Shown here: positions 1 to 64,000 of the stretch, piece after piece
Position numbering within the stretch: the first letter of the stretch is position 1
Layout of the letters: each line of letters starts with the position of its first letter
Source: Escherichia coli
GTDB lineage: Bacteria > Pseudomonadota > Gammaproteobacteria > Enterobacterales > Enterobacteriaceae
Direction: 5' to 3' (one strand)
Assembly (NCBI RefSeq): GCF_024502345.1
Contig: NZ_JALDNN010000001.1
Length of the DNA stretch: 64,000 nt
Translations under genes and position numbers: made by a program
The notes under the pieces: model-generated
What the model saw: only the letters and a program-made list of their open reading frames with translations
What the model was told of the DNA's origin: nothing
Databases searched by the model: none

Positions 1-2
1 GA

Positions 3-989
3 ATGACGCCGTGGGACGATGCCATCGCGCAGTGGAGTTTTGATAAAGGCCTGCCTGCGGGCGCGGGCACCGACACGTTACCCGGCGTGCCGTACCAGAT
101 TTTGCCGTTAAAAAGCGGTGAGAAAACCTACGGGCTGGTGGTGGTGGAACCGGGGAATCTGCGTCAGTTGATGATCCCGGAACAGCAGCGCCTGCTGGAG
201 ACGTTTACGCTGTTAGTCGCCAATGCGCTTGAGCGGCTGACGCTGACCGCCAGCGAAGAACAGGCGCGGATGGCAAGCGAACGTGAACAGATCCGCAACG
301 CCCTGCTGGCGGCGCTTTCGCATGATTTACGCACTCCGCTCACGGTGTTGTTCGGTCAGGCAGAAATCTTAACGCTCGATCTGGCAAGCGAAGGATCGCC
401 CCACGCCCGCCAGGCCAGCGAGATTCGTCAGCATGTGCTGAACACTACCCGACTGGTGAATAATCTACTGGATATGGCGCGAATTCAGTCCGGCGGCTTT
501 AATTTGAAGAAAGAGTGGTTAACGCTGGAAGAAGTAGTCGGCAGCGCGCTGCAAATGCTGGAACCGGGTTTATCGTCGCCCATCAACCTTTCTCTGCCAG
601 AACCGCTGACCTTAATCCACGTTGACGGGCCACTCTTTGAACGGGTGCTGATTAATCTGCTGGAGAACGCGGTGAAATATGCGGGTGCGCAGGCGGAAAT
701 TGGTATCGATGCCCACGTTGAGGGCGAAAATCTACAACTGGATGTCTGGGATAACGGCCCCGGTCTTCCGCCAGGCCAGGAGCAGACGATATTTGATAAA
801 TTTGCTCGCGGGAATAAAGAGTCGGCAGTACCGGGTGTAGGGCTTGGACTGGCAATTTGTCGGGCGATAGTGGATGTACACGGGGGCACTATTACCGCGT
901 TCAACCGACCGGAAGGTGGTGCCTGTTTTCGTGTTACACTTCCCCAGCAAACTGCCCCTGAACTTGAAGAATTTCATGAGGATATGTGA
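3..989 (+). CDS. kdpD: Sensor histidine kinase KdpD, C-terminal 328 aa (5' end lies outside window)
   Basis: ORF open at window edge; H-box (SHDLRTPL) and HATPase motifs (DNGPGL, GVGLGL); stop overlaps kdpE start (ATGA). Confidence 0.95.
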   Translation: MTPWDDAIAQWSFDKGLPAGAGTDTLPGVPYQILPLKSGEKTYGLVVVEPGNLRQLMIPEQQRLLETFTLLVANALERLTLTASEEQARMASEREQIRNALLAALSHDLRTPLTVLFGQAEILTLDLASEGSPHARQASEIRQHVLNTTRLVNNLLDMARIQSGGFNLKKEWLTLEEVVGSALQMLEPGLSSPINLSLPEPLTLIHVDGPLFERVLINLLENAVKYAGAQAEIGIDAHVEGENLQLDVWDNGPGLPPGQEQTIFDKFARGNKESAVPGVGLGLAICRAIVDVHGGTITAFNRPEGGACFRVTLPQQTAPELEEFHEDM

Positions 990-1663
990 CAAACGTTCTG
1001 ATTGTTGAAGATGAACAGGCTATTCGTCGCTTTCTGCGCACGGCGCTGGAGGGCGACGGTATGCGCGTCTTTGAGGCCGAAACGCTGCAACGCGGCTTGC
1101 TGGAAGCGGCAACCCGTAAGCCAGATTTGATTATTCTCGATCTCGGCCTGCCCGATGGTGATGGGATTGAGTTTATCCGCGACCTGCGCCAGTGGAGCGC
1201 GGTGCCGGTGATTGTGCTTTCCGTACGCAGCGAAGAGAGCGACAAAATCGCCGCGCTGGATGCCGGAGCGGATGATTATCTAAGTAAGCCGTTTGGCATT
1301 GGCGAATTGCAGGCCCGTCTGCGCGTCGCTTTACGCCGCCACTCCGCCACCGCCGCGCCAGATCCGCTGGTGAAATTTTCCGATGTTACCGTCGATTTAG
1401 CCGCCCGCGTGATTCACCGGGGTGAGGAAGAGGTGCATCTCACGCCGATTGAATTCCGCCTGCTGGCGGTGCTGCTGAATAATGCCGGGAAAGTGCTCAC
1501 CCAGCGCCAACTCCTTAACCAGGTGTGGGGGCCAAACGCGGTCGAACACAGTCATTATTTGCGTATTTATATGGGACATCTGCGACAAAAACTGGAACAG
1601 GATCCCACCCGCCCCCGCCATTTCATTACTGAAACCGGTATTGGGTATCGGTTTATGCTTTAG
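986..1663 (+). CDS. kdpE: Response regulator KdpE (OmpR family)
   Basis: 225 aa; receiver domain plus winged-helix C-terminus; translationally coupled to kdpD. Confidence 0.95.
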   Translation: MTNVLIVEDEQAIRRFLRTALEGDGMRVFEAETLQRGLLEAATRKPDLIILDLGLPDGDGIEFIRDLRQWSAVPVIVLSVRSEESDKIAALDAGADDYLSKPFGIGELQARLRVALRRHSATAAPDPLVKFSDVTVDLAARVIHRGEEEVHLTPIEFRLLAVLLNNAGKVLTQRQLLNQVWGPNAVEHSHYLRIYMGHLRQKLEQDPTRPRHFITETGIGYRFML

Positions 1664-1673
1664 GCGGTTAAAT

Positions 1674-1772
1674 GCTGGATCCGGCATGAACGCCTTATCC
1701 GGCCTACAAAATCGCTTAAATTCAATATATTGCACCATCCTCGCAGGCCTGATAAGCGTAGCGCATCAGGCA
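1674..1772. repeat. REP/BIME element (Y-type REP, spacer with IHF-like motif, inverted Z-type REP; RIP-like)
   Basis: gccggat..cgccttatccggcctac and aggcctgataagcgtagcgcatcaggc palindromic units; near-identical copies at 9104-9201 and 17516-17614. Confidence 0.8.
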
Positions 1773-1792
1773 ATTCTGTGTTTGTCATACGT

Positions 1793-1826
1793 AAAAAAGG
1801 GCGATCTTGCGACCGCCCTTTTTTTA
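1793..1826. terminator. Bidirectional intrinsic terminator between kdpE and pgm
   Basis: GC hairpin gggcgatcttgcgaccgccc flanked by A-run upstream and T-run downstream. Confidence 0.7.
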
Positions 1827-1836
1827 TTAAATGTGT

Positions 1837-3477
1837 TTACGCGTTTTTCAGAACTTCGCTAACAATCTCAACCGCTTCTTTCTCAATCTGCTTGCGATGT
1901 TCTTCACCGAGGAAGCTTTCGCAGTAGATCTTATATGCGTCTTCCGTGCCTGACGGACGCGCGGCGAACCAGCCGTTGTCAGTCATCACTTTCAGACCGC
2001 CAATAGAAGCACCGTTGCCCGGAGCAGCAGTCAGGCGCGCGGTGATCGGATCACCTGCCAGGGTGCTGGCGCTCACCATTTCCGGAGACAGCTTAGACAG
2101 CGCCGCTTTTTGTGCGGAAGTCGCAGCTGCCTGCAAACGGTTGTAGCTCGGCGCACCAAAGCGTTTTGCCAGTTCGTTGTAGTGTTCCTGCGGGTTCTTA
2201 CCGGTGACAGCGGTGATTTCCGCCGCCAGCAGACACATGATGATGCCGTCTTTGTCGGTGGACCACGGCGTGCCGTCGAAACGCAGGAAGGAAGCCCCTG
2301 CGCTCTCTTCGCCGCCAAAGCCGAAGCTGCCGTCGAACAGACCATCAACAAACCATTTGAAACCTACCGGGACTTCTACCAGCTTGCGGCCCAAGTCATT
2401 GACCACACGGTCGATCATCGCAGAAGAAACCAGCGTTTTACCGACAGCAACATCTTTGCTCCACTGCGGACGATGCTGGAACAGGTAGTTGATCGCCACC
2501 GCCAGGTAGTGGTTCGGATTCATCAAACCTGCCGGAGTGACAATACCGTGACGGTCATAATCCGGGTCGTTAGCAAACGCCAGATCGAACTTATCACGCA
2601 GTGCCAGCAGGCCTGCCATTGCACACTCAGAGGAGCAGTCCATACGGATCGCGCCGTCTTTATCAAGGTGCATAAAGCGGAAGGTTTGATCGACCTGATC
2701 GTTAACGATAGTCAGGTTGAGGTTGTAATACTCGCCAATACGCTTCCAGTATTCGATACCGGAACCGCCCAGCGGATCAACGCCAAGCGTCAGGCCCGCT
2801 TTCTGAATCGCCGCCATATCAACGATATCGGCCAGCCCTTCCACAAACGGCTGCACCAGATCCTGCTCTTTCACATGACCGGATGCCATCGCTTCGTCGA
2901 GGGAGATACGCTTCACGCCTTTCAGGCCATCGGCCATCAGTGCGTTGGCTCTGTCTTCCACCACTTTAGTGACGTTGGTATCTGCCGGGCCACCATTTGG
3001 CGGATTGTATTTGATTCCACCATCTTCCGGCGGGTTATGGGACGGTGTAATCACGATACCGTCTGCCAGCGGGCCACCTTTTTTATTGTGAACCAGGATG
3101 GCATTGGAAACGGCAGGCGTCGGGGTGAAGCCATTGTTTTCCTGCACAATAACATCTACGCCGTTCGCTGCCAGCACTTCCAGTACGGAAATGAACGCAG
3201 GCTCGGACAGGGCGTGAGTATCTTTACCCACATAGCAAGGGCCAGTGATGCCGTTTTTCGCACGTTCTTCAGCAATTGCCTGAGCGATCGCCAGAATGTG
3301 CGGCTCGTTAAAGCTGTGGCGCGCTGCACTGCCACGGTGACCGGAAGTACCGAATTTCACCGCGTGCTCCGCATTCCCTGCTTCTGGTTTCAGTACATAA
3401 TATTGCGCCGTCAGTTGGGCGACGTTAATCAAATCACTCTGTTGTGCAGGTTGGCCTGCACGATTGTGGATTGCCAT
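1837..3477 (-). CDS. pgm: Phosphoglucomutase
   Basis: 546 aa from internal Met (MAIHNRAG...); TSGHRGS and SHNPPEDGG motifs; six-frame ORF carries a 17-codon upstream extension. Confidence 0.95.
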
Positions 3478-3502
3478 TGCTTTGTCCTTTGTCTGCAACG
3501 TT

Positions 3503-4048
3503 TTAGATAGTTCCGCAAACCTTCTCAATCAATTCCGCCGGGAATTGCATCGACTGCATGATGTGTTCGATCATGCTGCATTTACGGCCGGTGTTGGTGT
3601 TGGTGATCACCCAATACGGCGTGCCTGGCACATGTTTCGGCTTGGTCTGATTACCATTTTTCAGCAGCGTTTGTTCATCTGCCGCAAAGTAAACGCGTGT
3701 ACGACCGTGCAACGATTCCGTTGCTTCGGCAAACGCCTGGGCGTCAAGAGAATATAGTGTAGACAACAGCAGCATAAAGCGATTGACCGCTCGCTTTTGC
3801 TCTGCGTATTCATCCGAAAGCAGAAGTTCACGCATTGCGCGAACCTTGTCTTTAATCGTTTTGACCGGCTTCGCTTCGACGATAGCAGGTGACGCAACGC
3901 GAACCTCTTTCGTCACCAGAGCAGCAGGCTGTGATGCGGCGGAAAATTTCAACATACGCCGTAAAATGTCGGATGCGCTCTCGCCGATATGCTTAGTGTG
4001 GCTGGCAATATAGCTGTAGAGTTCATCATCAACTTCAATCGTTTTCAT
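3503..4048 (-). CDS. seqA: SeqA, negative modulator of replication initiation
   Basis: 181 aa from internal Met ([13 protein letters not shown]...); ORF track start at 4183 is an N-terminal extension. Confidence 0.92.
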
Positions 4049-4232
4049 CTTAATCCAGTGCAGTGTCTTAGCTGAATACAAGTCGCCAGGAGTATATGAA
4101 TAAATCCCGGCAGCGGATAGCGTCAAGCCTGGCTTGCAGAAAAACTCGGAATAAACCTTATTTGTTGCAGCCCTGTGGCACAATGGTCAACATAATACCC
4201 TAACCCGACAACGCGAAAAAAAGAACTTTGCC

Positions 4233-4997
4233 ATGAAATTGAATATCCGCGCGCAAACTGCACAAAACCAGCACAATAATTCTCCCATCGTTCTTGTCCA
4301 TGGTCTGTTTGGCAGCCTCGACAACCTTGGCGTACTGGCTCGCGATCTGGTAAACGATCACAATATCATCCAGGTTGATATGCGTAACCACGGTCTTTCA
4401 CCGAGAGATCCGGTAATGAATTACCCGGCGATGGCGCAGGATCTTGTTGATACTCTGGATGCACAGCAGATCGACAAAGCAACATTTATCGGTCACTCCA
4501 TGGGCGGTAAAGCGGTAATGGCACTTACTGCACTGGCTCCCGATCGCATCGATAAACTGGTGGCGATCGATATCGCACCGGTCGACTATCACGTTCGCCG
4601 GCATGATGAGATTTTCGCGGCCATCAACGCAGTCAGTGAATCGGACGCACAAACTCGCCAGCAAGCAGCAGCAATAATGCGCCAGCATCTTAATGAAGAA
4701 GGGGTGATTCAGTTTCTGTTGAAATCTTTTGTTGACGGGGAGTGGCGCTTTAACGTGCCGGTATTGTGGGATCAGTATCCGCATATTGTGGGTTGGGAGA
4801 AAATCCCGGCATGGGATCACCCTGCCCTGTTTATCCCTGGTGGTAATTCTCCGTATGTTAGCGAGCAGTACCGTGATGATTTACTGGCACAATTTCCACA
4901 GGCACGGGCGCATGTGATTGCAGGCGCGGGTCACTGGGTCCATGCTGAAAAACCGGATGCGGTATTACGCGCTATCCGTCGCTATCTCAATGATTAA
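4233..4997 (+). CDS. ybfF: Esterase YbfF (alpha/beta hydrolase)
   Basis: 254 aa; GHSMGG nucleophile-elbow motif. Confidence 0.9.
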   Translation: MKLNIRAQTAQNQHNNSPIVLVHGLFGSLDNLGVLARDLVNDHNIIQVDMRNHGLSPRDPVMNYPAMAQDLVDTLDAQQIDKATFIGHSMGGKAVMALTALAPDRIDKLVAIDIAPVDYHVRRHDEIFAAINAVSESDAQTRQQAAAIMRQHLNEEGVIQFLLKSFVDGEWRFNVPVLWDQYPHIVGWEKIPAWDHPALFIPGGNSPYVSEQYRDDLLAQFPQARAHVIAGAGHWVHAEKPDAVLRAIRRYLND

Positions 4998-5136
4998 CGC
5001 AACTGATTAAAAACCCAGCGTCCGCGTCGCTTTCCGCGCGTGGGCGTTGGCGTGACTCATCGCGCTGATGTATTATGGCGCGCTATCCATCCGGGCAGAG
5101 GCCTGGCTGATTGTTTCCCCCGAAGTCACCAAGATC

Positions 5137-5430
5137 ATGGCCAAAGAACAAACGGACCGTACGACATTAGATCTGTTCGCGCACGAGCGTCGACCGGGAC
5201 GACCGAAAACAAATCCGCTTTCGCGCGATGAACAGCTGCGTATTAATAAACGCAACCAACTAAAACGCGACAAAGTACGTGGCCTTAAGCGTGTCGAACT
5301 GAAGCTGAACGCGGAAGCTGTCGAGGCGCTGAACGAGCTGGCGGAATCGCGCAATATGAGCCGTAGCGAACTGATCGAAGAGATGTTAATGCAGCAACTG
5401 GCGGCGCTGCGTAGTCAGGGCATCGTTTAA
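5137..5430 (+). CDS. ybfE: Small conserved protein YbfE (annotated as LexA-regulated)
   Basis: 97 aa from internal Met MAKEQTD...; basic, helical. Confidence 0.8.
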
Positions 5431-5569
5431 ATTTCCACTTTCATGTAGCACAGTGTGCAGTCCTGCTCGTTTGCTGATTCCGCAAGACTGCCTGTTCTGC
5501 TATGATTGCCTTTATCCGTGGGCAATTTTCCACCCCCATTTCAATAAGTTTCAAGAGGTTATTTCACTC

Positions 5570-6100
5570 ATGGCTATCACTGGCATCTTTTTCGGCAGCG
5601 ACACCGGTAATACCGAAAATATCGCAAAAATGATTCAAAAACAGCTTGGTAAAGACGTTGCCGATGTCCATGACATTGCAAAAAGCAGCAAAGAAGATCT
5701 GGAAGCTTATGACATTCTGCTGCTGGGCATCCCAACCTGGTATTACGGCGAAGCGCAGTGTGACTGGGATGACTTCTTCCCGACTCTCGAAGAGATTGAT
5801 TTCAATGGCAAACTGGTTGCGCTGTTTGGTTGTGGTGACCAGGAAGATTACGCCGAATATTTCTGCGACGCATTGGGCACCATCCGCGACATCATTGAAC
5901 CGCGCGGTGCAACCATCGTTGGTCACTGGCCAACTGCGGGCTATCATTTCGAAGCATCAAAAGGTCTGGCAGATGACGACCACTTTGTCGGTCTGGCTAT
6001 CGACGAAGACCGTCAGCCGGAACTGACCGCTGAACGTGTAGAAAAATGGGTTAAACAGATTTCTGAAGAGTTGCATCTCGACGAAATTCTTAATGCCTGA
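5570..6100 (+). CDS. fldA: Flavodoxin 1
   Basis: 176 aa from internal Met ([16 protein letters not shown]...); flavodoxin FMN-binding signature. Confidence 0.95.
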
Positions 6101-6103
6101 TGT

Positions 6104-6133
6104 GATGCGGCGTAGACTCATGTCTACGCCGCA
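6104..6133 (+). terminator. Hairpin downstream of fldA (partial terminator or processing site)
   Basis: gatgcggcgtagac / gtctacgccgcatt inverted repeat immediately after fldA stop. Confidence 0.5.
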
Positions 6134-6305
6134 TTAATAGATAATGCCAATCAAAATAATTGCTACAAATTTGTAACTTTTGCTGTTGTACCTGTACAAT
6201 GTCCCGGTGTTCAAGTGGCCTTGCCGTTGTAAATGTAAGCTGTGCCACGTTTTTATTAACAATATTTGCCAGGGACTTGTGGTTTTCATTTAGGCGTGGC
6301 AATTC

Positions 6306-6324
6306 TATAATGATACGCATTATC
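6306..6324 (+). promoter_or_regulatory. Fur box in fur/uof promoter region (autoregulation)
   Basis: TATAATGATACGCATTATC matches the 19-bp Fur consensus GATAATGATAATCATTATC at 15/19 positions. Confidence 0.6.
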
Positions 6325-6396
6325 TCAAGAGCAAATTCTGTCACTTCTTCTAATGAAGTGAACCGCTTAGTAACAGGACAGATTCCGCATGACTGA
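6310..6396 (+). CDS. uof: uof, upstream-of-fur leader peptide (28 aa)
   Basis: MIRIISRANSVTSSNEVNRLVTGQIPHD; 3' end overlaps fur start, consistent with translational coupling. Confidence 0.8.
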   Translation: MIRIISRANSVTSSNEVNRLVTGQIPHD

Positions 6397-6835
6397 TAAC
6401 AATACCGCCCTAAAGAAAGCTGGCCTGAAAGTAACGCTTCCACGTTTAAAAATCCTGGAAGTTCTTCAGGAGCCGGACAACCATCACGTCAGTGCGGAAG
6501 ATTTATACAAACGTCTGATCGATATGGGTGAAGAAATTGGTCTGGCTACGGTATATCGCGTACTGAACCAGTTTGACGACGCTGGTATCGTCACCCGCCA
6601 CAATTTTGAAGGCGGTAAATCCGTATTTGAACTGACACAGCAACATCACCACGATCACCTGATCTGCCTCGACTGCGGCAAGGTTATCGAATTTAGTGAT
6701 GATTCCATCGAAGCGCGTCAGCGTGAAATTGCCGCAAAACATGGCATTCGCCTAACTAACCACAGTCTCTATCTTTACGGTCACTGTGCCGAAGGCGATT
6801 GCCGCGAAGATGAACATGCGCACGAAGGCAAATAA
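6389..6835 (+). CDS. fur: Ferric uptake regulator Fur
   Basis: 148 aa; HHHDH and CxxC metal-binding motifs. Confidence 0.97.
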   Translation: MTDNNTALKKAGLKVTLPRLKILEVLQEPDNHHVSAEDLYKRLIDMGEEIGLATVYRVLNQFDDAGIVTRHNFEGGKSVFELTQQHHHDHLICLDCGKVIEFSDDSIEARQREIAAKHGIRLTNHSLYLYGHCAEGDCREDEHAHEGK

Positions 6836-6850
6836 GCCAGCCTGAATGAG

Positions 6851-6880
6851 AAAAAGCCAACCTGCGGGTTGGCTTTTTTA
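6851..6880. terminator. Intrinsic terminator after fur (bidirectional with chiQ)
   Basis: aaaaagccaacc-tgcg-ggttggcttttttat. Confidence 0.8.
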
Positions 6881-6919
6881 TGCAAGGGAAATAAGAAAAG
6901 CGAGAGTTACAGCTCTCAC

Positions 6920-7246
6920 TTATTTGTTATTACTGCGAATTTCCTGCCAAACTTTATCACAATCGGCTTTCACCGCCTGATCATTTCCGGTTTGCGTTGC
7001 ACGCAGACACTGCTGATAATCCAGTACGCGGACACTTTCCTGGTCGGCAAAATGCTGATGTTGTTTCTCTTTCTTCAGCACGTTTAACACGCTCTGGCAG
7101 GCTTCAATTTTTTCTGGCGAACCTTGTGCGGTGTTGATACAGGCGCTGTATGCCTCTTTCAGACGACTGTCTTCCTGTGGCGCGGTTGATTGCGCACAAG
7201 CTACCAGCCCCGATGCCATTATGGCGATGAGAATCAGTTTTTTCAT
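6920..7246 (-). CDS. chiQ: Lipoprotein ChiQ (YbfN)
   Basis: 108 aa; signal peptide with lipobox LVAC. Confidence 0.85.
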   Translation of the reverse strand: MKKLILIAIMASGLVACAQSTAPQEDSRLKEAYSACINTAQGSPEKIEACQSVLNVLKKEKQHQHFADQESVRVLDYQQCLRATQTGNDQAVKADCDKVWQEIRSNNK

Positions 7247-7295
7247 TGAAAATTCCTCAAACGTGCGGCAGGCACAAAACCTGCCGCGTCGTGCA

Positions 7296-8702
7296 TCAGA
7301 AGATGGTGAATGGTGCGATTACCATAAATTTCACGTCACGCTCATCCTGGAAGATGTTACCGTAACCGCCGCCCCAGCTTGGGATGTCGGAGTGGTTGTC
7401 GTATTCGGTGAAGTGCAGTTTGAACATCGTGCCTTTGGCGCGACCGTCCTGAATGGTGTAGACCGCATCCAGGCTGTAGGCAGACTCTTCAATAGTCCGG
7501 TTTTTGTCGTAGTACGCATCCGGATTGCTCTGCCAGGTCGCAGGTTTAGCATCCCATGCGTAAACGTAGGAAGCGCCGATGGCGAAGCCTGGAAGATTCC
7601 AGTTTTTCAGGTCATACATCGCACCGAAGAAGACCGCTTTTTCGCCGTTAGCGTTGAAGTCGGAACGGTTATCCCACCAGATATCCAGGCGGCCGTTGGA
7701 GGAAGCGTAGGTTGGAGTCATACGTTGCAGGAAGTATCCCTGCTGACCGTCAGCCTTAACCCAGGTGCCTTCGAGGCGCAAATCCACTACGTCAGCCGCC
7801 CGGTAACCAAAGGTCAACGCTTGCAGCCAGGCGGTGCCGTCATAAAGGTCGTTGACGCTGCGATCGTCAACTTTATCGCGCGTACCATAGAACTGGTAGC
7901 TGGTGGTTAACGGGCTACCGGCGATATCAAATTTGTAGCTGGCTTTGGCAAAATATTGATCGATATACCCTTCCGCCTGACCAAATGCCGCTTCCAGTAC
8001 GAAGTTATTTTTGAAGTCGTATTTCGCCCCAAGGGAGTGCAGATAATCAACTTTGGTGGTTTTATCGTTCTGATAAAACTCATCCATTTCCAGATGCCAC
8101 GGCGCTTTGTATTCGTTGGTCCACATGTAGGAGAAACTCAACGCACCAGCATCGCCGTAATCAAAATTCGCCCCGGCTTCCGCCCCCTGATAAGTACCTG
8201 GCATAAAGCTCCAGTGCGGCGCTAACAGCGTTTGACCAGTTGGCTGAATGTAACCTGCCCTCGCCCAAACCGGACCGTATTTAAATTTGGCCGCAGCTTT
8301 ATACAGGCTTATACCGCTTTTGTCGCCGGACCAGTCTTCGTCATAGGCTTTATTACTTTTTGAAAACGCGATTTCGTTCGGGTGGGAGCTGTCGCCGTTT
8401 TCCGCCATTTCAATCGCCGTAAACGCAGCAATATCAAGGCCGAACATATCAGCAGCATAACCGGACTGAAAATCGAGGTTGGCATTCCAGGTGGAGTGAG
8501 AAAGGTTGGTTTTGTATTTGTCGCCGTCGGTAACATCTTTACGGTCGCGTTCACGCTGCCAGTAATATATACCGCCGGTTAAGGTTGAATCGTCGATGAA
8601 TCCTTCGGCGCGAGCCTCCGGCATTGCCATAAAGCCCGACATTGCTGTAACACCGGCGATAGCCAGCGCCAGCGTACTACGTTTGCCACTAAACGTACGC
8701 AT
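7296..8702 (-). CDS. chiP: Chitoporin ChiP (YbfM), OprD-family outer-membrane porin
   Basis: 468 aa; N-terminal signal peptide; C-terminal aromatic residue (...PFTIF) typical of beta-barrels. Confidence 0.9.
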
Positions 8703-9103
8703 GGGTTAATCCTCTTTGACGTATAAATTGCTGCACCAAAGGTGAACAGCGAAAAAATAAAAATTAAAAAAGTAGCGTTGAGAAAAGTCTCGCTGACTAC
8801 AGGAACAGACTATTTTTCGCGGCGCGAATTATCAATCTCTTTCTGTAACCAGAATGTAAGAACATGAGCAACCGCACATATTTTGATGATTTTTGTTACA
8901 AGGCTTAAGTTTGCGGTTGAAAGGCTTGCAGAAGAATAAAAGCGTGAATTTCCAGCAAGATGAAAGCGGTTACATTTTATTTAATTATGTTTTGTTATTT
9001 TAAATTTATTTTATGGATAAATTGCGAAGCGGAATTAATTCGTGAAGAAAAGCAGAAAAAAACGCCGCAGACCGCGGCGTTTAGGATTGTTTGCATGTTT
9101 CTT

Positions 9104-9267
9104 GCCGGATGCGGCGTGAACGCCTTATCCGGCCTACAAAAGCACGCAAACTCAATATATTGCAGAGATCATGTAGGCCTGATAAGCGTAGCGCATCAGG
9201 CAATTTAGCGTTTGAAACTGTTTGTCTGTTCCTTGCCGGATGCGACGTAAACGCCCCATCCGGCATA
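9104..9267. repeat. BIME cluster: Y REP, IHF-like spacer, inverted Z REP, plus a third REP unit
   Basis: gccggatgcggcgtgaacgccttatccggcctac ... taggcctgataagcgtagcgcatcaggc ... gccggatgcgacgtaaacgccccatccggcat. Confidence 0.85.
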
Positions 9268-9280
9268 GCGAAACGTAAAA

Positions 9281-10945
9281 TTACTCGCCAACTTTCGCCC
9301 AGGTATCACGCAGCCCAACGGTGCGGTTAAATACCGGTTTTTCGGCAGTGGAATGGCGGCTGTCGAGGCAGAAGTAACCTTCACGCTCAAACTGGAATGC
9401 TTTACCCGCTACCGCATCTTTCAGCGACGGTTCAGCAAAGCCCTGTTTGATCACCAGCGATTCCGGGTTAATCACCGACAGGAAATCATCCGCAGCACCT
9501 GGGTTCGGCACGCTGAACAGACGGTCATACAAACGGATTTCAACCGGCAGCGCATGTGCCGCGCTCACCCAGTGAATAACACCTTTGACTTTACGACCAT
9601 CTGCCGGATCTTTGCTTAAGGTATCGGCGTCATAAGTACAGAAGATGGTGGTGATATTACCTTCGACATCTTTCTCGACGCGTTCTGCCTTAATCACATA
9701 AGCATTACGCAGACGCACTTCTTTACCGAGCACCAGACGTTTGTACTGCTTGTTAGCTTCTTCGCGGAAATCGGCGCGATCGATCCAAATCTCACCGCTA
9801 AACGGCACCTGACGGCTGCCCATTTCCGGTTTGTTCGGATGGTTCGGCATGGTAACCATTTCGCCTTCGCCCTGATAGTTTTCGATAACCAGTTTCACCG
9901 GATCGATAACCGCCATTGCGCGCGGCGCATTTTCGTTGAGATCTTCACGGATGCAGGATTCCAGCGACGCCATCTCAATGGTGTTGTCCTGCTTGGTCAC
10001 GCCGATGCGTTTGCAGAACTCACGAATAGAAGCCGCAGTGTAACCACGACGACGCAGACCGGAAATGGTCGGCATACGCGGGTCATCCCAGCCTTCAACG
10101 TGCTTATCGGTCACCAGCAGGTTCAGCTTACGCTTGGACATCACAGTGTATTCCAGATTCAGGCGCGAGAATTCGTACTGGCGCGGGTGAACAGGAATGG
10201 TGATGTTGTCCAGTACCCAGTCGTACAGACGACGGTTATCCTGGAACTCAAGCGTACACAGAGAGTGCGTAATACCTTCCAGAGCATCGCTGATGCAGTG
10301 GGTGAAGTCGTACATCGGGTAGATGCACCACTTGTTGCCAGTCTGGTGGTGTTCAGCAAATTTAATGCGGTACAGCACCGGATCGCGCATCACGATAAAC
10401 GGTGAAGCCATGTCGATTTTCGCACGCAGGCAGGCTTTACCTTCTTCAAAACCGCCGGTACGCATTTTCTCGAACAGCGCCAGGTTCTCTTCAACGCTAC
10501 GGTCGCGGTACGGGCTGTTTTTACCAGGCTGCGTCAGGGTGCCGCGGTATTCGCGGATCTGTTCCGGCGTCAGTTCATCAACGTACGCCAGGCCTTTATT
10601 GATCAGTTCGATCGCATAGGCGTGGAGCTGATCAAAATAATCGGAGGAGTAACGGACGTTACCAGACCAGTGAAAACCTAACCACTCTACGTCGTTTTTG
10701 ATCGACTCAACATACTCGATATCTTCTTTTACCGGGTTAGTGTCGTCGAAACGCAGGTTGCACTGGCCTTTATAGTCCTGGGCGATCCCGAAGTTCAGGC
10801 AGATAGATTTCGCATGGCCAATATGCAGATAGCCATTCGGCTCCGGCGGAAAACGGGTGTGTACTGTGGTGTGCTTACCACTGGCCAGATCTTCATCGAT
10901 GATCTGACGGATAAAGTTAGTCGGGCGGGCTTTTGCCTCACTCAT
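9281..10945 (-). CDS. glnS: Glutaminyl-tRNA synthetase
   Basis: 554 aa; HIGH motif (HIGHAKS) and VMSKR (KMSKS-type) motif. Confidence 0.97.
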
Positions 10946-11147
10946 CGTGGATTCCTCAAAGCGTAAACAACGTATAACGGCGTATGATCTTATAAGCGGG
11001 ACAGGCTGACAACTGTTAGTTTTTTAAAATTGATAATCTAACAAGGATTATGGGGATGATTGATGAAAAAAAAAGCGGCAGAGAAGATCTCCACCGCTTG
11101 TCATTGTTGGATGCGACGCTCAAGCGTCGCATCAGGCATAAAGCAGA

Positions 11148-13094
11148 TTACTTTTTGATTTCATACAGCGGTGTTTGACCCGCCACAACATGGCCCTGAG
11201 CTTTAATGATCAAGCCACTGAAATCGTCGATATTGCTGCAAACCACCGGGCTAATCATCGAGCGGGCGTTAGCGTTCAGGTAATCCAGATCCATTTCCAG
11301 AATCGGTTGCCCTGCGCTTACCTGCGCACCCTCTTCCACCAGACGTTTAAAGCCTTTACCTTCCAGCGCTACGGTGTCGATACCCATATGGACGACGATC
11401 TCCGCGCCTTTTTCGGTTTCCAGGCAGAACGCGTGGTTGGTGTTGAAGATTTTCACGATTGTCCCTGCGGCTGGTGATACGACGATTTTATCTGTCGGTT
11501 TCACCGCCACACCGTCACCCACCGCTTTGCTGGCGAATGCTTCGTCAGGAACCTGATCCAGTGCCACGACATCACCGGTAATCGGCGATACCAGCTCCGC
11601 GATAGATACCGCGTTTGGTACAGCCTGCGGTTTTGCTACAGGCGCGGCAGTTGCCGGAGTTGCTTCAGCTGACGCAGCGGCTACCGGACCACGGGCAACG
11701 ACTTTCTTCATCGCATCGCCGATGGATTCTGCTTTCGCGCCAACAATCACCTGAATAGTCTGTTTGTTCAGTTTCACTACACCAGAAGCACCCAGACGTT
11801 TACACATCGTATCGTTGACGCGGGCAGAGTCAGCCACGGTCAGGCGCAGACGGGTGATACAGGCGTCAATTGCTTTCAGGTTGTCAGTGCCGCCAACCGC
11901 AGCAATATAGTTGGTCGCCAGTTGATTGAGGCCTTCTTCAGTGTTGCTGTTGGCTTCTTCAGTAACGATCTCGTCTTCTTTATCTTCACGACCCGGCGTT
12001 TTCAGGTTGAACATGCGGATAACCAAACTGAACACCACGAAGTAGATAGCGAAGAAGACAACACCCATAACCAGCAGCATCCAGACGTTCTGGCTGGCGG
12101 CCGGCAGGTTATACATCAACGCGTAGTCGATAGCCCCCGCAGAGAAAGAGAAGCCAGCATGGATACCCAGCAGTGTTGCCACAAACAGGCTGATACCGGT
12201 CAGCAGTGCGTGCAGGAGGTACAGCAGCGGTGCAAGGAACATGAACAGGAATTCCAGCGGCTCAGTCACACCGGTCAGGAACGCAGTAACAGCAACAGAA
12301 AGCAGCATCCCGCCAACCATCGGACGACGCTCTTTCGGTGCTGCGAAGTACATCGCCAGCGCCGCACCCGGCAGACCGAACATCATAATCGGGAAGAAGC
12401 CGGACATGAACATCCCCGCGGTGCCGTCACCGGCATAGAAGCGGTTGATATCACCGTGGAAAACCGTACCCGCCGCGTTGGTGAATTCACCAATCTGGAA
12501 CCAGGCGATGGTGTTCAGCACCTGATGCAGACCGGTTGGGATCAGCAGACGGTTGATGAAACCAAAGATACCGGAACCCAGCGCGCCCGCAGAAACGATC
12601 CACTCGCCTCCTGCATGGATAGCGTGCTGTACCGGCGGCCAGACGTAACCAAAAATGGCCGCCAGCACCAGGCAGAAGAAGCCGGTGGCAATCGGCACAA
12701 AGCGTTTGCCGCCGAAGAAACTCAGGAAGTCCGGCAGTTTAATATCGGACCAACGGTTATAGGCTGCGCCACCAACCAGACCGGTAATGATACCCGCCAG
12801 TACACCCATGTTAATTTCTGGGTTGATGGTCACCATCGCTTTGGTTAACACAAAGTAACCTACCGCACCCGCCAGCGCCGCCGCACCTGCGCTGTCTTTC
12901 GACCAGCTGGATGCCACACCGATGGCGAAGATTAATGCGAGGTTATCAAAAATCGCACCGCCCGCCTGGGCAATAAACGCAACGTTAAGTAAATCTGGCT
13001 GACCGAATCGCAGCAACAGTGCCGCCACCGGCAGCACCGCGATAGGGAGCTGTAACGCCCTACCGAGTCGCTGGAAAAAACCTAAAATATTCAT
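11148..13094 (-). CDS. nagE: PTS N-acetylglucosamine-specific EIICBA component
   Basis: 648 aa; polytopic N-terminal EIIC domain, C-terminal EIIB/EIIA domains. Confidence 0.95.
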   Translation of the reverse strand: MNILGFFQRLGRALQLPIAVLPVAALLLRFGQPDLLNVAFIAQAGGAIFDNLALIFAIGVASSWSKDSAGAAALAGAVGYFVLTKAMVTINPEINMGVLAGIITGLVGGAAYNRWSDIKLPDFLSFFGGKRFVPIATGFFCLVLAAIFGYVWPPVQHAIHAGGEWIVSAGALGSGIFGFINRLLIPTGLHQVLNTIAWFQIGEFTNAAGTVFHGDINRFYAGDGTAGMFMSGFFPIMMFGLPGAALAMYFAAPKERRPMVGGMLLSVAVTAFLTGVTEPLEFLFMFLAPLLYLLHALLTGISLFVATLLGIHAGFSFSAGAIDYALMYNLPAASQNVWMLLVMGVVFFAIYFVVFSLVIRMFNLKTPGREDKEDEIVTEEANSNTEEGLNQLATNYIAAVGGTDNLKAIDACITRLRLTVADSARVNDTMCKRLGASGVVKLNKQTIQVIVGAKAESIGDAMKKVVARGPVAAASAEATPATAAPVAKPQAVPNAVSIAELVSPITGDVVALDQVPDEAFASKAVGDGVAVKPTDKIVVSPAAGTIVKIFNTNHAFCLETEKGAEIVVHMGIDTVALEGKGFKRLVEEGAQVSAGQPILEMDLDYLNANARSMISPVVCSNIDDFSGLIIKAQGHVVAGQTPLYEIKK

Positions 13095-13247
13095 CTTATT
13101 CCCCCTACGAGAACCCTATTTGGCTCGTTTAAAGCCGTATTTTTATTTTGCTGCAAATTGTACTGCCGATGTTCTGTAATCAGATTGTTAGATCATCTGC
13201 TACAGAGTGTGTGAAAATTTAATTCGTATCGCAAATTAAACGCGTGT

Positions 13248-13271
13248 CTTTTGTGAGTTTTGTCACCAAAT
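13248..13271. promoter_or_regulatory. CRP binding site in nagE-nagB divergent control region
   Basis: TGTGAgttttgTCACc closely matches TGTGA-N6-TCACA; flanked by AT-rich NagC-operator-like sequence (cttattttatcattcaaaaaatc). Confidence 0.6.
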
Positions 13272-13426
13272 ATCGTTATCATCACTCCCTTTTACTGGCT
13301 AAAGCAGAAAACTTATTTTATCATTCAAAAAATCAGGTCGGATTGACGCCTGTCTGCGCAAATCCAGGTTACGCTTAAAGATGCCTAATCCGCCAACGGC
13401 TTACATTTTACTTATTGAGGTGAATA

Positions 13427-15435
<2,009 letters not shown>

Positions 15436-15443
15436 GAGAAAGT

Positions 15444-16664
15444 ATGACACCAGGCGGACAAGCTCAGATAGGTAATGTTGATCTCGTAAAACAGCTTAAC
15501 AGCGCGGCGGTTTATCGCCTGATTGACCAGTACGGGCCAATCTCGCGGATTCAGATTGCCGAGCAAAGCCAGCTTGCCCCCGCCAGCGTAACCAAAATTA
15601 CGCGTCAGCTTATCGAACGCGGGCTGATCAAAGAAGTTGATCAGCAGGCCTCCACCGGGGGCCGCCGCGCTATCTCCATCGTCACCGAAACCCGCAATTT
15701 CCACGCAATCGGCGTACGGCTTGGTCGTCACGACGCCACCATCACCCTGTTTGATCTCAGCAGCAAAGTGCTGGCAGAAGAACATTACCCGCTGCCGGAA
15801 CGTACCCAGCAAACGCTGGAACATGCCCTGTTGAATGCCATTGCTCAGTTTATTGATAGCTACCAGCGCAAACTGCGCGAGCTGATCGCGATTTCGGTGA
15901 TCCTGCCAGGGCTTGTTGACCCGGACAGCGGCAAAATTCATTACATGCCGCATATTCAGGTAGAAAACTGGGGGCTGGTAGAAGCTCTGGAAGAACGTTT
16001 TAAAGTGACCTGTTTCGTTGGTCACGATATCCGTAGTCTGGCGCTGGCGGAGCACTACTTCGGTGCAAGTCAGGATTGCGAAGACTCCATTTTAGTGCGT
16101 GTCCATCGCGGAACCGGGGCCGGAATCATCTCTAACGGGCGCATTTTTATTGGCCGCAACGGCAACGTCGGTGAAATTGGCCATATTCAGGTCGAACCGC
16201 TGGGTGAACGCTGCCACTGCGGCAACTTTGGCTGCCTGGAAACTATCGCCGCCAACGCTGCCATTGAACAACGGGTGTTGAATCTGTTAAAGCAGGGCTA
16301 CCAGAGCCGCGTGCCGCTGGACGACTGCACCATCAAAACTATCTGCAAAGCCGCGAACAAAGGCGATAGTCTGGCGTCGGAAGTAATTGAGTATGTCGGT
16401 CGTCATCTGGGTAAAACCATCGCCATTGCTATCAACTTATTTAATCCGCAAAAAATTGTTATTGCCGGTGAAATCACCGAAGCCGATAAAGTGCTGCTCC
16501 CTGCTATTGAAAGCTGCATTAATACCCAGGCGCTGAAGGCGTTTCGCACTAATCTGCCGGTGGTACGTTCTGAGCTGGATCACCGCTCGGCAATCGGCGC
16601 TTTTGCGCTGGTAAAACGCGCCATGCTCAACGGTATTTTGCTCCAGCATTTGCTGGAAAATTAA
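15444..16664 (+). CDS. nagC: NagC transcriptional regulator (ROK family)
   Basis: 406 aa; N-terminal HTH, ROK domain with CxCGxxGC zinc motif (CHCGNFGC). Confidence 0.95.
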   Translation: MTPGGQAQIGNVDLVKQLNSAAVYRLIDQYGPISRIQIAEQSQLAPASVTKITRQLIERGLIKEVDQQASTGGRRAISIVTETRNFHAIGVRLGRHDATITLFDLSSKVLAEEHYPLPERTQQTLEHALLNAIAQFIDSYQRKLRELIAISVILPGLVDPDSGKIHYMPHIQVENWGLVEALEERFKVTCFVGHDIRSLALAEHYFGASQDCEDSILVRVHRGTGAGIISNGRIFIGRNGNVGEIGHIQVEPLGERCHCGNFGCLETIAANAAIEQRVLNLLKQGYQSRVPLDDCTIKTICKAANKGDSLASEVIEYVGRHLGKTIAIAINLFNPQKIVIAGEITEADKVLLPAIESCINTQALKAFRTNLPVVRSELDHRSAIGAFALVKRAMLNGILLQHLLEN

Positions 16665-16711
16665 TGTGCTTTTATAGTGGCGCTTATTGTTGTCAATATT
16701 CTGGGTAGTCC

Positions 16712-17464
16712 ATGACCATTAAAAATGTAATTTGCGATATCGACGGCGTGCTGATGCACGATAACGTCGCCGTACCGGGTGCAGCGGAATTTTTGCACGG
16801 GATTATGGATAAAGGCCTGCCGCTGGTGTTGCTGACCAACTATCCTTCGCAGACTGGGCAAGATCTGGCGAACCGCTTTGCCACCGCAGGTGTCGATGTA
16901 CCTGACAGCGTGTTTTATACCTCTGCGATGGCGACTGCCGATTTCCTGCGTCGCCAGGAAGGCAAGAAAGCATATGTGGTGGGCGAAGGCGCACTGATTC
17001 ATGAACTGTACAAAGCCGGTTTCACTATTACCGATGTGAACCCTGATTTTGTGATTGTTGGCGAAACGCGTTCCTACAACTGGGACATGATGCATAAAGC
17101 GGCCTATTTCGTCGCTAACGGTGCACGCTTTATCGCCACCAACCCGGATACTCACGGGCGCGGTTTTTATCCGGCCTGTGGCGCGTTGTGTGCAGGGATT
17201 GAGAAAATCTCCGGGCGCAAACCGTTCTATGTTGGTAAGCCGAGTCCGTGGATTATCCGCGCGGCATTAAACAAAATGCAGGCACATTCGGAAGAAACGG
17301 TGATTGTCGGCGATAACCTGCGTACCGATATTCTGGCCGGCTTCCAGGCAGGTCTGGAGACGATTCTGGTGCTTTCTGGTGTTTCATCGCTCGACGATAT
17401 CGACAGTATGCCGTTCCGCCCAAGCTGGATTTACCCGTCAGTCGCTGAAATCGACGTTATCTGA
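16712..17464 (+). CDS. nagD: UMP phosphatase NagD/UmpH (HAD superfamily)
   Basis: 250 aa; DIDGV HAD motif I. Confidence 0.93.
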   Translation: MTIKNVICDIDGVLMHDNVAVPGAAEFLHGIMDKGLPLVLLTNYPSQTGQDLANRFATAGVDVPDSVFYTSAMATADFLRRQEGKKAYVVGEGALIHELYKAGFTITDVNPDFVIVGETRSYNWDMMHKAAYFVANGARFIATNPDTHGRGFYPACGALCAGIEKISGRKPFYVGKPSPWIIRAALNKMQAHSEETVIVGDNLRTDILAGFQAGLETILVLSGVSSLDDIDSMPFRPSWIYPSVAEIDVI

Positions 17465-17515
17465 ATACCACCCACGTCTGCGGACGTGGTTGGCTCTGAT
17501 GACAAACGCCAAACT

Positions 17516-17614
17516 GCCTGATGCGCTACGCTTATCAGGCCTACGCAGCTCCTGCAATATATTGAATTTTCATGCTTTTGTAGGCCGGATAAGGCGTTCA
17601 CGCCGCATCCGGCA
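17516..17614. repeat. REP/BIME element (Z REP, IHF-like spacer, inverted Y REP)
   Basis: Reverse-complement copy of the element at 9104-9201. Confidence 0.85.
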
Positions 17615-17860
17615 TGAACAAATCGCACTTTATCAGCAATTTGGCCCCCGTAAAATATAACCATTCAATAAAACCCGCTAAAAATTATCGATTCATCAAT
17701 AAATACATCCTCACACCAGACCCTTTTTCACCAATCGACAATCACCATTACGTTTTTTATTTTTTCACCGCCAAATCGCTTGCGCACAGTGCTGCTTTGC
17801 GGCATTTTTTTAAACAAGCAAACACAACAAGCAACAAATACCAGGTTAACGGAGAAGGTT

Positions 17861-19525
17861 ATGTGTTCAATTTTTGGCGTATTCGATATCAAAACAGACG
17901 CAGTTGAGCTGCGTAAGAAAGCACTCGAGCTGTCACGCCTGATGCGTCATCGTGGCCCGGACTGGTCCGGTATTTATGCCAGCGATAACGCCATTCTCGC
18001 TCACGAACGTCTGTCAATTGTTGACGTTAACGCGGGGGCGCAACCTCTCTACAACCAACAAAAAACCCACGTACTGGCGGTAAACGGTGAAATCTACAAC
18101 CACCAGGCATTGCGCGCTGAATATGGCGATCGTTATCAGTTCCAGACAGGGTCTGACTGTGAAGTGATCCTCGCGCTGTATCAGGAAAAAGGGCCGGAAT
18201 TTCTCGACGACTTGCAGGGCATGTTTGCCTTTGCCCTGTACGACAGCGAAAAAGATGCCTACCTGATTGGTCGCGACCATCTGGGGATCATCCCACTGTA
18301 TATGGGCTATGACGAACACGGTCAGCTGTATGTGGCCTCAGAAATGAAAGCCCTGGTGCCAGTTTGCCGCACGATTAAAGAGTTCCCGGCGGGGAGCTAT
18401 TTGTGGAGTCAGGACGGCGAAATCCGTTCTTATTATCATCGCGACTGGTTCGACTACGATGCGGTGAAAGATAACGTGACCGACAAAAACGAGCTGCGTC
18501 AGGCACTGGAAGATTCCGTTAAAAGCCATCTGATGTCTGATGTGCCTTACGGTGTGCTGCTCTCGGGTGGTCTGGATTCCTCAATTATTTCCGCGATCAC
18601 CAAGAAATACGCCGCCCGTCGCGTGGAAGATCAGGAACGCTCTGAAGCCTGGTGGCCGCAATTACACTCCTTTGCTGTAGGTCTGCCGGGTTCACCGGAT
18701 CTGAAAGCAGCCCAGGAAGTGGCAAACCATCTGGGCACGGTGCATCACGAAATTCACTTCACTGTACAGGAAGGTCTGGATGCCATCCGCGACGTGATTT
18801 ACCACATCGAAACTTATGATGTGACCACAATTCGCGCTTCAACACCGATGTATTTAATGTCGCGTAAGATCAAGGCGATGGGCATTAAAATGGTGCTGTC
18901 CGGTGAAGGTTCTGATGAAGTGTTTGGCGGTTATCTTTACTTCCATAAAGCGCCCAACGCTAAAGAACTGCATGAAGAGACGGTGCGTAAACTGCTGGCC
19001 CTGCATATGTATGACTGCGCGCGCGCCAACAAAGCGATGTCCGCCTGGGGCGTGGAAGCGCGCGTTCCGTTCCTCGACAAAAAATTCCTTGATGTGGCGA
19101 TGCGTATTAACCCACAGGATAAAATGTGCGGCAACGGCAAAATGGAAAAACACATCCTGCGTGAATGTTTTGAAGCGTATCTGCCTGCAAGCGTGGCCTG
19201 GCGGCAGAAAGAGCAGTTCTCCGATGGCGTCGGTTACAGTTGGATCGACACTCTGAAAGAAGTGGCGGCGCAGCAGGTTTCTGATCAACAGCTGGAAACT
19301 GCCCGCTTCCGCTTCCCGTACAACACGCCGACGTCCAAAGAAGCGTATCTGTACCGGGAGATCTTTGAAGAACTGTTCCCACTTCCGAGCGCCGCTGAGT
19401 GCGTACCGGGCGGTCCTTCCGTCGCGTGTTCTTCAGCTAAAGCGATCGAATGGGATGAAGCGTTCAAAAAAATGGACGATCCATCTGGTCGTGCGGTTGG
19501 TGTTCACCAGTCGGCATATAAGTAA
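17861..19525 (+). CDS. asnB: Asparagine synthetase B (glutamine-hydrolysing)
   Basis: 554 aa from internal Met; N-terminal nucleophile Cys (MCSIFG); SGGLDSS PP-loop. Confidence 0.95.
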   Translation: MCSIFGVFDIKTDAVELRKKALELSRLMRHRGPDWSGIYASDNAILAHERLSIVDVNAGAQPLYNQQKTHVLAVNGEIYNHQALRAEYGDRYQFQTGSDCEVILALYQEKGPEFLDDLQGMFAFALYDSEKDAYLIGRDHLGIIPLYMGYDEHGQLYVASEMKALVPVCRTIKEFPAGSYLWSQDGEIRSYYHRDWFDYDAVKDNVTDKNELRQALEDSVKSHLMSDVPYGVLLSGGLDSSIISAITKKYAARRVEDQERSEAWWPQLHSFAVGLPGSPDLKAAQEVANHLGTVHHEIHFTVQEGLDAIRDVIYHIETYDVTTIRASTPMYLMSRKIKAMGIKMVLSGEGSDEVFGGYLYFHKAPNAKELHEETVRKLLALHMYDCARANKAMSAWGVEARVPFLDKKFLDVAMRINPQDKMCGNGKMEKHILRECFEAYLPASVAWRQKEQFSDGVGYSWIDTLKEVAAQQVSDQQLETARFRFPYNTPTSKEAYLYREIFEELFPLPSAAECVPGGPSVACSSAKAIEWDEAFKKMDDPSGRAVGVHQSAYK

Positions 19526-19533
19526 GAAATGCG

Positions 19534-19568
19534 AAACAGCCCCGGTGAAATCCGGGGCTGTTTCAATT
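19534..19568 (+). terminator. Intrinsic terminator after asnB
   Basis: aaacagccccgg-tgaaa-tccggggctgttt hairpin followed by T-containing tail. Confidence 0.75.
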
Positions 19569-19836
19569 ATTGAGGTGCCTGTTGATTCTGATATGCAGTA
19601 AGGAAATGTTCCGGGTTTGCCACATCACTGTTTGACAACTCATCACTGTAGGCCAGTATTTCATAGATTAATTTCCCACCACTATTGTTGAATTCCGAAT
19701 TTCATCCTGTATGACAAAAGAATGGCTGTAGGGTGGGGAAAAAACACAAAGTAAACAATAATTGACGAATATAGCGCCACGCTGTTCGCAACCTAACCAA
19801 ACAGTCACTTTCGAGCAATTTTCCTTGAAAAAGAGG

Positions 19837-19866
19837 TTGACGCTGCAAGGCTCTATACGCATAATG
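19837..19866 (+). promoter_or_regulatory. Sigma-70 promoter of the tRNA operon, with GC-rich discriminator
   Basis: TTGACG (-35), ~17-bp spacer, CATAAT (-10), then gcgccccgc; AT-rich UP-like sequence upstream. Confidence 0.5.
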
Positions 19867-19905
19867 CGCCCCGCAACGCCGATAAGGTATCGCGAAAAAA
19901 AAGAT

Positions 19906-19982
19906 GGCTACGTAGCTCAGTTGGTTAGAGCACATCACTCATAATGATGGGGTCACAGGTTCGAATCCCGTCGTAGCCACCA
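19906..19982 (+). tRNA. metT: tRNA-Met (CAU), elongator
   Basis: 77 nt; ggctacgtagctcag...CCA; anticodon loop ctCATaa. Confidence 0.95.
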
Positions 19983-19991
19983 TCTTTTTTT

Positions 19992-20076
19992 GCGGGAGTG
20001 GCGAAATTGGTAGACGCACCAGATTTAGGTTCTGGCGCCGCAAGGTGTGCGAGTTCAAGTCTCGCCTCCCGCACCA
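19992..20076 (+). tRNA. leuW: tRNA-Leu (UAG)
   Basis: 85 nt with long variable arm; anticodon loop ttTAGgt; ends CCA. Confidence 0.93.
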
Positions 20077-20099
20077 TTCACCAGAAAGCGTTGTACGGA

Positions 20100-20174
20100 T
20101 GGGGTATCGCCAAGCGGTAAGGCACCGGTTTTTGATACCGGCATTCCCTGGTTCGAATCCAGGTACCCCAGCCA
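20100..20174 (+). tRNA. glnU: tRNA-Gln (UUG)
   Basis: 75 nt; tggggtatcgccaagcggtaagg...; anticodon loop ttTTGat. Confidence 0.93.
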
Positions 20175-20208
20175 TCTTCTTCGAGTAAGCGGTTCACCGC
20201 CCGGTTAT

Positions 20209-20283
20209 TGGGGTATCGCCAAGCGGTAAGGCACCGGTTTTTGATACCGGCATTCCCTGGTTCGAATCCAGGTACCCCAGCCA
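20209..20283 (+). tRNA. glnW: tRNA-Gln (UUG)
   Basis: 75 nt; identical to the copy at 20100-20174. Confidence 0.93.
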
Positions 20284-20298
20284 TCGAAGAAACAATCT

Positions 20299-20375
20299 GG
20301 CTACGTAGCTCAGTTGGTTAGAGCACATCACTCATAATGATGGGGTCACAGGTTCGAATCCCGTCGTAGCCACCA
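20299..20375 (+). tRNA. metU: tRNA-Met (CAU), elongator
   Basis: 77 nt; identical to the copy at 19906-19982. Confidence 0.93.
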
Positions 20376-20423
20376 AATTCTGAATGTGTCGAATACGTTC
20401 GGCAAATTCAAAAACCAATTTGT

Positions 20424-20498
20424 TGGGGTATCGCCAAGCGGTAAGGCACCGGATTCTGATTCCGGCATTCCGAGGTTCGAATCCTCGTACCCCAGCCA
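20424..20498 (+). tRNA. glnV: tRNA-Gln (CUG)
   Basis: 75 nt; anticodon loop ttCTGat (wild-type, not the supE amber-suppressor allele). Confidence 0.93.
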
Positions 20499-20535
20499 AT
20501 TTATTCAAGACGCTTACATCGTAAGTGCACCCAGT

Positions 20536-20610
20536 TGGGGTATCGCCAAGCGGTAAGGCACCGGATTCTGATTCCGGCATTCCGAGGTTCGAATCCTCGT
20601 ACCCCAGCCA
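20536..20610 (+). tRNA. glnX: tRNA-Gln (CUG)
   Basis: 75 nt; identical to the copy at 20424-20498. Confidence 0.93.
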
Positions 20611-20614
20611 CATT

Positions 20615-20645
20615 AAAAAAGCTCGCTTCGGCGAGCTTTTTGCTT
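20615..20645 (+). terminator. Intrinsic terminator of the tRNA operon
   Basis: aaaaaagctcgc-ttcg-gcgagctttttgctttt. Confidence 0.85.
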
Positions 20646-20664
20646 TTCTGCGTTCATTCAATGT

Positions 20665-20735
20665 CGAATGCGATGTTGACACGTCTTATCCTTCAATGTC
20701 GGATGCGACGCTGCCGCGTCTTATCCGACCTACGG
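20665..20735. repeat. Degenerate REP-like palindromic units
   Basis: gtcgaatgcgatgttgacacgtcttatcc...gtcggatgcgacgctgccgcgtcttatccgacctac. Confidence 0.5.
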
Positions 20736-20763
20736 TTGGCACGCATCCGGCAATGTTGTAAGG

Positions 20764-21939
20764 CTACAACCCTAACGCATATTTCAGCGCCTGACGTTTC
20801 AACACGCCAGCACGCTCTGCCGCCATTAACCCGAGATTACGCACAAAACGCAGCGGCGGCAGATTATTACTGAATCCGGCATAAAACAGATCCATACCAC
20901 TTTGCATAATGAAGTTATCCGCCATGCGCCGCATCTGGTAACGCTTGAGGACAGGATAACTGGCCCACGCTTCACCGTAGCTGCGGGCATTCACCAGAAC
21001 ATCAATCAGGGCATCGACATCACGATAACCAAGATTCACCCCCTGCCCCGCCAGCGGATGGATGGTATGCGCGGCATCGCCCACCAGCGCAAGCCCCGGC
21101 TGCACATACTGCAACGCATGTCGGCGCGTCAGCGGAAACGCACCAGCGGCAAGCGGTGTAACGTAACCCAGACGCGACGGGAAATGCTTCGCGATTTCCG
21201 CCTGGAGTTGCGCCATATTCATATTCTGCAACTGGCGAATACGCACCGGAGAGTCATACCACACCAGCGATGCCCAGTTATCAAACAACGGCAGAAACGC
21301 ACGCGGTCCGTCCGGGGTAAATTGCTGCCAGGTGCTGTCGCCGGGATCGTTCTCACACTGTACGCTAATCAACATACACGACTGCGCATACTGCCAGGCA
21401 TGAACGCCAATTCCCGCCATCTGCCGCACCTGCGAATTTGCTCCGTCAGCACCAATCACCAGCTTCGCGCGAATCACTTCACCGCCCTTCAGTTCCAGCT
21501 CCTGAAGATCATTATCTCGATGTAATGCAATCAGCGAGCCTAGCACACGTAACGTTACTTTCGGATGAGCTTCCAGCGCCTGCCACAATGCCTGTTGCAG
21601 GACGGTGTTTTCCACCATATAGCCAAGCAGCGGCAGCTTAAGTTCAGCGGCGTCAAACATCACATGCGCCGTTTCCCACTCCCACGTTTCCAGTCTGCGG
21701 TAAGGATGGCAACGCATAGCCTGTACTGCATCCCAGACCCCTAACCCTTTAAGCAATGATACCGATGCGGCGCTGATCGCCGAGATCCGCACGTCCGGTT
21801 GGCTATCAGCGACAAACGGTGCAGGTTCTGCGTGCTCGATCACCGTTACCGAAAATCCGTGCTGTGCCAGCCCCAGCGCCAGTGCGCCGCCGACCATTCC
21901 TCCGCCGACAATGGCAATTTCCGTTGGTTGATTTGTCAT
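20764..21939 (-). CDS. ubiF: Ubiquinone biosynthesis FAD-dependent monooxygenase UbiF
   Basis: 391 aa; N-terminal GxGxxG (IVGGGMVGG) FAD-binding motif. Confidence 0.9.
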   Translation of the reverse strand: MTNQPTEIAIVGGGMVGGALALGLAQHGFSVTVIEHAEPAPFVADSQPDVRISAISAASVSLLKGLGVWDAVQAMRCHPYRRLETWEWETAHVMFDAAELKLPLLGYMVENTVLQQALWQALEAHPKVTLRVLGSLIALHRDNDLQELELKGGEVIRAKLVIGADGANSQVRQMAGIGVHAWQYAQSCMLISVQCENDPGDSTWQQFTPDGPRAFLPLFDNWASLVWYDSPVRIRQLQNMNMAQLQAEIAKHFPSRLGYVTPLAAGAFPLTRRHALQYVQPGLALVGDAAHTIHPLAGQGVNLGYRDVDALIDVLVNARSYGEAWASYPVLKRYQMRRMADNFIMQSGMDLFYAGFSNNLPPLRFVRNLGLMAAERAGVLKRQALKYALGL

Positions 21940-22084
21940 GGTCAATCATCCTGTTAGCAATATGCTTTAAGTTTACAGGATTTTTACCCCCAAGGGCTGA
22001 TAACGCTCATACTGGTCACAACGGCAGCAAAGCATTACACTATGCGCCCTGCATTCCTGGCTACTATTTCGCAAGAGCAAGTCG

Positions 22085-23509
22085 ATGACCAAAAAACTCC
22101 ATATTAAAACCTGGGGCTGTCAGATGAACGAGTACGATTCATCGAAGATGGCCGATCTGCTGGATGCCACCCACGGCTATCAACTGACCGACGTGGCGGA
22201 AGAAGCGGATGTGCTGCTGCTGAACACCTGCTCAATCCGCGAGAAGGCTCAGGAAAAAGTCTTCCATCAGTTGGGTCGCTGGAAACTGTTAAAAGAGAAG
22301 AATCCAGACCTGATTATCGGCGTCGGTGGCTGCGTGGCATCGCAAGAAGGCGAGCACATTCGCCAGCGCGCCCACTATGTCGATATTATTTTTGGGCCGC
22401 AAACGCTGCACCGTCTGCCGGAGATGATCAACTCCGTGCGCGGCGACCGCAGCCCGGTTGTAGATATCAGCTTCCCGGAAATCGAGAAGTTTGACCGTCT
22501 GCCGGAACCGCGCGCCGAAGGGCCGACCGCGTTTGTCTCCATCATGGAAGGCTGCAATAAATATTGCACCTACTGCGTGGTGCCTTACACCCGTGGTGAA
22601 GAGGTAAGCCGTCCGTCCGACGATATTCTGTTTGAGATCGCCCAGCTTGCGGCTCAGGGCGTGCGTGAAGTCAACCTGCTCGGTCAGAATGTGAATGCCT
22701 GGCGTGGTGAGAACTACGACGGCACCACCGGATCGTTTGCCGATCTGTTGCGTCTGGTTGCTGCGATCGACGGGATCGATCGTATTCGCTTTACCACCAG
22801 CCATCCGATCGAATTCACCGACGATATCATCGAAGTGTATCGCGACACGCCGGAGCTGGTGAGCTTCCTGCATCTGCCGGTACAGAGCGGTTCCGATCGC
22901 ATTCTGAACCTGATGGGACGTACCCATACGGCGCTGGAGTACAAAGCGATCATCCGTAAACTGCGTGCGGCGCGTCCGGATATTCAGATCAGTTCTGACT
23001 TCATTGTTGGCTTCCCTGGCGAAACCACCGAAGACTTCGAGAAAACGATGAAGCTGATTGCCGACGTCAATTTCGACATGAGCTACAGCTTTATCTTCTC
23101 TGCACGTCCGGGTACACCAGCCGCCGATATGGTTGATGATGTTCCGGAAGAAGAGAAGAAGCAGCGTCTGTATATTCTGCAAGAGCGCATTAATCAGCAA
23201 GCGATGGCATGGAGCCGCCGGATGCTCGGCACCACCCAGCGTATTCTGGTAGAAGGGACTTCGCGTAAGAGCATCATGGAGCTTTCCGGGCGTACCGAAA
23301 ATAACCGCGTGGTCAACTTCGAGGGCACACCGGATATGATCGGTAAATTCGTCGATGTAGAAATTACCGACGTCTACCCGAACTCTCTGCGCGGTAAAGT
23401 GGTGCGTACTGAAGATGAAATGGGTCTGCGCGTGGCAGAAACACCGGAATCGGTGATTGCCCGTACCCGCAAAGAAAACGACCTTGGCGTGGGTTATTAT
23501 CAGCCGTAA
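22085..23509 (+). CDS. miaB: tRNA-i6A37 methylthiotransferase MiaB (radical SAM)
   Basis: 474 aa; CNKYCTYC radical-SAM cluster motif; C-terminal TRAM domain. Confidence 0.95.
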
Positions 23510-23661
23510 TTCTCAGGCCCGCCGTTCCGGTGGGCCTTGTTTTTTCTCTCTTTATCCCCATCTTTATCGCAATGCTTGCGCCTTTTTCCTGTGGCGTGAA
23601 TAATTTCCTTATAGGCCGGTGAATGTTCAGCTTCCGGCGGCATACAGATAAGAGGAACGGT

Positions 23662-24702
23662 TTGAACATAGACACTCGCGAAATCACCCTGGAGCCAGCA
23701 GACAACGCGCGTCTGTTGAGCCTGTGCGGCCCGTTTGATGACAACATCAAGCAGCTCGAACGCCGTCTCGGCATCGAGATCAATCGCCGCGACAACCACT
23801 TTAAACTGACCGGCCGTCCGATTTGCGTCACCGCTGCGGCAGACATTCTGCGTAGCCTGTATGTCGATACAGCCCCGATGCGCGGTCAGATTCAGGATAT
23901 CGAACCGGAACAGATCCACCTTGCGATTAAAGAAGCGCGAGTACTGGAGCAAAGTGCGGAGAGCGTGCCGGAGTACGGCAAAGCGGTCAATATCAAAACC
24001 AAACGCGGCGTAATTAAGCCGCGCACGCCAAACCAGGCGCAGTACATCGCCAATATTCTCGACCATGACATTACCTTCGGCGTTGGCCCGGCGGGTACGG
24101 GTAAAACCTACCTGGCAGTGGCTGCGGCAGTTGATGCCCTGGAGCGTCAGGAGATTCGCCGTATTCTGCTGACTCGTCCGGCGGTCGAAGCCGGTGAGAA
24201 ACTGGGCTTCCTGCCTGGCGATTTAAGCCAGAAAGTAGACCCGTATCTGCGCCCGCTGTACGACGCGCTGTTTGAAATGCTGGGCTTTGAGAAAGTTGAG
24301 AAACTGATTGAGCGCAACGTTATTGAAGTCGCGCCGCTGGCCTATATGCGTGGTCGTACGCTGAACGACGCGTTTATCATTCTCGATGAGAGCCAGAACA
24401 CCACCATCGAACAGATGAAGATGTTCCTGACCCGTATCGGTTTTAACTCAAAAGCGGTTATCACCGGCGACGTCACACAGATCGACCTGCCGCGTAATAC
24501 TAAATCAGGCTTACGTCACGCCATCGAAGTGCTGGCCGATGTCGAAGAGATCAGCTTTAACTTCTTCCACAGCGAAGACGTGGTTCGTCACCCTGTGGTG
24601 GCGCGTATCGTTAACGCCTATGAAGCCTGGGAAGAAGCAGAACAAAAACGTAAAGCGGCGCTGGCAGCAGAACGAAAGCGCGAAGAACAGGAACAAAAAT
24701 GA
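23662..24702 (+). CDS. ybeZ: PhoH-like ATPase YbeZ
   Basis: Walker A GPAGTGKT; probable TTG start at 23662 preceded by aggaa RBS (ORF track gives an alternative start at 23623); stop overlaps ybeY start. Confidence 0.85.
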
Positions 24703-25166
24703 GTCAGGTGATCCTCGATTTACAACTGGCATGTGAAGATAATTCCGGGTTACCGGAAGAGAGCCAGTTTCAGACATGGCTGAATGCGGTGATCCCGCAG
24801 TTTCAGGAAGAGTCGGAAGTGACGATTCGCGTGGTCGATACCGCCGAAAGCCACAGTCTGAATCTGACCTATCGCGGTAAGGATAAGCCGACCAACGTGC
24901 TCTCCTTCCCGTTTGAAGTGCCGCCTGGCATGGAAATGTCGCTACTGGGCGATCTGGTTATCTGCCGTCAGGTGGTTGAGAAGGAAGCTCAGGAGCAAGG
25001 CAAACCACTGGAGGCGCACTGGGCGCATATGGTGGTGCACGGCAGTCTGCATTTGTTAGGTTACGATCACATCGAAGATGACGAAGCAGAAGAAATGGAA
25101 GCCCTCGAAACAGAGATTATGCTTGCTCTGGGCTATGAGGATCCGTACATTGCCGAGAAAGAATAA
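24699..25166 (+). CDS. ybeY: Endoribonuclease YbeY (16S rRNA maturation)
   Basis: 155 aa; HGxLHLxGYDH zinc-binding motif. Confidence 0.95.
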
Positions 25167-25255
25167 TTTGCCAGGCATTTGACTGGCAGACGTCCCCGCC
25201 GTTGGTGATTAACGACGGCGTTTTGATTAACTAACATGAGAACCCATACGACGCC

Positions 25256-26134
25256 ATGAGCGACGACAATTCACACAGTAGTGACACGATAAGCAACAAG
25301 AAGGGATTTTTCTCCCTGTTACTCAGCCAACTTTTCCACGGTGAACCGAAAAACCGTGACGAACTGCTGGCGCTGATCCGTGATTCCGGGCAGAACGACC
25401 TTATCGACGAAGATACGCGCGATATGCTCGAAGGGGTGATGGACATCGCAGACCAACGCGTTCGCGACATCATGATCCCCCGCTCCCAGATGATTACCCT
25501 GAAACGCAACCAGACGCTGGACGAATGCCTTGATGTCATCATCGAGTCCGCCCACTCACGTTTCCCGGTGATTAGCGAAGACAAAGATCACATTGAAGGG
25601 ATTCTGATGGCGAAAGACTTGCTGCCGTTTATGCGCAGCGATGCTGAAGCCTTCAGCATGGACAAAGTGTTACGTCAGGCGGTTGTCGTTCCTGAAAGTA
25701 AGCGCGTAGACCGGATGCTGAAAGAGTTTCGCTCTCAGCGTTACCACATGGCGATCGTCATTGACGAATTCGGTGGGGTTTCCGGTCTGGTGACCATTGA
25801 AGACATCCTGGAACTGATTGTTGGTGAGATTGAAGACGAATATGACGAAGAAGATGATATCGACTTCCGTCAGCTGAGTCGTCATACCTGGACCGTGCGC
25901 GCGCTGGCTTCCATTGAAGACTTCAACGAAGCGTTCGGCACCCACTTTAGCGATGAAGAGGTCGACACTATCGGTGGTCTGGTGATGCAGGCGTTTGGGC
26001 ATCTTCCAGCGCGTGGTGAAACCATCGACATCGACGGTTACCAGTTCAAAGTGGCGATGGCCGACAGTCGGCGTATTATTCAGGTTCATGTCAAAATCCC
26101 GGATGACTCACCCCAGCCAAAGCTGGATGAATAA
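25256..26134 (+). CDS. corC: CorC/YbeX, CBS-domain magnesium/cobalt efflux-associated protein
   Basis: 292 aa; tandem CBS domains plus CorC_HlyC C-terminal domain. Confidence 0.9.
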
Positions 26135-26158
26135 AACCGAAACTGGATAGATAACTAC

Positions 26159-27697
26159 ATGGCTTTTGCCTCATTAATTGAACGCCAGCGCATTCGCCTG
26201 CTGCTGGCGTTATTATTCGGTGCCTGCGGAACGCTGGCCTTCTCTCCTTACGACGTCTGGCCTGCGGCGATTATTTCGCTGATGGGGCTTCAGGCGTTGA
26301 CCTTTAACCGTCGCCCACTCCAGTCTGCCGCTATTGGCTTTTGCTGGGGATTTGGCCTCTTTGGCAGCGGTATTAACTGGGTCTATGTCAGCATCGCGAC
26401 CTTTGGCGGGATGCCTGGCCCGGTTAACATCTTCCTGGTGGTGCTGCTGGCGGCGTATTTGTCGCTGTATACCGGACTGTTTGCTGGCGTGCTGTCGCGT
26501 CTGTGGCCGAAAACCACCTGGCTGCGCGTGGCGATTGCCGCCCCTTCTCTCTGGCAAGTGACCGAGTTTCTGCGCGGTTGGGTACTGACAGGCTTCCCGT
26601 GGTTACAGTTCGGCTATAGCCAGATTGATGGCCCGTTAAAAGGGCTGGCACCGATAATGGGCGTGGAAGCCATTAACTTCCTGCTGATGATGGTTAGTGG
26701 CCTGCTGGCACTGGCGTTGGTTAAACGCAACTGGCGTCCGCTGGTGGTGGCCGTCGTGCTGTTTGCCCTACCCTTCCCGCTGCGTTACATCCAATGGTTT
26801 ACCCCGCAACCGGAGAAAACCATTCAGGTTTCGATGGTTCAGGGCGATATTCCGCAATCACTGAAATGGGATGGAGATCAGCTTCTTAATACGCTGAAGA
26901 TTTACTACAACGCAACGGCTCCGCTGATGGGCAAATCATCGTTGATTATCTGGCCGGAGTCGGCGATAACCGATCTGGAAATTAATCAGCAACCGTTCCT
27001 CAAAGCACTGGACGGTGAGTTGCGCGATAAAGGTAGCTCGCTGGTAACCGGGATTGTCGACGCGCGTCTCAATAAGCAGAACCGCTACGATACCTACAAC
27101 ACCATCATCACACTGGGTAAAGGTGCACCGTACAGCTACGAATCAGCCGATCGCTATAACAAAAACCATCTGGTGCCGTTTGGCGAGTTTGTCCCGCTGG
27201 AGTCGATTCTGCGTCCGTTAGCACCGTTCTTTGATCTGCCGATGTCGTCGTTCAGCCGTGGGCCATATATCCAGCCGCCGCTGTCAGTAAATGGTATTGA
27301 GCTTACTGCGGCTATTTGCTACGAGATCATTCTCGGCGAGCAAGTGCGCGATAACTTCCGCCCGGATACCGACTATCTGCTGACTATCTCCAACGATGCG
27401 TGGTTTGGTAAATCTATTGGTCCATGGCAACACTTCCAGATGGCGCGAATGCGTGCGCTGGAGCTGGCGCGCCCACTGTTGCGCAGCACCAACAACGGCA
27501 TTACGGCGGTGATTGGCCCGCAGGGTGAGATTCAGGCGATGATCCCGCAGTTCACCCGCGAGGTGTTAACCACTAATGTGACACCGACCACCGGACTCAC
27601 ACCGTATGCACGTACCGGCAACTGGCCACTGTGGGTGCTGACGGCACTGTTTGGTTTTGCCGCTGTGTTGATGAGTCTGCGTCAGCGACGTAAATAA
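26159..27697 (+). CDS. lnt: Apolipoprotein N-acyltransferase
   Basis: 512 aa; N-terminal transmembrane segments followed by a CN-hydrolase domain. Confidence 0.95.
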
Positions 27698-27796
27698 TCC
27701 CTTCTTAGCGTGCCGGAATACATCCCATATTTCGGCACGCTCACCGGATGCGGCATCAGTGCGTTATCCGGATAACAATATTCTCCTATCCAACTT

Positions 27797-27812
27797 TGGC
27801 ACATCTATTGCT
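27797..27812 (+). promoter_or_regulatory. Candidate sigma-54 (-24/-12) promoter upstream of gltI
   Basis: TGGCACatctaTTGCT, with GG and GC separated by 10 nt; from memory gltIJKL is nitrogen (NtrC) regulated. Confidence 0.45.
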
Positions 27813-28093
27813 TTGTTATACAAGGCAAAGCTTGAACCAGCATCAGTACAACCCGGTTGCACCACAGCAATCCACCGGTAGCACCAAAAGAGTGCATTTT
27901 AAGAATTTTGCTTCGGAATGGTGCGGCGCACCTCCCAAATATAAACAATAAAACAGCAATATCTTTACATTTAGCCAAACTAAATGTTACCTAACAGGTA
28001 CAACACTGCACAATAAAGTTGCAGATGATAACAACACAAACACTCACAACGGGTATCCATGCGTTCTTAACGCAGAAGATAAAGGAGTTGGAT

Positions 28094-29002
28094 ATGCAAT
28101 TACGTAAACCTGCCACAGCAATCCTGGCCCTGGCGCTTTCCGCAGGACTGGCACAGGCAGATGACGCAGCCCCGGCAGCGGGCAGTACGCTGGACAAAAT
28201 CGCCAAAAACGGTGTGATTGTCGTCGGTCACCGTGAATCTTCAGTACCTTTCTCTTATTACGACAATCAGCAAAAAGTGGTGGGTTACTCGCAGGATTAC
28301 TCCAACGCCATTGTTAAAGCAGTGAAAAAGAAACTCAACAAACCGGATTTGCAGGTAAAACTGATTCCGATTACCTCACAAAACCGTATTCCGCTGCTGC
28401 AAAACGGCACTTTTGATTTTGAATGTGGTTCTACCACCAACAACGTCGAACGCCAAAAACAGGCGGCTTTCTCTGACACTATTTTCGTGGTCGGTACGCG
28501 CCTGTTGACCAAAAAGGGTGGCGATATCAAAGACTTCGCCGATCTGAAAGGCAAAGCCGTAGTCGTCACTTCCGGCACTACCTCTGAAGTTTTGCTCAAC
28601 AAACTGAATGAAGAGCAAAAAATGAATATGCGAATTATCAGCGCCAAAGATCACGGTGACTCTTTCCGTACCCTGGAAAGCGGTCGTGCCGTTGCCTTTA
28701 TGATGGATGATGCTCTGCTGGCCGGTGAACGTGCGAAAGCGAAGAAACCAGACAACTGGGATATCGTCGGCAAGCCGCAGTCTCAGGAAGCCTATGGTTG
28801 CATGTTGCGTAAAGACGATCCGCAGTTCAAAAAGCTGATGGATGACACTATCGCTCAGGTGCAGACCTCCGGTGAAGCGGAAAAATGGTTTGATAAATGG
28901 TTCAAAAATCCCATTCCGCCGAAAAACCTGAACATGAATTTCGAACTGTCAGACGAAATGAAAGCACTGTTCAAAGAACCGAATGACAAAGCACTGAACT
29001 AA
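28094..29002 (+). CDS. gltI: Glutamate/aspartate ABC transporter periplasmic binding protein
   Basis: 302 aa from internal Met with aaggag RBS; signal peptide ...AGLAQA. Confidence 0.93.
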   Translation: MQLRKPATAILALALSAGLAQADDAAPAAGSTLDKIAKNGVIVVGHRESSVPFSYYDNQQKVVGYSQDYSNAIVKAVKKKLNKPDLQVKLIPITSQNRIPLLQNGTFDFECGSTTNNVERQKQAAFSDTIFVVGTRLLTKKGGDIKDFADLKGKAVVVTSGTTSEVLLNKLNEEQKMNMRIISAKDHGDSFRTLESGRAVAFMMDDALLAGERAKAKKPDNWDIVGKPQSQEAYGCMLRKDDPQFKKLMDDTIAQVQTSGEAEKWFDKWFKNPIPPKNLNMNFELSDEMKALFKEPNDKALN

Positions 29003-29004
29003 TT

Positions 29005-29152
29005 ACAAGAACCAGGGGCGGAAATTCTAGCCCTCTCGATTGTTACGTAGCACGGACAGACTATACGCCTGATGGTCGTTCCCCATCGGGCCTGAAAACC
29101 GCAATACGCTGGGTAACAATCTTCGAGGGTAGCAGTTAACGCTGCTACCCTC
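29005..29152 (+). ncRNA. sroC: SroC sRNA (gltI-gltJ intergenic, processed from the gltIJKL transcript; GcvB sponge)
   Basis: Position matches the known sroC locus; ends in hairpin ggtagcagc-gttaacgctgctaccc plus T-run (29117-29152); boundaries approximate. Confidence 0.6.
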
Positions 29153-29171
29153 TTTTTTCTGGAGTAGATTT

Positions 29172-29912
29172 ATGTCTATAGACTGGAACTGGGGTATTTT
29201 TTTACAACAAGCCCCGTTCGGCAACACCACCTATCTTGGTTGGATCTGGAGTGGTTTTCAGGTGACGATCGCTTTGTCGATCTGCGCCTGGATTATCGCT
29301 TTCCTCGTCGGTTCATTTTTCGGCATTTTACGTACCGTTCCAAACCGTTTTCTCTCCGGTCTGGGTACGTTGTATGTCGAACTGTTCCGCAACGTGCCGT
29401 TGATTGTGCAATTCTTTACCTGGTATCTGGTGATCCCGGAGCTGTTGCCGGAGAAAATCGGCATGTGGTTTAAGGCCGAGCTGGATCCCAATATTCAGTT
29501 TTTCCTTTCATCCATGCTCTGCCTTGGGCTGTTTACCGCCGCCCGTGTTTGCGAACAGGTACGCGCCGCTATTCAGTCGCTGCCGCGTGGGCAGAAGAAT
29601 GCCGCGCTGGCGATGGGTCTGACGCTACCGCAGGCTTACCGCTACGTACTGCTGCCTAATGCTTATCGCGTTATCGTCCCGCCGATGACCTCAGAGATGA
29701 TGAACCTGGTGAAAAACTCCGCCATCGCCTCGACCATCGGTCTGGTAGATATGGCAGCGCAGGCGGGTAAATTGCTCGACTACTCGGCTCACGCCTGGGA
29801 GTCGTTTACCGCCATTACGCTGGCGTATGTATTGATTAACGCTTTTATCATGCTGGTGATGACGCTGGTTGAACGTAAAGTTCGCCTGCCCGGCAACATG
29901 GGGGGCAAATAA
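29172..29912 (+). CDS. gltJ: Glutamate/aspartate ABC transporter permease
   Basis: 246 aa; polytopic membrane protein. Confidence 0.93.
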
Positions 29913-30586
29913 TGTACGAGTTTGACTGGAGTTCCATTGTTCCTTCCCTGCCATATCTGCTCGACGGGCTGGTGATCACCCTGAAAATCACCGTCACGGC
30001 AGTCGTGATTGGTATTTTGTGGGGCACCATGCTGGCGGTGATGCGCTTGTCCAGCTTTGCGCCCGTAGCGTGGTTTGCCAAAGCCTACGTTAACGTATTC
30101 CGCTCGATTCCTTTAGTTATGGTTTTGCTGTGGTTTTACCTGATCGTGCCGGGTTTTCTGCAAAACGTGCTGGGATTATCGCCAAAAAATGATATCCGTT
30201 TAATTTCGGCGATGGTGGCGTTTTCGATGTTTGAAGCGGCCTACTATTCAGAGATTATCCGTGCCGGTATTCAAAGTATTTCTCGTGGTCAGTCGAGCGC
30301 CGCTCTGGCGTTGGGAATGACTCACTGGCAGTCGATGAAACTGATTATTCTGCCGCAGGCGTTCCGCGCGATGGTGCCGCTGCTGCTCACTCAGGGCATC
30401 GTACTGTTCCAGGATACCTCACTGGTGTATGTGTTATCTCTGGCCGATTTCTTCCGTACCGCCTCAACTATTGGTGAGCGTGATGGTACGCAGGTTGAGA
30501 TGATCCTGTTTGCCGGATTTGTTTATTTCGTTATTAGCCTTAGCGCGTCGTTGTTGGTCAGCTACTTGAAAAGAAGGACAGCATAA
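29912..30586 (+). CDS. gltK: Glutamate/aspartate ABC transporter permease
   Basis: 224 aa; start overlaps gltJ stop by 1 nt. Confidence 0.93.
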
Positions 30587-31311
30587 TGATTACCCTGAAA
30601 AATGTTTCAAAATGGTATGGTCACTTTCAGGTGCTGACCGACTGCTCAACCGAAGTGAAAAAAGGCGAAGTGGTGGTGGTTTGCGGCCCGTCTGGTTCCG
30701 GCAAATCAACGCTGATTAAAACCGTCAACGGCCTCGAACCAGTGCAGCAAGGTGAAATCACCGTCGATGGTATCGTGGTTAACGACAAGAAAACCGATCT
30801 GGCAAAGCTGCGTTCCCGCGTCGGGATGGTATTCCAGCATTTTGAGCTGTTCCCTCATCTGTCGATTATCGAAAACCTGACCCTGGCGCAGGTGAAAGTG
30901 CTTAAACGCGATAAAGCGCCGGCTCGTGAAAAAGCATTGAAATTGCTGGAGCGCGTGGGACTTTCCGCACATGCCAATAAATTTCCGGCGCAGCTTTCCG
31001 GCGGTCAGCAGCAGCGTGTGGCGATCGCTCGCGCATTGTGTATGGATCCTATTGCCATGCTGTTTGACGAACCGACATCGGCGCTGGATCCGGAGATGAT
31101 CAACGAAGTGCTGGACGTAATGGTCGAACTGGCGAACGAAGGAATGACCATGATGGTGGTGACCCACGAAATGGGCTTTGCCCGCAAAGTGGCGAATCGG
31201 GTGATCTTTATGGATGAGGGTAAAATTGTTGAAGACTCGCCGAAAGATGCGTTCTTCGATGATCCGAAATCGGACCGCGCAAAAGACTTCCTCGCGAAAA
31301 TCCTGCATTAA
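30586..31311 (+). CDS. gltL: Glutamate/aspartate ABC transporter ATP-binding protein
   Basis: 241 aa; Walker [13 protein letters not shown] signature LSGGQQQR, Walker [11 protein letters not shown]. Confidence 0.95.
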
Positions 31312-31428
31312 TCACTCTGGCGCGCATACCCAATTGCGCGCCATCTCACGCTTTATCGTTTCGCCCCTCGTATCTGTTACATCCTGGCGTTACCCTTGTC
31401 GCAAAGAAGCACACAACAAGGAGCAACA

Positions 31429-32364
31429 ATGGCACTGCCAATTCTGTTAGATTGCGACCCAGGTCATGACGACGCTATCGCAATAGTTCTCGCCCTCGCC
31501 TCACCAGAGCTTGATGTCAAAGCAATTACGTCTTCCGCCGGAAACCAGACACCAGAAAAAACCTTACGCAATGTTCTGCGTATGCTGACCTTGCTTAATC
31601 GCACCGATATTCCGGTGGCAGGCGGCGCGGTAAAACCGTTAATGCGTGAGTTAATTATCGCGGACAATGTGCACGGCGAAAGCGGTCTCGACGGCCCGGC
31701 ATTACCGGAACCGGCGTTCGCACCGCAAAACTGTACGGCGGTAGAGCTAATGGCGAAAACGCTGCGTGAAAGTGCGGAACCTGTCACGATTGTGTCTACC
31801 GGACCGCAAACTAACGTTGCCTTGCTGCTCAATAGCCATCCGGAACTGCATAGCAAAATTGCCCGTATCGTGATTATGGGTGGCGCTATGGGGCTGGGTA
31901 ACTGGACGCCTGCGGCTGAATTTAATATTTACGTTGACCCGGAAGCGGCAGAAATTGTCTTCCAGTCAGGGATCCCGGTGGTGATGGCCGGTCTGGATGT
32001 TACTCACAAAGCACAAATCCACGTTGAAGACACCGAGCGTTTCCGCGCGATTGGCAACCCTGTTTCAACCATTGTTGCCGAACTGCTGGATTTCTTCCTC
32101 GAATATCATAAAGACGAAAAATGGGGCTTTGTCGGCGCACCGCTGCATGACCCATGCACCATCGCCTGGCTGTTGAAACCGGAGTTGTTTACCACTGTTG
32201 AGCGCTGGGTTGGCGTGGAAACACAAGGGAAATATACCCAGGGTATGACGGTTGTTGATTATTATTATCTGACCGGCAATAAACCGAATGCCATTGTAAT
32301 GGTCGATGTTGATCGTCAGGGCTTTGTTGATTTACTGGCTGATCGTCTGAAATTTTACGCTTAA
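31429..32364 (+). CDS. rihA: Pyrimidine-specific ribonucleoside hydrolase RihA
   Basis: 311 aa from internal Met; DCDPGHDDA nucleoside-hydrolase motif. Confidence 0.93.
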
Positions 32365-32379
32365 CATTTATCAGTAATT

Positions 32380-32412
32380 AAAATCACCACCTTAAAATGT
32401 GGTGATTTTTTC
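32380..32412. terminator. Bidirectional intrinsic terminator between rihA and the downstream convergent small ORF
   Basis: aaaatcaccac-cttaaaat-gtggtgatttttt; U-run available on both strands. Confidence 0.75.
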
Positions 32413-32426
32413 CATATTCATTAATA

Positions 32427-32816
32427 TCAATCAACTGTGACTTTTTTCCCAAAATCCTCTTCTGCAATCCAGGTTAAAAACGATGTATCGGCGCCACCTA
32501 ATTTAACAACGCGATCATATAACATCATAACACCAAAATCATGTTCGATATCCCAGGAGCATGAGAACTCGAAACCAATATAAGGCTGGCCATTATTATG
32601 CACCGATAAAATATGTATCGCTAATGGTGATAACAACTTTGAAAAATCCTCTTGAGTTCCAACATCTGGCATATACAACTCTTTTTCTTCCTCGTCATAG
32701 TCATATTGCCCTTGTAAATCAGGATATTTTTTCATAAGTTCCGAAAGAATGGATGCCAAAATTTCAGATTGATGAACAATAATATACTGTAACCCAGTCT
32801 TATGGCATTCGCTCAT
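32427..32816 (-). CDS. Hypothetical acidic protein (129 aa), function unknown
   Basis: Intact ORF in an AT-rich island; by my count 23 acidic versus 9 basic residues; no signal peptide or TM segment; no motif I recognise. Confidence 0.6.
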   Translation of the reverse strand: MSECHKTGLQYIIVHQSEILASILSELMKKYPDLQGQYDYDEEEKELYMPDVGTQEDFSKLLSPLAIHILSVHNNGQPYIGFEFSCSWDIEHDFGVMMLYDRVVKLGGADTSFLTWIAEEDFGKKVTVD

Positions 32817-32855
32817 ACATGAAGTTGGATCATCGCCACCAAGGCTGTAGTATAA

Positions 32856-33377
32856 TTATTCAGCCTCATCACCGAAAAAACTCACCCAGGATGATAAGAC
32901 TATTGGTTCACAGACTCGGTCATCCTCATACTCTGGTTCCGACAATATTTTAGGTTCATCAAGATGACGGTTAAAAAACTCCATACATGCACGGTTACGG
33001 GTAAAGATATATTCTTTATTTTCATCATAACTACGTTGAAAATAGTTAAGCGCATCATCCTCTGCTCCACACGCATAAAGGCACTCACCGCGATAGTAAT
33101 TAACAATATAGTATTCATTTATTTTTCTGTTGACATGGTTATCACCTATAGTTAGCCAACGCTTAACATTTTCAATGTCTTTTAACTTAATATATTCATT
33201 CACCATCCTGCCAATAATGATATTGGCATCATGTATTTTATATTTTTCCTCATCCATGATGCTCCACTGACATTCAATAAATTCAATAATATCCGTTGAT
33301 GTAATATTGCTATTTTTGAGCATCGAGCGGTCCAGAAAACTATAAATCTCTGCTACTTTCTCTAACGCATTTGACAT
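32856..33377 (-). CDS. Hypothetical acidic protein (173 aa), function unknown
   Basis: Intact ORF with aagaggga RBS before ATG; by my count ~34 acidic versus ~20 basic residues; five Cys; no motif I recognise; 39-bp gap to the downstream ORF suggests an operon. Confidence 0.6.
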   Translation of the reverse strand: MSNALEKVAEIYSFLDRSMLKNSNITSTDIIEFIECQWSIMDEEKYKIHDANIIIGRMVNEYIKLKDIENVKRWLTIGDNHVNRKINEYYIVNYYRGECLYACGAEDDALNYFQRSYDENKEYIFTRNRACMEFFNRHLDEPKILSEPEYEDDRVCEPIVLSSWVSFFGDEAE

Positions 33378-33641
33378 AACATCCCTCTTAAATCAATCTA
33401 AAACTAATGCTAAATATTTAAAATATTGATGATTCGGTAGAATGCATATTAAAAGGAGGAAGAGCGCCTGGCTCTCCCTCACGTGCTGTTAAAAAAGTTG
33501 AACTAAAAATGATAGATAGTAACAACGCTACGCTGACAGCCACTCTTCCCATGTCGACATTCCTGAATGTATTCCCTTTTTCTTCATTCCAACAGAAATG
33601 GTATTCGACATAAATCGCTAACAGCGTGCGAAATCATACTA

Positions 33642-34124
33642 TTACGGCTCGAACGGGCGTCTCTGGAACTGGTCATGACCACATTTCGGGCATAGCGTCA
33701 GCACTTCCGGTGTGTAGATCGGGAGATGGAAGTGACATTTCTCGCAGACCAGATTTCCCAGCCCGACCACTTCTCCGCTGTGATAAACCCCATGATGATT
33801 GAGGTCCTGGAAAACTTCGCGCCATTCAAGCTGCGTTTTATCGGTGATGTCTGCCAGCTCCTGCCACAAGCTTTCTTTAATCACCCGCATAAAGACGCTG
33901 TCAGATTCTTCTTTCAGGCTCTCTTCATAGCTCATGGCGAACTCTTCCAGGTCACGTCTGACAGCTCGCGTCAGCTCATCGACCTCGGTTCGCGTTAACT
34001 CCCCTGTTTTTATTACGCGCTCGCGCGCCTGTTCCACCAGTGCGTCGATATCACGTTCGCCATTGCGCAGGCGTTCGCTCAGTGACGCAACCAGTTCACG
34101 GTAATATTGAGCAACCTTGTTCAT
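33642..34124 (-). CDS. ybeL: Conserved protein YbeL (DUF1451, zinc-ribbon C-terminus)
   Basis: 160 aa; C-terminal CxxC...CxxC pairs (CEKCHFH...CPKCGH). Confidence 0.88.
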   Translation of the reverse strand: MNKVAQYYRELVASLSERLRNGERDIDALVEQARERVIKTGELTRTEVDELTRAVRRDLEEFAMSYEESLKEESDSVFMRVIKESLWQELADITDKTQLEWREVFQDLNHHGVYHSGEVVGLGNLVCEKCHFHLPIYTPEVLTLCPKCGHDQFQRRPFEP

Positions 34125-34358
34125 CGTTTCATCTCCCGGGTCGTTAACTGACTATAATAATAGACGTTCTTTGTTCCTTGCTTTGCTAATACGCCCACAA
34201 ACTCTGTAAATTAATGTATGAATAATCCGGGCATCATTTCAACGTCGAGTGCGCGAAAGGCTGTTTTGACGCGGACGTTTGGGCTATGCTATGCGGATCT
34301 GAAAAACCACCTCAACGCTACATTTGTAGCCGTATTGAAAACAGGACCACTGGCTGCC

Positions 34359-36941
34359 ATGCAAGAGCAATACCGCCCGGAAGAGATAGAATCCAAAGTA
34401 CAGCTTCATTGGGATGAGAAGCGCACATTTGAAGTAACCGAAGACGAGAGCAAAGAGAAGTATTACTGCCTGTCTATGCTTCCCTATCCTTCTGGTCGAC
34501 TACACATGGGCCACGTACGTAACTACACCATCGGTGACGTGATCGCCCGCTACCAGCGTATGCTGGGCAAAAACGTCCTGCAGCCGATCGGCTGGGACGC
34601 GTTTGGTCTGCCTGCGGAAGGCGCGGCGGTGAAAAACAACACCGCTCCGGCACCGTGGACGTACGACAACATCGCGTATATGAAAAACCAGCTCAAAATG
34701 CTGGGCTTTGGTTATGACTGGAGCCGCGAGCTGGCAACCTGTACGCCGGAATACTACCGTTGGGAACAGAAATTCTTCACCGAGCTGTATAAAAAAGGCC
34801 TGGTATATAAGAAGACTTCTGCGGTCAACTGGTGCCCGAACGACCAGACCGTACTGGCGAACGAACAAGTTATCGACGGCTGCTGCTGGCGCTGCGATAC
34901 CAAAGTTGAACGTAAAGAGATCCCGCAGTGGTTTATCAAAATCACTGCTTACGCTGACGAGCTGCTTAACGATCTGGATAAACTGGATCACTGGCCAGAC
35001 ACCGTTAAAACCATGCAGCGTAACTGGATCGGTCGTTCCGAAGGCGTGGAGATCACCTTCAACGTTAACGACTATGACAACACGCTGACCGTTTACACTA
35101 CCCGCCCGGACACCTTTATGGGTTGTACCTACCTGGCGGTAGCTGCGGGTCATCCGCTGGCGCAGAAAGCAGCGGAAAATAATCCTGAACTGGCGGCCTT
35201 TATTGACGAATGCCGTAACACCAAAGTTGCCGAAGCTGAAATGGCAACGATGGAGAAAAAAGGCGTCGATACTGGCTTTAAAGCTGTTCACCCATTAACG
35301 GGCGAAGAAATTCCCGTTTGGGCAGCAAACTTCGTATTGATGGAGTACGGCACGGGCGCAGTTATGGCGGTTCCGGGTCACGACCAGCGCGACTACGAGT
35401 TTGCCTCTAAATACGGCCTGAACATCAAACCGGTTATCCTGGCAGCTGACGGCTCTGAGCCAGATCTTTCTCAGCAAGCCCTGACTGAAAAAGGCGTGCT
35501 GTTCAACTCTGGCGAGTTCAACGGTCTTGACCATGAAGCGGCCTTCAACGCCATCGCCGATAAACTGACTGCGATGGGCGTTGGCGAGCGTAAAGTGAAC
35601 TACCGCCTGCGCGACTGGGGTGTTTCTCGTCAGCGTTACTGGGGCGCGCCGATTCCGATGGTGACGCTGGAAGACGGTACCGTAATGCCGACCCCGGACG
35701 ACCAGCTGCCGGTGATCCTGCCGGAAGATGTGGTGATGGACGGCATTACCAGCCCGATTAAAGCAGATCCGGAGTGGGCAAAAACTACCGTTAACGGTAT
35801 GCCAGCGCTGCGTGAAACCGACACTTTCGACACCTTTATGGAGTCCTCCTGGTACTATGCGCGCTACACTTGCCCAGAGTACAAAGAAGGTATGCTGGAT
35901 TCCGAAGCGGCTAACTACTGGCTGCCGGTGGATATCTACATTGGTGGTATCGAACACGCCATTATGCACCTGCTCTACTTCCGCTTCTTCCACAAACTGA
36001 TGCGTGATGCAGGCATGGTGAACTCTGACGAACCAGCGAAACAGTTGCTGTGTCAGGGTATGGTGCTGGCAGATGCCTTCTACTATGTTGGCGAAAACGG
36101 CGAACGTAACTGGGTTTCCCCGGTTGATGCTATCGTTGAACGTGACGAGAAAGGCCGTATCGTGAAAGCGAAAGATGCGGCAGGCCATGAACTGGTTTAT
36201 ACCGGCATGAGCAAAATGTCCAAGTCGAAGAACAACGGTATCGACCCGCAGGTGATGGTTGAACGTTACGGCGCGGACACCGTTCGTCTGTTTATGATGT
36301 TTGCTTCTCCGGCTGATATGACTCTCGAATGGCAGGAATCCGGTGTGGAAGGGGCTAACCGCTTCCTGAAACGTGTCTGGAAACTGGTTTACGAGCACAC
36401 AGCAAAAGGTGATGTTGCGGCACTGAACGTTGATGCGCTGACTGAAGATCAGAAAGCGCTGCGTCGCGATGTGCATAAAACGATCGCTAAAGTGACCGAT
36501 GATATCGGCCGTCGTCAGACCTTCAACACCGCAATTGCGGCGATTATGGAGCTGATGAACAAACTGGCGAAAGCACCAACCGATGGCGAGCAGGATCGCG
36601 CTCTGATGCAGGAAGCGCTGCTGGCCGTTGTCCGTATGCTTAACCCGTTCACCCCGCACATCTGCTTCACGCTGTGGCAGGAACTGAAAGGCGAAGGCGA
36701 TATCGACAACGCGCCGTGGCCGGTTGCTGACGAAAAAGCGATGGTGGAAGACTCCACGCTGGTCGTGGTGCAGGTTAACGGTAAAGTCCGTGCCAAAATC
36801 ACCGTTCCGGTGGACGCAACGGAAGAACAGGTTCGCGAACGTGCTGGCCAGGAACATCTGGTAGCAAAATATCTTGATGGCGTTACCGTGCGTAAAGTGA
36901 TTTACGTACCAGGCAAACTCCTCAATCTGGTCGTTGGCTAA
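34359..36941 (+). CDS. leuS: Leucyl-tRNA synthetase
   Basis: 860 aa from internal Met (MQEQYRPEE...); HMGH and KMSKS motifs; ORF track start at 34218 is a 47-codon extension. Confidence 0.96.
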
Positions 36942-36955
36942 GCGCGGGAGGAAGC

Positions 36956-37537
36956 GTGCGATATCTGGCAACATTGTTGTTATCTCTGGCGGTGTTAATC
37001 ACCGCCGGGTGTGGCTGGCATCTGCGTGATACCACGCAGGTTCCTTCCACTATGAAGGTCATGATCCTGGACTCAGGCGATCCGAACGGGCCATTAAGCC
37101 GTGCGGTGCGTAACCAGTTACGTCTGAATGGTGTCGAGTTGCTTGATAAAGAAACCACGCGTAAGGACGTTCCATCCCTGCGTTTGGGTAAAGTGAGCAT
37201 CGCGAAAGATACCGCATCGGTATTCCGTAACGGTCAAACAGCAGAGTATCAGATGATCATGACGGTGAATGCGACCGTGTTGATCCCCGGCCGTGATATC
37301 TACCCGATTAGCGCCAAAGTCTTCCGTTCGTTCTTTGATAACCCGCAAATGGCGTTAGCGAAAGATAACGAACAAGACATGATCGTAGAAGAGATGTACG
37401 ACCGTGCTGCCGAACAGCTGATTCGTAAGCTGCCAAGCATCCGTGCTGCGGATATTCGTTCCGACGAAGAACAGACGTCGACCACAACGGATACTCCGGC
37501 AACGCCTGCACGCGTCTCCACCACGCTGGGTAACTGA
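36956..37537 (+). CDS. lptE: LPS assembly lipoprotein LptE
   Basis: 193 aa; GTG start; lipobox ITAGC. Confidence 0.92.
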
Positions 37538-38568
37538 TGATTCGGTTGTACCCGGAACAACTCCGCGCGCAGCTCAATGAAGGGCTGCGCGCGGCGTATC
37601 TTTTACTTGGTAACGATCCTCTGTTATTGCAGGAAAGCCAGGACGCTGTTCGTCAGGTAGCTGCGGCACAAGGATTCGAAGAACACCACACTTTTTCCAT
37701 TGATCCCAACACTGACTGGAATGCGATCTTTTCGTTATGCCAGGCTATGAGTCTGTTTGCCAGTCGACAAACGCTATTGCTGTTGTTACCAGAAAACGGA
37801 CCGAATGCGGCGATCAATGAACAACTTCTCACACTCACCGGACTTCTGCATGACGACCTGCTGTTGATCGTCCGCGGCAATAAATTAAGCAAAGCGCAAG
37901 AAAATGCAGCCTGGTTTACTGCTCTTGCGAATCGCAGCGTGCAGGTGACCTGTCAGACGCCGGAGCAGGCTCAGCTTCCCCGCTGGGTTGCTGCGCGCGC
38001 AAAACAGCTCAACTTAGAACTGGATGACGCTGCAAATCAGGTGCTCTGCTACTGTTATGAAGGTAACCTGCTGGCGCTGGCCCAGGCACTGGAGCGTTTA
38101 TCGCTGCTCTGGCCAGACGGCAAACTGACATTACCGCGCGTTGAACAGGCGGTGAATGATGCCGCGCATTTCACCCCTTTTCATTGGGTTGATGCTTTGT
38201 TGATGGGAAAAAGTAAGCGCGCATTGCATATTCTTCAGCAACTGCGTCTGGAAGGCAGCGAACCGGTTATTTTGTTGCGCACATTACAACGTGAACTCTT
38301 GTTACTGGTTAACCTGAAACGCCAGTCTGCCCATACGCCACTGCGTGCGTTGTTTGATAAGCATCGGGTATGGCAGAACCGCCGGGGCATGATGGGCGAG
38401 GCGTTAAATCGCTTAAGTCAGCCGCAGTTACGTCAGGCCGTGCAACTCCTGACACGAACGGAACTCACCCTCAAACAAGATTACGGTCAGTCAGTGTGGG
38501 CAGAGCTGGAAGGGTTATCTCTTCTGTTGTGCCATAAACCCCTGGCGGACGTATTTATCGACGGTTGA
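37537..38568 (+). CDS. holA: DNA polymerase III delta subunit
   Basis: 343 aa; start overlaps lptE stop. Confidence 0.92.
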
Positions 38569-38569
38569 T

Positions 38570-39211
38570 ATGAAATCTTTACAGGCTCTGTTTGGCGGCA
38601 CCTTTGATCCGGTGCACTATGGTCATCTTAAACCCGTGGAAACGCTGGCGAATTTGATTGGTCTGACGCGGGTCACAATCATCCCTAATAATGTTCCTCC
38701 TCATCGTCCCCAGCCGGAAGCGAACAGCGTACAGCGTAAACACATGCTTGAACTGGCGATTGCCGACAAGCCATTATTTACTCTTGATGAACGAGAGCTA
38801 AAGCGCAATGCCCCCTCTTACACTGCGCAAACACTGAAAGAGTGGCGGCAGGAACAAGGGCCGGACGTGCCGCTGGCGTTTATTATTGGTCAGGATTCAT
38901 TGCTGACCTTTCCGACCTGGTACGAATACGAAACGATACTCGACAATGCACATTTGATCGTCTGTCGGCGTCCAGGTTACCCACTTGAAATGGCGCAACC
39001 GCAATACCAGCAATGGCTGGAAGATCATTTGACACATAACCCGGAAGATCTTCACCTTCAGCCTGCCGGTAAAATTTATCTGGCTGAAACGCCGTGGTTT
39101 AACATCTCGGCGACCATCATCCGCGAACGTTTGCAAAACGGTGAATCATGTGATGATTTATTGCCGGAACCGGTACTGACTTACATTAACCAACAAGGCT
39201 TGTATCGCTGA
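38570..39211 (+). CDS. nadD: Nicotinate-mononucleotide adenylyltransferase
   Basis: 213 aa; [11 protein letters not shown] nucleotidyltransferase motif. Confidence 0.95.
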
Positions 39212-39231
39212 TACCTGTCGTTACGGAGGGC

Positions 39232-39846
39232 ATGATGCGACTGTGGTTAATTCGTCATGGCGAAACACAAGCGAATGTCGATGGTCTGTACAGCGGTCAT
39301 GCGCCCACACCCCTGACCGCGCGCGGTATTGAGCAAGCGCAAAATCTGCATACACTGCTAGATGATGTTTCCTTTGACCTGGTTTTATGCAGTGAACTGG
39401 AACGGGCACAGCATACCGCGCGACTGGTTCTCAGTGACCGCCAGCTCCCCGTTCATATCATCCCTGAACTCAACGAAATGTTTTTTGGCGACTGGGAGAT
39501 GCGACATCATCGCGACCTCATGCAAGAAGATGCCGAAAACTATAGCGCGTGGTGCAATGACTGGCAGCATGCTATCCCCACGAACGGTGAAGGATTTCAG
39601 GCATTTTCGCAACGTGTGGAACGCTTTATCGCAAGGCTTAGTGAATATCAGCACTATCAGAATATTTTAATCGTCAGCCATCAGGGCGTACTGAGTCTGT
39701 TAATTGCTCGTTTAATTGGCATGCCTGCCGAGTCTATGTGGCATTTTCGCGTTGACCAGGGGTGTTGGAGCGCCATTGATATCAACCAAAAATTCGCGAC
39801 GCTACGCGTCCTCAATAGCCGTGCCATCGGGGTCGAGAATGCATGA
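39232..39846 (+). CDS. cobC: Histidine-phosphatase family protein CobC/PhpB (alpha-ribazole phosphatase)
   Basis: ~203 aa; RHGET catalytic motif; start could be 39232 or 39235. Confidence 0.88.
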   Translation: MMRLWLIRHGETQANVDGLYSGHAPTPLTARGIEQAQNLHTLLDDVSFDLVLCSELERAQHTARLVLSDRQLPVHIIPELNEMFFGDWEMRHHRDLMQEDAENYSAWCNDWQHAIPTNGEGFQAFSQRVERFIARLSEYQHYQNILIVSHQGVLSLLIARLIGMPAESMWHFRVDQGCWSAIDINQKFATLRVLNSRAIGVENA

Positions 39847-40087
39847 CTTTTCTGTTTTTTTACGGGTAAGCCGCAACGACCATTGACAGCCCCGGGCAGG
39901 CTGATATTCTCCGCAGCCAGACTTTTTCCGCCAGACACGACTTTGTAGAAATTGTTTTACAAAAATGGCGATGCAATCTGCGGCGCGGGGTGAGATGATA
40001 GCCCACTTTCGAAAGCCGATTCGGCGACAATTGTCCCGAAATCGCCTCTGGTTCAGGTATACTGACAGACCATTTTTATCTATTTGA

Positions 40088-40423
<336 letters not shown>

Positions 40424-40426
40424 TGC

Positions 40427-40894
40427 GTGAAGCTGCAACTTGTCGCCGTGGGAACGAAAATGCCGGACTGGGTACAAACCGGTTTTACCGAGTACCTGCG
40501 TCGTTTTCCGAAAGATATGCCCTTCGAGCTGATTGAAATTCCGGCCGGAAAACGCGGCAAGAATGCGGACATCAAGCGCATACTCGACAAAGAGGGTGAG
40601 CAGATGTTGGCGGCCGCAGGCAAAAACCGCATTGTCACCCTCGATATTCCAGGCAAGCCCTGGGATACGCCGCAGTTAGCCGCTGAGCTGGAACGCTGGA
40701 AGCTGGATGGTCGCGACGTCAGTCTACTGATTGGCGGGCCTGAAGGGTTGTCGCCTGCCTGTAAAGCGGCGGCTGAGCAGAGCTGGTCGCTGTCGGCGCT
40801 TACCCTCCCCCATCCGCTGGTTCGCGTGCTGGTCGCAGAGAGTCTGTACCGGGCGTGGAGCATCACCACCAACCATCCTTATCACCGTGAGTGA
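40427..40894 (+). CDS. rlmH: 23S rRNA (pseudouridine1915-N3)-methyltransferase RlmH
   Basis: 155 aa; SPOUT family; GTG start. Confidence 0.92.
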
Positions 40895-40924
40895 TAAGGG
40901 AGCTTTGAGTAGAAAACGCAGCGG

Positions 40925-42826
40925 ATGAAACTACAGAACTCTTTTCGCGACTATACGGCAGAGTCCGCGCTGTTTGTGCGCCGGGCGCTGGTCGCCTTTT
41001 TGGGGATTTTGCTGCTGACCGGCGTGCTTATCGCCAACCTGTATAATCTGCAAATTGTTCGCTTTACCGATTACCAGACCCGCTCTAATGAAAACCGCAT
41101 TAAGCTGGTGCCTATCGCGCCCAGCCGCGGCATTATCTACGACCGTAATGGTATCCCTCTGGCTCTCAACCGCACTATCTACCAGATAGAAATGATGCCG
41201 GAGAAAGTCGATAACGTGCAGCAAACGCTGGACGCTTTGCGCAGCGTGGTTGATCTGACCGATGACGATATTGCTGCATTCCGAAAAGAGCGCGCACGTT
41301 CACACCGTTTCACCTCCATTCCGGTGAAAACTAACCTGACCGAAGTACAAGTAGCTCGCTTTGCCGTCAATCAGTACCGTTTTCCGGGCGTCGAAGTTAA
41401 AGGCTATAAACGTCGTTACTATCCTTACGGTTCGGCGTTGACCCACGTCATCGGCTATGTGTCGAAAATCAACGATAAAGACGTCGAACGCCTGAATAAT
41501 GACGGCAAACTGGCCAACTATGCGGCAACGCATGATATCGGTAAGCTGGGCATTGAGCGTTACTATGAAGACGTGCTGCACGGTCAGACCGGTTATGAAG
41601 AGGTTGAAGTTAACAACCGTGGGCGTGTTATCCGCCAGTTAAAAGAAGTACCACCGCAAGCCGGACACGATATTTACCTGACGCTGGATCTCAAACTCCA
41701 GCAATATATTGAAACGCTGCTGGCGGGTAGCCGCGCAGCTGTGGTAGTCACCGATCCGCGTACAGGTGGGGTGCTGGCGCTGGTTTCCACGCCTAGTTAT
41801 GACCCAAACCTGTTTGTTGACGGTATCTCCAGCAAAGATTATTCCGCCTTGCTGAATGACCCGAATACACCGCTGGTGAACCGCGCCACACAGGGGGTTT
41901 ATCCTCCCGCGTCTACAGTTAAACCCTATGTGGCGGTTTCGGCATTGAGCGCCGGGGTGATCACGCGCAATACGACGCTGTTTGACCCAGGCTGGTGGCA
42001 ACTGCCAGGTTCGGAAAAACGTTATCGTGACTGGAAAAAATGGGGCCACGGGCGTCTGAATGTCACAAGATCGCTGGAAGAATCTGCGGATACCTTCTTC
42101 TATCAGGTGGCCTACGATATGGGAATCGATCGCCTCTCCGAATGGATGGGTAAATTCGGTTATGGTCATTACACCGGTATCGACCTGGCGGAAGAACGTT
42201 CCGGCAACATGCCTACCCGCGAATGGAAACAGAAACGCTTTAAAAAACCGTGGTATCAGGGTGACACCATTCCGGTTGGTATCGGTCAGGGTTACTGGAC
42301 AGCGACCCCAATCCAGATGAGTAAGGCACTGATGATCCTGATTAATGACGGTATCGTGAAGGTTCCGCATTTGCTGATGAGCACCGCCGAAGACGGCAAA
42401 CAGGTGCCATGGGTACAGCCGCATGAACCGCCCGTCGGCGATATTCATTCCGGTTACTGGGAGCTGGCGAAAGACGGTATGTACGGTGTTGCTAACCGCC
42501 CTAACGGTACGGCGCATAAATACTTTGCCAGCGCACCGTACAAAATTGCGGCGAAATCTGGTACCGCTCAGGTCTTCGGTCTGAAAGCGAACGAAACCTA
42601 TAATGCGCACAAAATTGCCGAGCGTTTACGTGACCACAAACTGATGACCGCCTTTGCGCCATACAACAATCCGCAAGTGGCTATCGCCATGATTCTGGAG
42701 AACGGTGGCGCGGGTCCGGCGGTTGGTACGCTGATGCGCCAGATCCTCGACCACATTATGCTGGGTGATAACAACACCGATCTGCCTGCGGAAAATCCAG
42801 CGGTTGCTGCAGCGGAGGACCATTAA
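40925..42826 (+). CDS. mrdA: Penicillin-binding protein 2 (peptidoglycan D,D-transpeptidase)
   Basis: 633 aa; STVK active-site motif; N-terminal membrane anchor. Confidence 0.95.
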
Positions 42827-42828
42827 TC

Positions 42829-43941
42829 ATGACGGATAATCCGAATAAAAAAACATTCTGGGATAAAGTCCATCTCGATCCCACAATGCTGCTGATTTTA
42901 CTGGCATTGCTGGTTTACAGCGCCCTGGTTATCTGGAGCGCCAGCGGTCAGGATATTGGCATGATGGAGCGTAAAATCGGCCAAATCGCGATGGGTCTGG
43001 TCATCATGGTGGTGATGGCGCAAATTCCTCCACGCGTTTATGAAGGCTGGGCCCCCTATCTCTATATCATCTGTATTATTTTGCTGGTGGCGGTAGATGC
43101 TTTCGGTGCCATCTCTAAAGGCGCTCAACGCTGGCTGGACCTCGGTATTGTTCGTTTTCAGCCGTCGGAAATTGCCAAAATAGCCGTACCACTGATGGTT
43201 GCGCGCTTTATCAACCGCGACGTTTGCCCGCCATCGTTGAAGAACACTGGCATCGCGCTGGTGCTGATATTTATGCCCACGCTGCTGGTGGCTGCACAGC
43301 CTGACCTGGGAACATCAATCCTCGTTGCGCTTTCCGGTCTGTTTGTACTGTTCCTCTCTGGCCTTAGCTGGCGTCTGATTGGCGTCGCAGTAGTGCTGGT
43401 AGCGGCGTTCATTCCGATTCTGTGGTTCTTCCTGATGCATGATTACCAGCGCCAGCGCGTAATGATGCTCCTGGACCCGGAATCAGACCCACTCGGCGCG
43501 GGCTATCACATTATTCAGTCTAAAATTGCTATTGGCTCCGGCGGATTACGCGGCAAAGGCTGGCTGCACGGCACTCAGTCACAGCTTGAATTTCTCCCCG
43601 AACGCCATACCGACTTTATCTTCGCGGTACTGGCGGAAGAGCTGGGATTAGTGGGCATTTTGATTCTGCTCGCTCTCTACATTCTGCTGATCATGCGCGG
43701 GCTGTGGATAGCCGCCAGAGCGCAAACCACCTTTGGTCGCGTAATGGCTGGCGGCTTAATGCTGATATTATTCGTTTATGTCTTCGTAAATATTGGTATG
43801 GTAAGCGGTATTCTGCCGGTTGTAGGGGTTCCGCTCCCACTGGTCAGTTATGGAGGATCGGCGCTAATTGTGCTGATGGCTGGGTTCGGGATTGTAATGT
43901 CAATCCACACCCACAGGAAAATGTTGTCGAAAAGCGTGTAA
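42829..43941 (+). CDS. mrdB: RodA, SEDS-family peptidoglycan glycosyltransferase
   Basis: 370 aa; polytopic membrane protein. Confidence 0.95.
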
Positions 43942-43951
43942 GAGGTGCGCA

Positions 43952-45040
43952 ATGCGTAAGCAGTGGCTCGGGATCTGCATCGCGGCAGGAATGCTCGCGG
44001 CATGTACAAGCGATGATGGTCAGCAACAGACGGTAAGTGTACCGCAGCCTGCGGTATGTAACGGCCCCATAGTTGAAATTAGCGGGGCGGACCCGCGTTT
44101 CGAACCACTGAACGCGACGGCAAATCAGGATTACCAGCGCGACGGTAAAAGCTACAAAATCGTGCAGGATCCGTCTCGATTTAGCCAGGCGGGACTGGCG
44201 GCAATCTATGATGCCGAACCAGGCAGTAACCTGACGGCCTCTGGCGAAGCTTTCGATCCGACACAGCTGACGGCGGCCCATCCAACGCTTCCGATCCCCA
44301 GCTACGCCAGAATCACTAACCTGGCTAACGGGCGAATGATCGTGGTGCGCATTAATGATCGCGGCCCTTACGGCAACGACCGCGTTATTTCGCTTTCTCG
44401 CGCGGCAGCTGACCGTCTTAACACGTCAAACAACACCAAAGTTCGTATCGATCCGATTATTGTCGCCCAGGATGGTTCGCTTTCTGGTCCTGGTATGGCT
44501 TGTACCACAGTCGCCAAACAGACTTACGCCCTGCCTGCACCTCCCGATTTAAGCGGTGGCGCGGGAACAAGTTCAGTGTCTGGCCCGCAGGGTGACATTC
44601 TTCCGGTCAGTAATTCGACGCTAAAAAGCGAAGATCCGACCGGCGCGCCGGTAACCAGCAGCGGTTTCCTCGGCGCACCAACGACCTTAGCGCCAGGTGT
44701 ACTGGAAGGCAGCGAACCGACGCCTGCGCCACAGCCCGTTGTTACAGCTCCGTCGACAACGCCTGCAACCTCGCCTGCAATGGTGACACCGCAAGCCGCC
44801 TCGCAAAGCGCCAGCGGCAACTTTATGGTGCAGGTCGGGGCCGTTAGCGATCAGGCTCGTGCGCAACAGTACCAACAGCAACTGGGACAGAAGTTCGGCG
44901 TCCCCGGTCGCGTAACTCAAAATGGCGCAGTCTGGCGGATCCAACTTGGCCCATTCGCCAGCAAAGCCGAAGCCAGTACCTTGCAGCAACGTTTGCAAAC
45001 CGAAGCCCAATTACAGTCATTTATTACCACCGCGCAGTAG
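43952..45040 (+). CDS. rlpA: Septal ring lytic transglycosylase RlpA (lipoprotein, SPOR domain)
   Basis: 362 aa; lipobox LAAC; Pro/Thr-rich linker; C-terminal SPOR domain. Confidence 0.92.
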   Translation: MRKQWLGICIAAGMLAACTSDDGQQQTVSVPQPAVCNGPIVEISGADPRFEPLNATANQDYQRDGKSYKIVQDPSRFSQAGLAAIYDAEPGSNLTASGEAFDPTQLTAAHPTLPIPSYARITNLANGRMIVVRINDRGPYGNDRVISLSRAAADRLNTSNNTKVRIDPIIVAQDGSLSGPGMACTTVAKQTYALPAPPDLSGGAGTSSVSGPQGDILPVSNSTLKSEDPTGAPVTSSGFLGAPTTLAPGVLEGSEPTPAPQPVVTAPSTTPATSPAMVTPQAASQSASGNFMVQVGAVSDQARAQQYQQQLGQKFGVPGRVTQNGAVWRIQLGPFASKAEASTLQQRLQTEAQLQSFITTAQ

Positions 45041-45179
45041 CGTAAAGCAGGCATCTGATGTGTCAATTTCTGTAAATGACGTTAACAAAGTCACGCGGAA
45101 AGTCAGATGCCTGCCGGTAGTGCATTTGCTATAGTAGGGCACTTTTTTTAATTCCATCACGGATGTCGTAGTTCAGACC

Positions 45180-46391
45180 ATGAATACCATTTTTTCCGCT
45201 CGTATCATGAAGCGCCTGGCGCTCACCACGGCTCTTTGCACAGCCTTTATCTCTGCTGCACATGCCGATGACCTGAATATCAAAACTATGATCCCGGGTG
45301 TACCGCAGATCGATGCGGAGTCCTACATCCTGATTGACTATAACTCCGGCAAAGTGCTCGCCGAACAGAACGCAGATGTCCGCCGCGATCCTGCCAGCCT
45401 GACCAAAATGATGACCAGTTACGTTATCGGCCAGGCAATGAAAGCCGGTAAATTTAAAGAAACTGATTTAGTCACTATCGGCAACGACGCATGGGCCACC
45501 GGTAACCCGGTGTTTAAAGGTTCTTCGCTGATGTTCCTCAAACCGGGCATGCAGGTTCCGGTTTCTCAGCTGATCCGCGGTATTAACCTGCAATCGGGTA
45601 ACGATGCTTGTGTCGCCATGGCTGATTTTGCCGCTGGTAGCCAGGACGCTTTTGTTGGCTTGATGAACAGCTACGTTAACGCCCTGGGCCTGAAAAACAC
45701 CCACTTCCAGACGGTACATGGTCTGGATGCTGATGGTCAGTACAGCTCCGCGCGAGATATGGCGCTGATCGGCCAGGCATTGATCCGTGACGTACCGAAT
45801 GAATACTCGATCTATAAAGAAAAAGAATTTACGTTTAACGGTATTCGCCAGCTGAACCGTAACGGCCTGTTATGGGATAACAGCCTGAATGTCGACGGCA
45901 TCAAAACCGGACACACTGACAAAGCGGGTTACAACCTTGTTGCTTCTGCGACTGAAGGCCAGATGCGCTTGATTTCTGCGGTGATGGGCGGACGTACTTT
46001 TAAAGGCCGTGAAGCCGAAAGTAAAAAACTGCTAACCTGGGGCTTCCGTTTCTTCGAAACCGTTAACCCACTGAAAGTAGGTAAAGAGTTCGCCTCTGAA
46101 CCGGTTTGGTTTGGTGATTCTGATCGCGCTTCGTTAGGGGTTGATAAAGACGTGTACCTGACCATTCCGCGTGGTCGCATGAAAGATCTGAAAGCCAGCT
46201 ATGTGCTGAACAGCAGTGAATTGCATGCGCCGCTGCAAAAGAATCAGGTCGTCGGAACTATCAACTTCCAGCTTGATGGCAAAACGATCGAGCAACGCCC
46301 GCTGGTTGTGTTGCAAGAAATCCCGGAAGGTAACTTCTTCGGCAAAATCATTGATTACATTAAATTAATGTTCCATCACTGGTTTGGTTAA
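45180..46391 (+). CDS. dacA: D-alanyl-D-alanine carboxypeptidase PBP5
   Basis: 403 aa; signal peptide; SLTK and SGN motifs. Confidence 0.95.
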
Positions 46392-46443
46392 AAATTGAAC
46401 ACTTGAAAGTGTAATTTCCGTCCCCATATACTAAGCATCAGTA

Positions 46444-46477
46444 AAAAAACTCCCGCCTTCTGGCGGGAGTTGCTATT
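46444..46477 (+). terminator. Intrinsic terminator after dacA
   Basis: aaaaaaactcccgcc-ttct-ggcgggagttgctattt. Confidence 0.6.
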
Positions 46478-46501
46478 TAATTACGTTACGCCGGAGCTGA
46501 C

Positions 46502-46765
46502 ATGAAAACCAAACTTAACGAACTGCTTGAATTCCCTACTCCTTTTACTTACAAAGTTATGGGGCAGGCGTTACCTGAGCTGGTTGATCAGGTGGTTGAA
46601 GTAGTACAGCGCCATGCGCCAGGTGACTACACCCCAACGGTAAAACCAAGCAGCAAAGGCAACTACCACTCGGTATCTATCACTATCAACGCCACTCATA
46701 TCGAGCAGGTTGAAACACTATATGAAGAACTGGGCAAAATCGATATTGTCCGCATGGTTCTGTAA
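46502..46765 (+). CDS. ybeD: Conserved protein YbeD (UPF0250)
   Basis: 87 aa. Confidence 0.9.
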
Positions 46766-46865
46766 CTCGCTTCTCCGTTACCCGGCTCCTGGTCGGGTAA
46801 CTCCCCCCTCCTCGCTGTGATATACTTTTCCCCCACTTTTACTCATTCTCCACGGAGATGCCGTT

Positions 46866-47507
46866 TTGTATCAGGATAAAATTCTTGTCCGCCAGCTCGG
46901 TCTTCAGCCTTACGAGCCAATCTCCCAGGCTATGCATGAATTCACCGATACCCGCGATGATAGTACCCTTGATGAAATCTGGCTGGTCGAGCACTATCCG
47001 GTATTCACCCAAGGGCAGGCAGGAAAAGCGGAGCACATTTTAATGCCGGGTGATATTCCGGTGATCCAGAGCGATCGCGGTGGACAGGTGACTTATCACG
47101 GGCCGGGGCAACAGGTGATGTATGTGTTGCTTAACCTGAAACGCCGTAAACTCGGTGTGCGTGAACTGGTGACCTTGCTTGAGCAAACAGTGGTGAATAC
47201 CCTGGCTGAACTGGGTATAGAAGCGCATCCTCGGGCTGACGCGCCAGGTGTCTATGTCGGGGAAAAGAAAATTTGCTCACTGGGTTTACGTATTCGACGC
47301 GGTTGTTCATTCCACGGTCTGGCATTAAACGTCAATATGGATCTTTCACCATTTTTACGTATTAATCCTTGTGGGTATGCCGGAATGGAAATGGCTAAAA
47401 TATCACAATGGAAACCCGAAGCGACGACTAATAATATTGCACCACGTTTACTGGAAAATATTTTAGCGCTACTAAACAATCCTGACTTCGAATATATTAG
47501 CGCTTAA
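46866..47507 (+). CDS. lipB: Octanoyltransferase LipB
   Basis: 213 aa; TTG start. Confidence 0.93.
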
Positions 47508-47766
47508 TTCCATACATCAATGGCCCAATTTACACTGGGTCATTACTCATAATACCTGCTAATGCTTTACATCTCCTTCGCGTTTGTATATTTTCTTTAT
47601 CACTTGCAGAAATGCGATGCTACGCCTTGCTCCGTAACTCACCCCATTGATTAACTTATTGAAATAGTTGATTATGGTGAGCAAAAGCGTTCCGTTCCAA
47701 TTAGACATAAGATTATTGTAATTTTTTTAAATATTATTTTTCCATGAATAAAATTGGAGTAAGTGC

Positions 47767-48720
47767 GTGGATAGTAATAATCAAATCGAACCCTGTTTAA
47801 GCAGAAAGTCGTCAGAAGGTAAACCACAAATATTTACAACCTTACGAAATATTGATCTTAACCTTCTGACTATTTTTGAAGCTGTATATGTACATAAAGG
47901 GATCGTTAATGCAGCGAAAGTGCTTAATCTGACCCCCTCGGCAATCAGTCAGTCTATTCAGAAACTGCGCGTTATATTCCCTGACCCATTGTTTATTCGC
48001 AAAGGCCAGGGTGTCACTCCTACCGCATTTGCGATGCATCTACATGAGTATATCAGTCAGGGCCTTGAGTCCATTCTTGGCGCGCTGGATATCGAAGGAA
48101 GCTATGATAAGCAACGAACGATAACTATTGCGACCACCCCCTCGGTCGGAGCCCTGGTCCTTCCTGTCATTTATCGGGCGATTAAAACTCACTATCCGCA
48201 GCTTTTACTGCGCAACCCGCCCATCAGCGACGCGGAAAACCAACTCAGTCAGTTTCAAACCGATCTCATCATCGATAACATGTTTTGCACCAATCGTACG
48301 GTGCAACATCATGTTCTGTTCACCGACAATATGGTGTTAATTTGCCGCGAGGGAAATCCACTACTCTCTTTAGAAGATGACAGAGAGACTATCGACAACG
48401 CTGCACATGTACTCCTGTTACCGGAAGGACAAAATTTCAGCGGTCTGCGGCAGAGAATTCAAGAGATGTTTCCGGACCGGCAGATCAGCTTCACCAGCTA
48501 CAACATTTTGACAATAGCTGCACTGGTTGCCAACAGTGACATGTTAGCGATTATTCCCAGCCGTTTTTATAACCTGTTTAGCCGTTGCTGGCCGCTGGAA
48601 AAACTGCCTTTTCCGTCCTTAAATGAGGAGCAAATAGATTTCTCTATCCACTACAACAAATTCAGCCTGCGTGATCCCATCCTGCACGGAGTAATAGATG
48701 TTATCCGTAATGCATTTTGA
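47767..48720 (+). CDS. ybeF: LysR-family transcriptional regulator YbeF
   Basis: 317 aa; N-terminal HTH followed by LysR substrate-binding domain. Confidence 0.85.
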   Translation: MDSNNQIEPCLSRKSSEGKPQIFTTLRNIDLNLLTIFEAVYVHKGIVNAAKVLNLTPSAISQSIQKLRVIFPDPLFIRKGQGVTPTAFAMHLHEYISQGLESILGALDIEGSYDKQRTITIATTPSVGALVLPVIYRAIKTHYPQLLLRNPPISDAENQLSQFQTDLIIDNMFCTNRTVQHHVLFTDNMVLICREGNPLLSLEDDRETIDNAAHVLLLPEGQNFSGLRQRIQEMFPDRQISFTSYNILTIAALVANSDMLAIIPSRFYNLFSRCWPLEKLPFPSLNEEQIDFSIHYNKFSLRDPILHGVIDVIRNAF

Positions 48721-48928
48721 AAAAGTATTGTTACAGCCAGATCACAGCGCAGAACGATAAAATGGCACAATCCAACAACAATTTTACATTTTCGCGACCG
48801 CTTTGGCTGCTTTCAGGTCCGTTTCAATGATATACTGCCAGTCGTTAATTCAAAAATAGTTGATAATTACAACAATCTATTGAATTGAAACGCTTTCCTT
48901 CGTAATTCGCAACTGGAACACGCACGCT

Positions 48929-49894
48929 ATGAGTAAACCCATTGTGATGGAACGCGGTGTAAAATACCGCGATGCCGATAAGATGGCCCTTATCCCGGTT
49001 AAAAACGTGGCAACAGAGCGCGAAGCCCTGCTGCGCAAGCCGGAATGGATGAAAATCAAGCTTCCAGCGGACTCTACACGTATCCAGGGCATCAAAGCCG
49101 CAATGCGCAAAAATGGCCTGCATTCTGTCTGCGAGGAAGCCTCCTGCCCTAACCTGGCGGAATGCTTCAACCAAGGCACAGCAACGTTTATGATCCTCGG
49201 CGCTATTTGTACCCGCCGTTGTCCGTTCTGTGACGTTGCCCACGGTCGCCCGGTAGCTCCTGATGCCAATGAACCAGTGAAACTGGCGCAGACCATTGCC
49301 GATATGGCGCTGCGTTATGTGGTTATCACCTCCGTTGACCGTGATGACCTGCGCGATGGCGGTGCCCAGCACTTTGCGGATTGCATTACTGCCATTCGGG
49401 AAAAAAGCCCGCAAATCAAAATTGAAACTCTGGTGCCGGATTTCCGCGGTCGTATGGATCGTGCTCTGGATATTCTGACTGCAACGCCACCAGATGTGTT
49501 CAACCATAACCTGGAAAACGTACCGCGTATTTACCGTCAGGTACGGCCTGGTGCAGATTACAACTGGTCGCTGAAGCTGCTGGAACGCTTTAAAGAAGCG
49601 CATCCGGAAATCCCGACCAAGTCTGGTCTGATGGTGGGTCTGGGTGAAACCAATGAAGAAATTATTGAGGTAATGCGCGACCTGCGCCGTCATGGTGTGA
49701 CGATGTTAACGCTGGGGCAATATTTGCAGCCAAGCCGCCATCACCTGCCGGTTCAACGTTACGTTAGCCCGGATGAGTTCGACGAAATGAAAGCCGAAGC
49801 GCTGGCGATGGGCTTTACCCATGCTGCATGCGGTCCGTTTGTCCGCTCTTCTTACCACGCCGATTTGCAGGCGAAAGGGATGGAAGTTAAGTAA
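48929..49894 (+). CDS. lipA: Lipoyl synthase (radical SAM)
   Basis: 321 aa; CTRRCPFC and CxxxxCxxxxxC cluster motifs. Confidence 0.96.
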
Positions 49895-49924
49895 ACCTGT
49901 AATAATTACTTACATCTGTCTGAT

Positions 49925-49954
49925 AAAAAACCCGCTTTTTGAAGCGGGTTTTTT
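49925..49954. terminator. Bidirectional intrinsic terminator between lipA and tatE
   Basis: aaaaaacccgc-tttttgaa-gcgggtttttt. Confidence 0.85.
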
Positions 49955-49994
49955 GTATCGAACAAGATATTGAGGGAGCGTCCTGCTCGCCACG

Positions 49995-50198
49995 TCACTC
50001 TTTATGAGAGAGCTTTTCAGCCTGAAGATCAACGTCTGCGCCTTTTTTCGCCGCAGCATCGTCATCATTCATCGCCTTCTTGAACCCTTTAATGGCCGCT
50101 CCAAGGTCTCCGCCCAGCGTACGTAACTTCTTAGTCCCAAACAGCAGAACGACCAGCGCCGCAACTACCAGCAGTTTGGTAATACTAATCTCACCCAT
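49995..50198 (-). CDS. tatE: Sec-independent translocase component TatE
   Basis: 67 aa; N-terminal TM helix plus amphipathic helix. Confidence 0.92.
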
Positions 50199-50326
50199 AG
50201 ATACCTTCTTGACATATAACCGGCAACAGAACGCGCCTTAAAAACCAGAGAATATTAACGGTCATTCGACGCGCGCACACAATAGCAATCTGTAACAAGG
50301 TGAATCAAGCGCCGAGTAAAAAAACA

Positions 50327-51121
50327 TCATAATAATTGCGGCGACGCAAAGCGACGGTTGTTTAAGACGGGCAGTTGCGCGCGCACCTGACGCACACGTT
50401 CGGGCGTCACTTCCGCCATAATGAGTGCAGGCATTTCTGACGCTGCCGCAATGGTGACGCCAAAGGGATCTATAATCCGGCTTTGCCCGATATTTTTGTT
50501 CCCGCACTCCCCCGCCGCCACCATATAACAGGTGGTATCCAGCGCACGAGCGGCAAGCAACGTTGACCAGTGATGCTCTTTGAGCGGCCCGCGAACCCAG
50601 GCGGCAGGAAGCACCAGGATTTCAGCTCCCTGTAATGCCTGTGCCAGCGCCAGCTCTGGAAAGCGTAAGTCATAACAGGTCATCAGACCGACCTTCATCC
50701 CTTCCACCTCCAGTAACGGAGCTATTTCATTACCAGCATCAACATGGCGTGATTCCTGAATGGCAAATGCATCATAGAGATGCAGTTTGGCATAACGGGC
50801 GACAATGTTTCCTGCCTGTAGCGCCACCAGCATATTCCATGCGCGCCCCGGCGTTGAAGGAACATGAATCGTCAGAATTGTCGTCATCATGTTACGTTTA
50901 CTTTCTCGCCGTAAACGTCCGAGGAATTCGCCTTCCAGCAGCTGTGCTGATTTAACCGATAGATCTGCATCATGATCATCGCGTGCCAGCAATGCTTCCG
51001 GCAGGACAAACAGCGATACGTCGTTTTCCGCCGCCTGCGCCATCAACGAGGCACAAATCTCAGCGTTCTTTTCCCACACAGATGTAACAGCAAACTGTCC
51101 TGCAGCAACCAGCATTGCCAC
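50327..51121 (-). CDS. ybeM: Carbon-nitrogen hydrolase (nitrilase superfamily) YbeM, apparently intact
   Basis: 264-aa uninterrupted ORF (start may be 2 codons downstream); GECGNKNIG around the expected catalytic Cys. Confidence 0.8.
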
Positions 51122-51207
51122 CTCCTGTCAGAGTCGTAAAATTCGCCAACGACGATTATTCGGCGTTACACTTATCACTCATACAAATCAAATAGCAGGA
51201 TTTTGCA

Positions 51208-51591
51208 GTGTTACAACTTCTTTTAGCAGTTTTTATTGGCGGTGGTACAGGAAGCGTGGCGAGATGGCTGTTAAGTATGCGATTTAACCCGCTGCATCAG
51301 GCGATTCCGTTGGGGACGCTGGCAGCAAACCTGATTGGGGCATTCATCATAGGAATGGGATTCGCCTGGTTCAGCAGGATGACGAACATTGATCCAGTGT
51401 GGAAAGTATTAATCACCACCGGATTTTGTGGCGGTCTAACAACCTTCTCAACATTTTCGGCAGAAGTGGTGTTTTTGTTACAAGAGGGCCGCTTTGGCTG
51501 GGCGTTACTGAACGTTTTCGTCAACCTTCTGGGGTCTTTTGCCATGACAGCACTGGCTTTCTGGCTGTTTTCGGCCTCAACCGCACACTAA
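51208..51591 (+). CDS. crcB: Fluoride export channel CrcB/Fluc
   Basis: 127 aa; four TM helices; TTG start. Confidence 0.9.
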
Positions 51592-51596
51592 AGACC

Positions 51597-51626
51597 AAAA
51601 AAAAACCCGCTGATTAAGCGGGTTTT
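51597..51626. terminator. Bidirectional intrinsic terminator between crcB and cspE
   Basis: aaaaaaaaacccgc-tgattaa-gcgggtttt. Confidence 0.8.
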
Positions 51627-51645
51627 GAATTCTTGCTGACGTATC

Positions 51646-51855
51646 TTACAGAGCGATTACGTTTGCAGCAGAAGGGCCTTTGGCACCGTTAGTGATTTCG
51701 AACTCTACGCGCTGACCTTCAGCAAGAGTTTTAAAACCATTAGTCTGGATTGCAGAGAAGTGTACGAACACGTCTTTGCTGCCGTCTTCCGGAGTAATGA
51801 AACCGAATCCTTTGGACTCATTAAACCACTTAACGTTACCTTTAATCTTAGACAT
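51646..51855 (-). CDS. cspE: Cold-shock-domain protein CspE
   Basis: 69 aa from internal Met; KGFGFI (RNP1) and VFVHF (RNP2) motifs. Confidence 0.95.
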
Positions 51856-52029
51856 CAAAATTACCTTTACATGAAAAATAGACACAAATGCTGTGTCGGT
51901 TACCAGTACACCAATTGTGGTACGCTTTGTCCAGTGCAACTTTACTAAAAAGTGATAAAAGTCGCGTTATTTTTGATGTTACTTATTTTAGCTATTGATT
52001 TTAAAGAAGTTACTAAAACTTCATTTGTC

Positions 52030-52590
52030 TCAAAACTGAAAGCGCATCCAGGCAAAGTACACATTGCCATTGTTGTAGGTACCCGGAATGTAGGTCATCT
52101 GAAAAGTCACTGGGCCATAACCCACGGAGGCCAATGGCAGTAGAACCGGGAGAGGGATGTAATTCCAGTTATCGCGTGCCGTTACGCCAGCGGTGAATCC
52201 CAGACCTAAATGAAAATTTTCATCCGCCAGCGGTCGCCAGGTACTTTCCCATCCGTATCCGGCAATCGGTTCCCATTTGTTCCACGAGTCCTTAAATGCC
52301 ATGGCATACAGGCCATGCCAGTTTCCTTTTTCATCCCAACGCGACAGGCCAAAACCGCCACCCCACGGTCGCTCGTTATAGCGATCGGTTTTTTCTTTGT
52401 CGTAAGCGAAACGTGCATGCCAGGTGATGGCAGGAATATATAAATCATAATGTTCAGGCTGTTGCCAGGTTTGTGCAATATTTTCTCTAAACGTTGTCAT
52501 CCACTCATCTGCGTTAGCAAAAACTTTACCAACGCTGATTAACTGAATAAAAACAAAGGAAAAGATAGCGACATATTTACTCACGTTCAT
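52030..52590 (-). CDS. pagP: Lipid A palmitoyltransferase PagP
   Basis: 186 aa from internal Met; signal peptide; small beta-barrel. Confidence 0.92.
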
Positions 52591-53075
52591 TTGTGACCAT
52601 AAAACATTTATCAAAAATCTACTACTAGCATAGCAAAGCTACAATTAACATAACCTTAATAGACCCAACATAAAGAATAATCTGAATAGCTGCTCTATTT
52701 ATTTCCGCTTGTTCAAGTTAAATATTTCCGCGCATCGATTAAAGATGATGCGTCGTTTTCTGCGATGGGAATAGTCAAAAAAGAAAAACCAAGTCTTTTT
52801 TGATGACAAAATGCAATCAAGGAAAAATTATTTTATTTTTTAACTAGATACAACAATCATCTTAACGAAGTATATAATATAAATCGTCAACCTATGCTCA
52901 TGTTAGATTATTTTTTGAGCGCACAGCCGCAGCTAACACCATTGCAATTAACAAATTTGCATCAATCCACCATCAATTTACACACATTATTATGTGATAA
53001 TTGCCAACCGCTAAATATGCGTTTTGTTATCTATGTATAAAAACAGCAACTTCAATGTCTTAATGGCAGTTTTTC

Positions 53076-53089
53076 TTGATTTTAATCAG
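53076..53089. promoter_or_regulatory. FNR-like binding site upstream of dcuC
   Basis: TTGATtttaATCAg matches TTGAT-N4-ATCAA at 9/10 positions, ~90 bp upstream of dcuC ATG; dcuC is anaerobically induced. Confidence 0.4.
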
Positions 53090-53178
53090 CATTCATCGCC
53101 AATTTATTGGGCATATTTTTTCCTTAAGCTTTAGGAATTTTTTATTATTTACTTTGGGGCCTGGAGACAGGAAAAATT

Positions 53179-54564
53179 ATGCTGACATTCATTGAACTCC
53201 TTATTGGGGTTGTGGTTATTGTGGGTGTAGCTCGCTACATCATTAAAGGGTATTCCGCCACTGGTGTGTTATTTGTCGGTGGCCTGTTATTGCTGATTAT
53301 CAGTGCCATTATGGGGCACAAAGTGTTACCGTCCAGCCAGGCTTCAACAGGCTACAGCGCCACGGATATCGTTGAATACGTTAAAATATTACTAATGAGC
53401 CGCGGCGGCGACCTCGGCATGATGATTATGATGCTGTGTGGATTTGCCGCTTACATGACCCATATCGGCGCGAATGATATGGTGGTCAAGCTGGCGTCAA
53501 AACCATTGCAGTATATTAACTCCCCTTACCTGCTGATGATTGCCGCCTATTTTGTCGCCTGTCTGATGTCTCTGGCCGTCTCTTCCGCAACCGGTCTGGG
53601 TGTTTTGCTGATGGCAACCCTATTTCCGGTGATGGTAAACGTTGGTATCAGTCGTGGCGCAGCTGCTGCCATTTGTGCCTCCCCGGCGGCGATTATTCTC
53701 GCACCGACTTCAGGGGATGTGGTGCTGGCGGCGCAAGCTTCCGAAATGTCGCTGATTGACTTCGCCTTCAAAACGACGCTGCCTATCTCAATTGCTGCAA
53801 TTATCGGCATGGCGATCGCCCACTTCTTCTGGCAACGTTATCTGGATAAAAAAGAGCACATCTCTCATGAAATGTTAGATGTCAGTGAAATCACCACCAC
53901 TGCTCCTGCGTTTTATGCCATTTTGCCGTTCACGCCGATCATCGGTGTACTGATTTTTGACGGTAAATGGGGTCCGCAATTACACATCATCACTATTCTG
54001 GTGATTTGTATGCTGATTGCCTCCATTCTGGAGTTCCTCCGCAGCTTTAATACCCAGAAAGTTTTCTCTGGTCTGGAAGTGGCTTATCGCGGAATGGCAG
54101 ATGCGTTTGCTAACGTGGTGATGCTGCTGGTTGCCGCTGGGGTATTCGCTCAGGGGCTTAGCACCATCGGCTTTATTCAAAGTCTGATTTCTATCGCTAC
54201 CTCGTTTGGTTCGGCGAGTATCATCCTGATGCTGGTATTGGTGATTCTGACCATGCTGGCGGCAGTCACGACCGGTTCAGGCAATGCGCCGTTTTATGCG
54301 TTTGTTGAGATGATCCCGAAACTGGCGCACTCTTCCGGCATTAACCCGGCGTATTTGACTATCCCGATGCTGCAGGCGTCAAACCTGGGCCGTACCCTTT
54401 CGCCCGTTTCTGGCGTAGTCGTTGCGGTTGCCGGGATGGCGAAGATCTCGCCGTTTGAAGTCGTAAAACGCACCTCGGTACCGGTGCTTGTTGGTTTGGT
54501 GATTGTTATCGTTGCTACAGAGCTGATGGTGCCAGGAACGGCAGCAGCGGTCACAGGCAAGTAA
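53179..54564 (+). CDS. dcuC: Anaerobic C4-dicarboxylate transporter DcuC
   Basis: 461 aa; polytopic membrane protein; uninterrupted. Confidence 0.93.
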   Translation: MLTFIELLIGVVVIVGVARYIIKGYSATGVLFVGGLLLLIISAIMGHKVLPSSQASTGYSATDIVEYVKILLMSRGGDLGMMIMMLCGFAAYMTHIGANDMVVKLASKPLQYINSPYLLMIAAYFVACLMSLAVSSATGLGVLLMATLFPVMVNVGISRGAAAAICASPAAIILAPTSGDVVLAAQASEMSLIDFAFKTTLPISIAAIIGMAIAHFFWQRYLDKKEHISHEMLDVSEITTTAPAFYAILPFTPIIGVLIFDGKWGPQLHIITILVICMLIASILEFLRSFNTQKVFSGLEVAYRGMADAFANVVMLLVAAGVFAQGLSTIGFIQSLISIATSFGSASIILMLVLVILTMLAAVTTGSGNAPFYAFVEMIPKLAHSSGINPAYLTIPMLQASNLGRTLSPVSGVVVAVAGMAKISPFEVVKRTSVPVLVGLVIVIVATELMVPGTAAAVTGK

Positions 54565-54604
54565 ATAGTAATGCCGGAGGCAAGTTTCCTCCGGCTTTAT
54601 CATG

Positions 54605-55285
54605 TCACCCACTGTGGTATATGCGTTGTGGTCTGCCAACTTTGCCGTGAACAATTTCAGCAATAATCAGATGGCGGCTGGCGCAATATTCAAGATAACG
54701 CCTGGCAGTGGTGCGACTGATGGTCAGTGCCTGCGCCACCGTTTCTGCCGTATGTTGCACACCAGGCTCTTTAAACAGTTTTCGCACCGCGTTTAGCGTC
54801 AAGGGATCAATGCCGGTCGGCAGTTCGTCTTTAGGTTCACCGCGAGCATAGGCATTAAACATCTCATCAATTTGCTTCTGGCTGGCGCTATCAATACTTT
54901 CCAGCATATGTTTACGCTGGCGGAAACGGGTTAGCGTTTGCCCCAGCCGTTCATAGGCAATGGGCTTAATGAGATAATCAAATACACCACAACGTACGGC
55001 TTCAGACACCGTTTCCATATCGCTGGCTGCAGTGGTAAACACCACGTCGCCGGGATAATGCGCCTGCACCAGTTCATGCAATAAATTAATCCCTCTGCCG
55101 TCAGGAAGATAGTTATCGAGCAAGATTAGCCCCGGCTTAAAACGCTCGATCATCATTCGGGCCTGCGCCAGGTTTCCCGCCAGTAATATCTGACTGAATC
55201 CGGGAATGTGACGAATATATTCCGCATGCATCTCTGCCAGCGGCGTTTCGTCCTCAACGATCAATAGGGTTAATGGAGCTGTCAT
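54605..55285 (-). CDS. dpiA: Response regulator DpiA (CitB)
   Basis: 226 aa; receiver domain plus C-terminal HTH. Confidence 0.93.
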   Translation of the reverse strand: MTAPLTLLIVEDETPLAEMHAEYIRHIPGFSQILLAGNLAQARMMIERFKPGLILLDNYLPDGRGINLLHELVQAHYPGDVVFTTAASDMETVSEAVRCGVFDYLIKPIAYERLGQTLTRFRQRKHMLESIDSASQKQIDEMFNAYARGEPKDELPTGIDPLTLNAVRKLFKEPGVQHTAETVAQALTISRTTARRYLEYCASRHLIIAEIVHGKVGRPQRIYHSG

Positions 55286-56912
55286 TAGGTTTCACTTTCG
55301 GAATATAGATTGAAAATAAGGTACCGCAGGGATCATTATCTTCGAGAGTGATAACACCACCGCAGCGCGTTACATAGCTGGCAATCAAGTACAACCCAAT
55401 GCCATGTTCACCGGGCTCGTCAGCACGCGTACTGACCCCCTGCTCAAATATTTTGTCTCGTAGAGACTCTGGAACGCCGCAGCCCTGATCGGCGACTTCA
55501 ATCACCACATCATCGCCTTCATCGCTGAGGAATAATTCAACGATCTTGTTTCCTTCATCGCTACGCAGGCTGGCTTCGAAGGCGTTATCAAGTAAATTTC
55601 CCACAATGGCGGCAAACTCGGTGCTATCCAGTCCTGGCGGCAGTTGCGAAAGCTGGCTACCGGGGACGATGATCATTTTTAGCCCCAGTTCGCGGGCGCG
55701 CTGAACTTTACCAAAAAGCAGCCCCGCCACCTGGCGATCGGCAAACGCCTCGCGCAGGCTGTCAATAAGCTGTTGCTGGGCCTGAGACTCCCCCTGCACC
55801 ATCGCCAGCACGCGATCATACTCTTTCATCTGCAACAGACCATTGAGCGTCGACATCCAATTGAGATGCTCGTGTCGCAATGTACGAAGGCTCTCGACGT
55901 ATTGTTTTATTTGCGTCAGTTGCGCATTGAGGGTGGAAATTTCGTCTTTACTACGAAAGCTGATAATGGCCCCCAGCAAATCATCACCTGAACGAATAGC
56001 TTCCCGATTGGCAATAACGCTCAGACCGTTAAAGTTAGCCACCACATCCTGACGTTTTTCATCAATCTGTTCGGTAAAGAAATCGGCGGGCCTGACCACT
56101 TCAGCAATGGGTTTACCCAACCATTGCCGTCCGGGGGAACTCAGCCCCAGCATCTTTCTTGCGTTACGATTGATGGCGGTAATGTAACCGTGCGGATCCA
56201 CCGCAATCAGCCCTTCATAAACCGAACTAAACAGCGCCTCTTGCTGACGGACCACGCGTGCGATTTGCTTTGGCTCCATGCCCATCATCTGCCGACGGAT
56301 ATGCGCGGCCAGGAACCACGACAGCAACATCAGAATCCCTAACAGCACGACAAACACACCTGCCATCGGTAATAAAAACTCAGCCCGCCAGCTATCGATT
56401 TTACTCACCAGGTAGCCAATCGACACCACGCCGATGACTTTTCCATCGTCATCAAAGATTGGCGTTTTGGCGCGCATCGCCATACCCATTGACCCTTTCC
56501 CGGTAATGAAGTAGCTCTCCCCTTTCTCCAGCGCGCCCTGTTTGGTGAACTGCATAGGATAACCAATTTTCTCCGGATTAGGATGGTAAAGGCGGATCGA
56601 GTGCCGGTCGCCAATCACCACATAATCAAAATCGGTATCTCTTTGTAATTTGTTAGCGATGGTCGCCAGCCGTTTGTAGTCACGCGTTTTTACTGCGCTG
56701 ATGATACTGTCATTGGAGGCAATAATTTTCGCCTGATTCATTGCCATGTCGCGTACATGAAGCGTTAAATAGTCCTCAAAACTGGCCGTAAAATATTGCG
56801 CCAGGGCTGCAATGACAAATATTGAGAACACCAGAATCAGCAAAAAGATACGCAGCGGAAATGCCAGTCTTTGGAAAAATGCAAACTGTTTATTCTCGTT
56901 AAGCTGCAACAT
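55254..56912 (-). CDS. dpiB: Sensor histidine kinase DpiB (CitA)
   Basis: 552 aa from internal Met (MLQLNENKQFAFF...); periplasmic PAS-like sensor, H-box, HATPase; 3' end overlaps dpiA by 32 nt. Confidence 0.93.
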   Translation of the reverse strand: MLQLNENKQFAFFQRLAFPLRIFLLILVFSIFVIAALAQYFTASFEDYLTLHVRDMAMNQAKIIASNDSIISAVKTRDYKRLATIANKLQRDTDFDYVVIGDRHSIRLYHPNPEKIGYPMQFTKQGALEKGESYFITGKGSMGMAMRAKTPIFDDDGKVIGVVSIGYLVSKIDSWRAEFLLPMAGVFVVLLGILMLLSWFLAAHIRRQMMGMEPKQIARVVRQQEALFSSVYEGLIAVDPHGYITAINRNARKMLGLSSPGRQWLGKPIAEVVRPADFFTEQIDEKRQDVVANFNGLSVIANREAIRSGDDLLGAIISFRSKDEISTLNAQLTQIKQYVESLRTLRHEHLNWMSTLNGLLQMKEYDRVLAMVQGESQAQQQLIDSLREAFADRQVAGLLFGKVQRARELGLKMIIVPGSQLSQLPPGLDSTEFAAIVGNLLDNAFEASLRSDEGNKIVELFLSDEGDDVVIEVADQGCGVPESLRDKIFEQGVSTRADEPGEHGIGLYLIASYVTRCGGVITLEDNDPCGTLFSIYIPKVKPNDSSINPIDR

Positions 56913-57291
56913 TGTTTTCCTTGCGGGTTGTCCCGAGCCTCTTTGACGGATGTAATTAAAATGTTGAATCAAAATACATAGATATTAATTATAATCGTGG
57001 CAAATTTTATTCATTAAATCAATTAAATCACTTAAACCTGCGGGTCATTTCGTAATTACATTAATTAAAAAACTTAAAACCATTAAATAAATAAAAAACC
57101 ACTAACTCTATGTGAAATAAATCAAAATTTCACGCCGAAATACTCCTTAGGATGTATAGCGAAAGGAGAAAAAGATATACCTCAATCACCCCCCTTTCTC
57201 CCAAGTGAAAATAAAAGGTTATCAGTTTGCAACATTGAACAACATTCGTTGCAAATCGATAACAACATGCACCTTCAGGATACTATTTATT

Positions 57292-58350
57292 ATGTTCGGC
57301 AATGATATTTTCACCCGCGTAAAACGTTCAGAAAATAAAAAAATGGCGGAAATCGCCCAATTCCTGCATGAAAATGATTTGAGCGTTGACACCACAGTCG
57401 AAGTATTTATTACCGTAACCCGCGATGAAAAGCTTATCGCGTGCGGTGGAATTGCCGGAAATATTATTAAATGCGTTGCTATCAGTGAATCCGTTCGCGG
57501 TGAAGGACTGGCGCTGACATTAGCCACTGAACTGATAAACCTCGCCTATGAGCGGCACAGCACGCATCTGTTTATTTATACCAAAACCGAATACGAGGCG
57601 CTGTTCCGCCAGTGCGGTTTTTCCACGTTGACCAGCGTACCAGGCGTGATGGTGCTGATGGAAAACAGCGCCACGCGATTGAAACGCTATGCCGAATCGC
57701 TGAAAAAATTTCGTCATCCCGGGAACAAGATTGGCTGCATTGTGATGAACGCCAATCCCTTTACGAAGGGTCACCGTTATCTGATTCAACAAGCTGCGGC
57801 ACAGTGCGACTGGTTGCATCTGTTTTTAGTCAAAGAAGATTCTTCACGCTTCCCCTATGAAGACCGGCTGGATCTGGTGTTAAAAGGCACCGCCGATATT
57901 CCACGCCTGACTGTGCATCGCGGCTCCGAATACATCATCTCCCGCGCTACGTTCCCTTGCTACTTCATTAAAGAACAGAGCGTCATTAACCATTGTTACA
58001 CCGAAATTGATCTGAAGATTTTCCGTCAGTACCTCGCTCCCGCACTGGGTGTAACTCACCGCTTTGTCGGTACTGAACCCTTTTGTCGCGTTACCGCCCA
58101 GTACAACCAGGATATGCGCTACTGGCTGGAAACGCCGACTATCTCCGCACCGCCCATCGAACTGGTTGAAATTGAGCGGCTGCGTTACCAGGAGATGCCG
58201 ATATCCGCTTCCCGGGTACGTCAACTGCTGGCGAAAAACGATCTCACGGCTATCGCGCCGCTGGTCCCTGCAGTCACGCTGCATTATTTGCAGAACCTGC
58301 TTGAGCACTCCCGCCAGGACGCGGCAGCTCGTCAAAAGACCCCCGCATGA
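57292..58350 (+). CDS. citC: [Citrate lyase] ligase CitC
   Basis: 352 aa from internal Met (MFGNDIFTRVK...). Confidence 0.9.
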   Translation: MFGNDIFTRVKRSENKKMAEIAQFLHENDLSVDTTVEVFITVTRDEKLIACGGIAGNIIKCVAISESVRGEGLALTLATELINLAYERHSTHLFIYTKTEYEALFRQCGFSTLTSVPGVMVLMENSATRLKRYAESLKKFRHPGNKIGCIVMNANPFTKGHRYLIQQAAAQCDWLHLFLVKEDSSRFPYEDRLDLVLKGTADIPRLTVHRGSEYIISRATFPCYFIKEQSVINHCYTEIDLKIFRQYLAPALGVTHRFVGTEPFCRVTAQYNQDMRYWLETPTISAPPIELVEIERLRYQEMPISASRVRQLLAKNDLTAIAPLVPAVTLHYLQNLLEHSRQDAAARQKTPA

Positions 58351-58364
58351 GAAACAGGTGAAAA

Positions 58365-58661
58365 ATGAAAATAAACCAGCCCGCCGTTGCAGGCACCCTT
58401 GAGTCTGGGGATGTGATGATACGCATCGCCCCACTCGATACGCAGGATATCGACCTGCAAATCAACAGCAGCGTTGAGAAACAGTTTGGCGATGCAATTC
58501 GCACCACCATTCTGGACGTTCTCGCCCGCTACAACGTGCGCGGCGTACAGCTGAATGTCGATGACAAAGGCGCACTGGACTGCATTTTACGTGCACGACT
58601 GGAAGCCCTGCTGGCACGCGCCAGCGGTATCCCGGCTCTGCCATGGGAGGATTGCCAATGA
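58365..58661 (+). CDS. citD: Citrate lyase acyl carrier protein (gamma subunit)
   Basis: 98 aa. Confidence 0.93.
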
Positions 58662-59566
58662 TTTCCGCTTCGCTGCAACAACGTAAAACTCGCACCCGCC
58701 GCAGCATGTTGTTTGTGCCTGGTGCCAATGCCGCGATGGTCAGCAACTCCTTCATCTACCCGGCTGATGCCCTGATGTTTGACCTCGAAGACTCCGTAGC
58801 ATTGCGTGAAAAAGACACCGCCCGCCGCATGGTTTACCACGCGCTGCAACATCCGCTGTATCGCGATATTGAAACCATTGTGCGTGTCAACGCGCTGGAT
58901 TCCGAATGGGGTGTCAACGACCTGGAAGCCGTCGTTCGCGGTGGTGCGGACGTTGTGCGTCTGCCGAAAACCGATACCGCTCAGGATGTTCTGGATATCG
59001 AAAAAGAGATCCTGCGTATCGAAAAAGCCTGTGGTCGTGAACCCGGCAGCACCGGCCTGCTGGCGGCGATTGAATCTCCGCTGGGCATTACCCGCGCAGT
59101 GGAAATCGCTCACGCTTCCGAGCGTTTGATCGGTATCGCCCTCGGTGCAGAAGACTATGTGCGCAACCTGCGTACAGAACGCTCCCCGGAAGGAACTGAA
59201 CTGCTGTTCGCTCGCTGCTCCATTTTGCAGGCCGCGCGCTCTGCGGGTATTCAGGCGTTCGATACCGTCTATTCCGACGCTAACAACGAAGCTGGATTCC
59301 TGCAAGAAGCCGCCCACATCAAACAGCTGGGCTTTGACGGCAAATCGCTGATCAACCCGCGTCAGATTGATCTGCTGCACAACCTCTACGCACCGACCCA
59401 GAAAGAAGTGGATCACGCCCGCCGCGTCGTAGAAGCCGCTGAAGCCGCCGCTCGCGAAGGCCTCGGCGTGGTTTCCCTGAACGGCAAGATGGTGGACGGT
59501 CCGGTTATCGATCGCGCCCGTCTGGTGCTCTCCCGTGCAGAACTTTCCGGCATCCGCGAAGAATAA
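58658..59566 (+). CDS. citE: Citrate lyase beta subunit (citryl-ACP lyase)
   Basis: 302 aa from internal Met ([10 protein letters not shown]...); start overlaps citD stop (ATGA). Confidence 0.93.
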
Positions 59567-59576
59567 GGCAATCAAA

Positions 59577-61109
59577 ATGACGCAGAAAATTGAACAATCT
59601 CAACGACAAGAACGGGTAGCGGCCTGGAATCGTCGCGCTGAATGCGATCTTGCCGCTTTCCAGAACTCGCCAAAGCAAACCTACCAGGCTGAAAAAGCGC
59701 GCGATCGCAAACTGTGCGCCAACCTGGAAGAGGCGATTCGTCGCTCTGGTTTACAGGACGGCATGACGGTTTCCTTCCATCACGCTTTCCGTGGCGGTGA
59801 CCTGACCGTCAATATGGTGATGGACGTCATCGCGAAGATGGGCTTTAAAAACCTGACCCTGGCGTCCAGCTCCCTGAGTGATTGCCATGCGCCGCTGGTA
59901 GAACACATTCGCCAGGGCGTGGTTACCCGCATTTATACCTCCGGCCTGCGCGGTCCACTGGCGGAAGAGATCTCCCGTGGTCTGCTGGCGGAACCGGTGC
60001 AGATCCACTCTCACGGCGGACGTGTGCATCTGGTACAGAGCGGCGAACTGAATATTGATGTGGCTTTCCTCGGCGTCCCGTCATGTGATGAATTCGGTAA
60101 TGCCAACGGCTACACCGGTAAAGCCTGCTGCGGCTCCCTCGGTTATGCAATGGTTGATGCCGACAACGCAAAACAGGTCGTGATGCTTACCGAAGAACTG
60201 CTGCCTTATCCGCATAATCCGGCAAGCATTGAGCAAGATCAGGTTGATCTGATCGTCAAAGTTGATCGCGTTGGCGATGCTGCAAAAATCGGCGCTGGTG
60301 CTACCCGTATGACCACTAACCCGCGCGAACTGCTTATTGCCCGTAGCGCTGCGGATGTGATTGTCAACTCTGGCTACTTCAAAGAAGGTTTCTCCATGCA
60401 AACCGGCACCGGCGGCGCATCGCTGGCGGTAACCCGTTTCCTGGAAGACAAAATGCGTAGCCGCGATATTCGCGCCGACTTCGCCCTTGGCGGTATTACC
60501 GCGACGATGGTTGACCTGCACGAAAAAGGTCTGATCCGCAAACTGCTGGATGTGCAGAGCTTTGACAGCCATGCTGCGCAATCGCTGGCCCGTAACCCCA
60601 ATCACATCGAAATCAGCGCCAACCAGTACGCTAACTGGGGTTCGAAAGGCGCATCGGTTGATCGTCTCGACGTGGTGGTACTGAGCGCGCTGGAAATTGA
60701 CACGCAGTTCAACGTTAACGTGCTGACCGGTTCTGACGGCGTACTGCGTGGCGCTTCCGGTGGTCACTGCGATACCGCGATTGCCTCTGCGCTTTCCATC
60801 ATCGTCGCGCCGCTGGTACGCGGTCGTATTCCGACTCTGGTGGATAACGTGCTGACCTGCATCACCCCGGGCTCCAGTGTCGATATTCTGGTCACAGACC
60901 ACGGTATCGCAGTTAACCCGGCACGTCCGGAACTGGCAGAACGTCTGCAGGAAGCGGGCATTAAAGTGGTTTCCATTGAGTGGCTGCGCGAACGCGCGCG
61001 TCTGCTGACCGGTGAACCACAGCCGATTGAATTCACCGACCGCGTCGTTGCCGTTGTGCGTTACCGCGATGGCTCGGTGATCGATGTTGTGCATCAGGTG
61101 AAGGAATAA
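59577..61109 (+). CDS. citF: Citrate lyase alpha subunit (citrate CoA-transferase)
   Basis: 510 aa from internal Met (MTQKIEQSQ...). Confidence 0.93.
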   Translation: MTQKIEQSQRQERVAAWNRRAECDLAAFQNSPKQTYQAEKARDRKLCANLEEAIRRSGLQDGMTVSFHHAFRGGDLTVNMVMDVIAKMGFKNLTLASSSLSDCHAPLVEHIRQGVVTRIYTSGLRGPLAEEISRGLLAEPVQIHSHGGRVHLVQSGELNIDVAFLGVPSCDEFGNANGYTGKACCGSLGYAMVDADNAKQVVMLTEELLPYPHNPASIEQDQVDLIVKVDRVGDAAKIGAGATRMTTNPRELLIARSAADVIVNSGYFKEGFSMQTGTGGASLAVTRFLEDKMRSRDIRADFALGGITATMVDLHEKGLIRKLLDVQSFDSHAAQSLARNPNHIEISANQYANWGSKGASVDRLDVVVLSALEIDTQFNVNVLTGSDGVLRGASGGHCDTAIASALSIIVAPLVRGRIPTLVDNVLTCITPGSSVDILVTDHGIAVNPARPELAERLQEAGIKVVSIEWLRERARLLTGEPQPIEFTDRVVAVVRYRDGSVIDVVHQVKE

Positions 61110-61112
61110 GCC

Positions 61113-62517
<1,405 letters not shown>

Positions 62518-62567
62518 TTATTTAAACACTTGATAAATTTTGAAATATTAATTTTCGGAGAACCCGT

Positions 62568-64000
62568 ATGTCTTTAGCAAAAGATAATATATGGAAACTA
62601 TTGGCCCCACTAGTGGTGATGGGCGTCATGTTTCTTATCCCTGTCCCCGACGGTATGCCGCCGCAGGCATGGCATTACTTCGCTGTGTTTGTGGCAATGA
62701 TTGTCGGCATGATCCTCGAGCCAATTCCGGCAACAGCGATCAGTTTTATTGCGGTTACTATTTGCGTTATTGGCAGTAATTACCTGCTCTTTGATGCCAA
62801 AGAATTAGCTGACCCAGCGTTTAATGCGCAAAAACAGGCGCTGAAATGGGGTCTGGCTGGTTTTTCCAGCACCACGGTATGGCTGGTATTTGGCGCATTT
62901 ATTTTTGCATTAGGGTATGAAGTTTCCGGGTTAGGTCGTCGCATTGCCCTTTTCCTGGTGAAATTCATGGGCAAACGCACGCTGACGTTGGGTTATGCGA
63001 TTGTCATTATCGACATTCTGCTGGCACCGTTTACACCGTCCAACACCGCGCGTACCGGGGGTACGGTTTTTCCGGTCATTAAAAACCTGCCGCCGCTGTT
63101 TAAATCATTCCCGAACGATCCGTCCGCGCGTCGTATTGGCGGCTATTTGATGTGGATGATGGTCATTAGTACCAGTCTGAGTTCGTCCATGTTTGTCACC
63201 GGTGCGGCACCAAACGTGCTGGGTCTGGAGTTCGTCAGCAAAATTGCCGGTATCCAGATTAGCTGGTTGCAGTGGTTCCTCTGCTTCCTGCCGGTTGGGG
63301 TTATCTTGCTTATCATTGCGCCGTGGCTTTCCTACGTGCTGTACAAACCGGAAATCACACACAGTGAAGAAGTGGCAACCTGGGCAAGTGATGAACTAAA
63401 AACCATGGGTGCGCTGACACGCAGAGAGTGGACGCTGATTGGCCTTGTATTGCTCAGCTTAGGTTTGTGGGTATTTGGCAGTGAAGTCATTAATGCTACT
63501 GCGGTTGGTCTGCTGGCAGTTTCGCTAATGCTGGCCCTGCACGTTGTGCCGTGGAAAGACATTACCCGTTATAACAGCGCATGGAACACGCTGGTCAACC
63601 TGGCAACTCTGGTTGTGATGGCTAACGGCCTGACTCGTTCTGGTTTTATTGACTGGTTCGCCGGTACCATGAGTACGCACCTGGAAGGATTCTCACCAAA
63701 CGCAACGGTGATTGTACTGGTTCTGGTGTTCTACTTTGCACACTACCTGTTTGCCAGCCTGTCTGCGCACACGGCAACCATGCTGCCGGTTATTCTGGCC
63801 GTCGGTAAAGGTATTCCGGGCGTACCAATGGAACAACTGTGTATCCTGCTGGTGCTGTCTATCGGTATCATGGGCTGTCTGACGCCGTATGCAACCGGTC
63901 CTGGGGTGATTATTTACGGCTGTGGCTATGTGAAATCAAAAGATTACTGGCGTCTTGGCGCAATCTTCGGGGTGATTTACATCTCTATGTTGCTGTTGGT
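62568..64000 (+). CDS. citT: Citrate/succinate antiporter CitT, N-terminal ~477 aa (3' end outside window)
   Basis: Frame open from ATG at 62568 to the window end; begins MSLAKDNIWKLLAPLVV...; not in the ORF track because no stop falls inside the window. Confidence 0.9.
   Translation, partial: MSLAKDNIWKLLAPLVVMGVMFLIPVPDGMPPQAWHYFAVFVAMIVGMILEPIPATAISFIAVTICVIGSNYLLFDAKELADPAFNAQKQALKWGLAGFSSTTVWLVFGAFIFALGYEVSGLGRRIALFLVKFMGKRTLTLGYAIVIIDILLAPFTPSNTARTGGTVFPVIKNLPPLFKSFPNDPSARRIGGYLMWMMVISTSLSSSMFVTGAAPNVLGLEFVSKIAGIQISWLQWFLCFLPVGVILLIIAPWLSYVLYKPEITHSEEVATWASDELKTMGALTRREWTLIGLVLLSLGLWVFGSEVINATAVGLLAVSLMLALHVVPWKDITRYNSAWNTLVNLATLVVMANGLTRSGFIDWFAGTMSTHLEGFSPNATVIVLVLVFYFAHYLFASLSAHTATMLPVILAVGKGIPGVPMEQLCILLVLSIGIMGCLTPYATGPGVIIYGCGYVKSKDYWRLGAIFGVIYISMLLL

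Follow-up and report, generated by a model that had tools for sequence, protein, structure and literature searches.

In Escherichia coli K-12, the convergent genes kdpE and pgm are separated by a block of several genes that includes speF and potE, the genes for the inducible ornithine decarboxylase and its antiporter. In the stretch of E. coli DNA analyzed here, which comprises 64,000 nucleotides of contig NZ_JALDNN010000001.1 and is referred to as the window, the same two genes are direct neighbors. A preliminary description of this sequence proposed either a lineage that had never acquired the block or a clean deletion with a repetitive extragenic palindrome (REP) at the junction. The locus therefore raises the question of how the short form arose, and whether the repeated element between the two genes had any part in it.

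Structure of the spacer between kdpE and pgm

The window starts inside kdpD and continues with kdpE, pgm and seqA, followed by ybfF, ybfE, fldA and fur, according to the list of open reading frames and the annotation of strain 873.10. The preliminary description had placed the stop codons of kdpE and pgm 173 bp apart, and the coordinates of the two genes (986-1663 on the + strand and 1837-3477 on the - strand) agree with this. Positions 1664-1836 are exactly the gap between both stop codons and represent the whole intergenic spacer between the convergent units kdpFABCDE and seqA-pgm. The locus is composed of the following features.

1..989 (ORF 3..989), + strand: 3' part of kdpD, sensor kinase; 97.7% identity to K-12 kdpD, annotated as kdpD in strain 873.10, truncated by the start of the window
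986..1663, + strand: kdpE, response regulator; GTG start codon, TAG stop codon at 1661-1663, 98.7% amino acid identity to K-12 KdpE
1664..1672: flank GCGGTTAAA, 9 nt between the kdpE stop codon and the REP
1673..1708, + strand: Y-type REP; its first base lies 10 nt past the kdpE stop codon
1709..1742: BIME linker of about 35 nt, containing the conserved motif AAATTCAATATATTGCA
1743..1771, - strand: Z2-type REP, inverted relative to the Y REP
1772..1792: short spacer of 21 nt between the Z2 REP and the terminator
1793..1825: bidirectional intrinsic terminator with A6, an 8-bp GC-rich stem, a 4-nt loop and T7
1837..3477, - strand: pgm, phosphoglucomutase; 99.6% amino acid identity over 546 aa, annotated in strain 873.10
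3503..4048, - strand: seqA, upstream of pgm on the same strand

The spacer had been described as one BIME plus a bidirectional terminator, and both consensus matches and folding confirm this composition. The Y consensus is matched at 1674-1707 with 3 mismatches in 34 nt, and the Z2 consensus is matched on the - strand at 1743-1771 with 0 mismatches in 29 nt and has 3 copies in the window; for either consensus, 0.00 matches are expected by chance. The left arm of the Y REP reads TGCTGGATCCGGCA and deviates by 3 substitutions from the canonical TGCCGGATGCGGCG, while the REP hairpin is retained in the predicted fold. This REP copy is decaying in its left arm. The element as a whole consists of a palindrome of ~35 nt, a conserved linker and a second, inverted REP, it is extragenic, and it belongs to a family with many copies per genome. 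A 1.2-kb query containing the BIME had a median of 17 matching places per E. coli genome. It thus has the same build as the known REP/BIME elements of E. coli, with inverted Y and Z REPs around a conserved linker in a multicopy, extragenic element between convergent genes.

The linker motif AAATTCAATATATTGCA resembles an IHF site with one mismatch and recurs in the other BIMEs of the window. The BIME may offer sites for IHF or gyrase. According to a review (PMC3184786), BIMEs are linked to recombination and to the binding of IHF, Pol I, and gyrase. Two more BIMEs are present in the window at 9104-9201 and 17516-17613, which have the same order of Y REP, linker and Z2 REP but canonical arms; the motif AAAYTCAATATATTGCA is common to the linkers of these two and of the BIME at 1674-1771. 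An Rfam search returned sub-threshold matches only. The best of them was naRNA4 / REP325-derived RNA (RF02564), an RNA that derives from a REP; its score of 26.3 bits against a gathering threshold of 59.5 reflects REP resemblance only, and it was rejected.

The terminator is formed by a hairpin at 1799-1818 that is preceded by A6 at 1793-1798 and followed by T7 at 1819-1825. It folds on both strands, with -17.8 kcal/mol (z = -4.7) and -21.5 kcal/mol (z = -5.7), respectively. Folding was used for its identification because a simple terminator consensus scan missed the hairpin owing to the stem and loop rules of that scan. The hairpin is kept in every haplotype compared. This single terminator at 1793-1825 ends both units, pgm on the - strand and, in the allele without the block, the kdp operon on the + strand. 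The BIME is confined to the 3' untranslated region of kdp, where its hairpins can be expected to act as ordinary REPs and to protect the 3' end of the mRNA. Between the Z2 REP and the terminator, positions 1773-1783 (ATTCTGTGTTT) are an indel and are absent from O145:H28 and ETEC4069.

Comparison with K-12 and with the majority arrangement

In MG1655, the order of genes is pgm, ybfP, ybfG (pseudogene), ybfI (pseudogene), potE, speF, speFL, and kdpE, with 5,857 bp between the stop codons of pgm and kdpE (b0688-b0694). The alignment to MG1655, which had been proposed as a check, showed that K-12 has no direct adjacency of kdpE and pgm. The statement in the preliminary description that ybfP, ybfG, potE, and speF lie between both genes in K-12 was correct, and the block additionally includes ybfI' and speFL. 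This block is absent from the window, and searches with SpeF, PotE, YbfP, and YbfG had no tblastn match anywhere within the 64 kb.

The window can be aligned to K-12 over 1-1661 (97.7%) and again from 1673 onward (98.7%), with nothing between. K-12 has the same BIME and the same terminator beside pgm, and from the start of the REP to the stop codon of pgm both sequences differ only by the 3 substitutions in the left REP arm and by 1 substitution in the Z2 REP. Since K-12 bears the same element beside pgm, the BIME is a resident of this locus and not a deletion scar. At the junction itself, the window has 11 nt (AGGCGGTTAAA) that occur nowhere in K-12 or in loci of the majority type, and kdpE ends with TAG in the window versus TGA in K-12. 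As neither the 11 nt nor the TAG stop codon come from K-12, the window allele did not arise by a clean deletion from a K-12-like ancestor. The flank GCGGTTAAA is haplotype-specific; it is absent from K-12 and from majority loci and is present in strain A30, where it precedes a different BIME. The two forms also differ in how kdpE is terminated. In K-12, kdpE has its own terminator behind the TGA stop codon, whereas the terminator behind the TAG stop codon in the window is shared with pgm.

K-12 is a poor and misleading reference for this locus. In O157:H7 (RIMD 0509939), LF82, and G3/10, which represent the majority arrangement, the order is kdpE(TGA)-speFL-speF-potE-56 bp-pgm without any ybfP, ybfG, ybfI, or BIME, and the interval with speFL-speF-potE has 4,260 bp in O157:H7. 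Homology of this speF-containing haplotype to the window restarts at 1791, at the terminator. Majority E. coli and E. albertii share kdpDE, pgm, and the terminator with the window. The genes ybfP, ybfG, and ybfI are extra to the K-12 type, and ybfP has been listed among the genes enriched in phylogroup A in a pan-genome study (10.1101/096479). Identity of speF to the K-12 allele is banded, with 1,412 genomes at 99% or more and 3,068 genomes at 90-95%. This suggests old allelic lineages or imports at the locus, and the divergence gives the impression of being high for a chromosomal gene of E. coli.

The pseudogene ybfI of K-12 duplicates 142 nt from the 3' end of kdpE (89% identity), and the K-12 arrangement is therefore itself composite. 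From its sequence, it looks like a speF-containing haplotype fused to one with the order kdpE-ybfG-ybfP, the joint again being marked by REP-like sequence; the pseudogene ybfI would thereby be explained as a relic of this fusion of two haplotypes. That ybfI is a copy of the window-type kdpE end in particular is unsupported, as its distance to every E. coli kdpE allele is much the same, with 11-17 differences in 141 nt. At positions 5222-5470 of the K-12 locus, the terminator behind potE gives way to a degenerate copy of the 5' flank of ybfP and a REP stub (GTTTGTTGGCAAATAGTTCGTTATTTATGCCGCATCCGGCA), which directly abuts ybfI.

Loci without speF and the exchange of ybfP

The distribution of the different arrangements was determined in a set of 5,426 complete E. 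coli genomes, among which the source genome of the window is not included (best match 99.1-99.6%). The following counts were obtained.

speF ORF covered to at least 80%: 5,042 genomes
No speF match at all: 299 genomes
kdpDE and pgm-seqA within 2.9 kb (speF-less locus): about 372 genomes
Junction 45-mer of the window (1648-1692): 89 genomes
kdpE(TAG)-BIME-ybfP-BIME-pgm junction (16b type): 246 genomes

Hence, speF-potE is an accessory cassette in E. coli, which about 93% of the complete genomes carry at this site and which ~7% do not have there. Genomes with the junction of the window include O145:H28, O139:H1, pig ETEC, and O169:H41, and within the 89 carriers the 45-mer has diverged by up to 4 substitutions. 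The closest relative is strain 873.10; its spacer matches that of the window without any difference, and the identity over 8 kb amounts to 99.3%. The presence of the EHEC serotype O145:H28 among the carriers, while O157:H7 keeps the cassette, could bear on phenotyping by ornithine decarboxylase and on acid and polyamine physiology. A genome labelled O157:H7, strain TR01 (NZ_CP033605.1), has a window-type kdpE-REP junction with 97.8% identity at 803319-803363, and RIMD 0509939 has speF-potE; TR01 could be a case of a mislabelled serotype or of variation within the serotype.

The cassette has been lost in E. coli by at least four routes. In MB10 and HS, speF-potE was lost from the K-12 type via an IS1-mediated deletion. 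In CUWW10, kdpE is of the K-12 type until the last ~20 nt and is thereafter followed by the downstream flank of ybfI. Because the kdpE sequence switches to the ybfI flank within the shared ~20 nt, this strain has lost speFL-speF-potE through a homologous crossover of kdpE with the ybfI repeat. The locus of CUWW10 (1819-2090) reads kdpE-ybfG-ybfP-pgm with an intact DUF2625 gene ybfG and has no IS element. HS, MB10, and CUWW10 have reached the same outcome as the window, namely a locus without inducible ornithine decarboxylase and antiporter, but they are derived from the K-12 type and have kept the TGA stop codon and ybfP.

The presence of speF at other places of these genomes was addressed with a chimeric query, which consists of the flanks plus a piece of speF on the opposite strand and by which speF-less genomes rank first. 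For 56 of the 60 top-ranked speF-less genomes, including strain 873.10, a single chromosomal place was found and hence no speF anywhere on the chromosome, which speaks against a translocation of the cassette. A second place was found in the remaining four (TB06051, 33F4, 32F4, and 33E), which are genomes with kdpE-pgm adjacency. In TB06051, where the adjacency has the form kdpE-BIME-pgm, the second place vanishes once the query no longer includes the speF piece. As the second place depends on the speF piece, TB06051 carries a speF-like sequence elsewhere. Such divergent speF-like sequences with 60-80% identity to K-12 speF (megablast) are present in about 350 complete E. coli genomes, in 81 of them as the sole speF match and in about 272 beside the native gene. 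The gene speC was considered as an explanation for the divergent copy and was ruled out; speF and speC are 70.5% identical, and their longest common exact word has 18 nt.

In loci of the 16b type, the gene between the two BIMEs encodes YbfP with 91-93% amino acid identity to the K-12 protein. How this form is connected to the form found in the window can be seen in strain A30. There, kdpE ends with TAG and is followed by GCGGTTAAA and a Y REP just as in the window, with that REP opening a different BIME. Y REPs in direct orientation start the repeats at 2526, 2712, and 3361 of the A30 locus (L011), and ybfP is located between the last two of these. The third Y REP opens the pgm-side BIME, and an exchange between the first and the third (35 bp, 97% identical) results exactly in the arrangement of the window. 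For the ybfP segment, there are thus direct REPs on both sides and a single hybrid REP at the junction, as in a REP-mediated deletion, a pattern that is compatible with loss as well as with gain of the segment. A30 is no direct ancestor of the window allele because its pgm-side BIME has lost the Z2 REP. The Y REP next to kdpE would be the crossover that separates the form without ybfP from the forms with the order kdpE-BIME-ybfP-BIME-pgm, and a 35-bp exchange between direct REPs would remove (or add) about 0.65-0.84 kb with ybfP. Gain of ybfP is favored over loss, since two other Escherichia lineages (see below) show the form without ybfP. The locus may serve as a tidy natural example of a REP as a crossover point.

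The left REP arm forms a series from TGCCGGATGCGGCG (TUM13936, O169:H41) via TGCTGGATGCGGCG (TB06052) and TGCTGGATCCGGCG (O145:H28) to TGCTGGATCCGGCA (window, 873.10, ETEC4069). As these substitutions are stepwise, the window-type allele is old. A30, which was isolated from a baboon, also has a tandem duplication of 186 bp at 2463-2794, whose copies are 94% identical over 146 nt. Each unit comprises a 3' fragment of kdpE (75 nt in the downstream duplicate), the ~10-nt flank, and a BIME, and this is a second, independent duplicated 3' end of kdpE besides ybfI. Shyamala et al. (1990) reportedly described REPs where the copies of tandem duplications are joined.

The situation is different for speF-potE. 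In K-12, O157:H7, LF82, G3/10, and E. albertii, a search that allowed up to 5 substitutions found no Y REP to the left or right of the cassette, and none of these loci has a REP downstream of kdpE. As none of the speF-containing loci examined has flanking REPs, REP x REP exchange was not the remover of speF-potE in the arrangements examined, and such a deletion is ruled out for these haplotypes. The proposal of a REP at the rearrangement junction therefore holds for the switch point of ybfP, as seen in A30, and fails for speF-potE. Unlike in REP-associated recombination in general, the REP of the window bounds the ybfP cassette only.

Origin of the empty-site allele

One KdpE scan of GTDB species representatives resulted in 80 loci, with E. 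fergusonii, E. marmotae, E. ruysiae, and Salmonella not being among them. In 42 of the 80 species loci, kdpE and pgm are convergent neighbors without speF; speF(-potE) is located between both genes in 29, and 9 are undecidable. Every locus sampled from Pantoea, Serratia, Dickeya, Pectobacterium, and Yersinia has an empty site, and the same applies to part of those from Citrobacter, Enterobacter, and Phytobacter. In E. albertii, other Citrobacter and Enterobacter, Kluyvera, Lelliottia, Leclercia, and Atlantibacter, speF(-potE) is present at the site. Both states exist within each of the genera Citrobacter, Enterobacter, Phytobacter, and Escherichia. Within Escherichia, E. whittamii Sa2BVA5 (locus 91.6% to the window) and the SCPM-O-B-8794 lineage (94.6%) have an empty site, and their spacers are homologous to that of the window over the full length, with TAG, about 10 nt, the Y REP, the linker, the Z2 REP, and the terminator. 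They differ from the window by a flank of 10 nt instead of 9, by the canonical left REP arm, and by divergence at the species level.

The stop codon of kdpE is TAG in 11 of 11 REP-type empty alleles and TGA in 8 of 8 sequences that contain speF or are derived from the K-12 type. Flanking SNPs and two terminator variants are shuffled among the haplotypes of the 17 loci compared. Because the split between TAG and TGA is strict while the flanking variants are shuffled, the polymorphism is old and has been recombining freely up to the stop codon.

Taken together, the window probably contains an inherited, old empty-site allele of a locus whose structure varies within Escherichia and the wider Enterobacteriaceae, and this allele lacks both speFL-speF-potE and ybfP. 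The allele was neither made in the source strain nor derived from a K-12-like arrangement, and it is common to about 85-89 other complete E. coli genomes with diverse flanking backgrounds. The cassette speF-potE would have been lost once and long ago in an Escherichia lineage, with re-import of a primordial empty site being less likely. An ancient loss within Escherichia is the more economical explanation because E. albertii, most E. coli, and many genera share the insertion site and homologous flanks, the ancestral state of Escherichia being read here from few taxa. As suggested by the 17 loci, the kdpE(TAG)-REP allele may then have moved from one lineage to another, with the conserved flanks, kdpDE and pgm, serving as substrates for homologous recombination. 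At this locus, the predicted phenotype is a loss of acid-inducible ornithine decarboxylation and of putrescine/ornithine antiport; the routes that depend on speC and on speA/speB are encoded outside the window.

That speF-potE was never acquired is unlikely. The spacer would then stem from a primordial adjacency of kdpE and pgm in the Enterobacterales, either vertically or by import. The frequency of adjacent genes without speF among the species loci and the uniformly empty site in the five genera from Pantoea to Yersinia are in agreement with such an origin, as is the complete lack of speFL or potE remnants in the spacer. It is opposed by the presence of the cassette at the exact site, with homologous flanks, in E. 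albertii, in about 93% of E. coli, and in many genera, and vertical descent would demand a polymorphism older than these genera. In addition, the spacer beyond the terminator consists mostly of multicopy E. coli REPs, unlike the short, terminator-only spacers of other genera. From the preliminary description, the absence of the block has stood; of its two scenarios, lack of acquisition is less economical than an ancient loss, and a recent deletion from the K-12 type is contradicted.

The latter scenario, a recent clean deletion of the K-12 block from ybfP to speFL in the strain or its immediate lineage, mediated by the REP at the junction, is very improbable. It would account for the missing block and for a REP located 10 nt from the kdpE stop codon, and the ybfP segment shows that exchange between REPs takes place here. 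However, it leaves the 11 nt absent from K-12 and the different stop codon unexplained, and the REP that it requires downstream of kdpE is missing from K-12, O157:H7, LF82, G3/10, and E. albertii alike. A recent event is also contradicted by the spread of the junction over 89 genomes with up to 4 substitutions in 45 nt and by the homologous spacers in two other Escherichia lineages. That the adjacency is an artefact of assembly or collapse can practically be dismissed, as nothing beyond the general capacity of repeats to mislead assemblers speaks for it and the identical arrangement exists in dozens of independently finished complete genomes that have been annotated by NCBI with kdpE and pgm as neighbors.

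An old empty-site allele of this kind is an ordinary accessory-genome polymorphism, which is already visible in public annotated genomes and is unsurprising to a specialist. Literature searches for a published description of the kdpE-pgm polymorphism gave nothing specific apart from the enrichment of ybfP in phylogroup A. A more far-reaching reading of the site, which we regard as rather doubtful, is that of a long-lived trans-species polymorphism of speFL-speF-potE that is kept by selection, in combination with a REP that lowers KdpE synthesis via ribosome stalling. If this were true, production and export of putrescine would pay off in certain niches and be a burden elsewhere. Concerning the second part of this reading, Liang, Rudd and Deutscher (2015) are said to have found that REPs within 15 nt of a stop codon cause ribosome stalling and lower synthesis. 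By analogy, the REP located 10 nt past the kdpE stop codon could reduce the synthesis of KdpE.

Follow-up and report, generated by a model that had tools for sequence, protein, structure and literature searches.

The 64,000-nt stretch of Escherichia coli DNA analyzed here, termed the window below, raises the question of whether a short open reading frame (ORF) directly upstream of fur is a genuine leader gene, and on which fur transcripts it can take part in regulation. The ORF starts with the ATG at 6310-6312 on the plus strand, comprises 28 sense codons and ends with the TGA at 6394-6396, which predicts the peptide MIRIISRANSVTSSNEVNRLVTGQIPHD. Since the ATG of fur is located at 6389-6391, both reading frames overlap by 8 nt (ATGACTGA). 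The initial annotation had described a 28-codon ORF that begins inside a Fur-box match, overlaps the fur start codon with its 3' end and is listed only as the tail of a longer 78-aa ORF. All three features were recovered, as the ATG at 6310 lies within the Fur-box match at 6306-6324, the terminal TGA overlaps the fur ATG at 6389 by 8 nt, and the ORF list contains this frame only within a TTG-started ORF at 6160..6396.

Taken by itself, an ORF of 28 codons could well occur by chance at this locus, where 49 ORFs of at least 20 aa overlap positions 5000-8000. It is set apart from chance ORFs by its identity to the annotated uof gene, by the unique Fur box and by its repeated occurrence across many Enterobacteriaceae. 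Its 87 nt all match b4637 of E. coli K-12 MG1655 (coordinates 710639-710725; 100% DNA identity), annotated as "RyhB-regulated fur leader peptide" and listed in EcoCyc as G0-10580. DNA and peptide are therefore the same in both strains, as are the position between fldA and fur, the 8-nt overlap with fur, the TCA at codon 6 and the Fur box, and no difference occurs inside the element. Between 6101 and 6446 the window deviates from K-12 only at 6132 and 6442, both outside uof. Of 5426 complete E. coli genomes, 5424 contain a match to the 350 bases from 6101 to 6450, and a 121-base core was at least 99% identical in 5096 of these 5424. "uof: fur leader peptide" is annotated by RefSeq next to fur in all matches listed. 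The NCBIfam equivalog NF011344 ("fur leader peptide", curated cutoff 71 bits) matched the peptide over its full length (positions 1-28) with 85.2 bits (E 1.8e-24). No Pfam family was matched by the peptide, and a search of the fur leader against Rfam yielded nothing at the gathering score, with miRNA matches at chance level only (E 2-8). The neighborhood shows the usual ybfE-fldA-uof-fur / chiQ-chiP arrangement. The ORF is identified as uof (b4637), the known 28-codon upstream ORF of E. coli fur, with a probability of about 0.93. This agrees with the identity proposed initially, for which an alignment with annotated uof had been suggested. The gene is already known, annotated and experimentally studied. 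The uof-fur pair is a textbook-level case of upstream ORF coupling combined with small RNA (sRNA) control and transcription-factor feedback in iron homeostasis, and nothing new was discovered in this respect.

The anatomy of the locus could be refined. The Fur-box match TATAATGATACGCATTATC at 6306-6324 contains three mismatches to the 19-bp consensus GATAATGATAATCATTATC, so its score is 16/19 and not 15/19 as first noted. Likewise, the stretch 6306-6396 that had been assigned to uof ends correctly with the TGA at 6396, but its first position belongs to the Fur box and not to the ORF. No other Fur-box match with at most three mismatches is present on either strand of the 64-kb window (0.02 expected), and 2 of 100 shuffled sequences contained one such match. 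The match spans the -10 hexamer (6306-6311) of a predicted sigma-70 promoter, and this hexamer ends with the A and T of the uof ATG (TATAAT-G). When the fldA-fur spacers of 17 genera were aligned, TATAATGA and ACGCAT were invariant or nearly so. The -35 and -10 hexamers consist mostly of invariant positions, as does the following GA.ACGCAT, and the -10 TATAAT is invariant across all 17 genera. A Fur box over the -10 of Pfur-a, a separate promoter Puof further upstream and fur start sites within the uof ORF have been described (PMC6191717, PMC7867234), and Fur autoregulation has been reported (PMC7867234, PMC12683245). The candidate Fur box is the predicted operator of the promoter whose -10 hexamer holds the first two bases of the uof ATG. 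Fur box, -10 hexamer and uof start codon thus share common bases, and the Fur-repressible promoter gives rise to an mRNA without uof.

This last point follows from published transcript data. SMRT-Cappable-seq defined a fur-alone (b0683) operon with a reverse-strand transcription start site (TSS) at K-12 position 710716 (PMC6131387, Supplementary Data 2), which was transferred to the window by subtracting the K-12 coordinate from 717035. In addition, transcripts covering fldA-uof-fur from 711521 and ybfE-fldA-uof-fur from 711951 were reported (PMC6131387), and two fur mRNA species have been described (PMC6191717, PMC7867234). Cappable-seq supplements gave no hit at the coordinates searched. Because the TSS at 6319 is located inside uof and past its AUG, the fur-only transcript cannot encode uof, and uof translation is therefore possible only on longer transcripts. 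The uof AUG is missing from the mRNA of the Fur-box promoter. An obvious candidate for Puof, which would provide the uof-containing mRNA, is the promoter-like site TTGTAA-18-TACAAT, located in a block (6162-6200) that is largely invariant in 17 genera. The coordinates of these and other features are given in Table 1.

The conserved stretch around this promoter-like site extends further upstream. The block 6137-6200 on the plus strand is largely invariant in the 17 genera, and the tetramers ATAG-N7-CAAT-N7-ATTG precede TTGTAA-18-TACAAT in it. Their spacing resembles that of an OxyR site, and 6137-6200 is likely a Puof/OxyR-dependent promoter.

Table 1. Features of the uof-fur locus and other RNA features located in the 64,000-nt window.
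Feature	Position	Strand	Basis
Upstream promoter-like site TTGTAA-18-TACAAT, candidate Puof	6171..6200	+	9/12
fur-proximal sigma-70 promoter (predicted)	6283..6311	+	-35 TTTTCA 6283-6288, 17-nt spacer, -10 TATAAT 6306-6311; 10/12
Fur box TATAATGATACGCATTATC (predicted)	6306..6324	+	16/19 to consensus; only match in window
uof coding sequence, 28 codons plus TGA	6310..6396	+	ORF; identity to K-12 b4637; NF011344
TSS of fur-only transcript (published)	6319	+	K-12 710716; 9 nt downstream of the A of the uof ATG
uof codon 6, TCA (Ser)	6325..6327	+	Sequence; role from PMC7466049
Candidate RyhB pairing site	6329..6342	+	GAGCAA 6329-6334 complementary to RyhB U42-C47, including G44 and C45
Leader hairpin UCACUUC-(7 nt)-GAAGUGA (probable)	6341..6361	+	uof codons 11-18; -8.5 kcal/mol, z -2.6
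fur Shine-Dalgarno AGGA	6375..6378	+	10 nt before fur ATG; ACAGGAC block invariant
fur coding sequence, 148 aa	6389..6835	+	ORF list, annotation
uof-fur overlap ATGACTGA (fur start codon, uof stop codon)	6389..6396	+	Sequence, ORF list
Term-seq RNA 3' end (published)	6390	+	K-12 710645, reverse strand; T of fur ATG; PMC7815308
ES036 sRNA match	17537-17579	-	Window RNA scan
Seven-tRNA gene cluster (Met, Leu, Gln x2, Met, Gln x2)	19906-20610	+	Window RNA scan
sroC	28998-29160	+	Window RNA scan
cspA-type thermoregulator leader	51598-52040	-	Window RNA scan

The primary paper on uof-fur is that of Vecerek, Moll and Blasi from 2007, and the mechanism is described here as given in later papers. According to these secondary accounts, fur translation is coupled to uof translation, and RyhB, which is itself repressed by Fur, blocks the initiation of uof and in this way lowers Fur synthesis (PMC7534054, PMC12683245, PMC11550727). 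The residues G44 and C45 of RyhB are required for control of uof/fur (PMC6191717). The Ser-UCA at codon 6 is preferentially read by tRNA-Ser(UGA) carrying the ms2i6A modification, which is made by the Fe-S enzyme MiaB (PMC7466049). On transcripts containing the uof AUG, ribosomes would thus translate uof and terminate at the UGA at 6394-6396 over the fur AUG (AUGACUGA), and termination at this codon would promote initiation of fur by translational coupling, as described in the literature. Under iron limitation, the Fur-repressed RyhB would pair near the 5' part of uof and block initiation, resulting in less Fur, and the need for MiaB-made ms2i6A in the tRNA-Ser that decodes codon 6 would constitute a second iron-dependent input. 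We infer that uof control is confined to the longer transcripts, namely the Puof mRNA and read-through from fldA or ybfE, and that, at the Fur box, Fur regulates its own synthesis through the mRNA without uof. The coupling claimed by the initial annotation is supported by secondary literature, with the correction that the mRNA of the Fur-box promoter is without uof and that only transcripts started upstream are eligible. The uof peptide itself is probably not the functional product; on this reading of the sequence, translation of the uof frame, rather than the peptide, can matter. A similar principle is known from thrL and ivbL, the targets of GcvB, where an sRNA also lowers the downstream gene by blocking initiation of a short upstream ORF (PMC7534054). 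However, thrL and ivbL work by transcription attenuation, whereas uof has no terminator and works by the overlap of stop and start codons.

Several points weigh against the uof model. The fur-only transcript of the proximal promoter cannot use uof, no recognizable Shine-Dalgarno sequence was found upstream of uof by inspection of the sequence, and the mechanistic steps were taken from secondary accounts. Furthermore, pairing with RyhB is without computational support, because duplex energies were no better than those of shuffled sequences. With the RyhB sequence of K-12, a duplex at the candidate site (6329-6342) reached -12.1 kcal/mol, which is not better than shuffles, and when the RyhB core was moved along the leader in windows, the best value was -13.8 kcal/mol, with shuffles averaging -17.2. 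Prediction of the RyhB-uof-fur model also failed in a published benchmark. Pairing of RyhB at uof rests on experiment, not on sequence. Folding of the leader with full-length RyhB was discarded, as it produced meaningless long duplexes.

A tentative alternative, possible but unlikely, is that the conserved element is an RNA, consisting of the hairpin at 6341-6361 and the adjacent RyhB site on both short and long mRNAs, to which uof coupling was added in a lineage-specific manner in Escherichia, Citrobacter, Enterobacter and their relatives. RyhB lowers the short fur mRNA and not the long uof-fur mRNA (PMC6191717), a finding that favors the RNA element and counts against the uof model. RyhB1 is reported in the literature to repress fur in Yersinia, which is without uof; for Y. 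enterocolitica the absence of uof has been published (PMC7867234). In most Enterobacteriaceae, including genera without the upstream ORF, a hairpin is found at an equal distance from fur with differing arms such as ACUUCC/GGAAGU, CUUCCC/GGGAAG, CGCUCA/UGAGCG, GCUCC/GGAGC and GCUUCG/CGGAGC. Its presence in genera that lack the upstream ORF indicates that it is not a coding side effect. When leaders were anchored on position only, 43% of the unique ones had a perfect 6/6 partner for the 6-mer at offset -34 within the 3-12 nt preceding it, compared to 0-6% at control offsets. After identical 3' arms had been collapsed, 4-7 arm types with a perfect partner remained at offsets -36 to -33, compared to 0-2 at control offsets outside the hairpin.

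Other results speak against the RNA element. In the closest, gapless group of sequences the four core pairs are invariant and covariation is not significant, as 66 of 500 shuffles reach it. RNAalifold did not recover the hairpin from a 64-sequence MAFFT alignment, which is explained by length differences that misalign the arms. A covariance model built from the close group found only close relatives and reverse-strand echoes and did not reach distant genera. Moreover, this alternative is compatible with a function of uof in E. coli. The leader hairpin at 6341-6361 is probably real; it has no Rfam family, and no mention of it was found in the literature examined. The whole leader is not unusually stable when folded from three possible 5' ends (z -0.3 to -0.7). 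Occlusion of the fur Shine-Dalgarno sequence by a 3-bp GGA:UCC pairing was rejected as too weak.

The leader also contains a prominent RNA 3' end. Term-seq of K-12 assigned a mean of 137,086 reads to position 710645 (LB, OD 0.4), or 180,817 in a second listing of the same file, and flagged it as "uORF" (PMC7815308, supplementary files 1 and 3). It is absent from the main-text discussion of that study (PMC7815308). For scale, the 3' end of the fldA terminator at 710897 (window 6138) was covered by 47,785 reads and scored 19.7 as a terminator. The 3' end at 6390 is compatible with processing, with exonuclease protection or with an event linked to uof termination. A doubtful extension of the RNA element would be that the leader holds an apparently undescribed conserved hairpin and an abundant short RNA ending at 6390, sponge-like or cleavage-derived, with uof as a lineage-specific overlay on an older RNA-level control. 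If this were true, the short RNA would contain the RyhB site, measure ~72 nt if started at the TSS at 6319, and might serve as a ChiZ-like sRNA sponge; alternatively, the end at 6390 would result from cleavage linked to uof termination. ChiZ and IspZ, which are sponge sRNAs derived from 5' untranslated regions, likewise show an abundant Term-seq end at the 5' end of an sRNA-paired mRNA (PMC7815308). The comparison with the fur leader refers to its published 3' end and the candidate RyhB site. ChiZ is annotated in K-12 directly upstream of chiP, which by coordinate transfer would correspond to ~8700-8800 on the minus strand of the window, ~2.3 kb away.

A reading that is improbable, and more so than either form of the RNA element, sees the upstream ORF as a by-product with little contribution of its own, which arises from two other constraints: TATAATG of the -10/Fur box would supply the ATG and fur codons 2-3 (ACT GAY, yielding TGA) the stop codon, so that any open frame between them ends on the fur start. 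This was assessed with 80 Enterobacterales fur loci (81 sequences including the window). A TATAATG motif is present 55-100 nt upstream of fur in 72 of the 81 sequences, irrespective of whether the ORF stays open, and both non-fur frames contain a TGA over the fur start, at +1 and +5. An ATG at the Fur-box position was found in 73 sequences (best Fur-box match per sequence in the 80-locus set). The frame starting there reaches the fur start in only 46 of these 73, comprising 37 that end at the TGA at +5, which is the uof frame, and nine in the other frame that end at the ATGA overlap. In 22 of the 73 it stops upstream of fur, including Salmonella enterica subsp. arizonae, Klebsiella oxytoca, Raoultella and Atlantibacter; in one it runs past the fur start and in four it continues in frame into fur. 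Among 72 leaders, the ATG frame was free of stop codons in 49, compared to 31 for another frame and one for the frame beginning with the TGA of ATGA. The 23 distinct 28-codon versions of the ORF show 14, 11 and 13 variable sites out of 28 at the first, second and third codon positions, i.e. neither an excess of third-position substitutions nor another codon-position signature. The peptide is conserved at its ends, where its codons overlap the promoter/Fur-box block and the ribosome-binding block of fur. The location of the proximal TSS inside the ORF also fits a by-product, and the missing or shortened ORF in several genera, together with its reported absence from Y. enterocolitica, further weakens the uof model. 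Against a by-product stand published E. coli experiments on the start codon, on coupling and by toeprinting (summarized in PMC6191717, PMC12683245 and PMC7534054), the length differences of 3 nt (ATG at -79 versus -82) that preserve the frame in many genera, and the near invariance of the uof sequence within E. coli.

In S. enterica subsp. arizonae (L028), K. oxytoca (L038) and Raoultella (L053) the ATG is located 78 or 81 nt from fur and not 79 or 82 nt. This spacing shifts the frame and truncates the ORF to 14-16 codons, with a stop codon 30-39 nt before the fur ATG and no overlap. The four in-frame extensions of fur belong to Buttiauxella, Dryocola and Enterobacter sp. R1 (L057, L058, L060 and L063), with the ATG ~66-69 nt upstream; long transcripts in these strains could encode a Fur with 22-23 additional N-terminal residues. 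Of the 37 sequences with the uof frame, the window included, 15 carry TCA as codon 6, and TCA is not kept at this position beyond leaders of the Escherichia, Citrobacter and Pseudescherichia type. Enterobacter, Kosakonia, Phytobacter, Leclercia and one Citrobacter species harbor CCA or CCG (Pro) at this position. Coupling and the UCA feature thus look lineage-restricted in this comparison. The patchy conservation of the ORF and of its UCA codon, and the uof-less mRNA of the Fur-box promoter, limit the extension of the E. coli model to other enterobacteria. Clear homologues of uof from Citrobacter (65.3 bits) and Enterobacter (55.6 bits), found at L008, L033 and similar loci as 28-codon ORFs that end on the fur start, score below the NF011344 cutoff of 71, and annotation pipelines relying on this model would leave them unnamed.

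It is very improbable that uof acts like trpL or hisL, as a transcription-attenuation leader peptide in control of a terminator before fur. EcoCyc lists uof among its leader peptides and the Term-seq 3' end maps to the uof-fur junction, but a terminator-like site is absent from 6310-6400, the hairpin has no U tract, the leader folds no more stably than shuffles, and a run of regulatory codons is missing. The 3' end itself was given an intrinsic terminator score of 1.13, where values of at least 3 denote intrinsic terminators, and a Rho score of 1.10 ("No") (PMC7815308, supplementary files 1 and 3). Least of all, with a likelihood close to nil, is the longer ORF at 6160-6396 (78 aa with the TTG start, 65 aa with an ATG start at 6199) the true gene: the frame is open from 6160 in the window, but the uof ATG at -79 is the most upstream one in frame in E. 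albertii and in another E. coli genome, positions 6200-6280 are poorly conserved, the ATG at 6199 is part of the upstream -10-like hexamer (TACAAT-G), and annotation support is absent.

Upstream of the uof-fur spacer, the terminator of fldA forms the hairpin GCGGCGTAGAC...GTCTACGCCGC at 6107-6138 on the plus strand, the last position of which coincides with the Term-seq 3' end at 710897, and its stem covaries across genera (alignment A2).

Follow-up and report, generated by a model that had tools for sequence, protein, structure and literature searches.

The glnS–chiP locus

The DNA analysed here (the window, 64,000 nt) is E. coli DNA and is inverted relative to MG1655. According to the ORF list, nagE (13094..11148), glnS (10945..9281), chiP (8702..7296) and chiQ (7246..6920) all lie on the minus strand, unlike fur, which is on the plus strand. 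The glnS coding sequence, which specifies glutamine--tRNA ligase, is annotated as such both in MG1655 and in the E. coli genomes that match; the annotation in matching E. coli genomes likewise identifies chiP, the gene of the chitoporin ChiP, and the product of the ORF is 99–100% identical to Escherichia ChiP. Since glnS and chiP are both encoded on the minus strand, they are arranged in tandem, and the ‘convergent terminator’ that an earlier note had placed between them has to be abandoned.

When complete E. coli genomes were searched with a 901-nt query over the region, 5,418 of the 5,426 gave a match covering at least 80% of the query, and the genome features underlying the matches are annotated as glnS and chiP. 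The MG1655 record gives the order glnS, ncRNA chiZ, chiP, chiQ, and the window shows the matching order. Over the stretch between the glnS and chiP coding regions the window and MG1655 are ∼ 99% identical in a pairwise alignment. Of 5,551 E. coli records matched, only 20 reach 99% identity or more to the window in the glnS–chiP intergenic region, which places the window in a less common lineage. A comparison set of 80 chiP loci, taken from different species of enterobacteria, was fetched. At least 70 of these loci have glnS upstream of chiP on the same strand, and 58 complete glnS–chiP intergenic regions were available for intergenic comparisons. The length of this region is 447, 510 or 578 nt among Escherichia lineages.

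The sequence directly upstream of chiP is indeed AT-rich, as had been noted before (8703–8950; 37.5% G+C, compared with 50.9% for the whole window). It is separated from the terminator described below by an even more AT-rich spacer (8951..9047, 26.8% G+C; no strand assigned) that is poorly conserved, both its sequence and its length varying across genera in the multi-species alignment. The sole hit of a consensus promoter scan fell inside this spacer and was at chance level.

Termination of glnS and the REP elements

The minus strand carries an intrinsic (Rho-independent) terminator for glnS at 9050..9082, supported by a terminator scan, its energy and its conservation. The hairpin described in the earlier note is present (plus-strand acgccgc at 9062–9068 and gcggcgt at 9074–9080), as is the T-run on the minus strand, which consists of seven T at 9062..9056 followed by CTGCTT. 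The full stem is AAACGCCGC/GCGGCGTTT (9060–9068/9074–9082); read along the minus strand, its arms occupy 9082..9074 and 9068..9060, the 5-nt loop 9073..9069 and the U-tract 9062..9056. The element thus has the make-up of an intrinsic terminator, with a stem of 9–10 bp containing six G–C pairs, a loop of 3–5 nt and a tract of seven U, and the predicted energy of the stem-loop is −14.7 kcal/mol. The number of terminator-like patterns in the 800-bp stretch is not unusual (three, compared with 1.4 expected). We nevertheless regard the terminator as real and not as a chance match, because 57 of the 58 complete intergenic regions, each from a different species, have the ACGCCGC/GCGGCGT stem and the T-run after glnS, with a variable loop. 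Two loci carry compensatory variants of the stem (GCGCCGC/GCGGCGC in L056, ACACCGC/GCGGTGT in L069), and a third, L060, has an unrelated hairpin with a T-run at the equivalent place after glnS.

An inverted-repeat search located three imperfect palindromes of the REP type (9104–9137, 9173–9201 and 9235–9264) downstream of the glnS stop codon (9283..9281) and ahead of the hairpin, and we assign the interval 9083..9280 on the minus strand to a glnS 3′ UTR with three REP elements on the basis of these repeats and their copy number. The palindromes are ∼ 30–35 nt long, with cores GCCGGATG...CATCCGGC and GCCTGATG...CATCAGGC. Like known REP/BIME elements they alternate in orientation, are extragenic and multi-copy, and are flanked by a stop codon on one side and a terminator on the other. 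No difference from this family was noted, and the copy number at the glnS site varies between Escherichia lineages. Indeed, the 901-nt query, which contains the REPs, hit E. coli genomes at a median of 39 places each. A search of 8600–9400 against Rfam gave nothing above the gathering threshold; the matches below it were REP-like and, in the REP region, were to the REP-derived families naRNA4 and ES036. Elsewhere in the window, composite (BIME-like) copies occur at 1677–1775 and 17503–17614 and are 87–91% identical over 100–113 nt to the REP cluster in the glnS 3′ UTR. Other genera have a shorter insert or none at all: in most genera the distance from the glnS stop codon to the terminator stem is 14–40 nt, compared with 197 nt in the window, 127 nt in another E. 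coli and 67 nt in E. whittamii. As it is the same terminator that follows the stop codon so closely in most genera, the REPs are insertions between glnS and a terminator that was already there.

An experimental counterpart is found in MG1655, where a SMRT-Cappable-seq study describes a transcript spanning 706062–707981, in which b0680 (glnS) is the only gene completely contained. The 707981 end is typed as ‘terminator’ in that study, with a known terminator centred on 707966. By our computation the orthologous T-run ends at 707980, and the published glnS 3′ end thus lies 1 nt past it. In M9 medium 84 reads end at this terminator and four pass it; in a second sheet, which we take to be rich medium, 259 end and 32 pass, and the median read-through is 28–65 nt. 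The proposal of the earlier note that the hairpin ends glnS after a REP-containing 3′ UTR is therefore well founded, given the 3′ end of the MG1655 orthologue and its limited read-through. A glnS 3′ end at the terminator is seen in the SMRT-Cappable-seq data only: the Term-seq tables of Adams et al. for MG1655 contain no 3′ end at 7078xx–7079xx, where this terminator lies. The K-12 and window terminators are closely alike, sharing the ACGCCGC/GCGGCGT stem, the location after three REPs and upstream of chiP, and the U-tract. They differ in the loop (GGUCU in the window, GUUCA in K-12), in the U-tract, which is one U longer in the window, and at the base of the stem, where the window has one A–U pair fewer (−14.7 compared with −16.5 kcal/mol for K-12). 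In the window the 3′ end of the glnS RNA is expected near 9056–9055. We propose that glnS transcription would pass the stop codon, cross ∼ 200 nt of REPs and end at the hairpin 9082..9060 with its U-tract, and that the terminator would in this way insulate chiP from glnS transcription.

Two other explanations of the hairpin were considered. Its stem is a perfect palindrome that would also form in a plus-strand transcript, and the pattern scan reports the hairpin on both strands; this could be taken to indicate a bidirectional terminator common to convergent transcription units. We consider such a role scarcely credible, and the orientation of the genes refutes it: the minus strand carries glnS as well as chiP, and no plus-strand gene runs into the hairpin. 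Moreover, on the plus strand the tail that follows the hairpin is AGGATTGTTT, which offers no usable T-tract, and the A-run that gives rise to the minus-strand U-tract is located upstream of the hairpin. With this tail, the terminator works in one direction only. The second explanation is that the 3′ ends of glnS are set by exonuclease blocks at the REPs or by Rho, or that transcription reads through into chiP, and that the hairpin serves mostly as an upstream element of chiP, for example as a distal NagC site. REP elements stabilise upstream mRNA, the Term-seq tables are without a 3′ end at the hairpin, and a NagC-like box overlaps the U-tract (see below), all of which would fit. However, the full-length MG1655 reads end at 707981, few of them pass it and those that do extend by a median of only 28–65 nt; the hairpin is found 14–40 nt after the glnS stop codon in most genera, which have no REPs there; and the glnS operon is listed as monocistronic. 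We therefore judge this explanation to be very unlikely, although slightly less so than the bidirectional one, and retain the reading of the hairpin as the intrinsic terminator of glnS. A glnS–chiP operon was also considered and is ruled out by the SMRT-Cappable-seq 3′ end of glnS together with the monocistronic listing.

The chiP promoter and its upstream region

The transcription start of chiP is located at 8800 of the window. This follows from the MG1655 annotation of chiZ (b4808, 708236–708333), which aligns to window positions 8800..8703 with no mismatch, and from the published chiP RNA constructs and cloning primers, which start with GUAGUCAGCG, corresponding to 8800. Relative to this start site, the core promoter on the minus strand (8807..8835) can be read directly from the sequence as a −35 element TTGATA (8835..8830) and a −10 element TAGTCT (8812..8807), separated by a 17-nt spacer. 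Every species in the alignment retains it. That the consensus scan did not pick it up is due to the weak −10 element, which matches the consensus at three of six positions. The earlier note had treated the whole of 8703–8950 as the leader of chiP. This holds for 8703–8800; the remainder, 8801–8950, is promoter and upstream DNA.

The promoter overlaps the NagC operator known as ‘ybfM proximal’ (GATAATTCGCGCCGCGAAAAATA, 8811..8833 on the minus strand), which we identified from its match to K-12, its PSSM score and its conservation. The known K-12 operator, as given in the FITBAR paper, is GATAATTCGCGTCGCGAAAAATA; 22 of its 23 bases are identical in the window, and the TT-N9-AA frame and the location in the −35/−10 spacer are alike. 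The site shows the AT-rich arms and the 23-bp TT-N9-AA arrangement of a NagC operator at 8833..8811. The single difference is the central base (8822), which is C in the window and T in MG1655, other Escherichia and almost all genera aligned. This position also varies among known NagC operators, and we expect, judging from the sequence, that the exchange would bring no functional change. The central base is A in Enterobacter sp. ENT03. A PSSM built from nine other listed operators, with the chiP site left out, assigned the chiP operator a score of 21.0, rank 2 of 63,977 positions in the window, compared with 14.1 for the best unrelated site in the 64 kb. The top-scoring site in the window is the nagE operator (13218–13240). 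Among the 80 fetched loci the operator is present in 79, the remaining locus being without upstream sequence, and it has the top PSSM score in all 58 intergenic regions scanned. The block of promoter and operator is conserved across ∼ 20 genera.

The operator (8833..8811) overlaps the −35 element, the spacer and the −10 element and is thus placed to interfere with the chiP promoter. The action of NagC, which the earlier note had located in the leader, is accordingly assigned to the promoter. Reviews and a 2026 preprint describe chiP as repressed by NagC. Bound to a 23-bp operator that fills the −35/−10 spacer, NagC should block RNA polymerase. NagC repression is relieved by GlcNAc-6-P, which would be predicted to relieve it at the chiP promoter as well. 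The classical pair of NagC operators at the divergent nagE–nagB promoters also lies in the window (13218–13240 and 13312–13334); both are identical to the sequences TTTAATTTGCGATACGAATTAAA and CTTATTTTATCATTCAAAAAATC in Table 1 of the FITBAR paper.

Further conserved boxes are found upstream. Two candidate distal NagC-like boxes were located on the minus strand at 9016..9056 by PSSM and alignment: one at 9056..9034 (TCTGCTTTTCTTCACGAATTAAT, score 6.8), which overlaps the U-tract of the terminator, and one at 9038..9016 (TTAATTCCGCTTCGCAATTTATC, score 9.9). Directly after the terminator an aligned block, ..TTCGCGAtGCGAATTAAT.., is kept in most genera, with PSSM scores of 15–22.8; the loci with a NagC-like box beside the terminator include L007, L037, L046 and L067. 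The candidate boxes are ∼ 200–235 bp from the proximal operator and are weak or degenerate in E. coli. Closer to the promoter, a candidate CRP site (ATATGTGCGGTTGCTCATGTTC, 8860..8881, minus strand) is centred at −70.5 and has the core TGTGC-N6-TCATG at 8878..8863. The corresponding block TATGTGC..N6..TCAT is conserved across ∼ 20 genera in the multi-species alignment, and we take it to match the CRP consensus in a class I position. A third box, TGTAACAAA, is located near −95 (8900..8892, minus strand) and is likewise kept across ∼ 20 genera. In the accessible literature we found no account of distal NagC-like, CRP-like or TGTAACAAA boxes at chiP, and the search for CRP was swamped by matches to ‘ChIP’. 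The candidate distal NagC and CRP boxes are thus put forward here as new, though some or all of them may already have been published. It seems unlikely that the upstream region of chiP holds regulatory sites beyond the well-known NagC operator. Were the distal NagC-type box genuine, its spacing of ∼ 200–235 bp would allow a repression loop, and if the candidate boxes were functional, there would be a physical overlap between the end of glnS and the beginning of chiP control.

The chiP leader, ChiZ and ChiX

With transcription starting at 8800, the chiP 5′ UTR comprises 98 nt (8800..8703). This 5′ UTR is itself annotated as a ChiX-sponging sRNA, ChiZ, which the earlier note did not mention; we place ChiZ at 8702..8800 on the minus strand from the MG1655 annotation, sequence identity and Term-seq. 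Adams et al. report that a 5′ fragment of ∼ 90 nt, ChiZ, accumulates when chiX is deleted, and that ChiZ, which is Hfq-dependent and whose 3′ end depends on Rho, acts as a sponge for ChiX and lowers it (PMC7815308; correction PMC8043740). Their Term-seq data place the 3′ end of ChiZ at the A of the AUG (708334; 8702 of the window). The leader shares with the K-12 chiP (ybfM) 5′ UTR/ChiZ the identity over 98 nt, the start context, a 12-nt complement to ChiX and the position before chiP. No difference is detectable in the RNA; elsewhere the intergenic region differs by ∼ 1%.

The earlier note had stated that ChiX pairs in the chiP leader. Using the ChiX (MicM/SroB/RybC) sequence of MG1655 (507204–507287), we found a pairing site, CGUCAAAGAGGA, on the minus strand at 8710..8721, where UCCUCUUUGACG of ChiX is complemented at 12 of 12 nt (8721..8710); the statement stands, and the lack of complementarity that had been named as the argument against it is not seen. 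The complement overlaps the Shine–Dalgarno sequence AGAGGA (8715..8710), which is followed by 7 nt (8709..8703) and the AUG (8702..8700). A duplex calculation with full-length ChiX and a 128-nt leader was not discriminating, as 10 of 500 shuffles were as good and many tiles were better. It is uninformative because huge interior loops are allowed, and we used the counting of exact complements and a seed-restricted duplex instead. The seed-restricted duplex at chiP has an energy of −21.0 kcal/mol, compared with a window background of −10.05 ± 2.88 kcal/mol. In 60 orthologous leaders the core GTCAAAGAGGA is near-invariant, with variable flanks, and it is conserved across ∼ 20 genera. For K-12, Adams et al. 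state that the chiP leader pairs with ChiX, citing compensatory mutations (PMC7815308; correction PMC8043740), and strong repression of chiP-lacZ by ChiX is described in the literature.

It could be argued that the 12-nt match is nothing but a conserved strong ribosome-binding site that carries no regulatory meaning in this strain, since half of it (6 of 12 nt) is the Shine–Dalgarno sequence AGAGGA, and duplexes of −20 kcal/mol or lower are found in 59 of 18,274 background windows (0.3%). We regard this as exceedingly improbable. The conservation in the 60 leaders extends 5′ of the Shine–Dalgarno sequence to GTCAA, with constant spacing to the AUG and variable flanks, and the leader is identical to that of K-12, where the compensatory mutations and the repression by ChiX have been demonstrated. 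In addition, a second complement to the ChiX seed is present in the window at 56949..56938, in the 5′ region of dpiB. We thus keep to the interpretation of the match as a ChiX pairing site. The dpiB complement is also perfect (CCGUCAAAGAGG, 56938–56951, minus strand, 12–13 nt, duplex −22.1 kcal/mol) and ends 26 nt upstream of the dpiB ATG (56911..56909; sensor kinase DpiB/CitA). Reportedly, Mandin and Gottesman described dpiB as a target of ChiX (RybC) in 2009.

The predicted fold of the leader leaves the ChiX site unpaired. Its energy, −16.8 kcal/mol, is unremarkable (z = −1.3). The minimum-free-energy fold and covariation delineate, on the minus strand, hairpin 1 (nt 1–29, 8772..8800) and hairpin 2 (nt 51–71, 8730..8750), separated by a U/A-rich tract (nt 30–50, 8751..8771) that is unpaired in the fold and has a conserved T-run. 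A covariance model was built from 16 close relatives and 44 orthologous leaders were aligned to it. In this alignment 88.8% of the cells are paired and all 18 base pairs show compensatory changes, counts that lean towards the structure since the alignment was fitted to the structure under test. Hairpin 1 (helices 1 and 2) contributes 10 of 10 pairs and hairpin 2 (helices 3 and 4) 8 of 8, with 87–98% of cells paired in the latter. None of 500 shuffles reached the observed values, and slid controls were 28–65% paired. With an ordinary MAFFT alignment of the 60 leaders as input, RNAalifold found no more than five pairs. The covariation support for a two-hairpin chiP leader is put forward here as new. 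A UA-rich rim-binding region for Hfq has been described in the chiP mRNA, and the nt 30–50 tract (8751..8771) is likely to be this site, the coordinates being our own assignment. We propose that the 98-nt leader folds as two hairpins that flank the U-rich Hfq site and leave the Shine–Dalgarno region single-stranded. ChiX, aided by Hfq, would pair over 12 nt at this single-stranded Shine–Dalgarno region, and the pairing is predicted to block translation and to promote Rho-dependent termination inside chiP. Where ChiX does not pair, a 5′ fragment of ∼ 90–99 nt ending at the AUG (ChiZ) would accumulate and sponge ChiX.

Taken as a whole, 8703–9280 is very probably the standard E. coli glnS–chiP intergenic region, with the glnS terminator, a NagC-repressed promoter, a ChiX-bound leader and ChiZ. 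These features are real and all belong to already known systems; in calling them known the earlier note was correct, as the terminator, the NagC operator and the ChiX site all match elements described in K-12. The sequences analysed here show where the elements lie, that the leader is complementary to ChiX, that the operator matches the known one, and that there is conservation and covariation. The glnS 3′ end, the ends and sponging activity of ChiZ, the pairing of ChiX and the repression by NagC come from the cited experiments in K-12 and Salmonella, those on ChiX–chiP pairing and on NagC at chiP through secondary citations. At ∼ 99% identity to MG1655 across the region, we infer that the functions established in K-12 and Salmonella would also hold in the strain of the window. 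The region would then be a textbook case of layered control that combines insulation by a terminator, sugar-responsive repression by NagC, silencing of the mRNA by a constitutive sRNA, ChiX, and titration of ChiX by ChiZ. Beyond correct annotation the significance is small, though correct coordinates and strands avert the pursuit of a non-existent convergent arrangement or of a 250-nt leader. The comparative data are of modest value: they show conservation across the Enterobacteriaceae of terminator, operator, ChiX site and two-hairpin leader, and insertion of REPs between glnS and the terminator in Escherichia.

Two groups of loci depart from this pattern in the leader. In L013, L020, L021, L022, L024 and L025 (Citrobacter and an uncultured ‘Raoultella’ MAG) the distance from the operator to the ATG is ∼ 120 nt longer; the leaders measure 221–227 nt, with an insertion just upstream of the conserved ChiX site. 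In Kosakonia and relatives (L046, L052, L057, L058, L067) the core GTCAAAGAGGA reads GTCCAGAAGGA or GTCTAGAAGGA, and in L050 it reads GTCAATGAGGA. Set beside the cognate chiX genes, these changed cores would provide a natural test of the co-evolution of ChiX and chiP.

Follow-up and report, generated by a model that had tools for sequence, protein, structure and literature searches.

The tRNA gene cluster at 19837-20645 of the window, as the whole 64-kb stretch of Escherichia coli DNA analysed here is called, is almost certainly the metT seven-tRNA operon in its reference configuration, transcribed and processed as in K-12. Nothing was found against the identification of the operon and, because the configuration is that of the reference, the locus is an already known textbook locus. 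The span that an earlier note on this DNA had given for the cluster runs exactly from the -35 hexamer through the terminator. The original sequence of the operon is that of Nakajima, Ozeki and Shimura (Cell 1981;23:239), as cited in PMC9514646.

Exactly seven tRNA genes were found by ARAGORN in the 64-kb window, all on the + strand between 19906 and 20610, and all seven were matched by the Rfam tRNA covariance model with 57.6-71.1 bits against a gathering score of 29. The first gene is metT for the elongator tRNA-Met(CAU) at 19906-19982, followed by leuW for tRNA-Leu(UAG) at 19992-20076 and glnU for tRNA-Gln(UUG) at 20100-20174; these three were assigned by ARAGORN, Rfam and their identity with the K-12 genes. 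The four others were assigned by ARAGORN, Rfam and comparison of the copies: glnW at 20209-20283 is a second tRNA-Gln(UUG) gene with the sequence of glnU, metU at 20299-20375 is a second elongator tRNA-Met(CAU) gene with the sequence of metT, glnV at 20424-20498 encodes tRNA-Gln(CUG) with the wild-type anticodon, and glnX at 20536-20610 has the sequence of glnV. The order Met-Leu-Gln(UUG)x2-Met-Gln(CUG)x2 and the anticodons, as read in the earlier note, were confirmed by ARAGORN and additionally by Rfam.

The copies that had been described as pairwise identical are so base for base, in the three pairs metT and metU, glnU and glnW, and glnV and glnX. Between glnU and glnV, which stand for the Gln(UUG) and the Gln(CUG) type, 7 of the 75 positions differ. 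In the output of the repeat finder the similarity did not extend beyond the mature tRNAs, and the spacers between the genes, which are 9, 23, 34, 15, 48 and 37 nt long, are mutually unrelated. Two open reading frames that overlap the tRNA genes, at 20332-20682 on the - strand and at 20535-20873 on the + strand, were dismissed as spurious.

When positions 19450-20850 were aligned with MG1655, single-base indels were the sole gaps. The promoter, the leader, all seven genes, the terminator and the REP region are identical base for base to the MG1655 locus (b0673-b0664), and gene order, anticodons and the asnB and ubiF flanks are likewise those of the K-12 operon. Five differences were counted in the operon, all of them in the two distal spacers: the metU-glnV spacer has three (an extra A besides two substitutions) and the glnV-glnX spacer has two. 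A difference of these five spacer bases only implies no functional change.

Promoter, leader and terminator

A consensus promoter scan of the + strand from 19400 to 21000 gave one sigma-70-like site at 19837-19865, with TTGACG and CATAAT separated by 17 nt; for this simple consensus matcher the count was no better than chance, since 1.9 sites were expected from shuffles. The -35 hexamer TTGACG (19837-19842, + strand) is identical in K-12. The -10 hexamer CATAAT (19860-19865, + strand) was also seen in an alignment of 19 genera that covered 110 nt upstream of metT and continued into leuW. It is directly followed by the discriminator GCGCCCC (19866-19872, + strand), where 7 of 7 bases are G or C and which is invariant in the 19 genera. 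Also invariant were AAAAA at 19828-19832, upstream of the -35 hexamer, TTGAC at 19837-19841 and GCATAAT at 19859-19865, whereas the spacer between -35 and -10 and the DNA farther upstream varied freely in the same genera. The A/T-rich tract adjoining the -35 hexamer (19815-19836, + strand), in which the invariant A-tract lies, resembles an UP element and is regarded as a putative one. The conservation was not confined to the hexamers: a block of 29 nt at 19859-19887, GCATAATGCGCCCCGCAACGCCGATAAGG, which takes in the -10 hexamer and the discriminator and continues for ~15 bases into the transcript, is nearly invariant from Escherichia to Haemophilus in the 19 genera. Since the scan count of 1 lies below the shuffle mean of 1.9, the promoter is supported much more strongly by the conservation across genera than by the scan, and it is also backed by the identity with K-12. 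The single upstream promoter with a GC-rich discriminator that had been proposed from the sequence was borne out by these three lines.

The earlier note had further called the promoter stringent-type, which holds as a resemblance: the discriminator GCGCCCCGC is that of tyrT. The discriminator concept was developed on the tyrT (tRNA-Tyr) promoter, the classical one among the stringently controlled stable-RNA promoters, a class that also takes in the rrn P1 type. In K-12 tyrT, as in the metT operon, GCGCCCCGC stands straight after the -10 hexamer and CGATAAGG follows some bases on, so that tyrT reads TATGAT-GCGCCCCGC-TTCC-CGATAAGG and the metT operon CATAAT-GCGCCCCGC-AACGC-CGATAAGG, with a gap between the shared blocks of 4 nt in tyrT and 5 nt in the metT operon. 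The two differ in the -35 and -10 hexamers, the spacer and the downstream genes. Because its G+C discriminator is identical to that of tyrT, the metT promoter is very probably under ppGpp/DksA control, i.e. stringent and growth-rate control. A direct ppGpp experiment on the metT promoter was not found in the searchable literature. The transcription start is placed at about 19872-19873, as suggested by the spacing from the -10 hexamer, by the forward primer at 19872 of a precursor made in vitro, and by analogy with the start of the tyrT transcript.

That the cluster is instead divided into several transcription units, started from extra internal promoters, is quite improbable. Weak promoters might in theory fit into the spacers of 34-48 nt, and the scan was a simple consensus matcher, but it gave no second promoter-like site on the + strand of 19400-21000, and K-12 northern blots showed a full-length transcript with the 5' leader, the seven tRNAs and the terminator, with intermediates that all keep the leader (PMC2241853). 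One upstream promoter is the preferred reading.

The 5' leader (19873-19905, + strand), delimited from the sequence, the alignment and the comparison with tyrT, contains the conserved CGATAAGG box at 19880-19887 and a run of eight A at 19895-19902. In a K-12 RNase P mutant a leader probe picks up the unprocessed metT (PMC2241853). The conservation runs deeper into the transcript than a discriminator requires: the CC-GAUAA-GG box at +8 to +16, invariant from Escherichia onwards and still close to invariant in Haemophilus, is also present in tyrT.

An inverted repeat of 18 nt with 89% complementarity was detected by the repeat finder between 19890-19907 and 19980-19997. In it the leader sequence CGCG-A8-GAT-GG pairs with a stretch that runs from the CCA end of metT through the T-rich 9-nt spacer into leuW, of which it takes in the first three bases. 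For most Enterobacterales and Pasteurellaceae the leader/trailer duplex energies were better than those of shuffled leaders, where it has to be considered that runs of A and T pair trivially and that the species are not independent. The complementarity was kept where the sequence had changed, as in Haemophilus (GCAAATT with AATTTGC) and in Necropsobacter (CGCAGATAT with ATATTTGCG). RNAalifold, run on 32 sequences, did not call the leader-trailer helix and recovered only parts of the metT cloverleaf, and the leader alone folded no better than shuffles (z = -0.28). Since RNAalifold missed the helix, the evidence for it is the comparison of duplex energies with shuffles, species by species; the helix may form and is taken as a lead, not as a finding. 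That the CGATAAGG box and the helix are uncharacterised functional elements is a speculative reading, to which we give a low probability. If it were true, the box or the helix could tune promoter escape, the stability of the precursor or the order of RNase P cleavage. As the sequence is that of K-12, only such a functional reading of the leader would be new, and the older literature may already treat it.

The operon ends at a Rho-independent terminator at 20616-20650 (hairpin 20616-20641, + strand), recognised by scan and folding, with an 11-bp stem, a UUCG loop and a T tract. It folded with -17.9 kcal/mol (z = -4.2) and none of 200 shuffles was as good, in agreement with the strong terminator proposed before; in K-12 it was characterised experimentally (PMC2241853).

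Downstream follow REP elements at 20654-20735 (+ strand), which were identified by the repeat finder and a pattern search and consist of two tandem 35-nt units (20654-20723) with a core at 20702-20725. The REP core pattern with a variable gap occurred three times in the window, one of them at this core, against 0 expected from shuffles, whereas a stricter consensus with fixed spacing gave no match. The unit at 20654-20688 is degenerate according to the repeat finder. The core matches the imperfect REP/BIME palindrome GATGCG(R)CG(Y)...(R)CG(Y)CTTATC, and the region lies between genes, after a convergent gene end.

Distribution and copy number

The locus was searched in 5426 complete E. coli genomes. 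The 1.5 kb around it had matches in 5424 of them, where the annotation was asnB, tRNA-Met twice, tRNA-Leu, tRNA-Gln four times and ubiF. With the operon alone as the query (19837-20652), at least 80% of the query was found in one place in 5355 genomes and a match at 99% identity or more in 5290; one genome, of strain S56, has a 100% identical copy. The leuW gene with its two spacers was present in 5413 genomes at 5435 places, nearly always once and up to three times in some, and a leuW match was absent altogether in 13 of the 5426 genomes.

Two strains with fewer genes were analysed. In E. coli 536 (NC_008253.1; extracted locus 5930-6150) only Met-Gln(CUG)-Gln(CUG) is found, leuW and both Gln(UUG) genes are missing at the locus, and one Met gene alone connects the metT leader with the metU-glnV spacer. 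As judged from this junction, the form corresponds to a precise recombination between metT and metU. Because the lost tRNAs have their sole copies here and are essential in K-12 (PMC11480407), the form may be an artefact of assembly or cloning; if the deletion is real instead, it is a surprising one. The form in strain 2013C-4225 comprises six genes, among them just one Gln(CUG).

E. coli GPEC1042 (extracted locus 1568-2005) has about 430 bp extra between asnB and the metT promoter, with a hypothetical open reading frame of 438 nt. This reading frame occurs in some E. coli and is present neither in the window nor in K-12.

For other genera, one genome per species was scanned with a 30-mer of leuW, which gave at least 120 loci, and ARAGORN was run on 40 among the 80 matches listed. 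In these 40 loci the seven-gene order was the same in Escherichia albertii, two Citrobacter and two Enterobacter. Eight genes, three of them Gln(CUG), are present in Superficieibacter, and six genes were found in Pantoea, Pseudescherichia, Acerihabitans, Xenorhabdus, Photorhabdus and Moellerella. Most Pasteurellaceae have the four genes Met-Leu-Gln-Gln, with no second Met and in most cases without Gln(CUG), and in Aeromonas, Proteus and Budvicia the order and the repeats are rearranged. From Escherichia to Haemophilus, the Met-Leu(UAG)-Gln clusters of other Gammaproteobacteria keep the promoter/leader block as well as the core order Met-Leu(UAG)-Gln(UUG), but differ from the seven genes of the window in copy number. 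The order shared across these genera shows that the cluster is old. Unequal recombination makes the number of copies drift; the form in the window is the standard one of Escherichia.

In E. albertii (extracted locus 8782-8887) the spacer between leuW and glnU is 104 nt long instead of 23 nt, which is an insertion inside the operon.

It is extremely unlikely that the locus in the window is itself a copy-number variant, produced by recombination between the identical copies. Such variants exist, as seen in E. coli 536, in strain 2013C-4225, in other genera with six or eight genes and in the genomes with up to three leuW matches. Against this reading, the genes, their order and the spacer lengths in the window are those of K-12 save for a 1-base indel. 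A comparison of the spacers with a reference strain, named in the earlier note as a way to detect changes in copy number, was run against K-12 and revealed none, and the alignment with MG1655 rules the variant out.

Identity of the tRNAs and genomic surroundings

The CAU anticodon by itself cannot tell the elongator, initiator and Ile2 classes apart, and ARAGORN, which goes by the anticodon, names the Met genes from it, so the elongator class needs further evidence. In initiator tRNAs position 1 is unpaired with position 72, unlike the two Met genes, in which G1 is paired with C72. Both CAU genes are in addition 100% identical to metT and metU of K-12 and are elongator tRNA-Met genes for this reason; the two K-12 genes are identical elongator tRNA-Met genes (PMC6265465). 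The Gln(CUG) genes had been described as wild-type, and ARAGORN indeed read the anticodon of glnV and glnX as CTG, not CTA as in the supE-type CUA. An initiator tRNA-fMet, a lysidine-modified tRNA-Ile2 or a suppressor allele of a Gln gene can practically be dismissed, being ruled out by the identity with the K-12 genes.

There is next to no likelihood that an island or prophage has used the cluster as its attachment site in this genome: tRNA genes are common integration sites and some E. coli carry the additional 438-nt reading frame between asnB and metT, but the stretch from asnB to ubiF is collinear with K-12 without an insertion, asnB and ubiF adjoin the operon, and the repeat finder gave downstream of it only REP units and no direct repeat of a tRNA 3' end. 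The absence of an integrase or island had been noted before and holds, as no indel larger than 1 bp was found from the 3' end of asnB to the 3' end of ubiF in comparison with K-12. Of the marks of a genomic island, neither an integrase nor foreign DNA nor a duplicated tRNA 3' end was present. The attachment-site reading is ruled out for the window by this collinearity.

The upstream neighbour is asnB for asparagine synthetase B (17861-19525, + strand), assigned from its reading frame, which ends at 19525, and from the collinear annotation of E. coli KSC207 and MG1655. It is followed by its own terminator hairpin at 19532-19565 (+ strand) with a 13-bp stem (-27.3 kcal/mol, z = -7.4). Downstream and convergent lies ubiF (20764-21939, - strand), assigned from its reading frame and the same annotations. 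The REP-like sequence followed by ubiF that had been reported after the operon was thus recovered by the REP pattern and the annotation of the neighbours. The synteny nagD-asnB-[operon]-ubiF-miaB is common to the window, K-12 and KSC207, and the larger neighbourhood nagBACD-asnB-[operon]-ubiF-miaB-ybeZYX-lnt is collinear with KSC207 at 98.5-99% identity.

Several other features were observed in the window. Between nagD and asnB, at 17491-17651, there are about 140 bases more than in KSC207, which hold a REP core at 17588-17609 (- strand) and an Rfam match to the ES036 sRNA at 17537-17579 (- strand). At 1-1840 the end of kdpD and kdpE adjoin pgm, and speF-potE, which lie beside pgm in KSC207, are missing; this kdpE-pgm junction occurs in 360 of the 5426 genomes. 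At 27694-27849 the window is without the gene of about 2 kb, annotated as rhomboid family protease, that is present in KSC207 between lnt and gltI. Between rihA and ybeL, at 32427-34124, two small reading frames on the minus strand replace the genes hscC-djlC-ybeU-ybeT-djlB-ybeR-ybeQ of K-12 and KSC207. The one at 32427-32816 (- strand) encodes a DUF6985 protein (Pfam E = 5e-23) and the one at 32856-33377 (- strand) had no Pfam match; the arrangement is shared by only 12 of the 5426 complete E. coli genomes. Two RNA elements scored above the Rfam gathering score, the sroC sRNA at 28998-29160 (+ strand) after gltI with 170.8 bits and a cspA-type thermoregulator 5' UTR at 51598-52040 (- strand), presumably that of cspE, with 124.5 bits. 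Both are to be expected at these positions in E. coli.

Processing of the transcript and significance

The processing of the operon transcript has been studied in K-12, whose operon has the same sequence save for the five spacer bases. Removal of the terminator and the cuts downstream of metU are mainly the work of RNase E. The five upstream tRNAs are released from one another by RNase P, whose activity is poor as long as the terminator is attached; RNase T, PH and D complete the 3' ends (PMC2241853). In vitro RNase E cleaves the precursor efficiently (PMC3985628), and the primers used for that precursor match the window exactly at 19872-19889 (forward) and 20642-20662 (reverse). The unit could not be deleted from K-12 without complementation and is essential there, because no gene for the anticodons CAU (elongator), UAG, UUG or CUG lies outside it (PMC11480407). 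Through the identity with K-12, we infer a single transcript, the same processing pathway and essentiality for the present strain as well.

According to this proposal, one strong sigma-70 promoter, composed of the A-tract, TTGACG, the 17-nt spacer, CATAAT and GCGCCCC, would drive the whole operon, and its G+C discriminator, like that of tyrT, would put transcription under ppGpp/DksA control. A polycistronic precursor of ~770 nt would end at the intrinsic terminator. RNase E would act first, taking off the terminator and cutting downstream of metU, after which RNase P would cut at every mature 5' end and free the tRNAs, and 3' exonucleases would trim back to the encoded CCA. The duplicated genes would go back to old tandem duplications that were kept identical within the mature tRNA sequence only, and homologous recombination between the copies would now and then raise or lower the copy number.

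The locus is of use mainly as a quality check, since a description made from the letters alone proved correct and complete for this textbook case. Nothing about the operon itself is new; the minor value added here is the view across the population and across genera, together with the strong conservation of promoter and leader. The classical suppressors supE and supB also lie in the metT operon. Nearly all E. coli have the seven-gene form, and recombination variants are rare. The operon is important because it is essential, because E. coli obtains four of its tRNA species from nowhere else, and because it serves as a model for the processing of tRNA precursors.

Follow-up and report, generated by a model that had tools for sequence, protein, structure and literature searches.

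Gene order and leader of the gltI operon

The window analysed here, a stretch of 64,000 nucleotides of Escherichia coli DNA, carries the genes ybeZ, ybeY, corC and lnt, which are followed by gltI, sroC, gltJKL and rihA, and all of them are located on the plus strand. The coding region of gltI (28094–29002, plus strand) encodes the periplasmic glutamate/aspartate binding protein and was assigned from its open reading frame and from the RefSeq annotation of near-identical strains. Its start at 28094 agrees with the RefSeq annotation in a strain of 99.6% identity. The small RNA SroC, which derives from the 3' end/UTR of gltI, was recovered at 28998–29160 (plus strand) with the Rfam model RF00369 (170.8 bits), and in the literature this co-transcribed product serves as read-out of the σ54 promoter of gltI. 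The remaining operon genes gltJ, gltK and gltL occupy positions 29172–31311 of the plus strand, as judged from their open reading frames and the MG1655 annotation.

Upstream of the gltI start we found a C/A-rich leader element (28028–28050, plus strand), which can be seen in the sequence and is conserved in our alignment of 24 genera. This element is the target of GcvB and a translation enhancer of the gltI mRNA (Miyakoshi 2015, citing Sharma 2007). Directly 5' of it, positions 28006–28024 form a conserved inverted repeat CTGCAcaataaagtTGCAG, which reads TGCAC-N7-GCA in many genera and could form a small RNA hairpin or constitute a protein site; the same region gave a spurious 'NtrC-like' match. 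Folding of the 274-nt leader RNA that would start at the σ54 promoter yielded a z-value of −2.2, which is too weak for interpretation.

Further upstream, the alignment shows invariant columns that outline a putative proximal σ70-type promoter region (27934–27994, plus strand). It involves an A/T-rich stretch (27934–27963), an invariant TTTACA (27964–27969), a TG dinucleotide (27985–27986) and a weak −10-like TACCTA (27988–27993). A σ70 consensus scan of positions 27500–28300 gave neither a σ70 match nor a strong promoter, so the proximal promoter was assigned only from conservation and from the literature, according to which gltIJKL has both a σ70 and a σ54 promoter (Miyakoshi et al. 2022). 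A terminator scan of the same interval returned one weak terminator-like site, and this site is located inside lnt. Between the lnt stop and the σ54 element (27708–27771), we observed a hairpin-forming inverted repeat GCGTGCCGGAATA...TATTTCGGCACGC, which lacks a T-run and is followed by a degenerate REP-like sequence CCGGATGCGGCATCAGTGCGTTATCCGG. Other genera lack this segment or carry a different one, and there a canonical lnt terminator directly adjoins the −24 element.

The σ54 promoter element upstream of gltI

The σ54 −24/−12 promoter element TGGCACatctaTTGCT is located at positions 27797–27812 of the plus strand, and TGGCACATCTATTGCT was read at exactly this place. Its GG (27798–27799) and GC (27810–27811) are 10 nt apart, which is an exact GG-N10-GC arrangement, and all 16 specified positions of the consensus TGGCAC-N5-TTGCW are matched. 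The element is intergenic and co-oriented with gltI; it begins 100 nt after the lnt stop (27695–27697), and the gltI ATG follows 282 nt past its end. An earlier note on this DNA had claimed both the canonical spacing and a distance of about 280 bp to the gltI start, and these claims agree with the sequence and with the annotated ATG. From σ54 geometry, transcription is predicted to start at 27823 (±2 nt, plus strand), roughly 12 nt beyond the −12 GC. For this prediction, we used the same convention as Bonocora 2015, in which the start follows the motif centre at a distance of 19 bp. Neither base-resolution mapping of the transcription start nor promoter-mutant data for this promoter were found in the accessible literature.

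When we quantified matches to TGGCAC-N5-TTGCW in the 64-kb window, we observed one exact match versus 0.11 expected, and 9 of 100 shuffled sequences contained at least one. With one mismatch allowed, the window contained three matches at an expectation of 3.16. These counts indicate that the motif by itself is weakly above chance, and its significance derives from the intergenic co-oriented position, from its invariance across species and from published occupancy data. Two σ54-like sequences with one mismatch were detected elsewhere, TGGCACTGGCGTTGGT inside lnt (26706–26721, plus strand) and TGGCACAGGCATTACA (50631–50646, minus strand). Both of them lack the −12 GC and, since the number of such matches is what chance predicts, they are probably meaningless.

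To describe the conservation of the element, we scanned the gltI loci of 80 species-representative Enterobacteriaceae without forced alignment. Here, we found YTGGCAY-N5-TTGCW 288–366 nt upstream of gltI in all 80 loci, and no variation occurred in the TGGCA and TTGC columns of the 24-genus alignment. The DNA directly upstream of the motif could not be aligned between genera; it is made up of inserts of various kinds, among them lnt terminators and REP-like elements. Downstream of the motif, the order of elements is a variable spacer, an NtrC-like block, the A/T-rich stretch, TTTACA and the C/A-rich GcvB target. The weak window statistics would be compatible with a chance match that has no function. 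However, this reading is effectively refuted by a core that is invariant in 80 of 80 species amid unalignable DNA and by σ54 occupancy in vivo in two species, and we consider its probability negligible.

The occupancy data come from several published studies. In MG1655, TTGGCACATCTATTGCT is the intergenic σ54 ChIP-seq site OS04, which ranks among the stronger peaks (FAT 21), is marked as an EcoCyc-predicted promoter and was assigned to insH3 (Bonocora et al. 2015). The 17-mer of OS04 is identical in our window, and its MG1655 copy is located at NC_000913.3 689228–689243. For Salmonella, a σ54 ChIP-chip site TGGCACGTCTATTGCTTT was reported at gltI (STM0665 site), and gltIJKL was upregulated 1.8-fold in the presence of a promiscuous activator (Samuels et al. 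2013). The gltIp/ybeJ σ54 promoter of E. coli and Salmonella thus corresponds to the window element in locus, strand and sequence, and the Salmonella 17-mer differs in one base. For NtrC under nitrogen starvation, a 55-fold ChIP-seq peak was assigned to gltIJKL (Brown et al. 2014), and according to our own coordinate conversion this peak corresponds to about positions 27802–27882 of the window. Finally, gSELEX peaks of both RpoN and NtrC were located in the insH–lnt spacer (Shimada et al. 2021).

On the level of expression, RNA-seq showed ybeJ (which is gltI) at least twofold downregulated in ΔrpoN mutants of CFT073 and EDL933, and the authors call the ybeJ promoter a known σ54-dependent one (Switzer et al. 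2022). EDL933 carries the window-type spacer. In Salmonella, O157 and O111, SroC levels rose upon nitrogen limitation, but in K-12 the induction was only marginal (Miyakoshi et al. 2022). The earlier note had considered it plausible that the element is the known nitrogen-regulated σ54 promoter of gltI and had named rpoN-independent transcription as the observation that would speak against it. The former view is backed by published σ54 and NtrC occupancy, rpoN dependence and nitrogen induction of SroC, and the latter possibility is contradicted by the fall of ybeJ in the two ΔrpoN strains. The nitrogen induction reportedly depends on glnG. The σ54 promoter of gltI is already known from database prediction, σ54 and NtrC occupancy and rpoN dependence.

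The lnt–gltI spacer of E. coli occurs in two haplotypes. Of 5426 complete genomes, about 2185 have the window type, and the remaining ones (about 60%) carry between lnt and gltI a 1878-nt gene on the opposite strand, which is annotated as rhomboid-family intramembrane serine protease. In the rhomboid haplotype the sequence around the motif is strongly diverged, but the core is kept as TGGCATgtaagTTGCT, and the distance between this core and the TGCACC element is 46 nt as in the window. The boundary between the two haplotypes (about 27790–27850) falls right around the σ54 element.

K-12 differs from the window in another respect. In MG1655 the insertion element IS5D (687851–689045) is inserted at CTAA, which corresponds to window positions 27991–27994 and lies inside the likely proximal −10 region, and it separates the σ54 promoter and the NtrC-like block from gltI. 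The marginal induction of SroC in K-12 has been attributed to this IS5 upstream of gltI (Miyakoshi et al. 2022). This peculiarity of K-12 does not figure in the earlier note. The window is free of IS5 and thus presents the ancestral, functional arrangement. When we inspected complete E. coli genomes, the stretch from the promoter to gltI was contiguous in 5069 of 5423 (about 93%) and broken in about 354. These data indicate that the window shows the common, intact state and that K-12 is atypical for nitrogen regulation of gltI and SroC.

It might be argued that the σ54 holoenzyme binds the element but contributes little to gltI expression. The element would then be a poised or 'repressive' site, and nitrogen control would operate mainly via the proximal σ70 promoter (for instance through Nac) or post-transcriptionally via GcvB and SroC. 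This scenario could draw on the modest 1.8-fold response to a promiscuous constitutive activator in Salmonella, on the fact that many σ54 sites are transcriptionally silent, on the discussion of repressive RpoN sites by Shimada 2021 and on the σ70 promoter described in the literature. However, in two E. coli pathotypes without the IS5 very few genes are downregulated in ΔrpoN mutants, and ybeJ/gltI is one of them. Moreover, the strain in which SroC loses its nitrogen induction is precisely the one in which IS5 splits the promoter from gltI. In addition, the motif is co-oriented with gltI, invariant in 80 species and adjoined by an NtrC-type block. We therefore regard a minor contribution of σ54 as very improbable and conclude that, with high probability, the element at 27797–27812 is the distal promoter of gltI-sroC-gltJKL, which depends on σ54 and is activated by NtrC.

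NtrC-type sites downstream of the promoter

Three sites resembling the NtrC consensus TGCACC-N5-GGTGCA are located within looping distance of the promoter (27858–27925), and all of them are on its downstream side. Their centres are given here relative to the predicted σ54 start at about 27823. Site 1 TGCACCACAGCAATCCA (27858–27874; centre about +43) matches 9 of 12 consensus positions, and the 24-genus alignment shows little or no variation in its left half GCACCA. Site 2 AGCACCAAAAGAGTGCA (27880–27896; centre about +65) matches 10 of 12 positions, reads AGCACC-N5-GAGTGCA in the window and is the strongest and best conserved of the three. Its palindrome (A/G)GCACC-N5-GGTGCA scores 10–11 of 12 in nearly all species (11 of 12 in many) and was found on the downstream side only. 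Site 3 TGCTTCGGAATGGTGCG (27909–27925, within the interval 27909–27931; 9 of 12; centre about +94) overlaps a palindrome GTGCGGCGCAC (27921–27931), which is invariant.

The number of single NtrC-like matches at the same stringency in the window (34 versus 33) corresponded to chance frequency, so the argument for NtrC rests on the clustering of the sites and on their conservation among orthologous loci. A canonical glnAp2-type enhancer, which would be located about 80–150 bp upstream of the promoter, is not present at gltI, and in the 260 bp that precede the σ54 promoter our consensus scan detected no NtrC-like site. The same crude scan recovered the control sites of glnAp2 (−140/−108), glnHp2 (−134/−121/−108) and glnK (−87), all of them upstream as in the textbook. 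The earlier note had pointed to a TGCACC...GGTAGCACC stretch downstream of the motif as reminiscent of NtrC half-sites. This stretch is present at 27858–27885, and three conserved NtrC-type sites do occur there, but their arrangement is the opposite of the canonical layout, a point that the note had left unsaid. Among the accessible literature we found no paper remarking on this geometry at gltI.

Published binding data were considered as a means of settling on which side of the promoter NtrC binds, but the resolution of ChIP and gSELEX is too coarse for this purpose. The 80-bp bins of the Brown data coincide with the σ54 promoter also at glnK, glnH and rutA, and the gSELEX probes are coarse. 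Inspection by eye of the interval between the promoter and the NtrC-type block revealed nothing convincing as an IHF site.

The position of the block relative to its two neighbouring promoters follows different rules. The block is found 43 bp from TTTACA in all but one of 81 sequences. The distance to the −12/σ54 element, by contrast, varies and falls into classes of about 110, 122, 133, 142 and 145 bp. Given this difference, the block could be constrained for the proximal promoter as well or instead. The inserts between promoter and block (+12, +22.5 and +31.5) are near whole helical turns. Although such helical phasing of promoter–enhancer spacing is suggestive, there are only four or five independent indel events and one of them is off-phase. 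Because of the low number of independent events, phasing was set aside as evidence.

A side observation concerns the interval 27921–27969, in which GTGCGGCGCAC and the A/T-rich stretch stand at an invariant 43-bp distance to TTTACA, free of indels, in 80 of the 81 Enterobacteriaceae sequences. Such rigidity exceeds what NtrC sites would be expected to impose by themselves and may indicate the site of another factor or an UP-element/promoter unit.

These distances bear on the question whether the block is the enhancer of the distal promoter at all. The promoter might be genuine, but the downstream TGCACC/GCACC-N5-GGTGCA block might serve the proximal promoter, with NtrC or another factor acting as modulator or roadblock. 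Activation might then come from NtrC sites elsewhere, for instance in the 3' end of lnt. The fixed 43 bp to TTTACA at variable σ54 distance would fit this scenario, and counted from a putative proximal start near 28000, the three sites would be centred at about −134, −112 and −83. In addition, there is a weak NtrC-like match TTCACCCGCGAGGTGTT inside lnt (27551–27567). To our knowledge, however, NtrC activates σ54 promoters only, and there is no correctly spaced GG-N10-GC downstream of the block that it could serve.

The sole candidate for such a second σ54 promoter, AGGCACaacacTGCA of other E. coli strains, was rejected. It is a GG-N9-GC sequence with 9-nt spacing and is not conserved; the window reads GGTAC instead, and the candidate is absent in other genera. 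The match inside lnt was likewise dismissed as an upstream site: it is weak, the key G is missing from its GCAC, its distance varies, and its conservation is due to coding constraint. Further points against activating sites elsewhere are the lack of NtrC-like sites within 260 bp upstream and the lnt terminator, which abuts the −24 element in several genera. The near-integral helical spacing of the inserts points in the same direction, but it is suggestive and derives from few events. Weighing these data, we consider it rather unlikely, although worth keeping in mind, that the block is not the enhancer of the σ54 promoter. The enhancer of the distal promoter appears to be the downstream block with its sites at +43, +65 and +94, which would be a mirror image of the usual upstream layout.

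Proposed mode of activation and comparison with related promoters

When the downstream block is taken as enhancer, the following sequence of events can be proposed. Eσ54 would sit on the −24/−12 element (27797–27812) as closed complex. Under nitrogen limitation, phosphorylated NtrC would assemble on the three-site cluster and would loop to the polymerase. Open-complex formation would then be driven by NtrC at the expense of ATP, and the transcript would start near the predicted position 27823. On its way into gltI, the leader of about 270 nt would first cross the NtrC sites, then the proximal promoter of σ70 type and finally the C/A-rich element targeted by GcvB. Since the enhancer would be located on the transcribed side, the polymerase would have to transcribe through the sites of its own activator.

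A more far-reaching version of this scenario can be put forward only tentatively. The array at about +35 to +105 of the leader might be a natural NtrC enhancer, which is conserved family-wide and keeps a fixed distance of 43 bp to the proximal σ70 promoter. A single array might then have two tasks, namely activation of the distal σ54 promoter from the 'wrong' side and gating or obstruction of proximal transcription. We consider this version possible but doubtful.

Comparison with well-characterized nitrogen-regulated promoters revealed both common and distinct features. The promoters glnAp2, glnHp2 and glnK share with the gltI promoter the −24/−12 consensus and membership in the nitrogen-scavenging regulon, as well as several NtrC-type 17-bp palindromes 60–120 bp from the promoter centre. 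In glnA, glnH and glnK these palindromes are located upstream, whereas in gltI they are found at +43, +65 and +94 inside the transcribed leader. The order of the tandem promoters is also reversed when compared with glnA, since in gltI the σ54 promoter is distal and the σ70 promoter is proximal. Among the testable features that define a σ54/NtrC promoter, the canonical enhancer position upstream is the one that the gltI promoter does not show.

The predicted sites of gltI would not be the only activator sites located downstream of a σ54 promoter. The rocG gene of B. subtilis is said to involve a downstream RocR element, and relocation of the NtrC sites of glnA has reportedly produced such an arrangement as well. 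However, the rocG element is located about 1.5 kb away, beyond the gene, whereas the predicted gltI sites are less than 100 bp from the start and lie in the path of the polymerase.

Taken together, these data confirm the existing annotation of gltIJKL and sroC as members of the NtrC/σ54 nitrogen-scavenging regulon. They also indicate that K-12 is a poor model for the σ54 promoter of gltI, given the IS5 that separates promoter and gene in this strain. If the downstream enhancer is confirmed, the gltI leader would provide a native system for a σ54 activator that acts from the transcribed side, with the polymerase passing its own activator.

Follow-up and report, generated by a model that had tools for sequence, protein, structure and literature searches.

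The 169 bp spacer between gltI and gltJ in the Escherichia coli DNA analyzed here is almost certainly the sroC locus of this species, that is, the source of a processed small RNA that pairs with the small RNA GcvB and ends in a leaky terminator inside the gltIJKL operon. This DNA, a stretch of 64,000 nt, is referred to as the window below, and all positions are counted from its first nucleotide. The identity of the locus, its position, the fold, the covariation, the pairing sites, and the terminator come from the present analysis, whereas the processing, the dependence on Hfq, the decay of GcvB, and the read-through are known from the literature. As a discovery, the locus carries little weight: its mechanism was settled in 2015, the K-12 reference annotation includes the gene, and SroC is a known and mechanistically characterized sRNA about which nothing new emerges here. 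It has reportedly been known since 2003, from work by Vogel.

Identity and position of the locus

The spacer extends from position 29003 to position 29171, between the gltI stop codon, which ends at 29002, and the ATG of gltJ at 29172, exactly as had been predicted. The upstream gene, gltI (28094..29002, + strand), encodes the periplasmic glutamate/aspartate-binding protein and provides the parental mRNA of SroC. It was assigned with the NCBIfam family NF008063 (665.9 bits), and its coordinates agree with the RefSeq annotation of the gltI CDS in a genome with 100% identity over a 361 bp query across the spacer (28900-29260). The permease/ATPase set follows on the same strand and consists of gltJ (29172-29912), gltK (29912-30586), and gltL (30586-31311). 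All three are open reading frames with the corresponding RefSeq names; gltJ and gltL match ABC permease/ATPase families, and gltK matches the NCBIfam family GltK with 479.2 bits. The neighbors of gltIJKL are lnt upstream and rihA downstream.

The original prediction placed the spacer at the expected position of SroC, and this was borne out by a scan of the whole window with Rfam 15. The sroC family RF00369 was found at 28998-29160 on the + strand with 170.8 bits and E = 7e-36, at a gathering score of 45 bits, and the match covers model positions 1-163 of 163, so that it is not truncated. The alignment to the annotated gene, proposed at the same time as a test of similarity, led to the same site between gltI and gltJ. 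In the RefSeq annotation of K-12 MG1655, the ncRNA sroC (b4763) is located at 686681-686843, with its first 5 nt inside gltI and a distance of 11 nt to gltJ. In a base-by-base alignment, b4763 maps exactly to 28998-29160 of the window, with 162 of the 163 nt identical. The sole difference within SroC is T29028, which replaces a C and turns a G-C pair of stem-loop 1 into a G-U pair; a second difference between the window and K-12 is located in gltI, just upstream of SroC. The SroC small RNA (28998..29160, +, 163 nt) is slightly offset from the spacer, as it starts 5 nt inside gltI and stops 11 nt before the gltJ ATG. Its position relative to the two genes is identical in the window and in K-12, in both cases on the sense strand, and the gltI and gltJ flanks are likewise present in three further species that were inspected.

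The 361 bp query across gltI, sroC, and gltJ was found with at least 95% identity in 5421 of 5426 complete E. coli genomes. Several genomes, including that of the O157:H7 strain PV15-279, are 100% identical over this query. Two of the 5431 matches belong to plasmids, and in a few genomes the region occurs twice. One of the genomes that match the window to 100% over the query is the O157:H7 genome NZ_AP018488.1, which was annotated with PGAP. Neither sroC nor, at the gcvB match, gcvB is annotated as a feature in this genome, in contrast to the curated K-12 record NC_000913.3, which has both. The missing sroC feature is a gap of the annotation pipeline and not a biological difference. This gap in sRNA annotation extends to most E. 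coli genomes, and the example indicates that a real regulator missed by automatic annotation can be recognized by a reader of the bare sequence.

A conserved fold supported by compensatory changes

The SroC element has a minimum free energy (MFE) of −67.2 kcal/mol, compared to a mean of −44.65 ± 4.18 kcal/mol for shuffled sequences (z = −5.39), and none of the 200 shuffles was as stable. To follow the fold across species, species-representative genomes were scanned once with AGCACGGACNNACTATA, which yielded 97 loci that were sorted by BLAST against the full SroC. About 40 of the 97 loci, from unrelated phyla, matched a 15-mer by chance and were dropped. Full SroC homologues, with identities of 70-99%, were present at 58 of the 97 loci, and all of them belong to Enterobacteriaceae (Escherichia, Salmonella, Citrobacter, Kluyvera, Klebsiella/Raoultella, Enterobacter, Kosakonia, Phytobacter, Siccibacter, Lelliottia, Pluralibacter, and others). 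The alignment used below comprises 58 sequences, namely, the window and 57 homologue loci.

When the MFE structure of the window was projected onto this alignment, 88.6% of the cells were paired, compared to 37-54% in slid controls. The covariation score was 0.202, compared to 0.05-0.07, and this value was reached by none of 500 shuffles; 16 pairs change on both sides. The individual elements of the fold contribute to different extents. Stem-loop 1 of the MFE fold (29015..29034, +; SroC nt 18-37) is paired in 87.7% of the cells across the 58 species, and two of its eight pairs change on both sides. It is followed by a long-range helix (29038..29121, +) with arms at 29038-29051 and 29108-29121, a 14 nt inverted repeat with 86% complementarity that encloses the pairing site BS1 as well as stem-loop 2. 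Pairing is kept in 82.7% of the cells of this helix, and 6 of its 13 pairs have changed in both partners. Stem-loop 2 (29067..29091, +) has a 9 bp stem and a 7 nt loop; 97.3% of its cells are paired, and compensatory double changes were found for six of its nine pairs. In the raw MAFFT alignment, indels put stem-loop 1 and the long-range helix out of register, so that RNAalifold detected no more than stem-loop 2, the terminator, and a short local helix; the projection of the MFE structure told more. The conserved SroC fold is supported by compensatory changes, most clearly in stem-loop 2.

Sites of pairing with GcvB

Two sites of pairing with GcvB, BS1 and BS2, have been defined in Salmonella by structure probing and compensatory mutations; they comprise 7-8 nt each and are 14 nt apart, whereas the SroC/GcvB pair of E. 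coli was only stated to be “equally functional” (PMC4474525). Judged from its sequence, the SroC of the window contains both published sites. BS1 (29054..29061, +; SroC nt 57-64, GGACAGAC) is an 8 nt perfect Watson-Crick match to nt 156-163 of K-12 GcvB, in the R3/SL4 region. BS2 (29076..29082, +; SroC nt 79-85, UCGUUCC) forms the apical loop of stem-loop 2 and is a 7 nt perfect match to nt 13-19 of K-12 GcvB, in SL1. The distance between the two sites is 14 nt, as published. For the compensatory exchanges, BS1 was mutated as C63G/G160C and BS2 as C87G/G14C (PMC4474525). The Salmonella numbering of that study corresponds to the E. coli numbering plus 3, and with this shift the probed nucleotides G61, G65, and G84 as well as the mutated nucleotides C63 and C87 fall on the expected bases.

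The predicted probability of being unpaired is 0.995 for BS2 and 0.59 for BS1, part of which resides in an internal bulge. The BS2 loop is invariant in 56 of the 58 species, although it lies outside the search pattern; the invariance of BS1, in contrast, is uninformative because it is forced by that pattern. SroC and GcvB share four Watson-Crick runs of at least 7 nt, compared to a mean of 1.44, and about 5% of 1000 dinucleotide shuffles also reach four. The complementarity is thus statistically marginal, and the assignment of BS1 and BS2 is based on the correspondence with the experimentally mapped sites. The gcvB gene itself is located outside of the window; it is 100% identical to K-12 gcvB in NZ_AP018488.1, and an identity of at least 99% was found in 5389 of the 5426 genomes.

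The leader of gltI contains a CA-rich stretch, ATAACAACACAAACACTCACAACGG (28029..28053, +), which was read from the sequence, fits the published R1 target of GcvB, and probably is a target of the R1 seed, so that it would represent the other arm of a loop that connects GcvB, gltI, and SroC. The 151 nt tile at 27936, which contains this stretch, gave the best duplex with GcvB R1 among 423 tiles, by a margin of only 0.7 kcal/mol. The lnt-gltI spacer, in which this leader is located, is uninterrupted in the window (27698-28093, 396 bp) and also harbors a REP-like palindrome (~27708-27770). In K-12 MG1655, an IS5 element (IS5D/insH3; L002:4852-5501) is inserted upstream of gltI.

The terminator at the 3′ end of SroC and read-through into gltJKL

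The 3′ end of SroC is a Rho-independent terminator (29125..29158, +). Its hairpin, GAGGGTAGCAGT-TAAC-GCTGCTACCCTC (29125-29152), has a 12 bp stem formed by 29125-29136 and 29141-29152, with 7 of the 12 pairs being G-C, and a TAAC loop; it is followed by the U-run TTTTTT at 29153-29158. The predicted free energy of the hairpin is −22.7 kcal/mol, and 96.5% of its cells are paired in the 58-species alignment. In a terminator scan of the region from 27600 to 31600, this was by far the strongest terminator-like site. In SroC, the terminator would double as the module that binds Hfq. The strong hairpin with a U-run just before gltJ had been recognized correctly in the original prediction, while the left arm that was quoted, ggtagcagc, needs a correction: it reads ggtagcagt (29128-29136), and its last base forms a T-G (U-G) wobble in place of a C-G pair. 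Directly 3′ of the terminator, the ribosome-binding site GGAG (29161-29164) and the start codon (29172-29174) of gltJ were identified from the sequence and the RefSeq gltJ start (29161..29174, +).

A terminator within an operon had also been taken to imply polarity between gltI and gltJKL, and the literature agrees. From a single gltI promoter, a monocistronic gltI mRNA and SroC as well as the full-length gltIJKL mRNA are generated via a “leaky Rho-independent terminator” (PMC4474525). In E. coli, northern blots revealed bands of ~1200 nt (gltI-sroC) and ~2500 nt (read-through) (PMC11347164). Because these published E. coli data include terminated as well as read-through transcripts, the terminator can be regarded as leaky. 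Read-through is the sole route of expression for gltJ, gltK, and gltL (29172..31311, +).

The terminator motif is conserved in 56 of the 58 species; in the two Siccibacter species of the alignment, it was not found at this position. Its length differs between genera, as revealed by a comparison of alignment columns 145-175, which correspond to 29125-29152 of the window. In Escherichia and Kluyvera (14 of the 58 sequences), an insertion of 7-9 nt results in a terminator stem of 11-13 bp with −16.0 to −23.9 kcal/mol, whereas most genera, including Salmonella, Citrobacter, Klebsiella/Raoultella, Enterobacter, and Kosakonia, have a 9 bp stem and a 3 nt loop with about −13.7 kcal/mol. It was in Salmonella, with its stem of 9 bp, that the leakiness of the terminator was established (PMC4474525). 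The longer and stronger stem in Escherichia and Kluyvera is the only small extra of this analysis, and the difference between a 12 bp and a 9 bp stem at the genus level could be used to study the ratio of SroC plus GltI to GltJKL.

Processing of SroC and decay of GcvB

SroC is a stable fragment of ~160 nt, the 3′ end of which is formed by the conserved Rho-independent terminator in the gltI-gltJ spacer (PMC4474525). Its 5′ end is generated by a 5′-P-dependent, Hfq-guided cleavage by RNase E, which was observed in vitro as well as in vivo (PMC4474525). Among the RNase E sites mapped by TIER-seq at the 3′ end of gltI in E. coli, the most prominent one coincides exactly with the 5′ end of SroC (PMC11347164). 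Together, the two studies document the processing for K-12 and Salmonella. In the window, the inferred RNase E processing site, which would leave the 5′-monophosphate end of SroC, is at 28997..28998 (+), within the last codons of gltI, with the position taken from the K-12 annotation. On the + strand upstream of SroC, no promoter-like site was found, consistent with the view that SroC has no promoter of its own.

The pairing of SroC with GcvB triggers the decay of GcvB by RNase E (PMC4474525; Miyakoshi, Chao and Vogel 2015). When sroC was deleted or BS1 and BS2 were mutated, the half-life of GcvB, otherwise 1.7 min, exceeded 15 min, and the regulation was regained with compensatory mutations (PMC4474525). 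In E. coli, GcvB itself promotes the production of SroC (PMC11347164), and chimeras of GcvB and SroC are very abundant in RIL-seq, accounting for 67,138 reads in a single data set from stationary phase (PMC9299463). SroC has also been reported to sponge MgrR and to repress fliE and flhBAE.

The following sequence of events would connect these observations. Transcripts from the gltI promoter would either stop at the leaky terminator in the spacer or read through into gltJKL. RNase E would degrade the terminated gltI mRNA from its 5′ end and, with Hfq bound, its last cut at the gltI stop codon would leave the stable, folded SroC of 163 nt with a 5′ monophosphate. Through BS1 in its internal bulge and through BS2, the loop of stem-loop 2, SroC would then pair with two distant parts of GcvB, which would be degraded by RNase E. 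The loss of GcvB would lift the repression of many mRNAs for amino-acid and peptide transporters, including gltI. The same terminator would determine how far the binding protein GltI outnumbers the membrane components GltJKL.

Alternative explanations of the spacer

The element might instead be only an intercistronic terminator or a REP-like stabilizer that raises GltI relative to GltJKL, in the manner of the REPs that follow malE and hisJ, with SroC as an inert remnant of mRNA decay. This was the prevailing view before 2015; the terminator does separate the gene for the binding protein from the permease genes, and SroC is described as “containing a REP” in EcoCyc and in PMC12306157. Indeed, stem-loop 2 shares its outer stem and its length of 25 nt with the short REPs of the window at 1747, 9177, and 17516 (GCCTGATG...ATC.GGC), and the database label reflects this resemblance of the outer stem. 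When stem-loop 2 was considered as a member of the REP family, only the relaxed outer-stem pattern GCCKGATG...ATCNGGC was matched; it fails both classical REP half-site consensus patterns, its stem is not conserved across the genera, and the 28 nt sequence of stem-loop 2 is found at a single place in the window. Covariation has moved the stem away from the REP sequence in other genera, with the BS2 loop left invariant, which suggests that the loop is under selection and not the identity as a REP. As a sole explanation, the stabilizer has already been refuted by the mutational data described above, in which the loss of sroC or point mutations in BS1/BS2 stabilized GcvB and compensatory mutations restored the regulation (PMC4474525), so that we consider it very improbable. 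Its role in stoichiometry is real and is therefore part of the preferred explanation, a processed SroC that pairs with GcvB, and not an alternative to it. A protein-coding function has even less in its favor. The mechanical list of open reading frames contains a 67 aa frame with a GTG start on the − strand (29027-29230), which overlaps the spacer, but it is antisense to the conserved structured RNA and to the start of gltJ, it has no promoter-like site facing it, and it lacks a RefSeq annotation. Relatives contain indels in this region that are not multiples of 3, that is, the 7 nt terminator insertion in Escherichia versus Salmonella and gaps of 5-7 nt in Enterobacter and Kosakonia; these indels break the frame and led us to reject it, the chance that it is a real gene being negligible.

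A further explanation concerns the cause of the read-through and not the identity of SroC. UCUCG (29034-29038) could pair with CGAGG (29124-29128) before the terminator is complete and thereby hold the 5′ base of the terminator stem; the competition between the two structures, possibly with the help of a trans factor, would then set the read-through and the yield of SroC. When the transcript is cut short ahead of the 3′ half of the terminator, it is in fact predicted to fold into this helix, with the E. coli as well as with the Salmonella sequence, the helix is contained in the consensus structure of Rfam, and its bases are nearly invariant. Moreover, a cis element or a trans factor that controls termination at this site has been raised as a possibility (PMC4474525). 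However, once the RNA has its full length, the fold with the complete terminator is favored over the alternative by 10.3 kcal/mol for E. coli and by 8.0 kcal/mol for Salmonella. In addition, the helix exhibits no covariation: 44 of the 58 sequences are invariant, nine break the middle pair, and in only one case is the change compensated. In E. coli, a hairpin of 8 bp with the U-run would survive the formation of the helix, and no ligand or factor is known for such a switch. Owing to the missing covariation and the less favorable full-length fold, we retain the anti-terminator helix only as an improbable explanation of the leakiness. It is similarly doubtful that UCUCG/CGAGG acts as a kinetic anti-terminator and that the insertion of 7-9 nt in Escherichia and Kluyvera has shifted the balance between SroC/GltI and GltJKL, as such a model would propose. 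If it were true, the question of regulated termination posed in PMC4474525 would become a testable hypothesis about a cis element.

Comparison with known systems and further observations

The SroC of the window shares its locus, length, ends, fold, terminator, and GcvB-pairing sites with the SroC of K-12 (b4763) and of Salmonella Typhimurium. Compared to the Salmonella SroC, the Escherichia terminator has an insertion of 7 nt, and the stem is extended from 9 to 12 bp, with a change from −13.7 to −22.7 kcal/mol. Like SdhX, CpxQ, NarS, MalH, and OppZ (PMC9438474), SroC is cut by RNase E from an mRNA, uses the terminator of the parental transcript, associates with Hfq, and has no promoter of its own. 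Unlike these sRNAs, it originates from the interior of an operon, where an internal terminator is leaky, and it acts mainly on another sRNA, GcvB, in addition to MgrR, and not on an mRNA. The REP/BIME hairpins of malE-malF and hisJ-hisQ resemble SroC in that they follow the gene for a binding protein and have the same effect on stoichiometry, and the outer stem of stem-loop 2 is similar to short REPs. They differ from SroC in that its 3′ end is a true terminator hairpin with a U-run, while its stem-loop 2 deviates from the REP consensus and has a conserved functional loop.

At some of the homologous loci, an insert of ~120 nt is located between the gltI stop codon, the usual 5′ end of SroC (AACTAATTA), and stem-loop 1. 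This was observed in Citrobacter braakii (L028:2030-2150) and at two Phytobacter loci (L090:1795-1907 and L097). The insert has long inverted arms, CCGGGCTGC...GCAGCCCG, and a core like GAATTCCCGGGCGCTTACATGAGTAAGTAACCGGG, and it appears to resemble an ERIC/IRU intergenic repeat. It would either lengthen SroC or change its 5′ processing.

Three further features of the window were noted. At 51598-52040 on the − strand, the Rfam family “cspA thermoregulator” was matched with 124.5 bits. This match corresponds to cspE and its leader, with the open reading frame at 51646-51939 between crcB (51208-51591, +) and pagP (52030-52614, −); as cspE is a paralogue of cspA, a function as a thermoregulator is not implied. 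In the nagD-asnB spacer, the Rfam family ES036 was matched at 17537-17579 on the − strand with 41.1 bits, at a cut-off of 37.6. The match lies between REPs at 17516-17540 and 17584-17613 and probably reflects this REP/BIME cluster rather than a dedicated sRNA gene. Seven tRNA genes at 19906-20607 on the + strand are consistent with the E. coli array metT-leuW-glnU-glnW-metU-glnV-glnX.

Follow-up and report, generated by a model that had tools for sequence, protein, structure and literature searches.

An Escherichia coli DUF6985 gene split by a nonsense codon, in a small islet between rihA and ybeL

Two small open reading frames, ORF173 and ORF129, lie next to each other between rihA and ybeL in the window (the whole 64,000-nucleotide stretch of Escherichia coli DNA analyzed here). 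Comparison with other alleles and with homologues indicates that ORF129 is almost certainly the 3' remnant of a 316-codon gene that was split by a CAA-to-TAA change at codon 174, which makes it a pseudogene. The 316-codon gene is horizontally acquired. We tentatively propose, with slightly less than even confidence, that the ancestral protein may have been an orphan immunity protein of a polymorphic-toxin system. Taken as a whole, this account of the locus is in our judgment very probable. It corrects the gene model: the two RefSeq genes are a single pseudogene, split by a nonsense codon and located in a small islet of horizontal origin, and there is no new two-gene system.

A DUF6985 domain divided between two reading frames

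ORF129 (32427..32816, minus strand) runs from ATG to TGA over 129 codons. A sequence-only reading had described it as a very acidic, predicted soluble protein, and its translation bears this out: it contains 23 acidic (D+E) versus 9 basic (K+R) residues, includes a DYDEEEKE stretch, has a pI of 4.49 and shows no hydrophobic segment. ORF129 matches Pfam DUF6985 (PF22481), a family of unknown function, with E=5e-23 and 82.7 bits (gathering cut-off 24.5), so it is a genuine coding sequence and not a chance open reading frame. The acidic YDYDxEEK stretch is a conserved motif of this family, and ORF129 also encodes the invariant core C-x-W-D-x-E-H-x-x-G-x-M (C273, W275, D276, E278, H279, G282 and M284). 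The Pfam match spans only positions 46-146 of the 148 in the profile; ORF129 itself corresponds to residues 188-316 of the ancestral protein.

ORF173 (32856..33377, minus strand) is the 5' fragment. It encodes a TPR-like helical domain (residues 1 to ~136) and, after a linker, the beginning of DUF6985, namely a strand (156-158) and a helix (162-174) that includes the invariant W164. The Shine-Dalgarno-like AAGAGGG at 33383..33389 (minus strand), read from the upstream sequence, lies 5 nt before its ATG and is the ribosome-binding site of the original gene. The translation of ORF173 is an exact match to E. coli WP_256632811.1. RefSeq lists the two halves as separate genes, one for a hypothetical protein and the other, as a normal CDS, for a DUF6985 protein.

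The gap between the two frames is 39 nt, on the same strand, and both are in one frame. Translation of 33377-32427 reads ...VLSSWVSFFGDEAE*LYYSLGGDDPTSCMSECHK..., with a single TAA at codon 174 (32856..32858, minus strand) followed by 13 in-frame codons (LYYSLGGDDPTSC; 32817..32855, minus strand) before the ATG of ORF129. These codons encode the 'xIGGD' segment and DUF6985 strand 176-179. The start methionine of ORF129 is an internal codon that is not conserved among homologues, and no Shine-Dalgarno sequence precedes it (upstream sequence GGCGATGATCCAACTTCATGT). Stand-alone relatives of ORF129 (50-54% identity) are 169-170 aa long and have ~45 additional N-terminal residues. The C-terminus of ORF173 together with the 13 inter-ORF codons aligns to this missing N-terminal part of DUF6985 ('L.SW..FF', 'IGGD'). 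When the stop is replaced, the Pfam match grows from positions 46-146 to positions 10-146 and runs across the junction. The whole ancestral coding sequence (32427..33377, minus strand) thus comprises 316 codons plus a stop, joins the TPR-like N-domain to DUF6985 and contains one internal nonsense codon.

The structure predicted by AF2 for the repaired 316-aa protein (pLDDT 91) starts with an all-helical N-domain (residues 1-136), which a linker connects to an alpha/beta domain (~155 to 310). In this model the TAA codon marks the last position of helix 162-174, strand 176-179 comes from the inter-ORF codons, and ORF129 starts at residue 188. The stop therefore lies within DUF6985, and ORF129 could give only a domain without its first strand-helix-strand. 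About 30% of the domain is missing from ORF129, including W164; the nearly invariant L161 and F167 are likewise encoded in ORF173. Any ORF129 product would arise by inefficient re-initiation at a fortuitous internal ATG that has no ribosome-binding site. The gene in this genome is most likely a pseudogene, from which the N-terminal 173-aa fragment is possibly still made.

Intact and disabled alleles

The window and strain 88-3493 (L001) have T at position 32858; FDAARGOS_943 and 873.10 (L003 and L004) have C there, so that their codon 174 is CAA (Gln), as it is in intact alleles. An intact 316-aa homologue with 95% identity (P0008) has Q at position 174; its gene lies at the same rihA-ybeL locus on three metagenomic or Logan contigs (L005-L007), with 96% nucleotide identity. 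The named members of the protein cluster include a 316-aa and a 330-aa 'DUF6985 domain-containing protein [Escherichia fergusonii]', and the E. coli entries of the same cluster are 173-aa, 129-aa and shorter pieces. Twelve more full-length homologues have 305-329 aa and 45-60% identity. The two-domain protein is encoded at 23 of 73 loci taken from species-representative genomes (in Flavobacterium, Pedobacter, Myroides and Campylobacter), and its N-domain matches there with E=1e-34 to 1e-50. From the shared frame, the CAA alleles and the intact homologues it follows that the ancestral gene encoded one 316-aa polypeptide and that the window carries a Q174* allele. The sequence-only reading had paired ORF129 with the 173-aa ORF as a two-component module or as two tandem orphan genes; instead they are the halves of one 316-codon gene with a CAA-to-TAA change. 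The same reading had stated that it would be refuted if ORF129 proved to be a pseudogenised piece of a gene that is longer in related strains, and the intact 316-aa alleles and Q174* show just this.

Other E. coli alleles contain additional lesions. Both other E. coli allele groups have the nonsense mutation K47* (A to T at 33239), and the FDAARGOS_943 / 873.10 group additionally has 1-bp deletions at 32681 and 32480, with TAA in place of GAA at 32570. Given these extra lesions, all 12 of the complete E. coli genomes with the islet appear to carry disabled alleles, a count for which three genomes were checked by sequence and the others were assigned from identical annotation patterns.

The allele of strain 88-3493 is a mosaic, with a 5' half of the FDAARGOS_943 type, a 3' half of the window type and a breakpoint between 33056 and 32858. 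All four combinations of K47 or *47 with Q174 or *174 occur (window 32427-33377 compared with L001, L003 and L004), implying either recurrent mutation or exchange by recombination in a gene already dead. In Campylobacter, the two-domain gene often directly follows rlmN, and several copies are truncated or split (loci L051, L054-L057, L059, L061-L064, L066, L071, L072, L074, L079 and L091). The decay has therefore been repeated in an unrelated lineage too.

The islet at the rihA-ybeL site

The window is a segment of the E. coli chromosome with the gene order gltI-gltJ-gltK-gltL-rihA, islet, ybeL-leuS-lptE, and the flanks of the islet are 98.6-99.1% identical to ordinary E. coli. The islet itself (32367..33640) is an AT-rich segment of 1274 bp, with ~36% GC against 51% in the window, and occupies the whole stretch between rihA and ybeL, which are convergent. 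It was found in 12 of 5426 complete E. coli genomes. Many other E. coli (for instance L002) have only a 36-bp hairpin spacer at this site, and K-12 has an 8-kb island, ybeQ-ybeR-djlB-ybeT-ybeU-djlC-hscC. The site is thus an insertion hotspot that holds a 36-bp spacer, the 1.27-kb islet or the 8-kb ybeQ-hscC island (window 32365-33641; L002, L011 and L094). In one enterobacterium the chaperone island, an intact DUF6985 gene and a 319-aa gene of unknown function all occur there, and some strains have IS1 and IS5 insertions. The 319-aa gene precedes the L011 homologue; a search for its remnant in the 264 bp upstream of ORF173 found none.

A hairpin with an 11-bp stem and A and T runs on either side (32380..32409) lies between the convergent rihA and DUF6985 genes. 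It folds on both strands, with energies of -13.4 and -14.5 kcal/mol (z-scores -5.3 and -3.9), and resembles a bidirectional terminator; a consensus terminator scan did not report it. A second, G+C-rich, terminator-like hairpin (33456-33480, minus strand) lies within the islet, past the end of ybeL and ahead of ORF173. A separate promoter for the islet gene is therefore probable, somewhere in the ~80 bp that precede the ribosome-binding site of ORF173. We found no convincing sigma-70 match in that stretch.

Alternative explanations

We considered a functional two-protein module, in which the 173-aa and 129-aa products would reassemble non-covalently or act separately as a pair of small immunity-like proteins. 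The Q174* allele, each half of which is otherwise an open frame, is frequent in E. coli: more than 100 contigs have the 173/129 arrangement (variants of the 173-aa ORF on 68, 19, 11, 7 and 3 contigs), and one or both fragments may thus retain some function. In addition, the RefSeq annotation treats the 129-aa ORF as an ordinary gene, and the 39 nt from the stop to the next ATG make termination-reinitiation conceivable. A dN/dS of ~0.2 between the window and the intact allele also fits such a module. However, this value mainly reflects the time before the mutation, because two Q174* alleles compared with each other give ~0.86, a ratio based on the small numbers of 3 synonymous and 11 non-synonymous changes. 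The cut moreover falls inside a compact domain, 13 conserved codons would be lost from both products, and ORF129 has no Shine-Dalgarno sequence. Further stops and frameshifts build up in the sister E. coli alleles, and an intact two-gene version occurs in no lineage. The N-domain-only genes found elsewhere, which as natural stand-alone genes would favor a two-gene module, are decayed copies (the two best candidates were checked). We regard the module as improbable. It is even harder to believe that the window encodes an intact 316-aa protein, with the TAA being an assembly or sequencing error or being read through. The window is indeed one base away from an intact reading frame, but we reject this explanation because the TAA recurs in independent assemblies: it is present in independently sequenced complete genomes (L001, checked by sequence, and six more with its annotation pattern), and the 173-aa and 129-aa products are recorded from many assemblies. 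TAA is also the most efficient terminator in E. coli, and no readthrough signal is evident. An artifact or readthrough is extremely unlikely.

The remaining alternative concerns the function of the protein, which could have no role in immunity and instead assist the HscC/DjlB/DjlC Hsp70 chaperone island as an accessory whose TPR-like domain docks onto the Hsp70. A full-length homologue (60% identical) in L011 does lie beside Sel1-DUF1266-DjlB-DUF1266-DjlC-HscC, the K-12 island occupies the same rihA-ybeL site, and some of the weak Foldseek TPR matches of the N-domain are Hsp70/Hsp90-binding TPR domains. We nevertheless reject the link because both gene sets occur independently: in the window the gene is present and the island absent, and in K-12 the reverse holds. 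The neighbor families listed for the 73 other genomic loci include neither Hsp70 nor DnaJ families, and the TPR matches are generic (E-values 0.04-0.4). A chaperone accessory is thus very unlikely.

Genomic context of the DUF6985 family

The DUF6985 family comprises 1767 cluster representatives (50% identity clustering) at E<=1e-3. Most of the best 150 representatives cover positions ~2-165 of the 167-position profile that we built. The family is acidic throughout, with a median pI of ~4.6 and 94% of 68 genomic members below 5.5. Acidity by itself is therefore no sign of immunity, because it is a family-wide property. The N-domain is a single conserved 150-aa unit that is found only with DUF6985. 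All of its Foldseek matches are TPR proteins, with TM-scores of 0.5-0.6 on the target, and the N-domain of ORF173 scores 15.8 bits against Pfam TPR_2, below the cut-off of 27.

In three Clostridia-type assemblies (L015, L018 and L021), stand-alone DUF6985 genes, which encode the relatives that are 50-54% identical to ORF129, come directly after a toxin tip with matches to Pfam WHH and Colicin-DNase. Where the gap was measured, 9 bp (L021) and 35 bp (L015) separate the toxin from the DUF6985 gene, and the L021 toxin bears an Rhs core-end motif. The three toxins are related (65-84% identical), so these cases represent one toxin-immunity lineage and not three independent observations. The L021 locus (2605-10210, an uncultured Roseburia MAG) contains four tandem cassettes in which the ~350-aa N-region of the Rhs tip is 88-94% identical and the C-terminal toxin domains differ. 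In one of the cassettes the toxin domain is WHH, with DUF6985 after it; a further cassette may have a domain similar to DUF4258. The array looks like a textbook orphan toxin/immunity array.

Elsewhere in the family, DUF6985 is fused to SUKH (SMI1_KNR4), to DUF4303, to ankyrin repeats or to a second DUF6985 in tandem. Neighboring genes include SUFU, SUKH (2), Imm3, Imm19 and Imm11. At most of the 73 genomic DUF6985 loci the neighbors are mainly housekeeping genes, and neither a toxin gene nor a secretion system adjoins the DUF6985 gene there. The same is true of the window, where the gene is flanked by rihA and ybeL and the islet encodes no toxin.

Profile and structure searches linked the protein to no catalogued immunity or defense family. 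No SMI1_KNR4 or other SUKH profile matched ORF129, ORF173 or the read-through protein at E<=1, and no Pfam Imm family, including Imm28 and Imm37, matched any of 17 DUF6985 domains at E<=10. The PADLOC models gave no match at E<=1, NCBIfam gave no match, and the best Foldseek hit among the BFVD viral structures had an E-value of 0.08 and a probability of 0.16. Searches of the PDB by sequence, with ORF129 and with the 17-sequence domain profile, returned only chance matches (E>=0.26). No literature was found under DUF6985 or the older label DUF2004. The affinities to SUKH, Imm or anti-restriction proteins for which the sequence-only reading had suggested profile searches were thus not recovered for this protein. 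Its view of ORF129 as immunity-like finds support at the level of the family, in the adjacency to WHH toxins and in the SUKH, DUF4303 and Imm context; the size and charge on which it had been based do not support it.

Discussion

On the strength of this family context, we suggest that DUF6985 may be an uncatalogued immunity domain for the WHH (HNH-fold) nucleases of Rhs and other polymorphic toxins, with a fold that has no solved relative. The TPR-fused form would be an orphan immunity gene, repeatedly gained and lost at chromosomal hotspots in enterobacteria, Bacteroidota and Campylobacter. We hold this proposal to be possible, and put it somewhat below an even chance. When competitors deliver a WHH-type (HNH/EndoVII-fold) nuclease toxin, the acidic DUF6985 domain would bind it and block its action; the gene would be kept while such toxins are met and would decay once they are not. 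If this is true, the window would show one step in the decay of a TPR-fused orphan immunity gene.

Small acidic nuclease inhibitors are well known from Im7 and Im9, the immunity proteins against colicin E-group DNases, and from barstar. DUF6985 proteins resemble them in being acidic and cytoplasmic, in having no enzymatic motifs and in being encoded beside a nuclease toxin. The likeness to Im7/Im9 extends to the toxins, since those of L021 and L015 also match Pfam Colicin-DNase.

Three immunity families have been reported for Tox-WHH: Imm-SUKH, Imm28 and Imm37/SNCF2 (Zhang et al. 2011 and 2012; PMC3113570, PMC3482391). As in these families, the stand-alone DUF6985 gene directly follows a WHH toxin tip, and the domain is alpha+beta, sometimes fused to SUKH, located in mixed immunity neighborhoods and distributed over many phyla. 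In contrast to them, DUF6985 has no sequence match to SUKH or to Pfam Imm models, and its immunity role is putative. DUF4303, one of its fusion partners, has been proposed as an immunity domain for Rhs tips (bioRxiv 10.64898/2026.07.13.738213).

Immunity and polyimmunity proteins show the same patterns of fusion and neighborhood, including fusions to TPR repeats and sites away from toxin genes (PMC3482391; PMC3113570). The ancestral protein of the window likewise combines a TPR-like repeat domain and an immunity-type domain in one polypeptide encoded away from a toxin gene, as described for polyimmunity proteins (PMC3482391). It differs from them in that its N-domain is not a generic TPR array, the match to Pfam TPR_2 being below threshold.

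The proposal supplies a testable candidate function, immunity to WHH nuclease toxins, for a Pfam family of ~1,800 representatives without literature or a solved structure, and it names concrete putative toxin-immunity pairs in L015, L018 and L021. A further architecture was observed in four proteins of 400-470 aa (P0135, P0143, P0181 and P0195), in which DUF6985 is located at the C-terminus and is preceded by UBA-like domains. This combination looks eukaryotic and recalls the recruitment of SUKH into proteins of the eukaryotic ubiquitin system.
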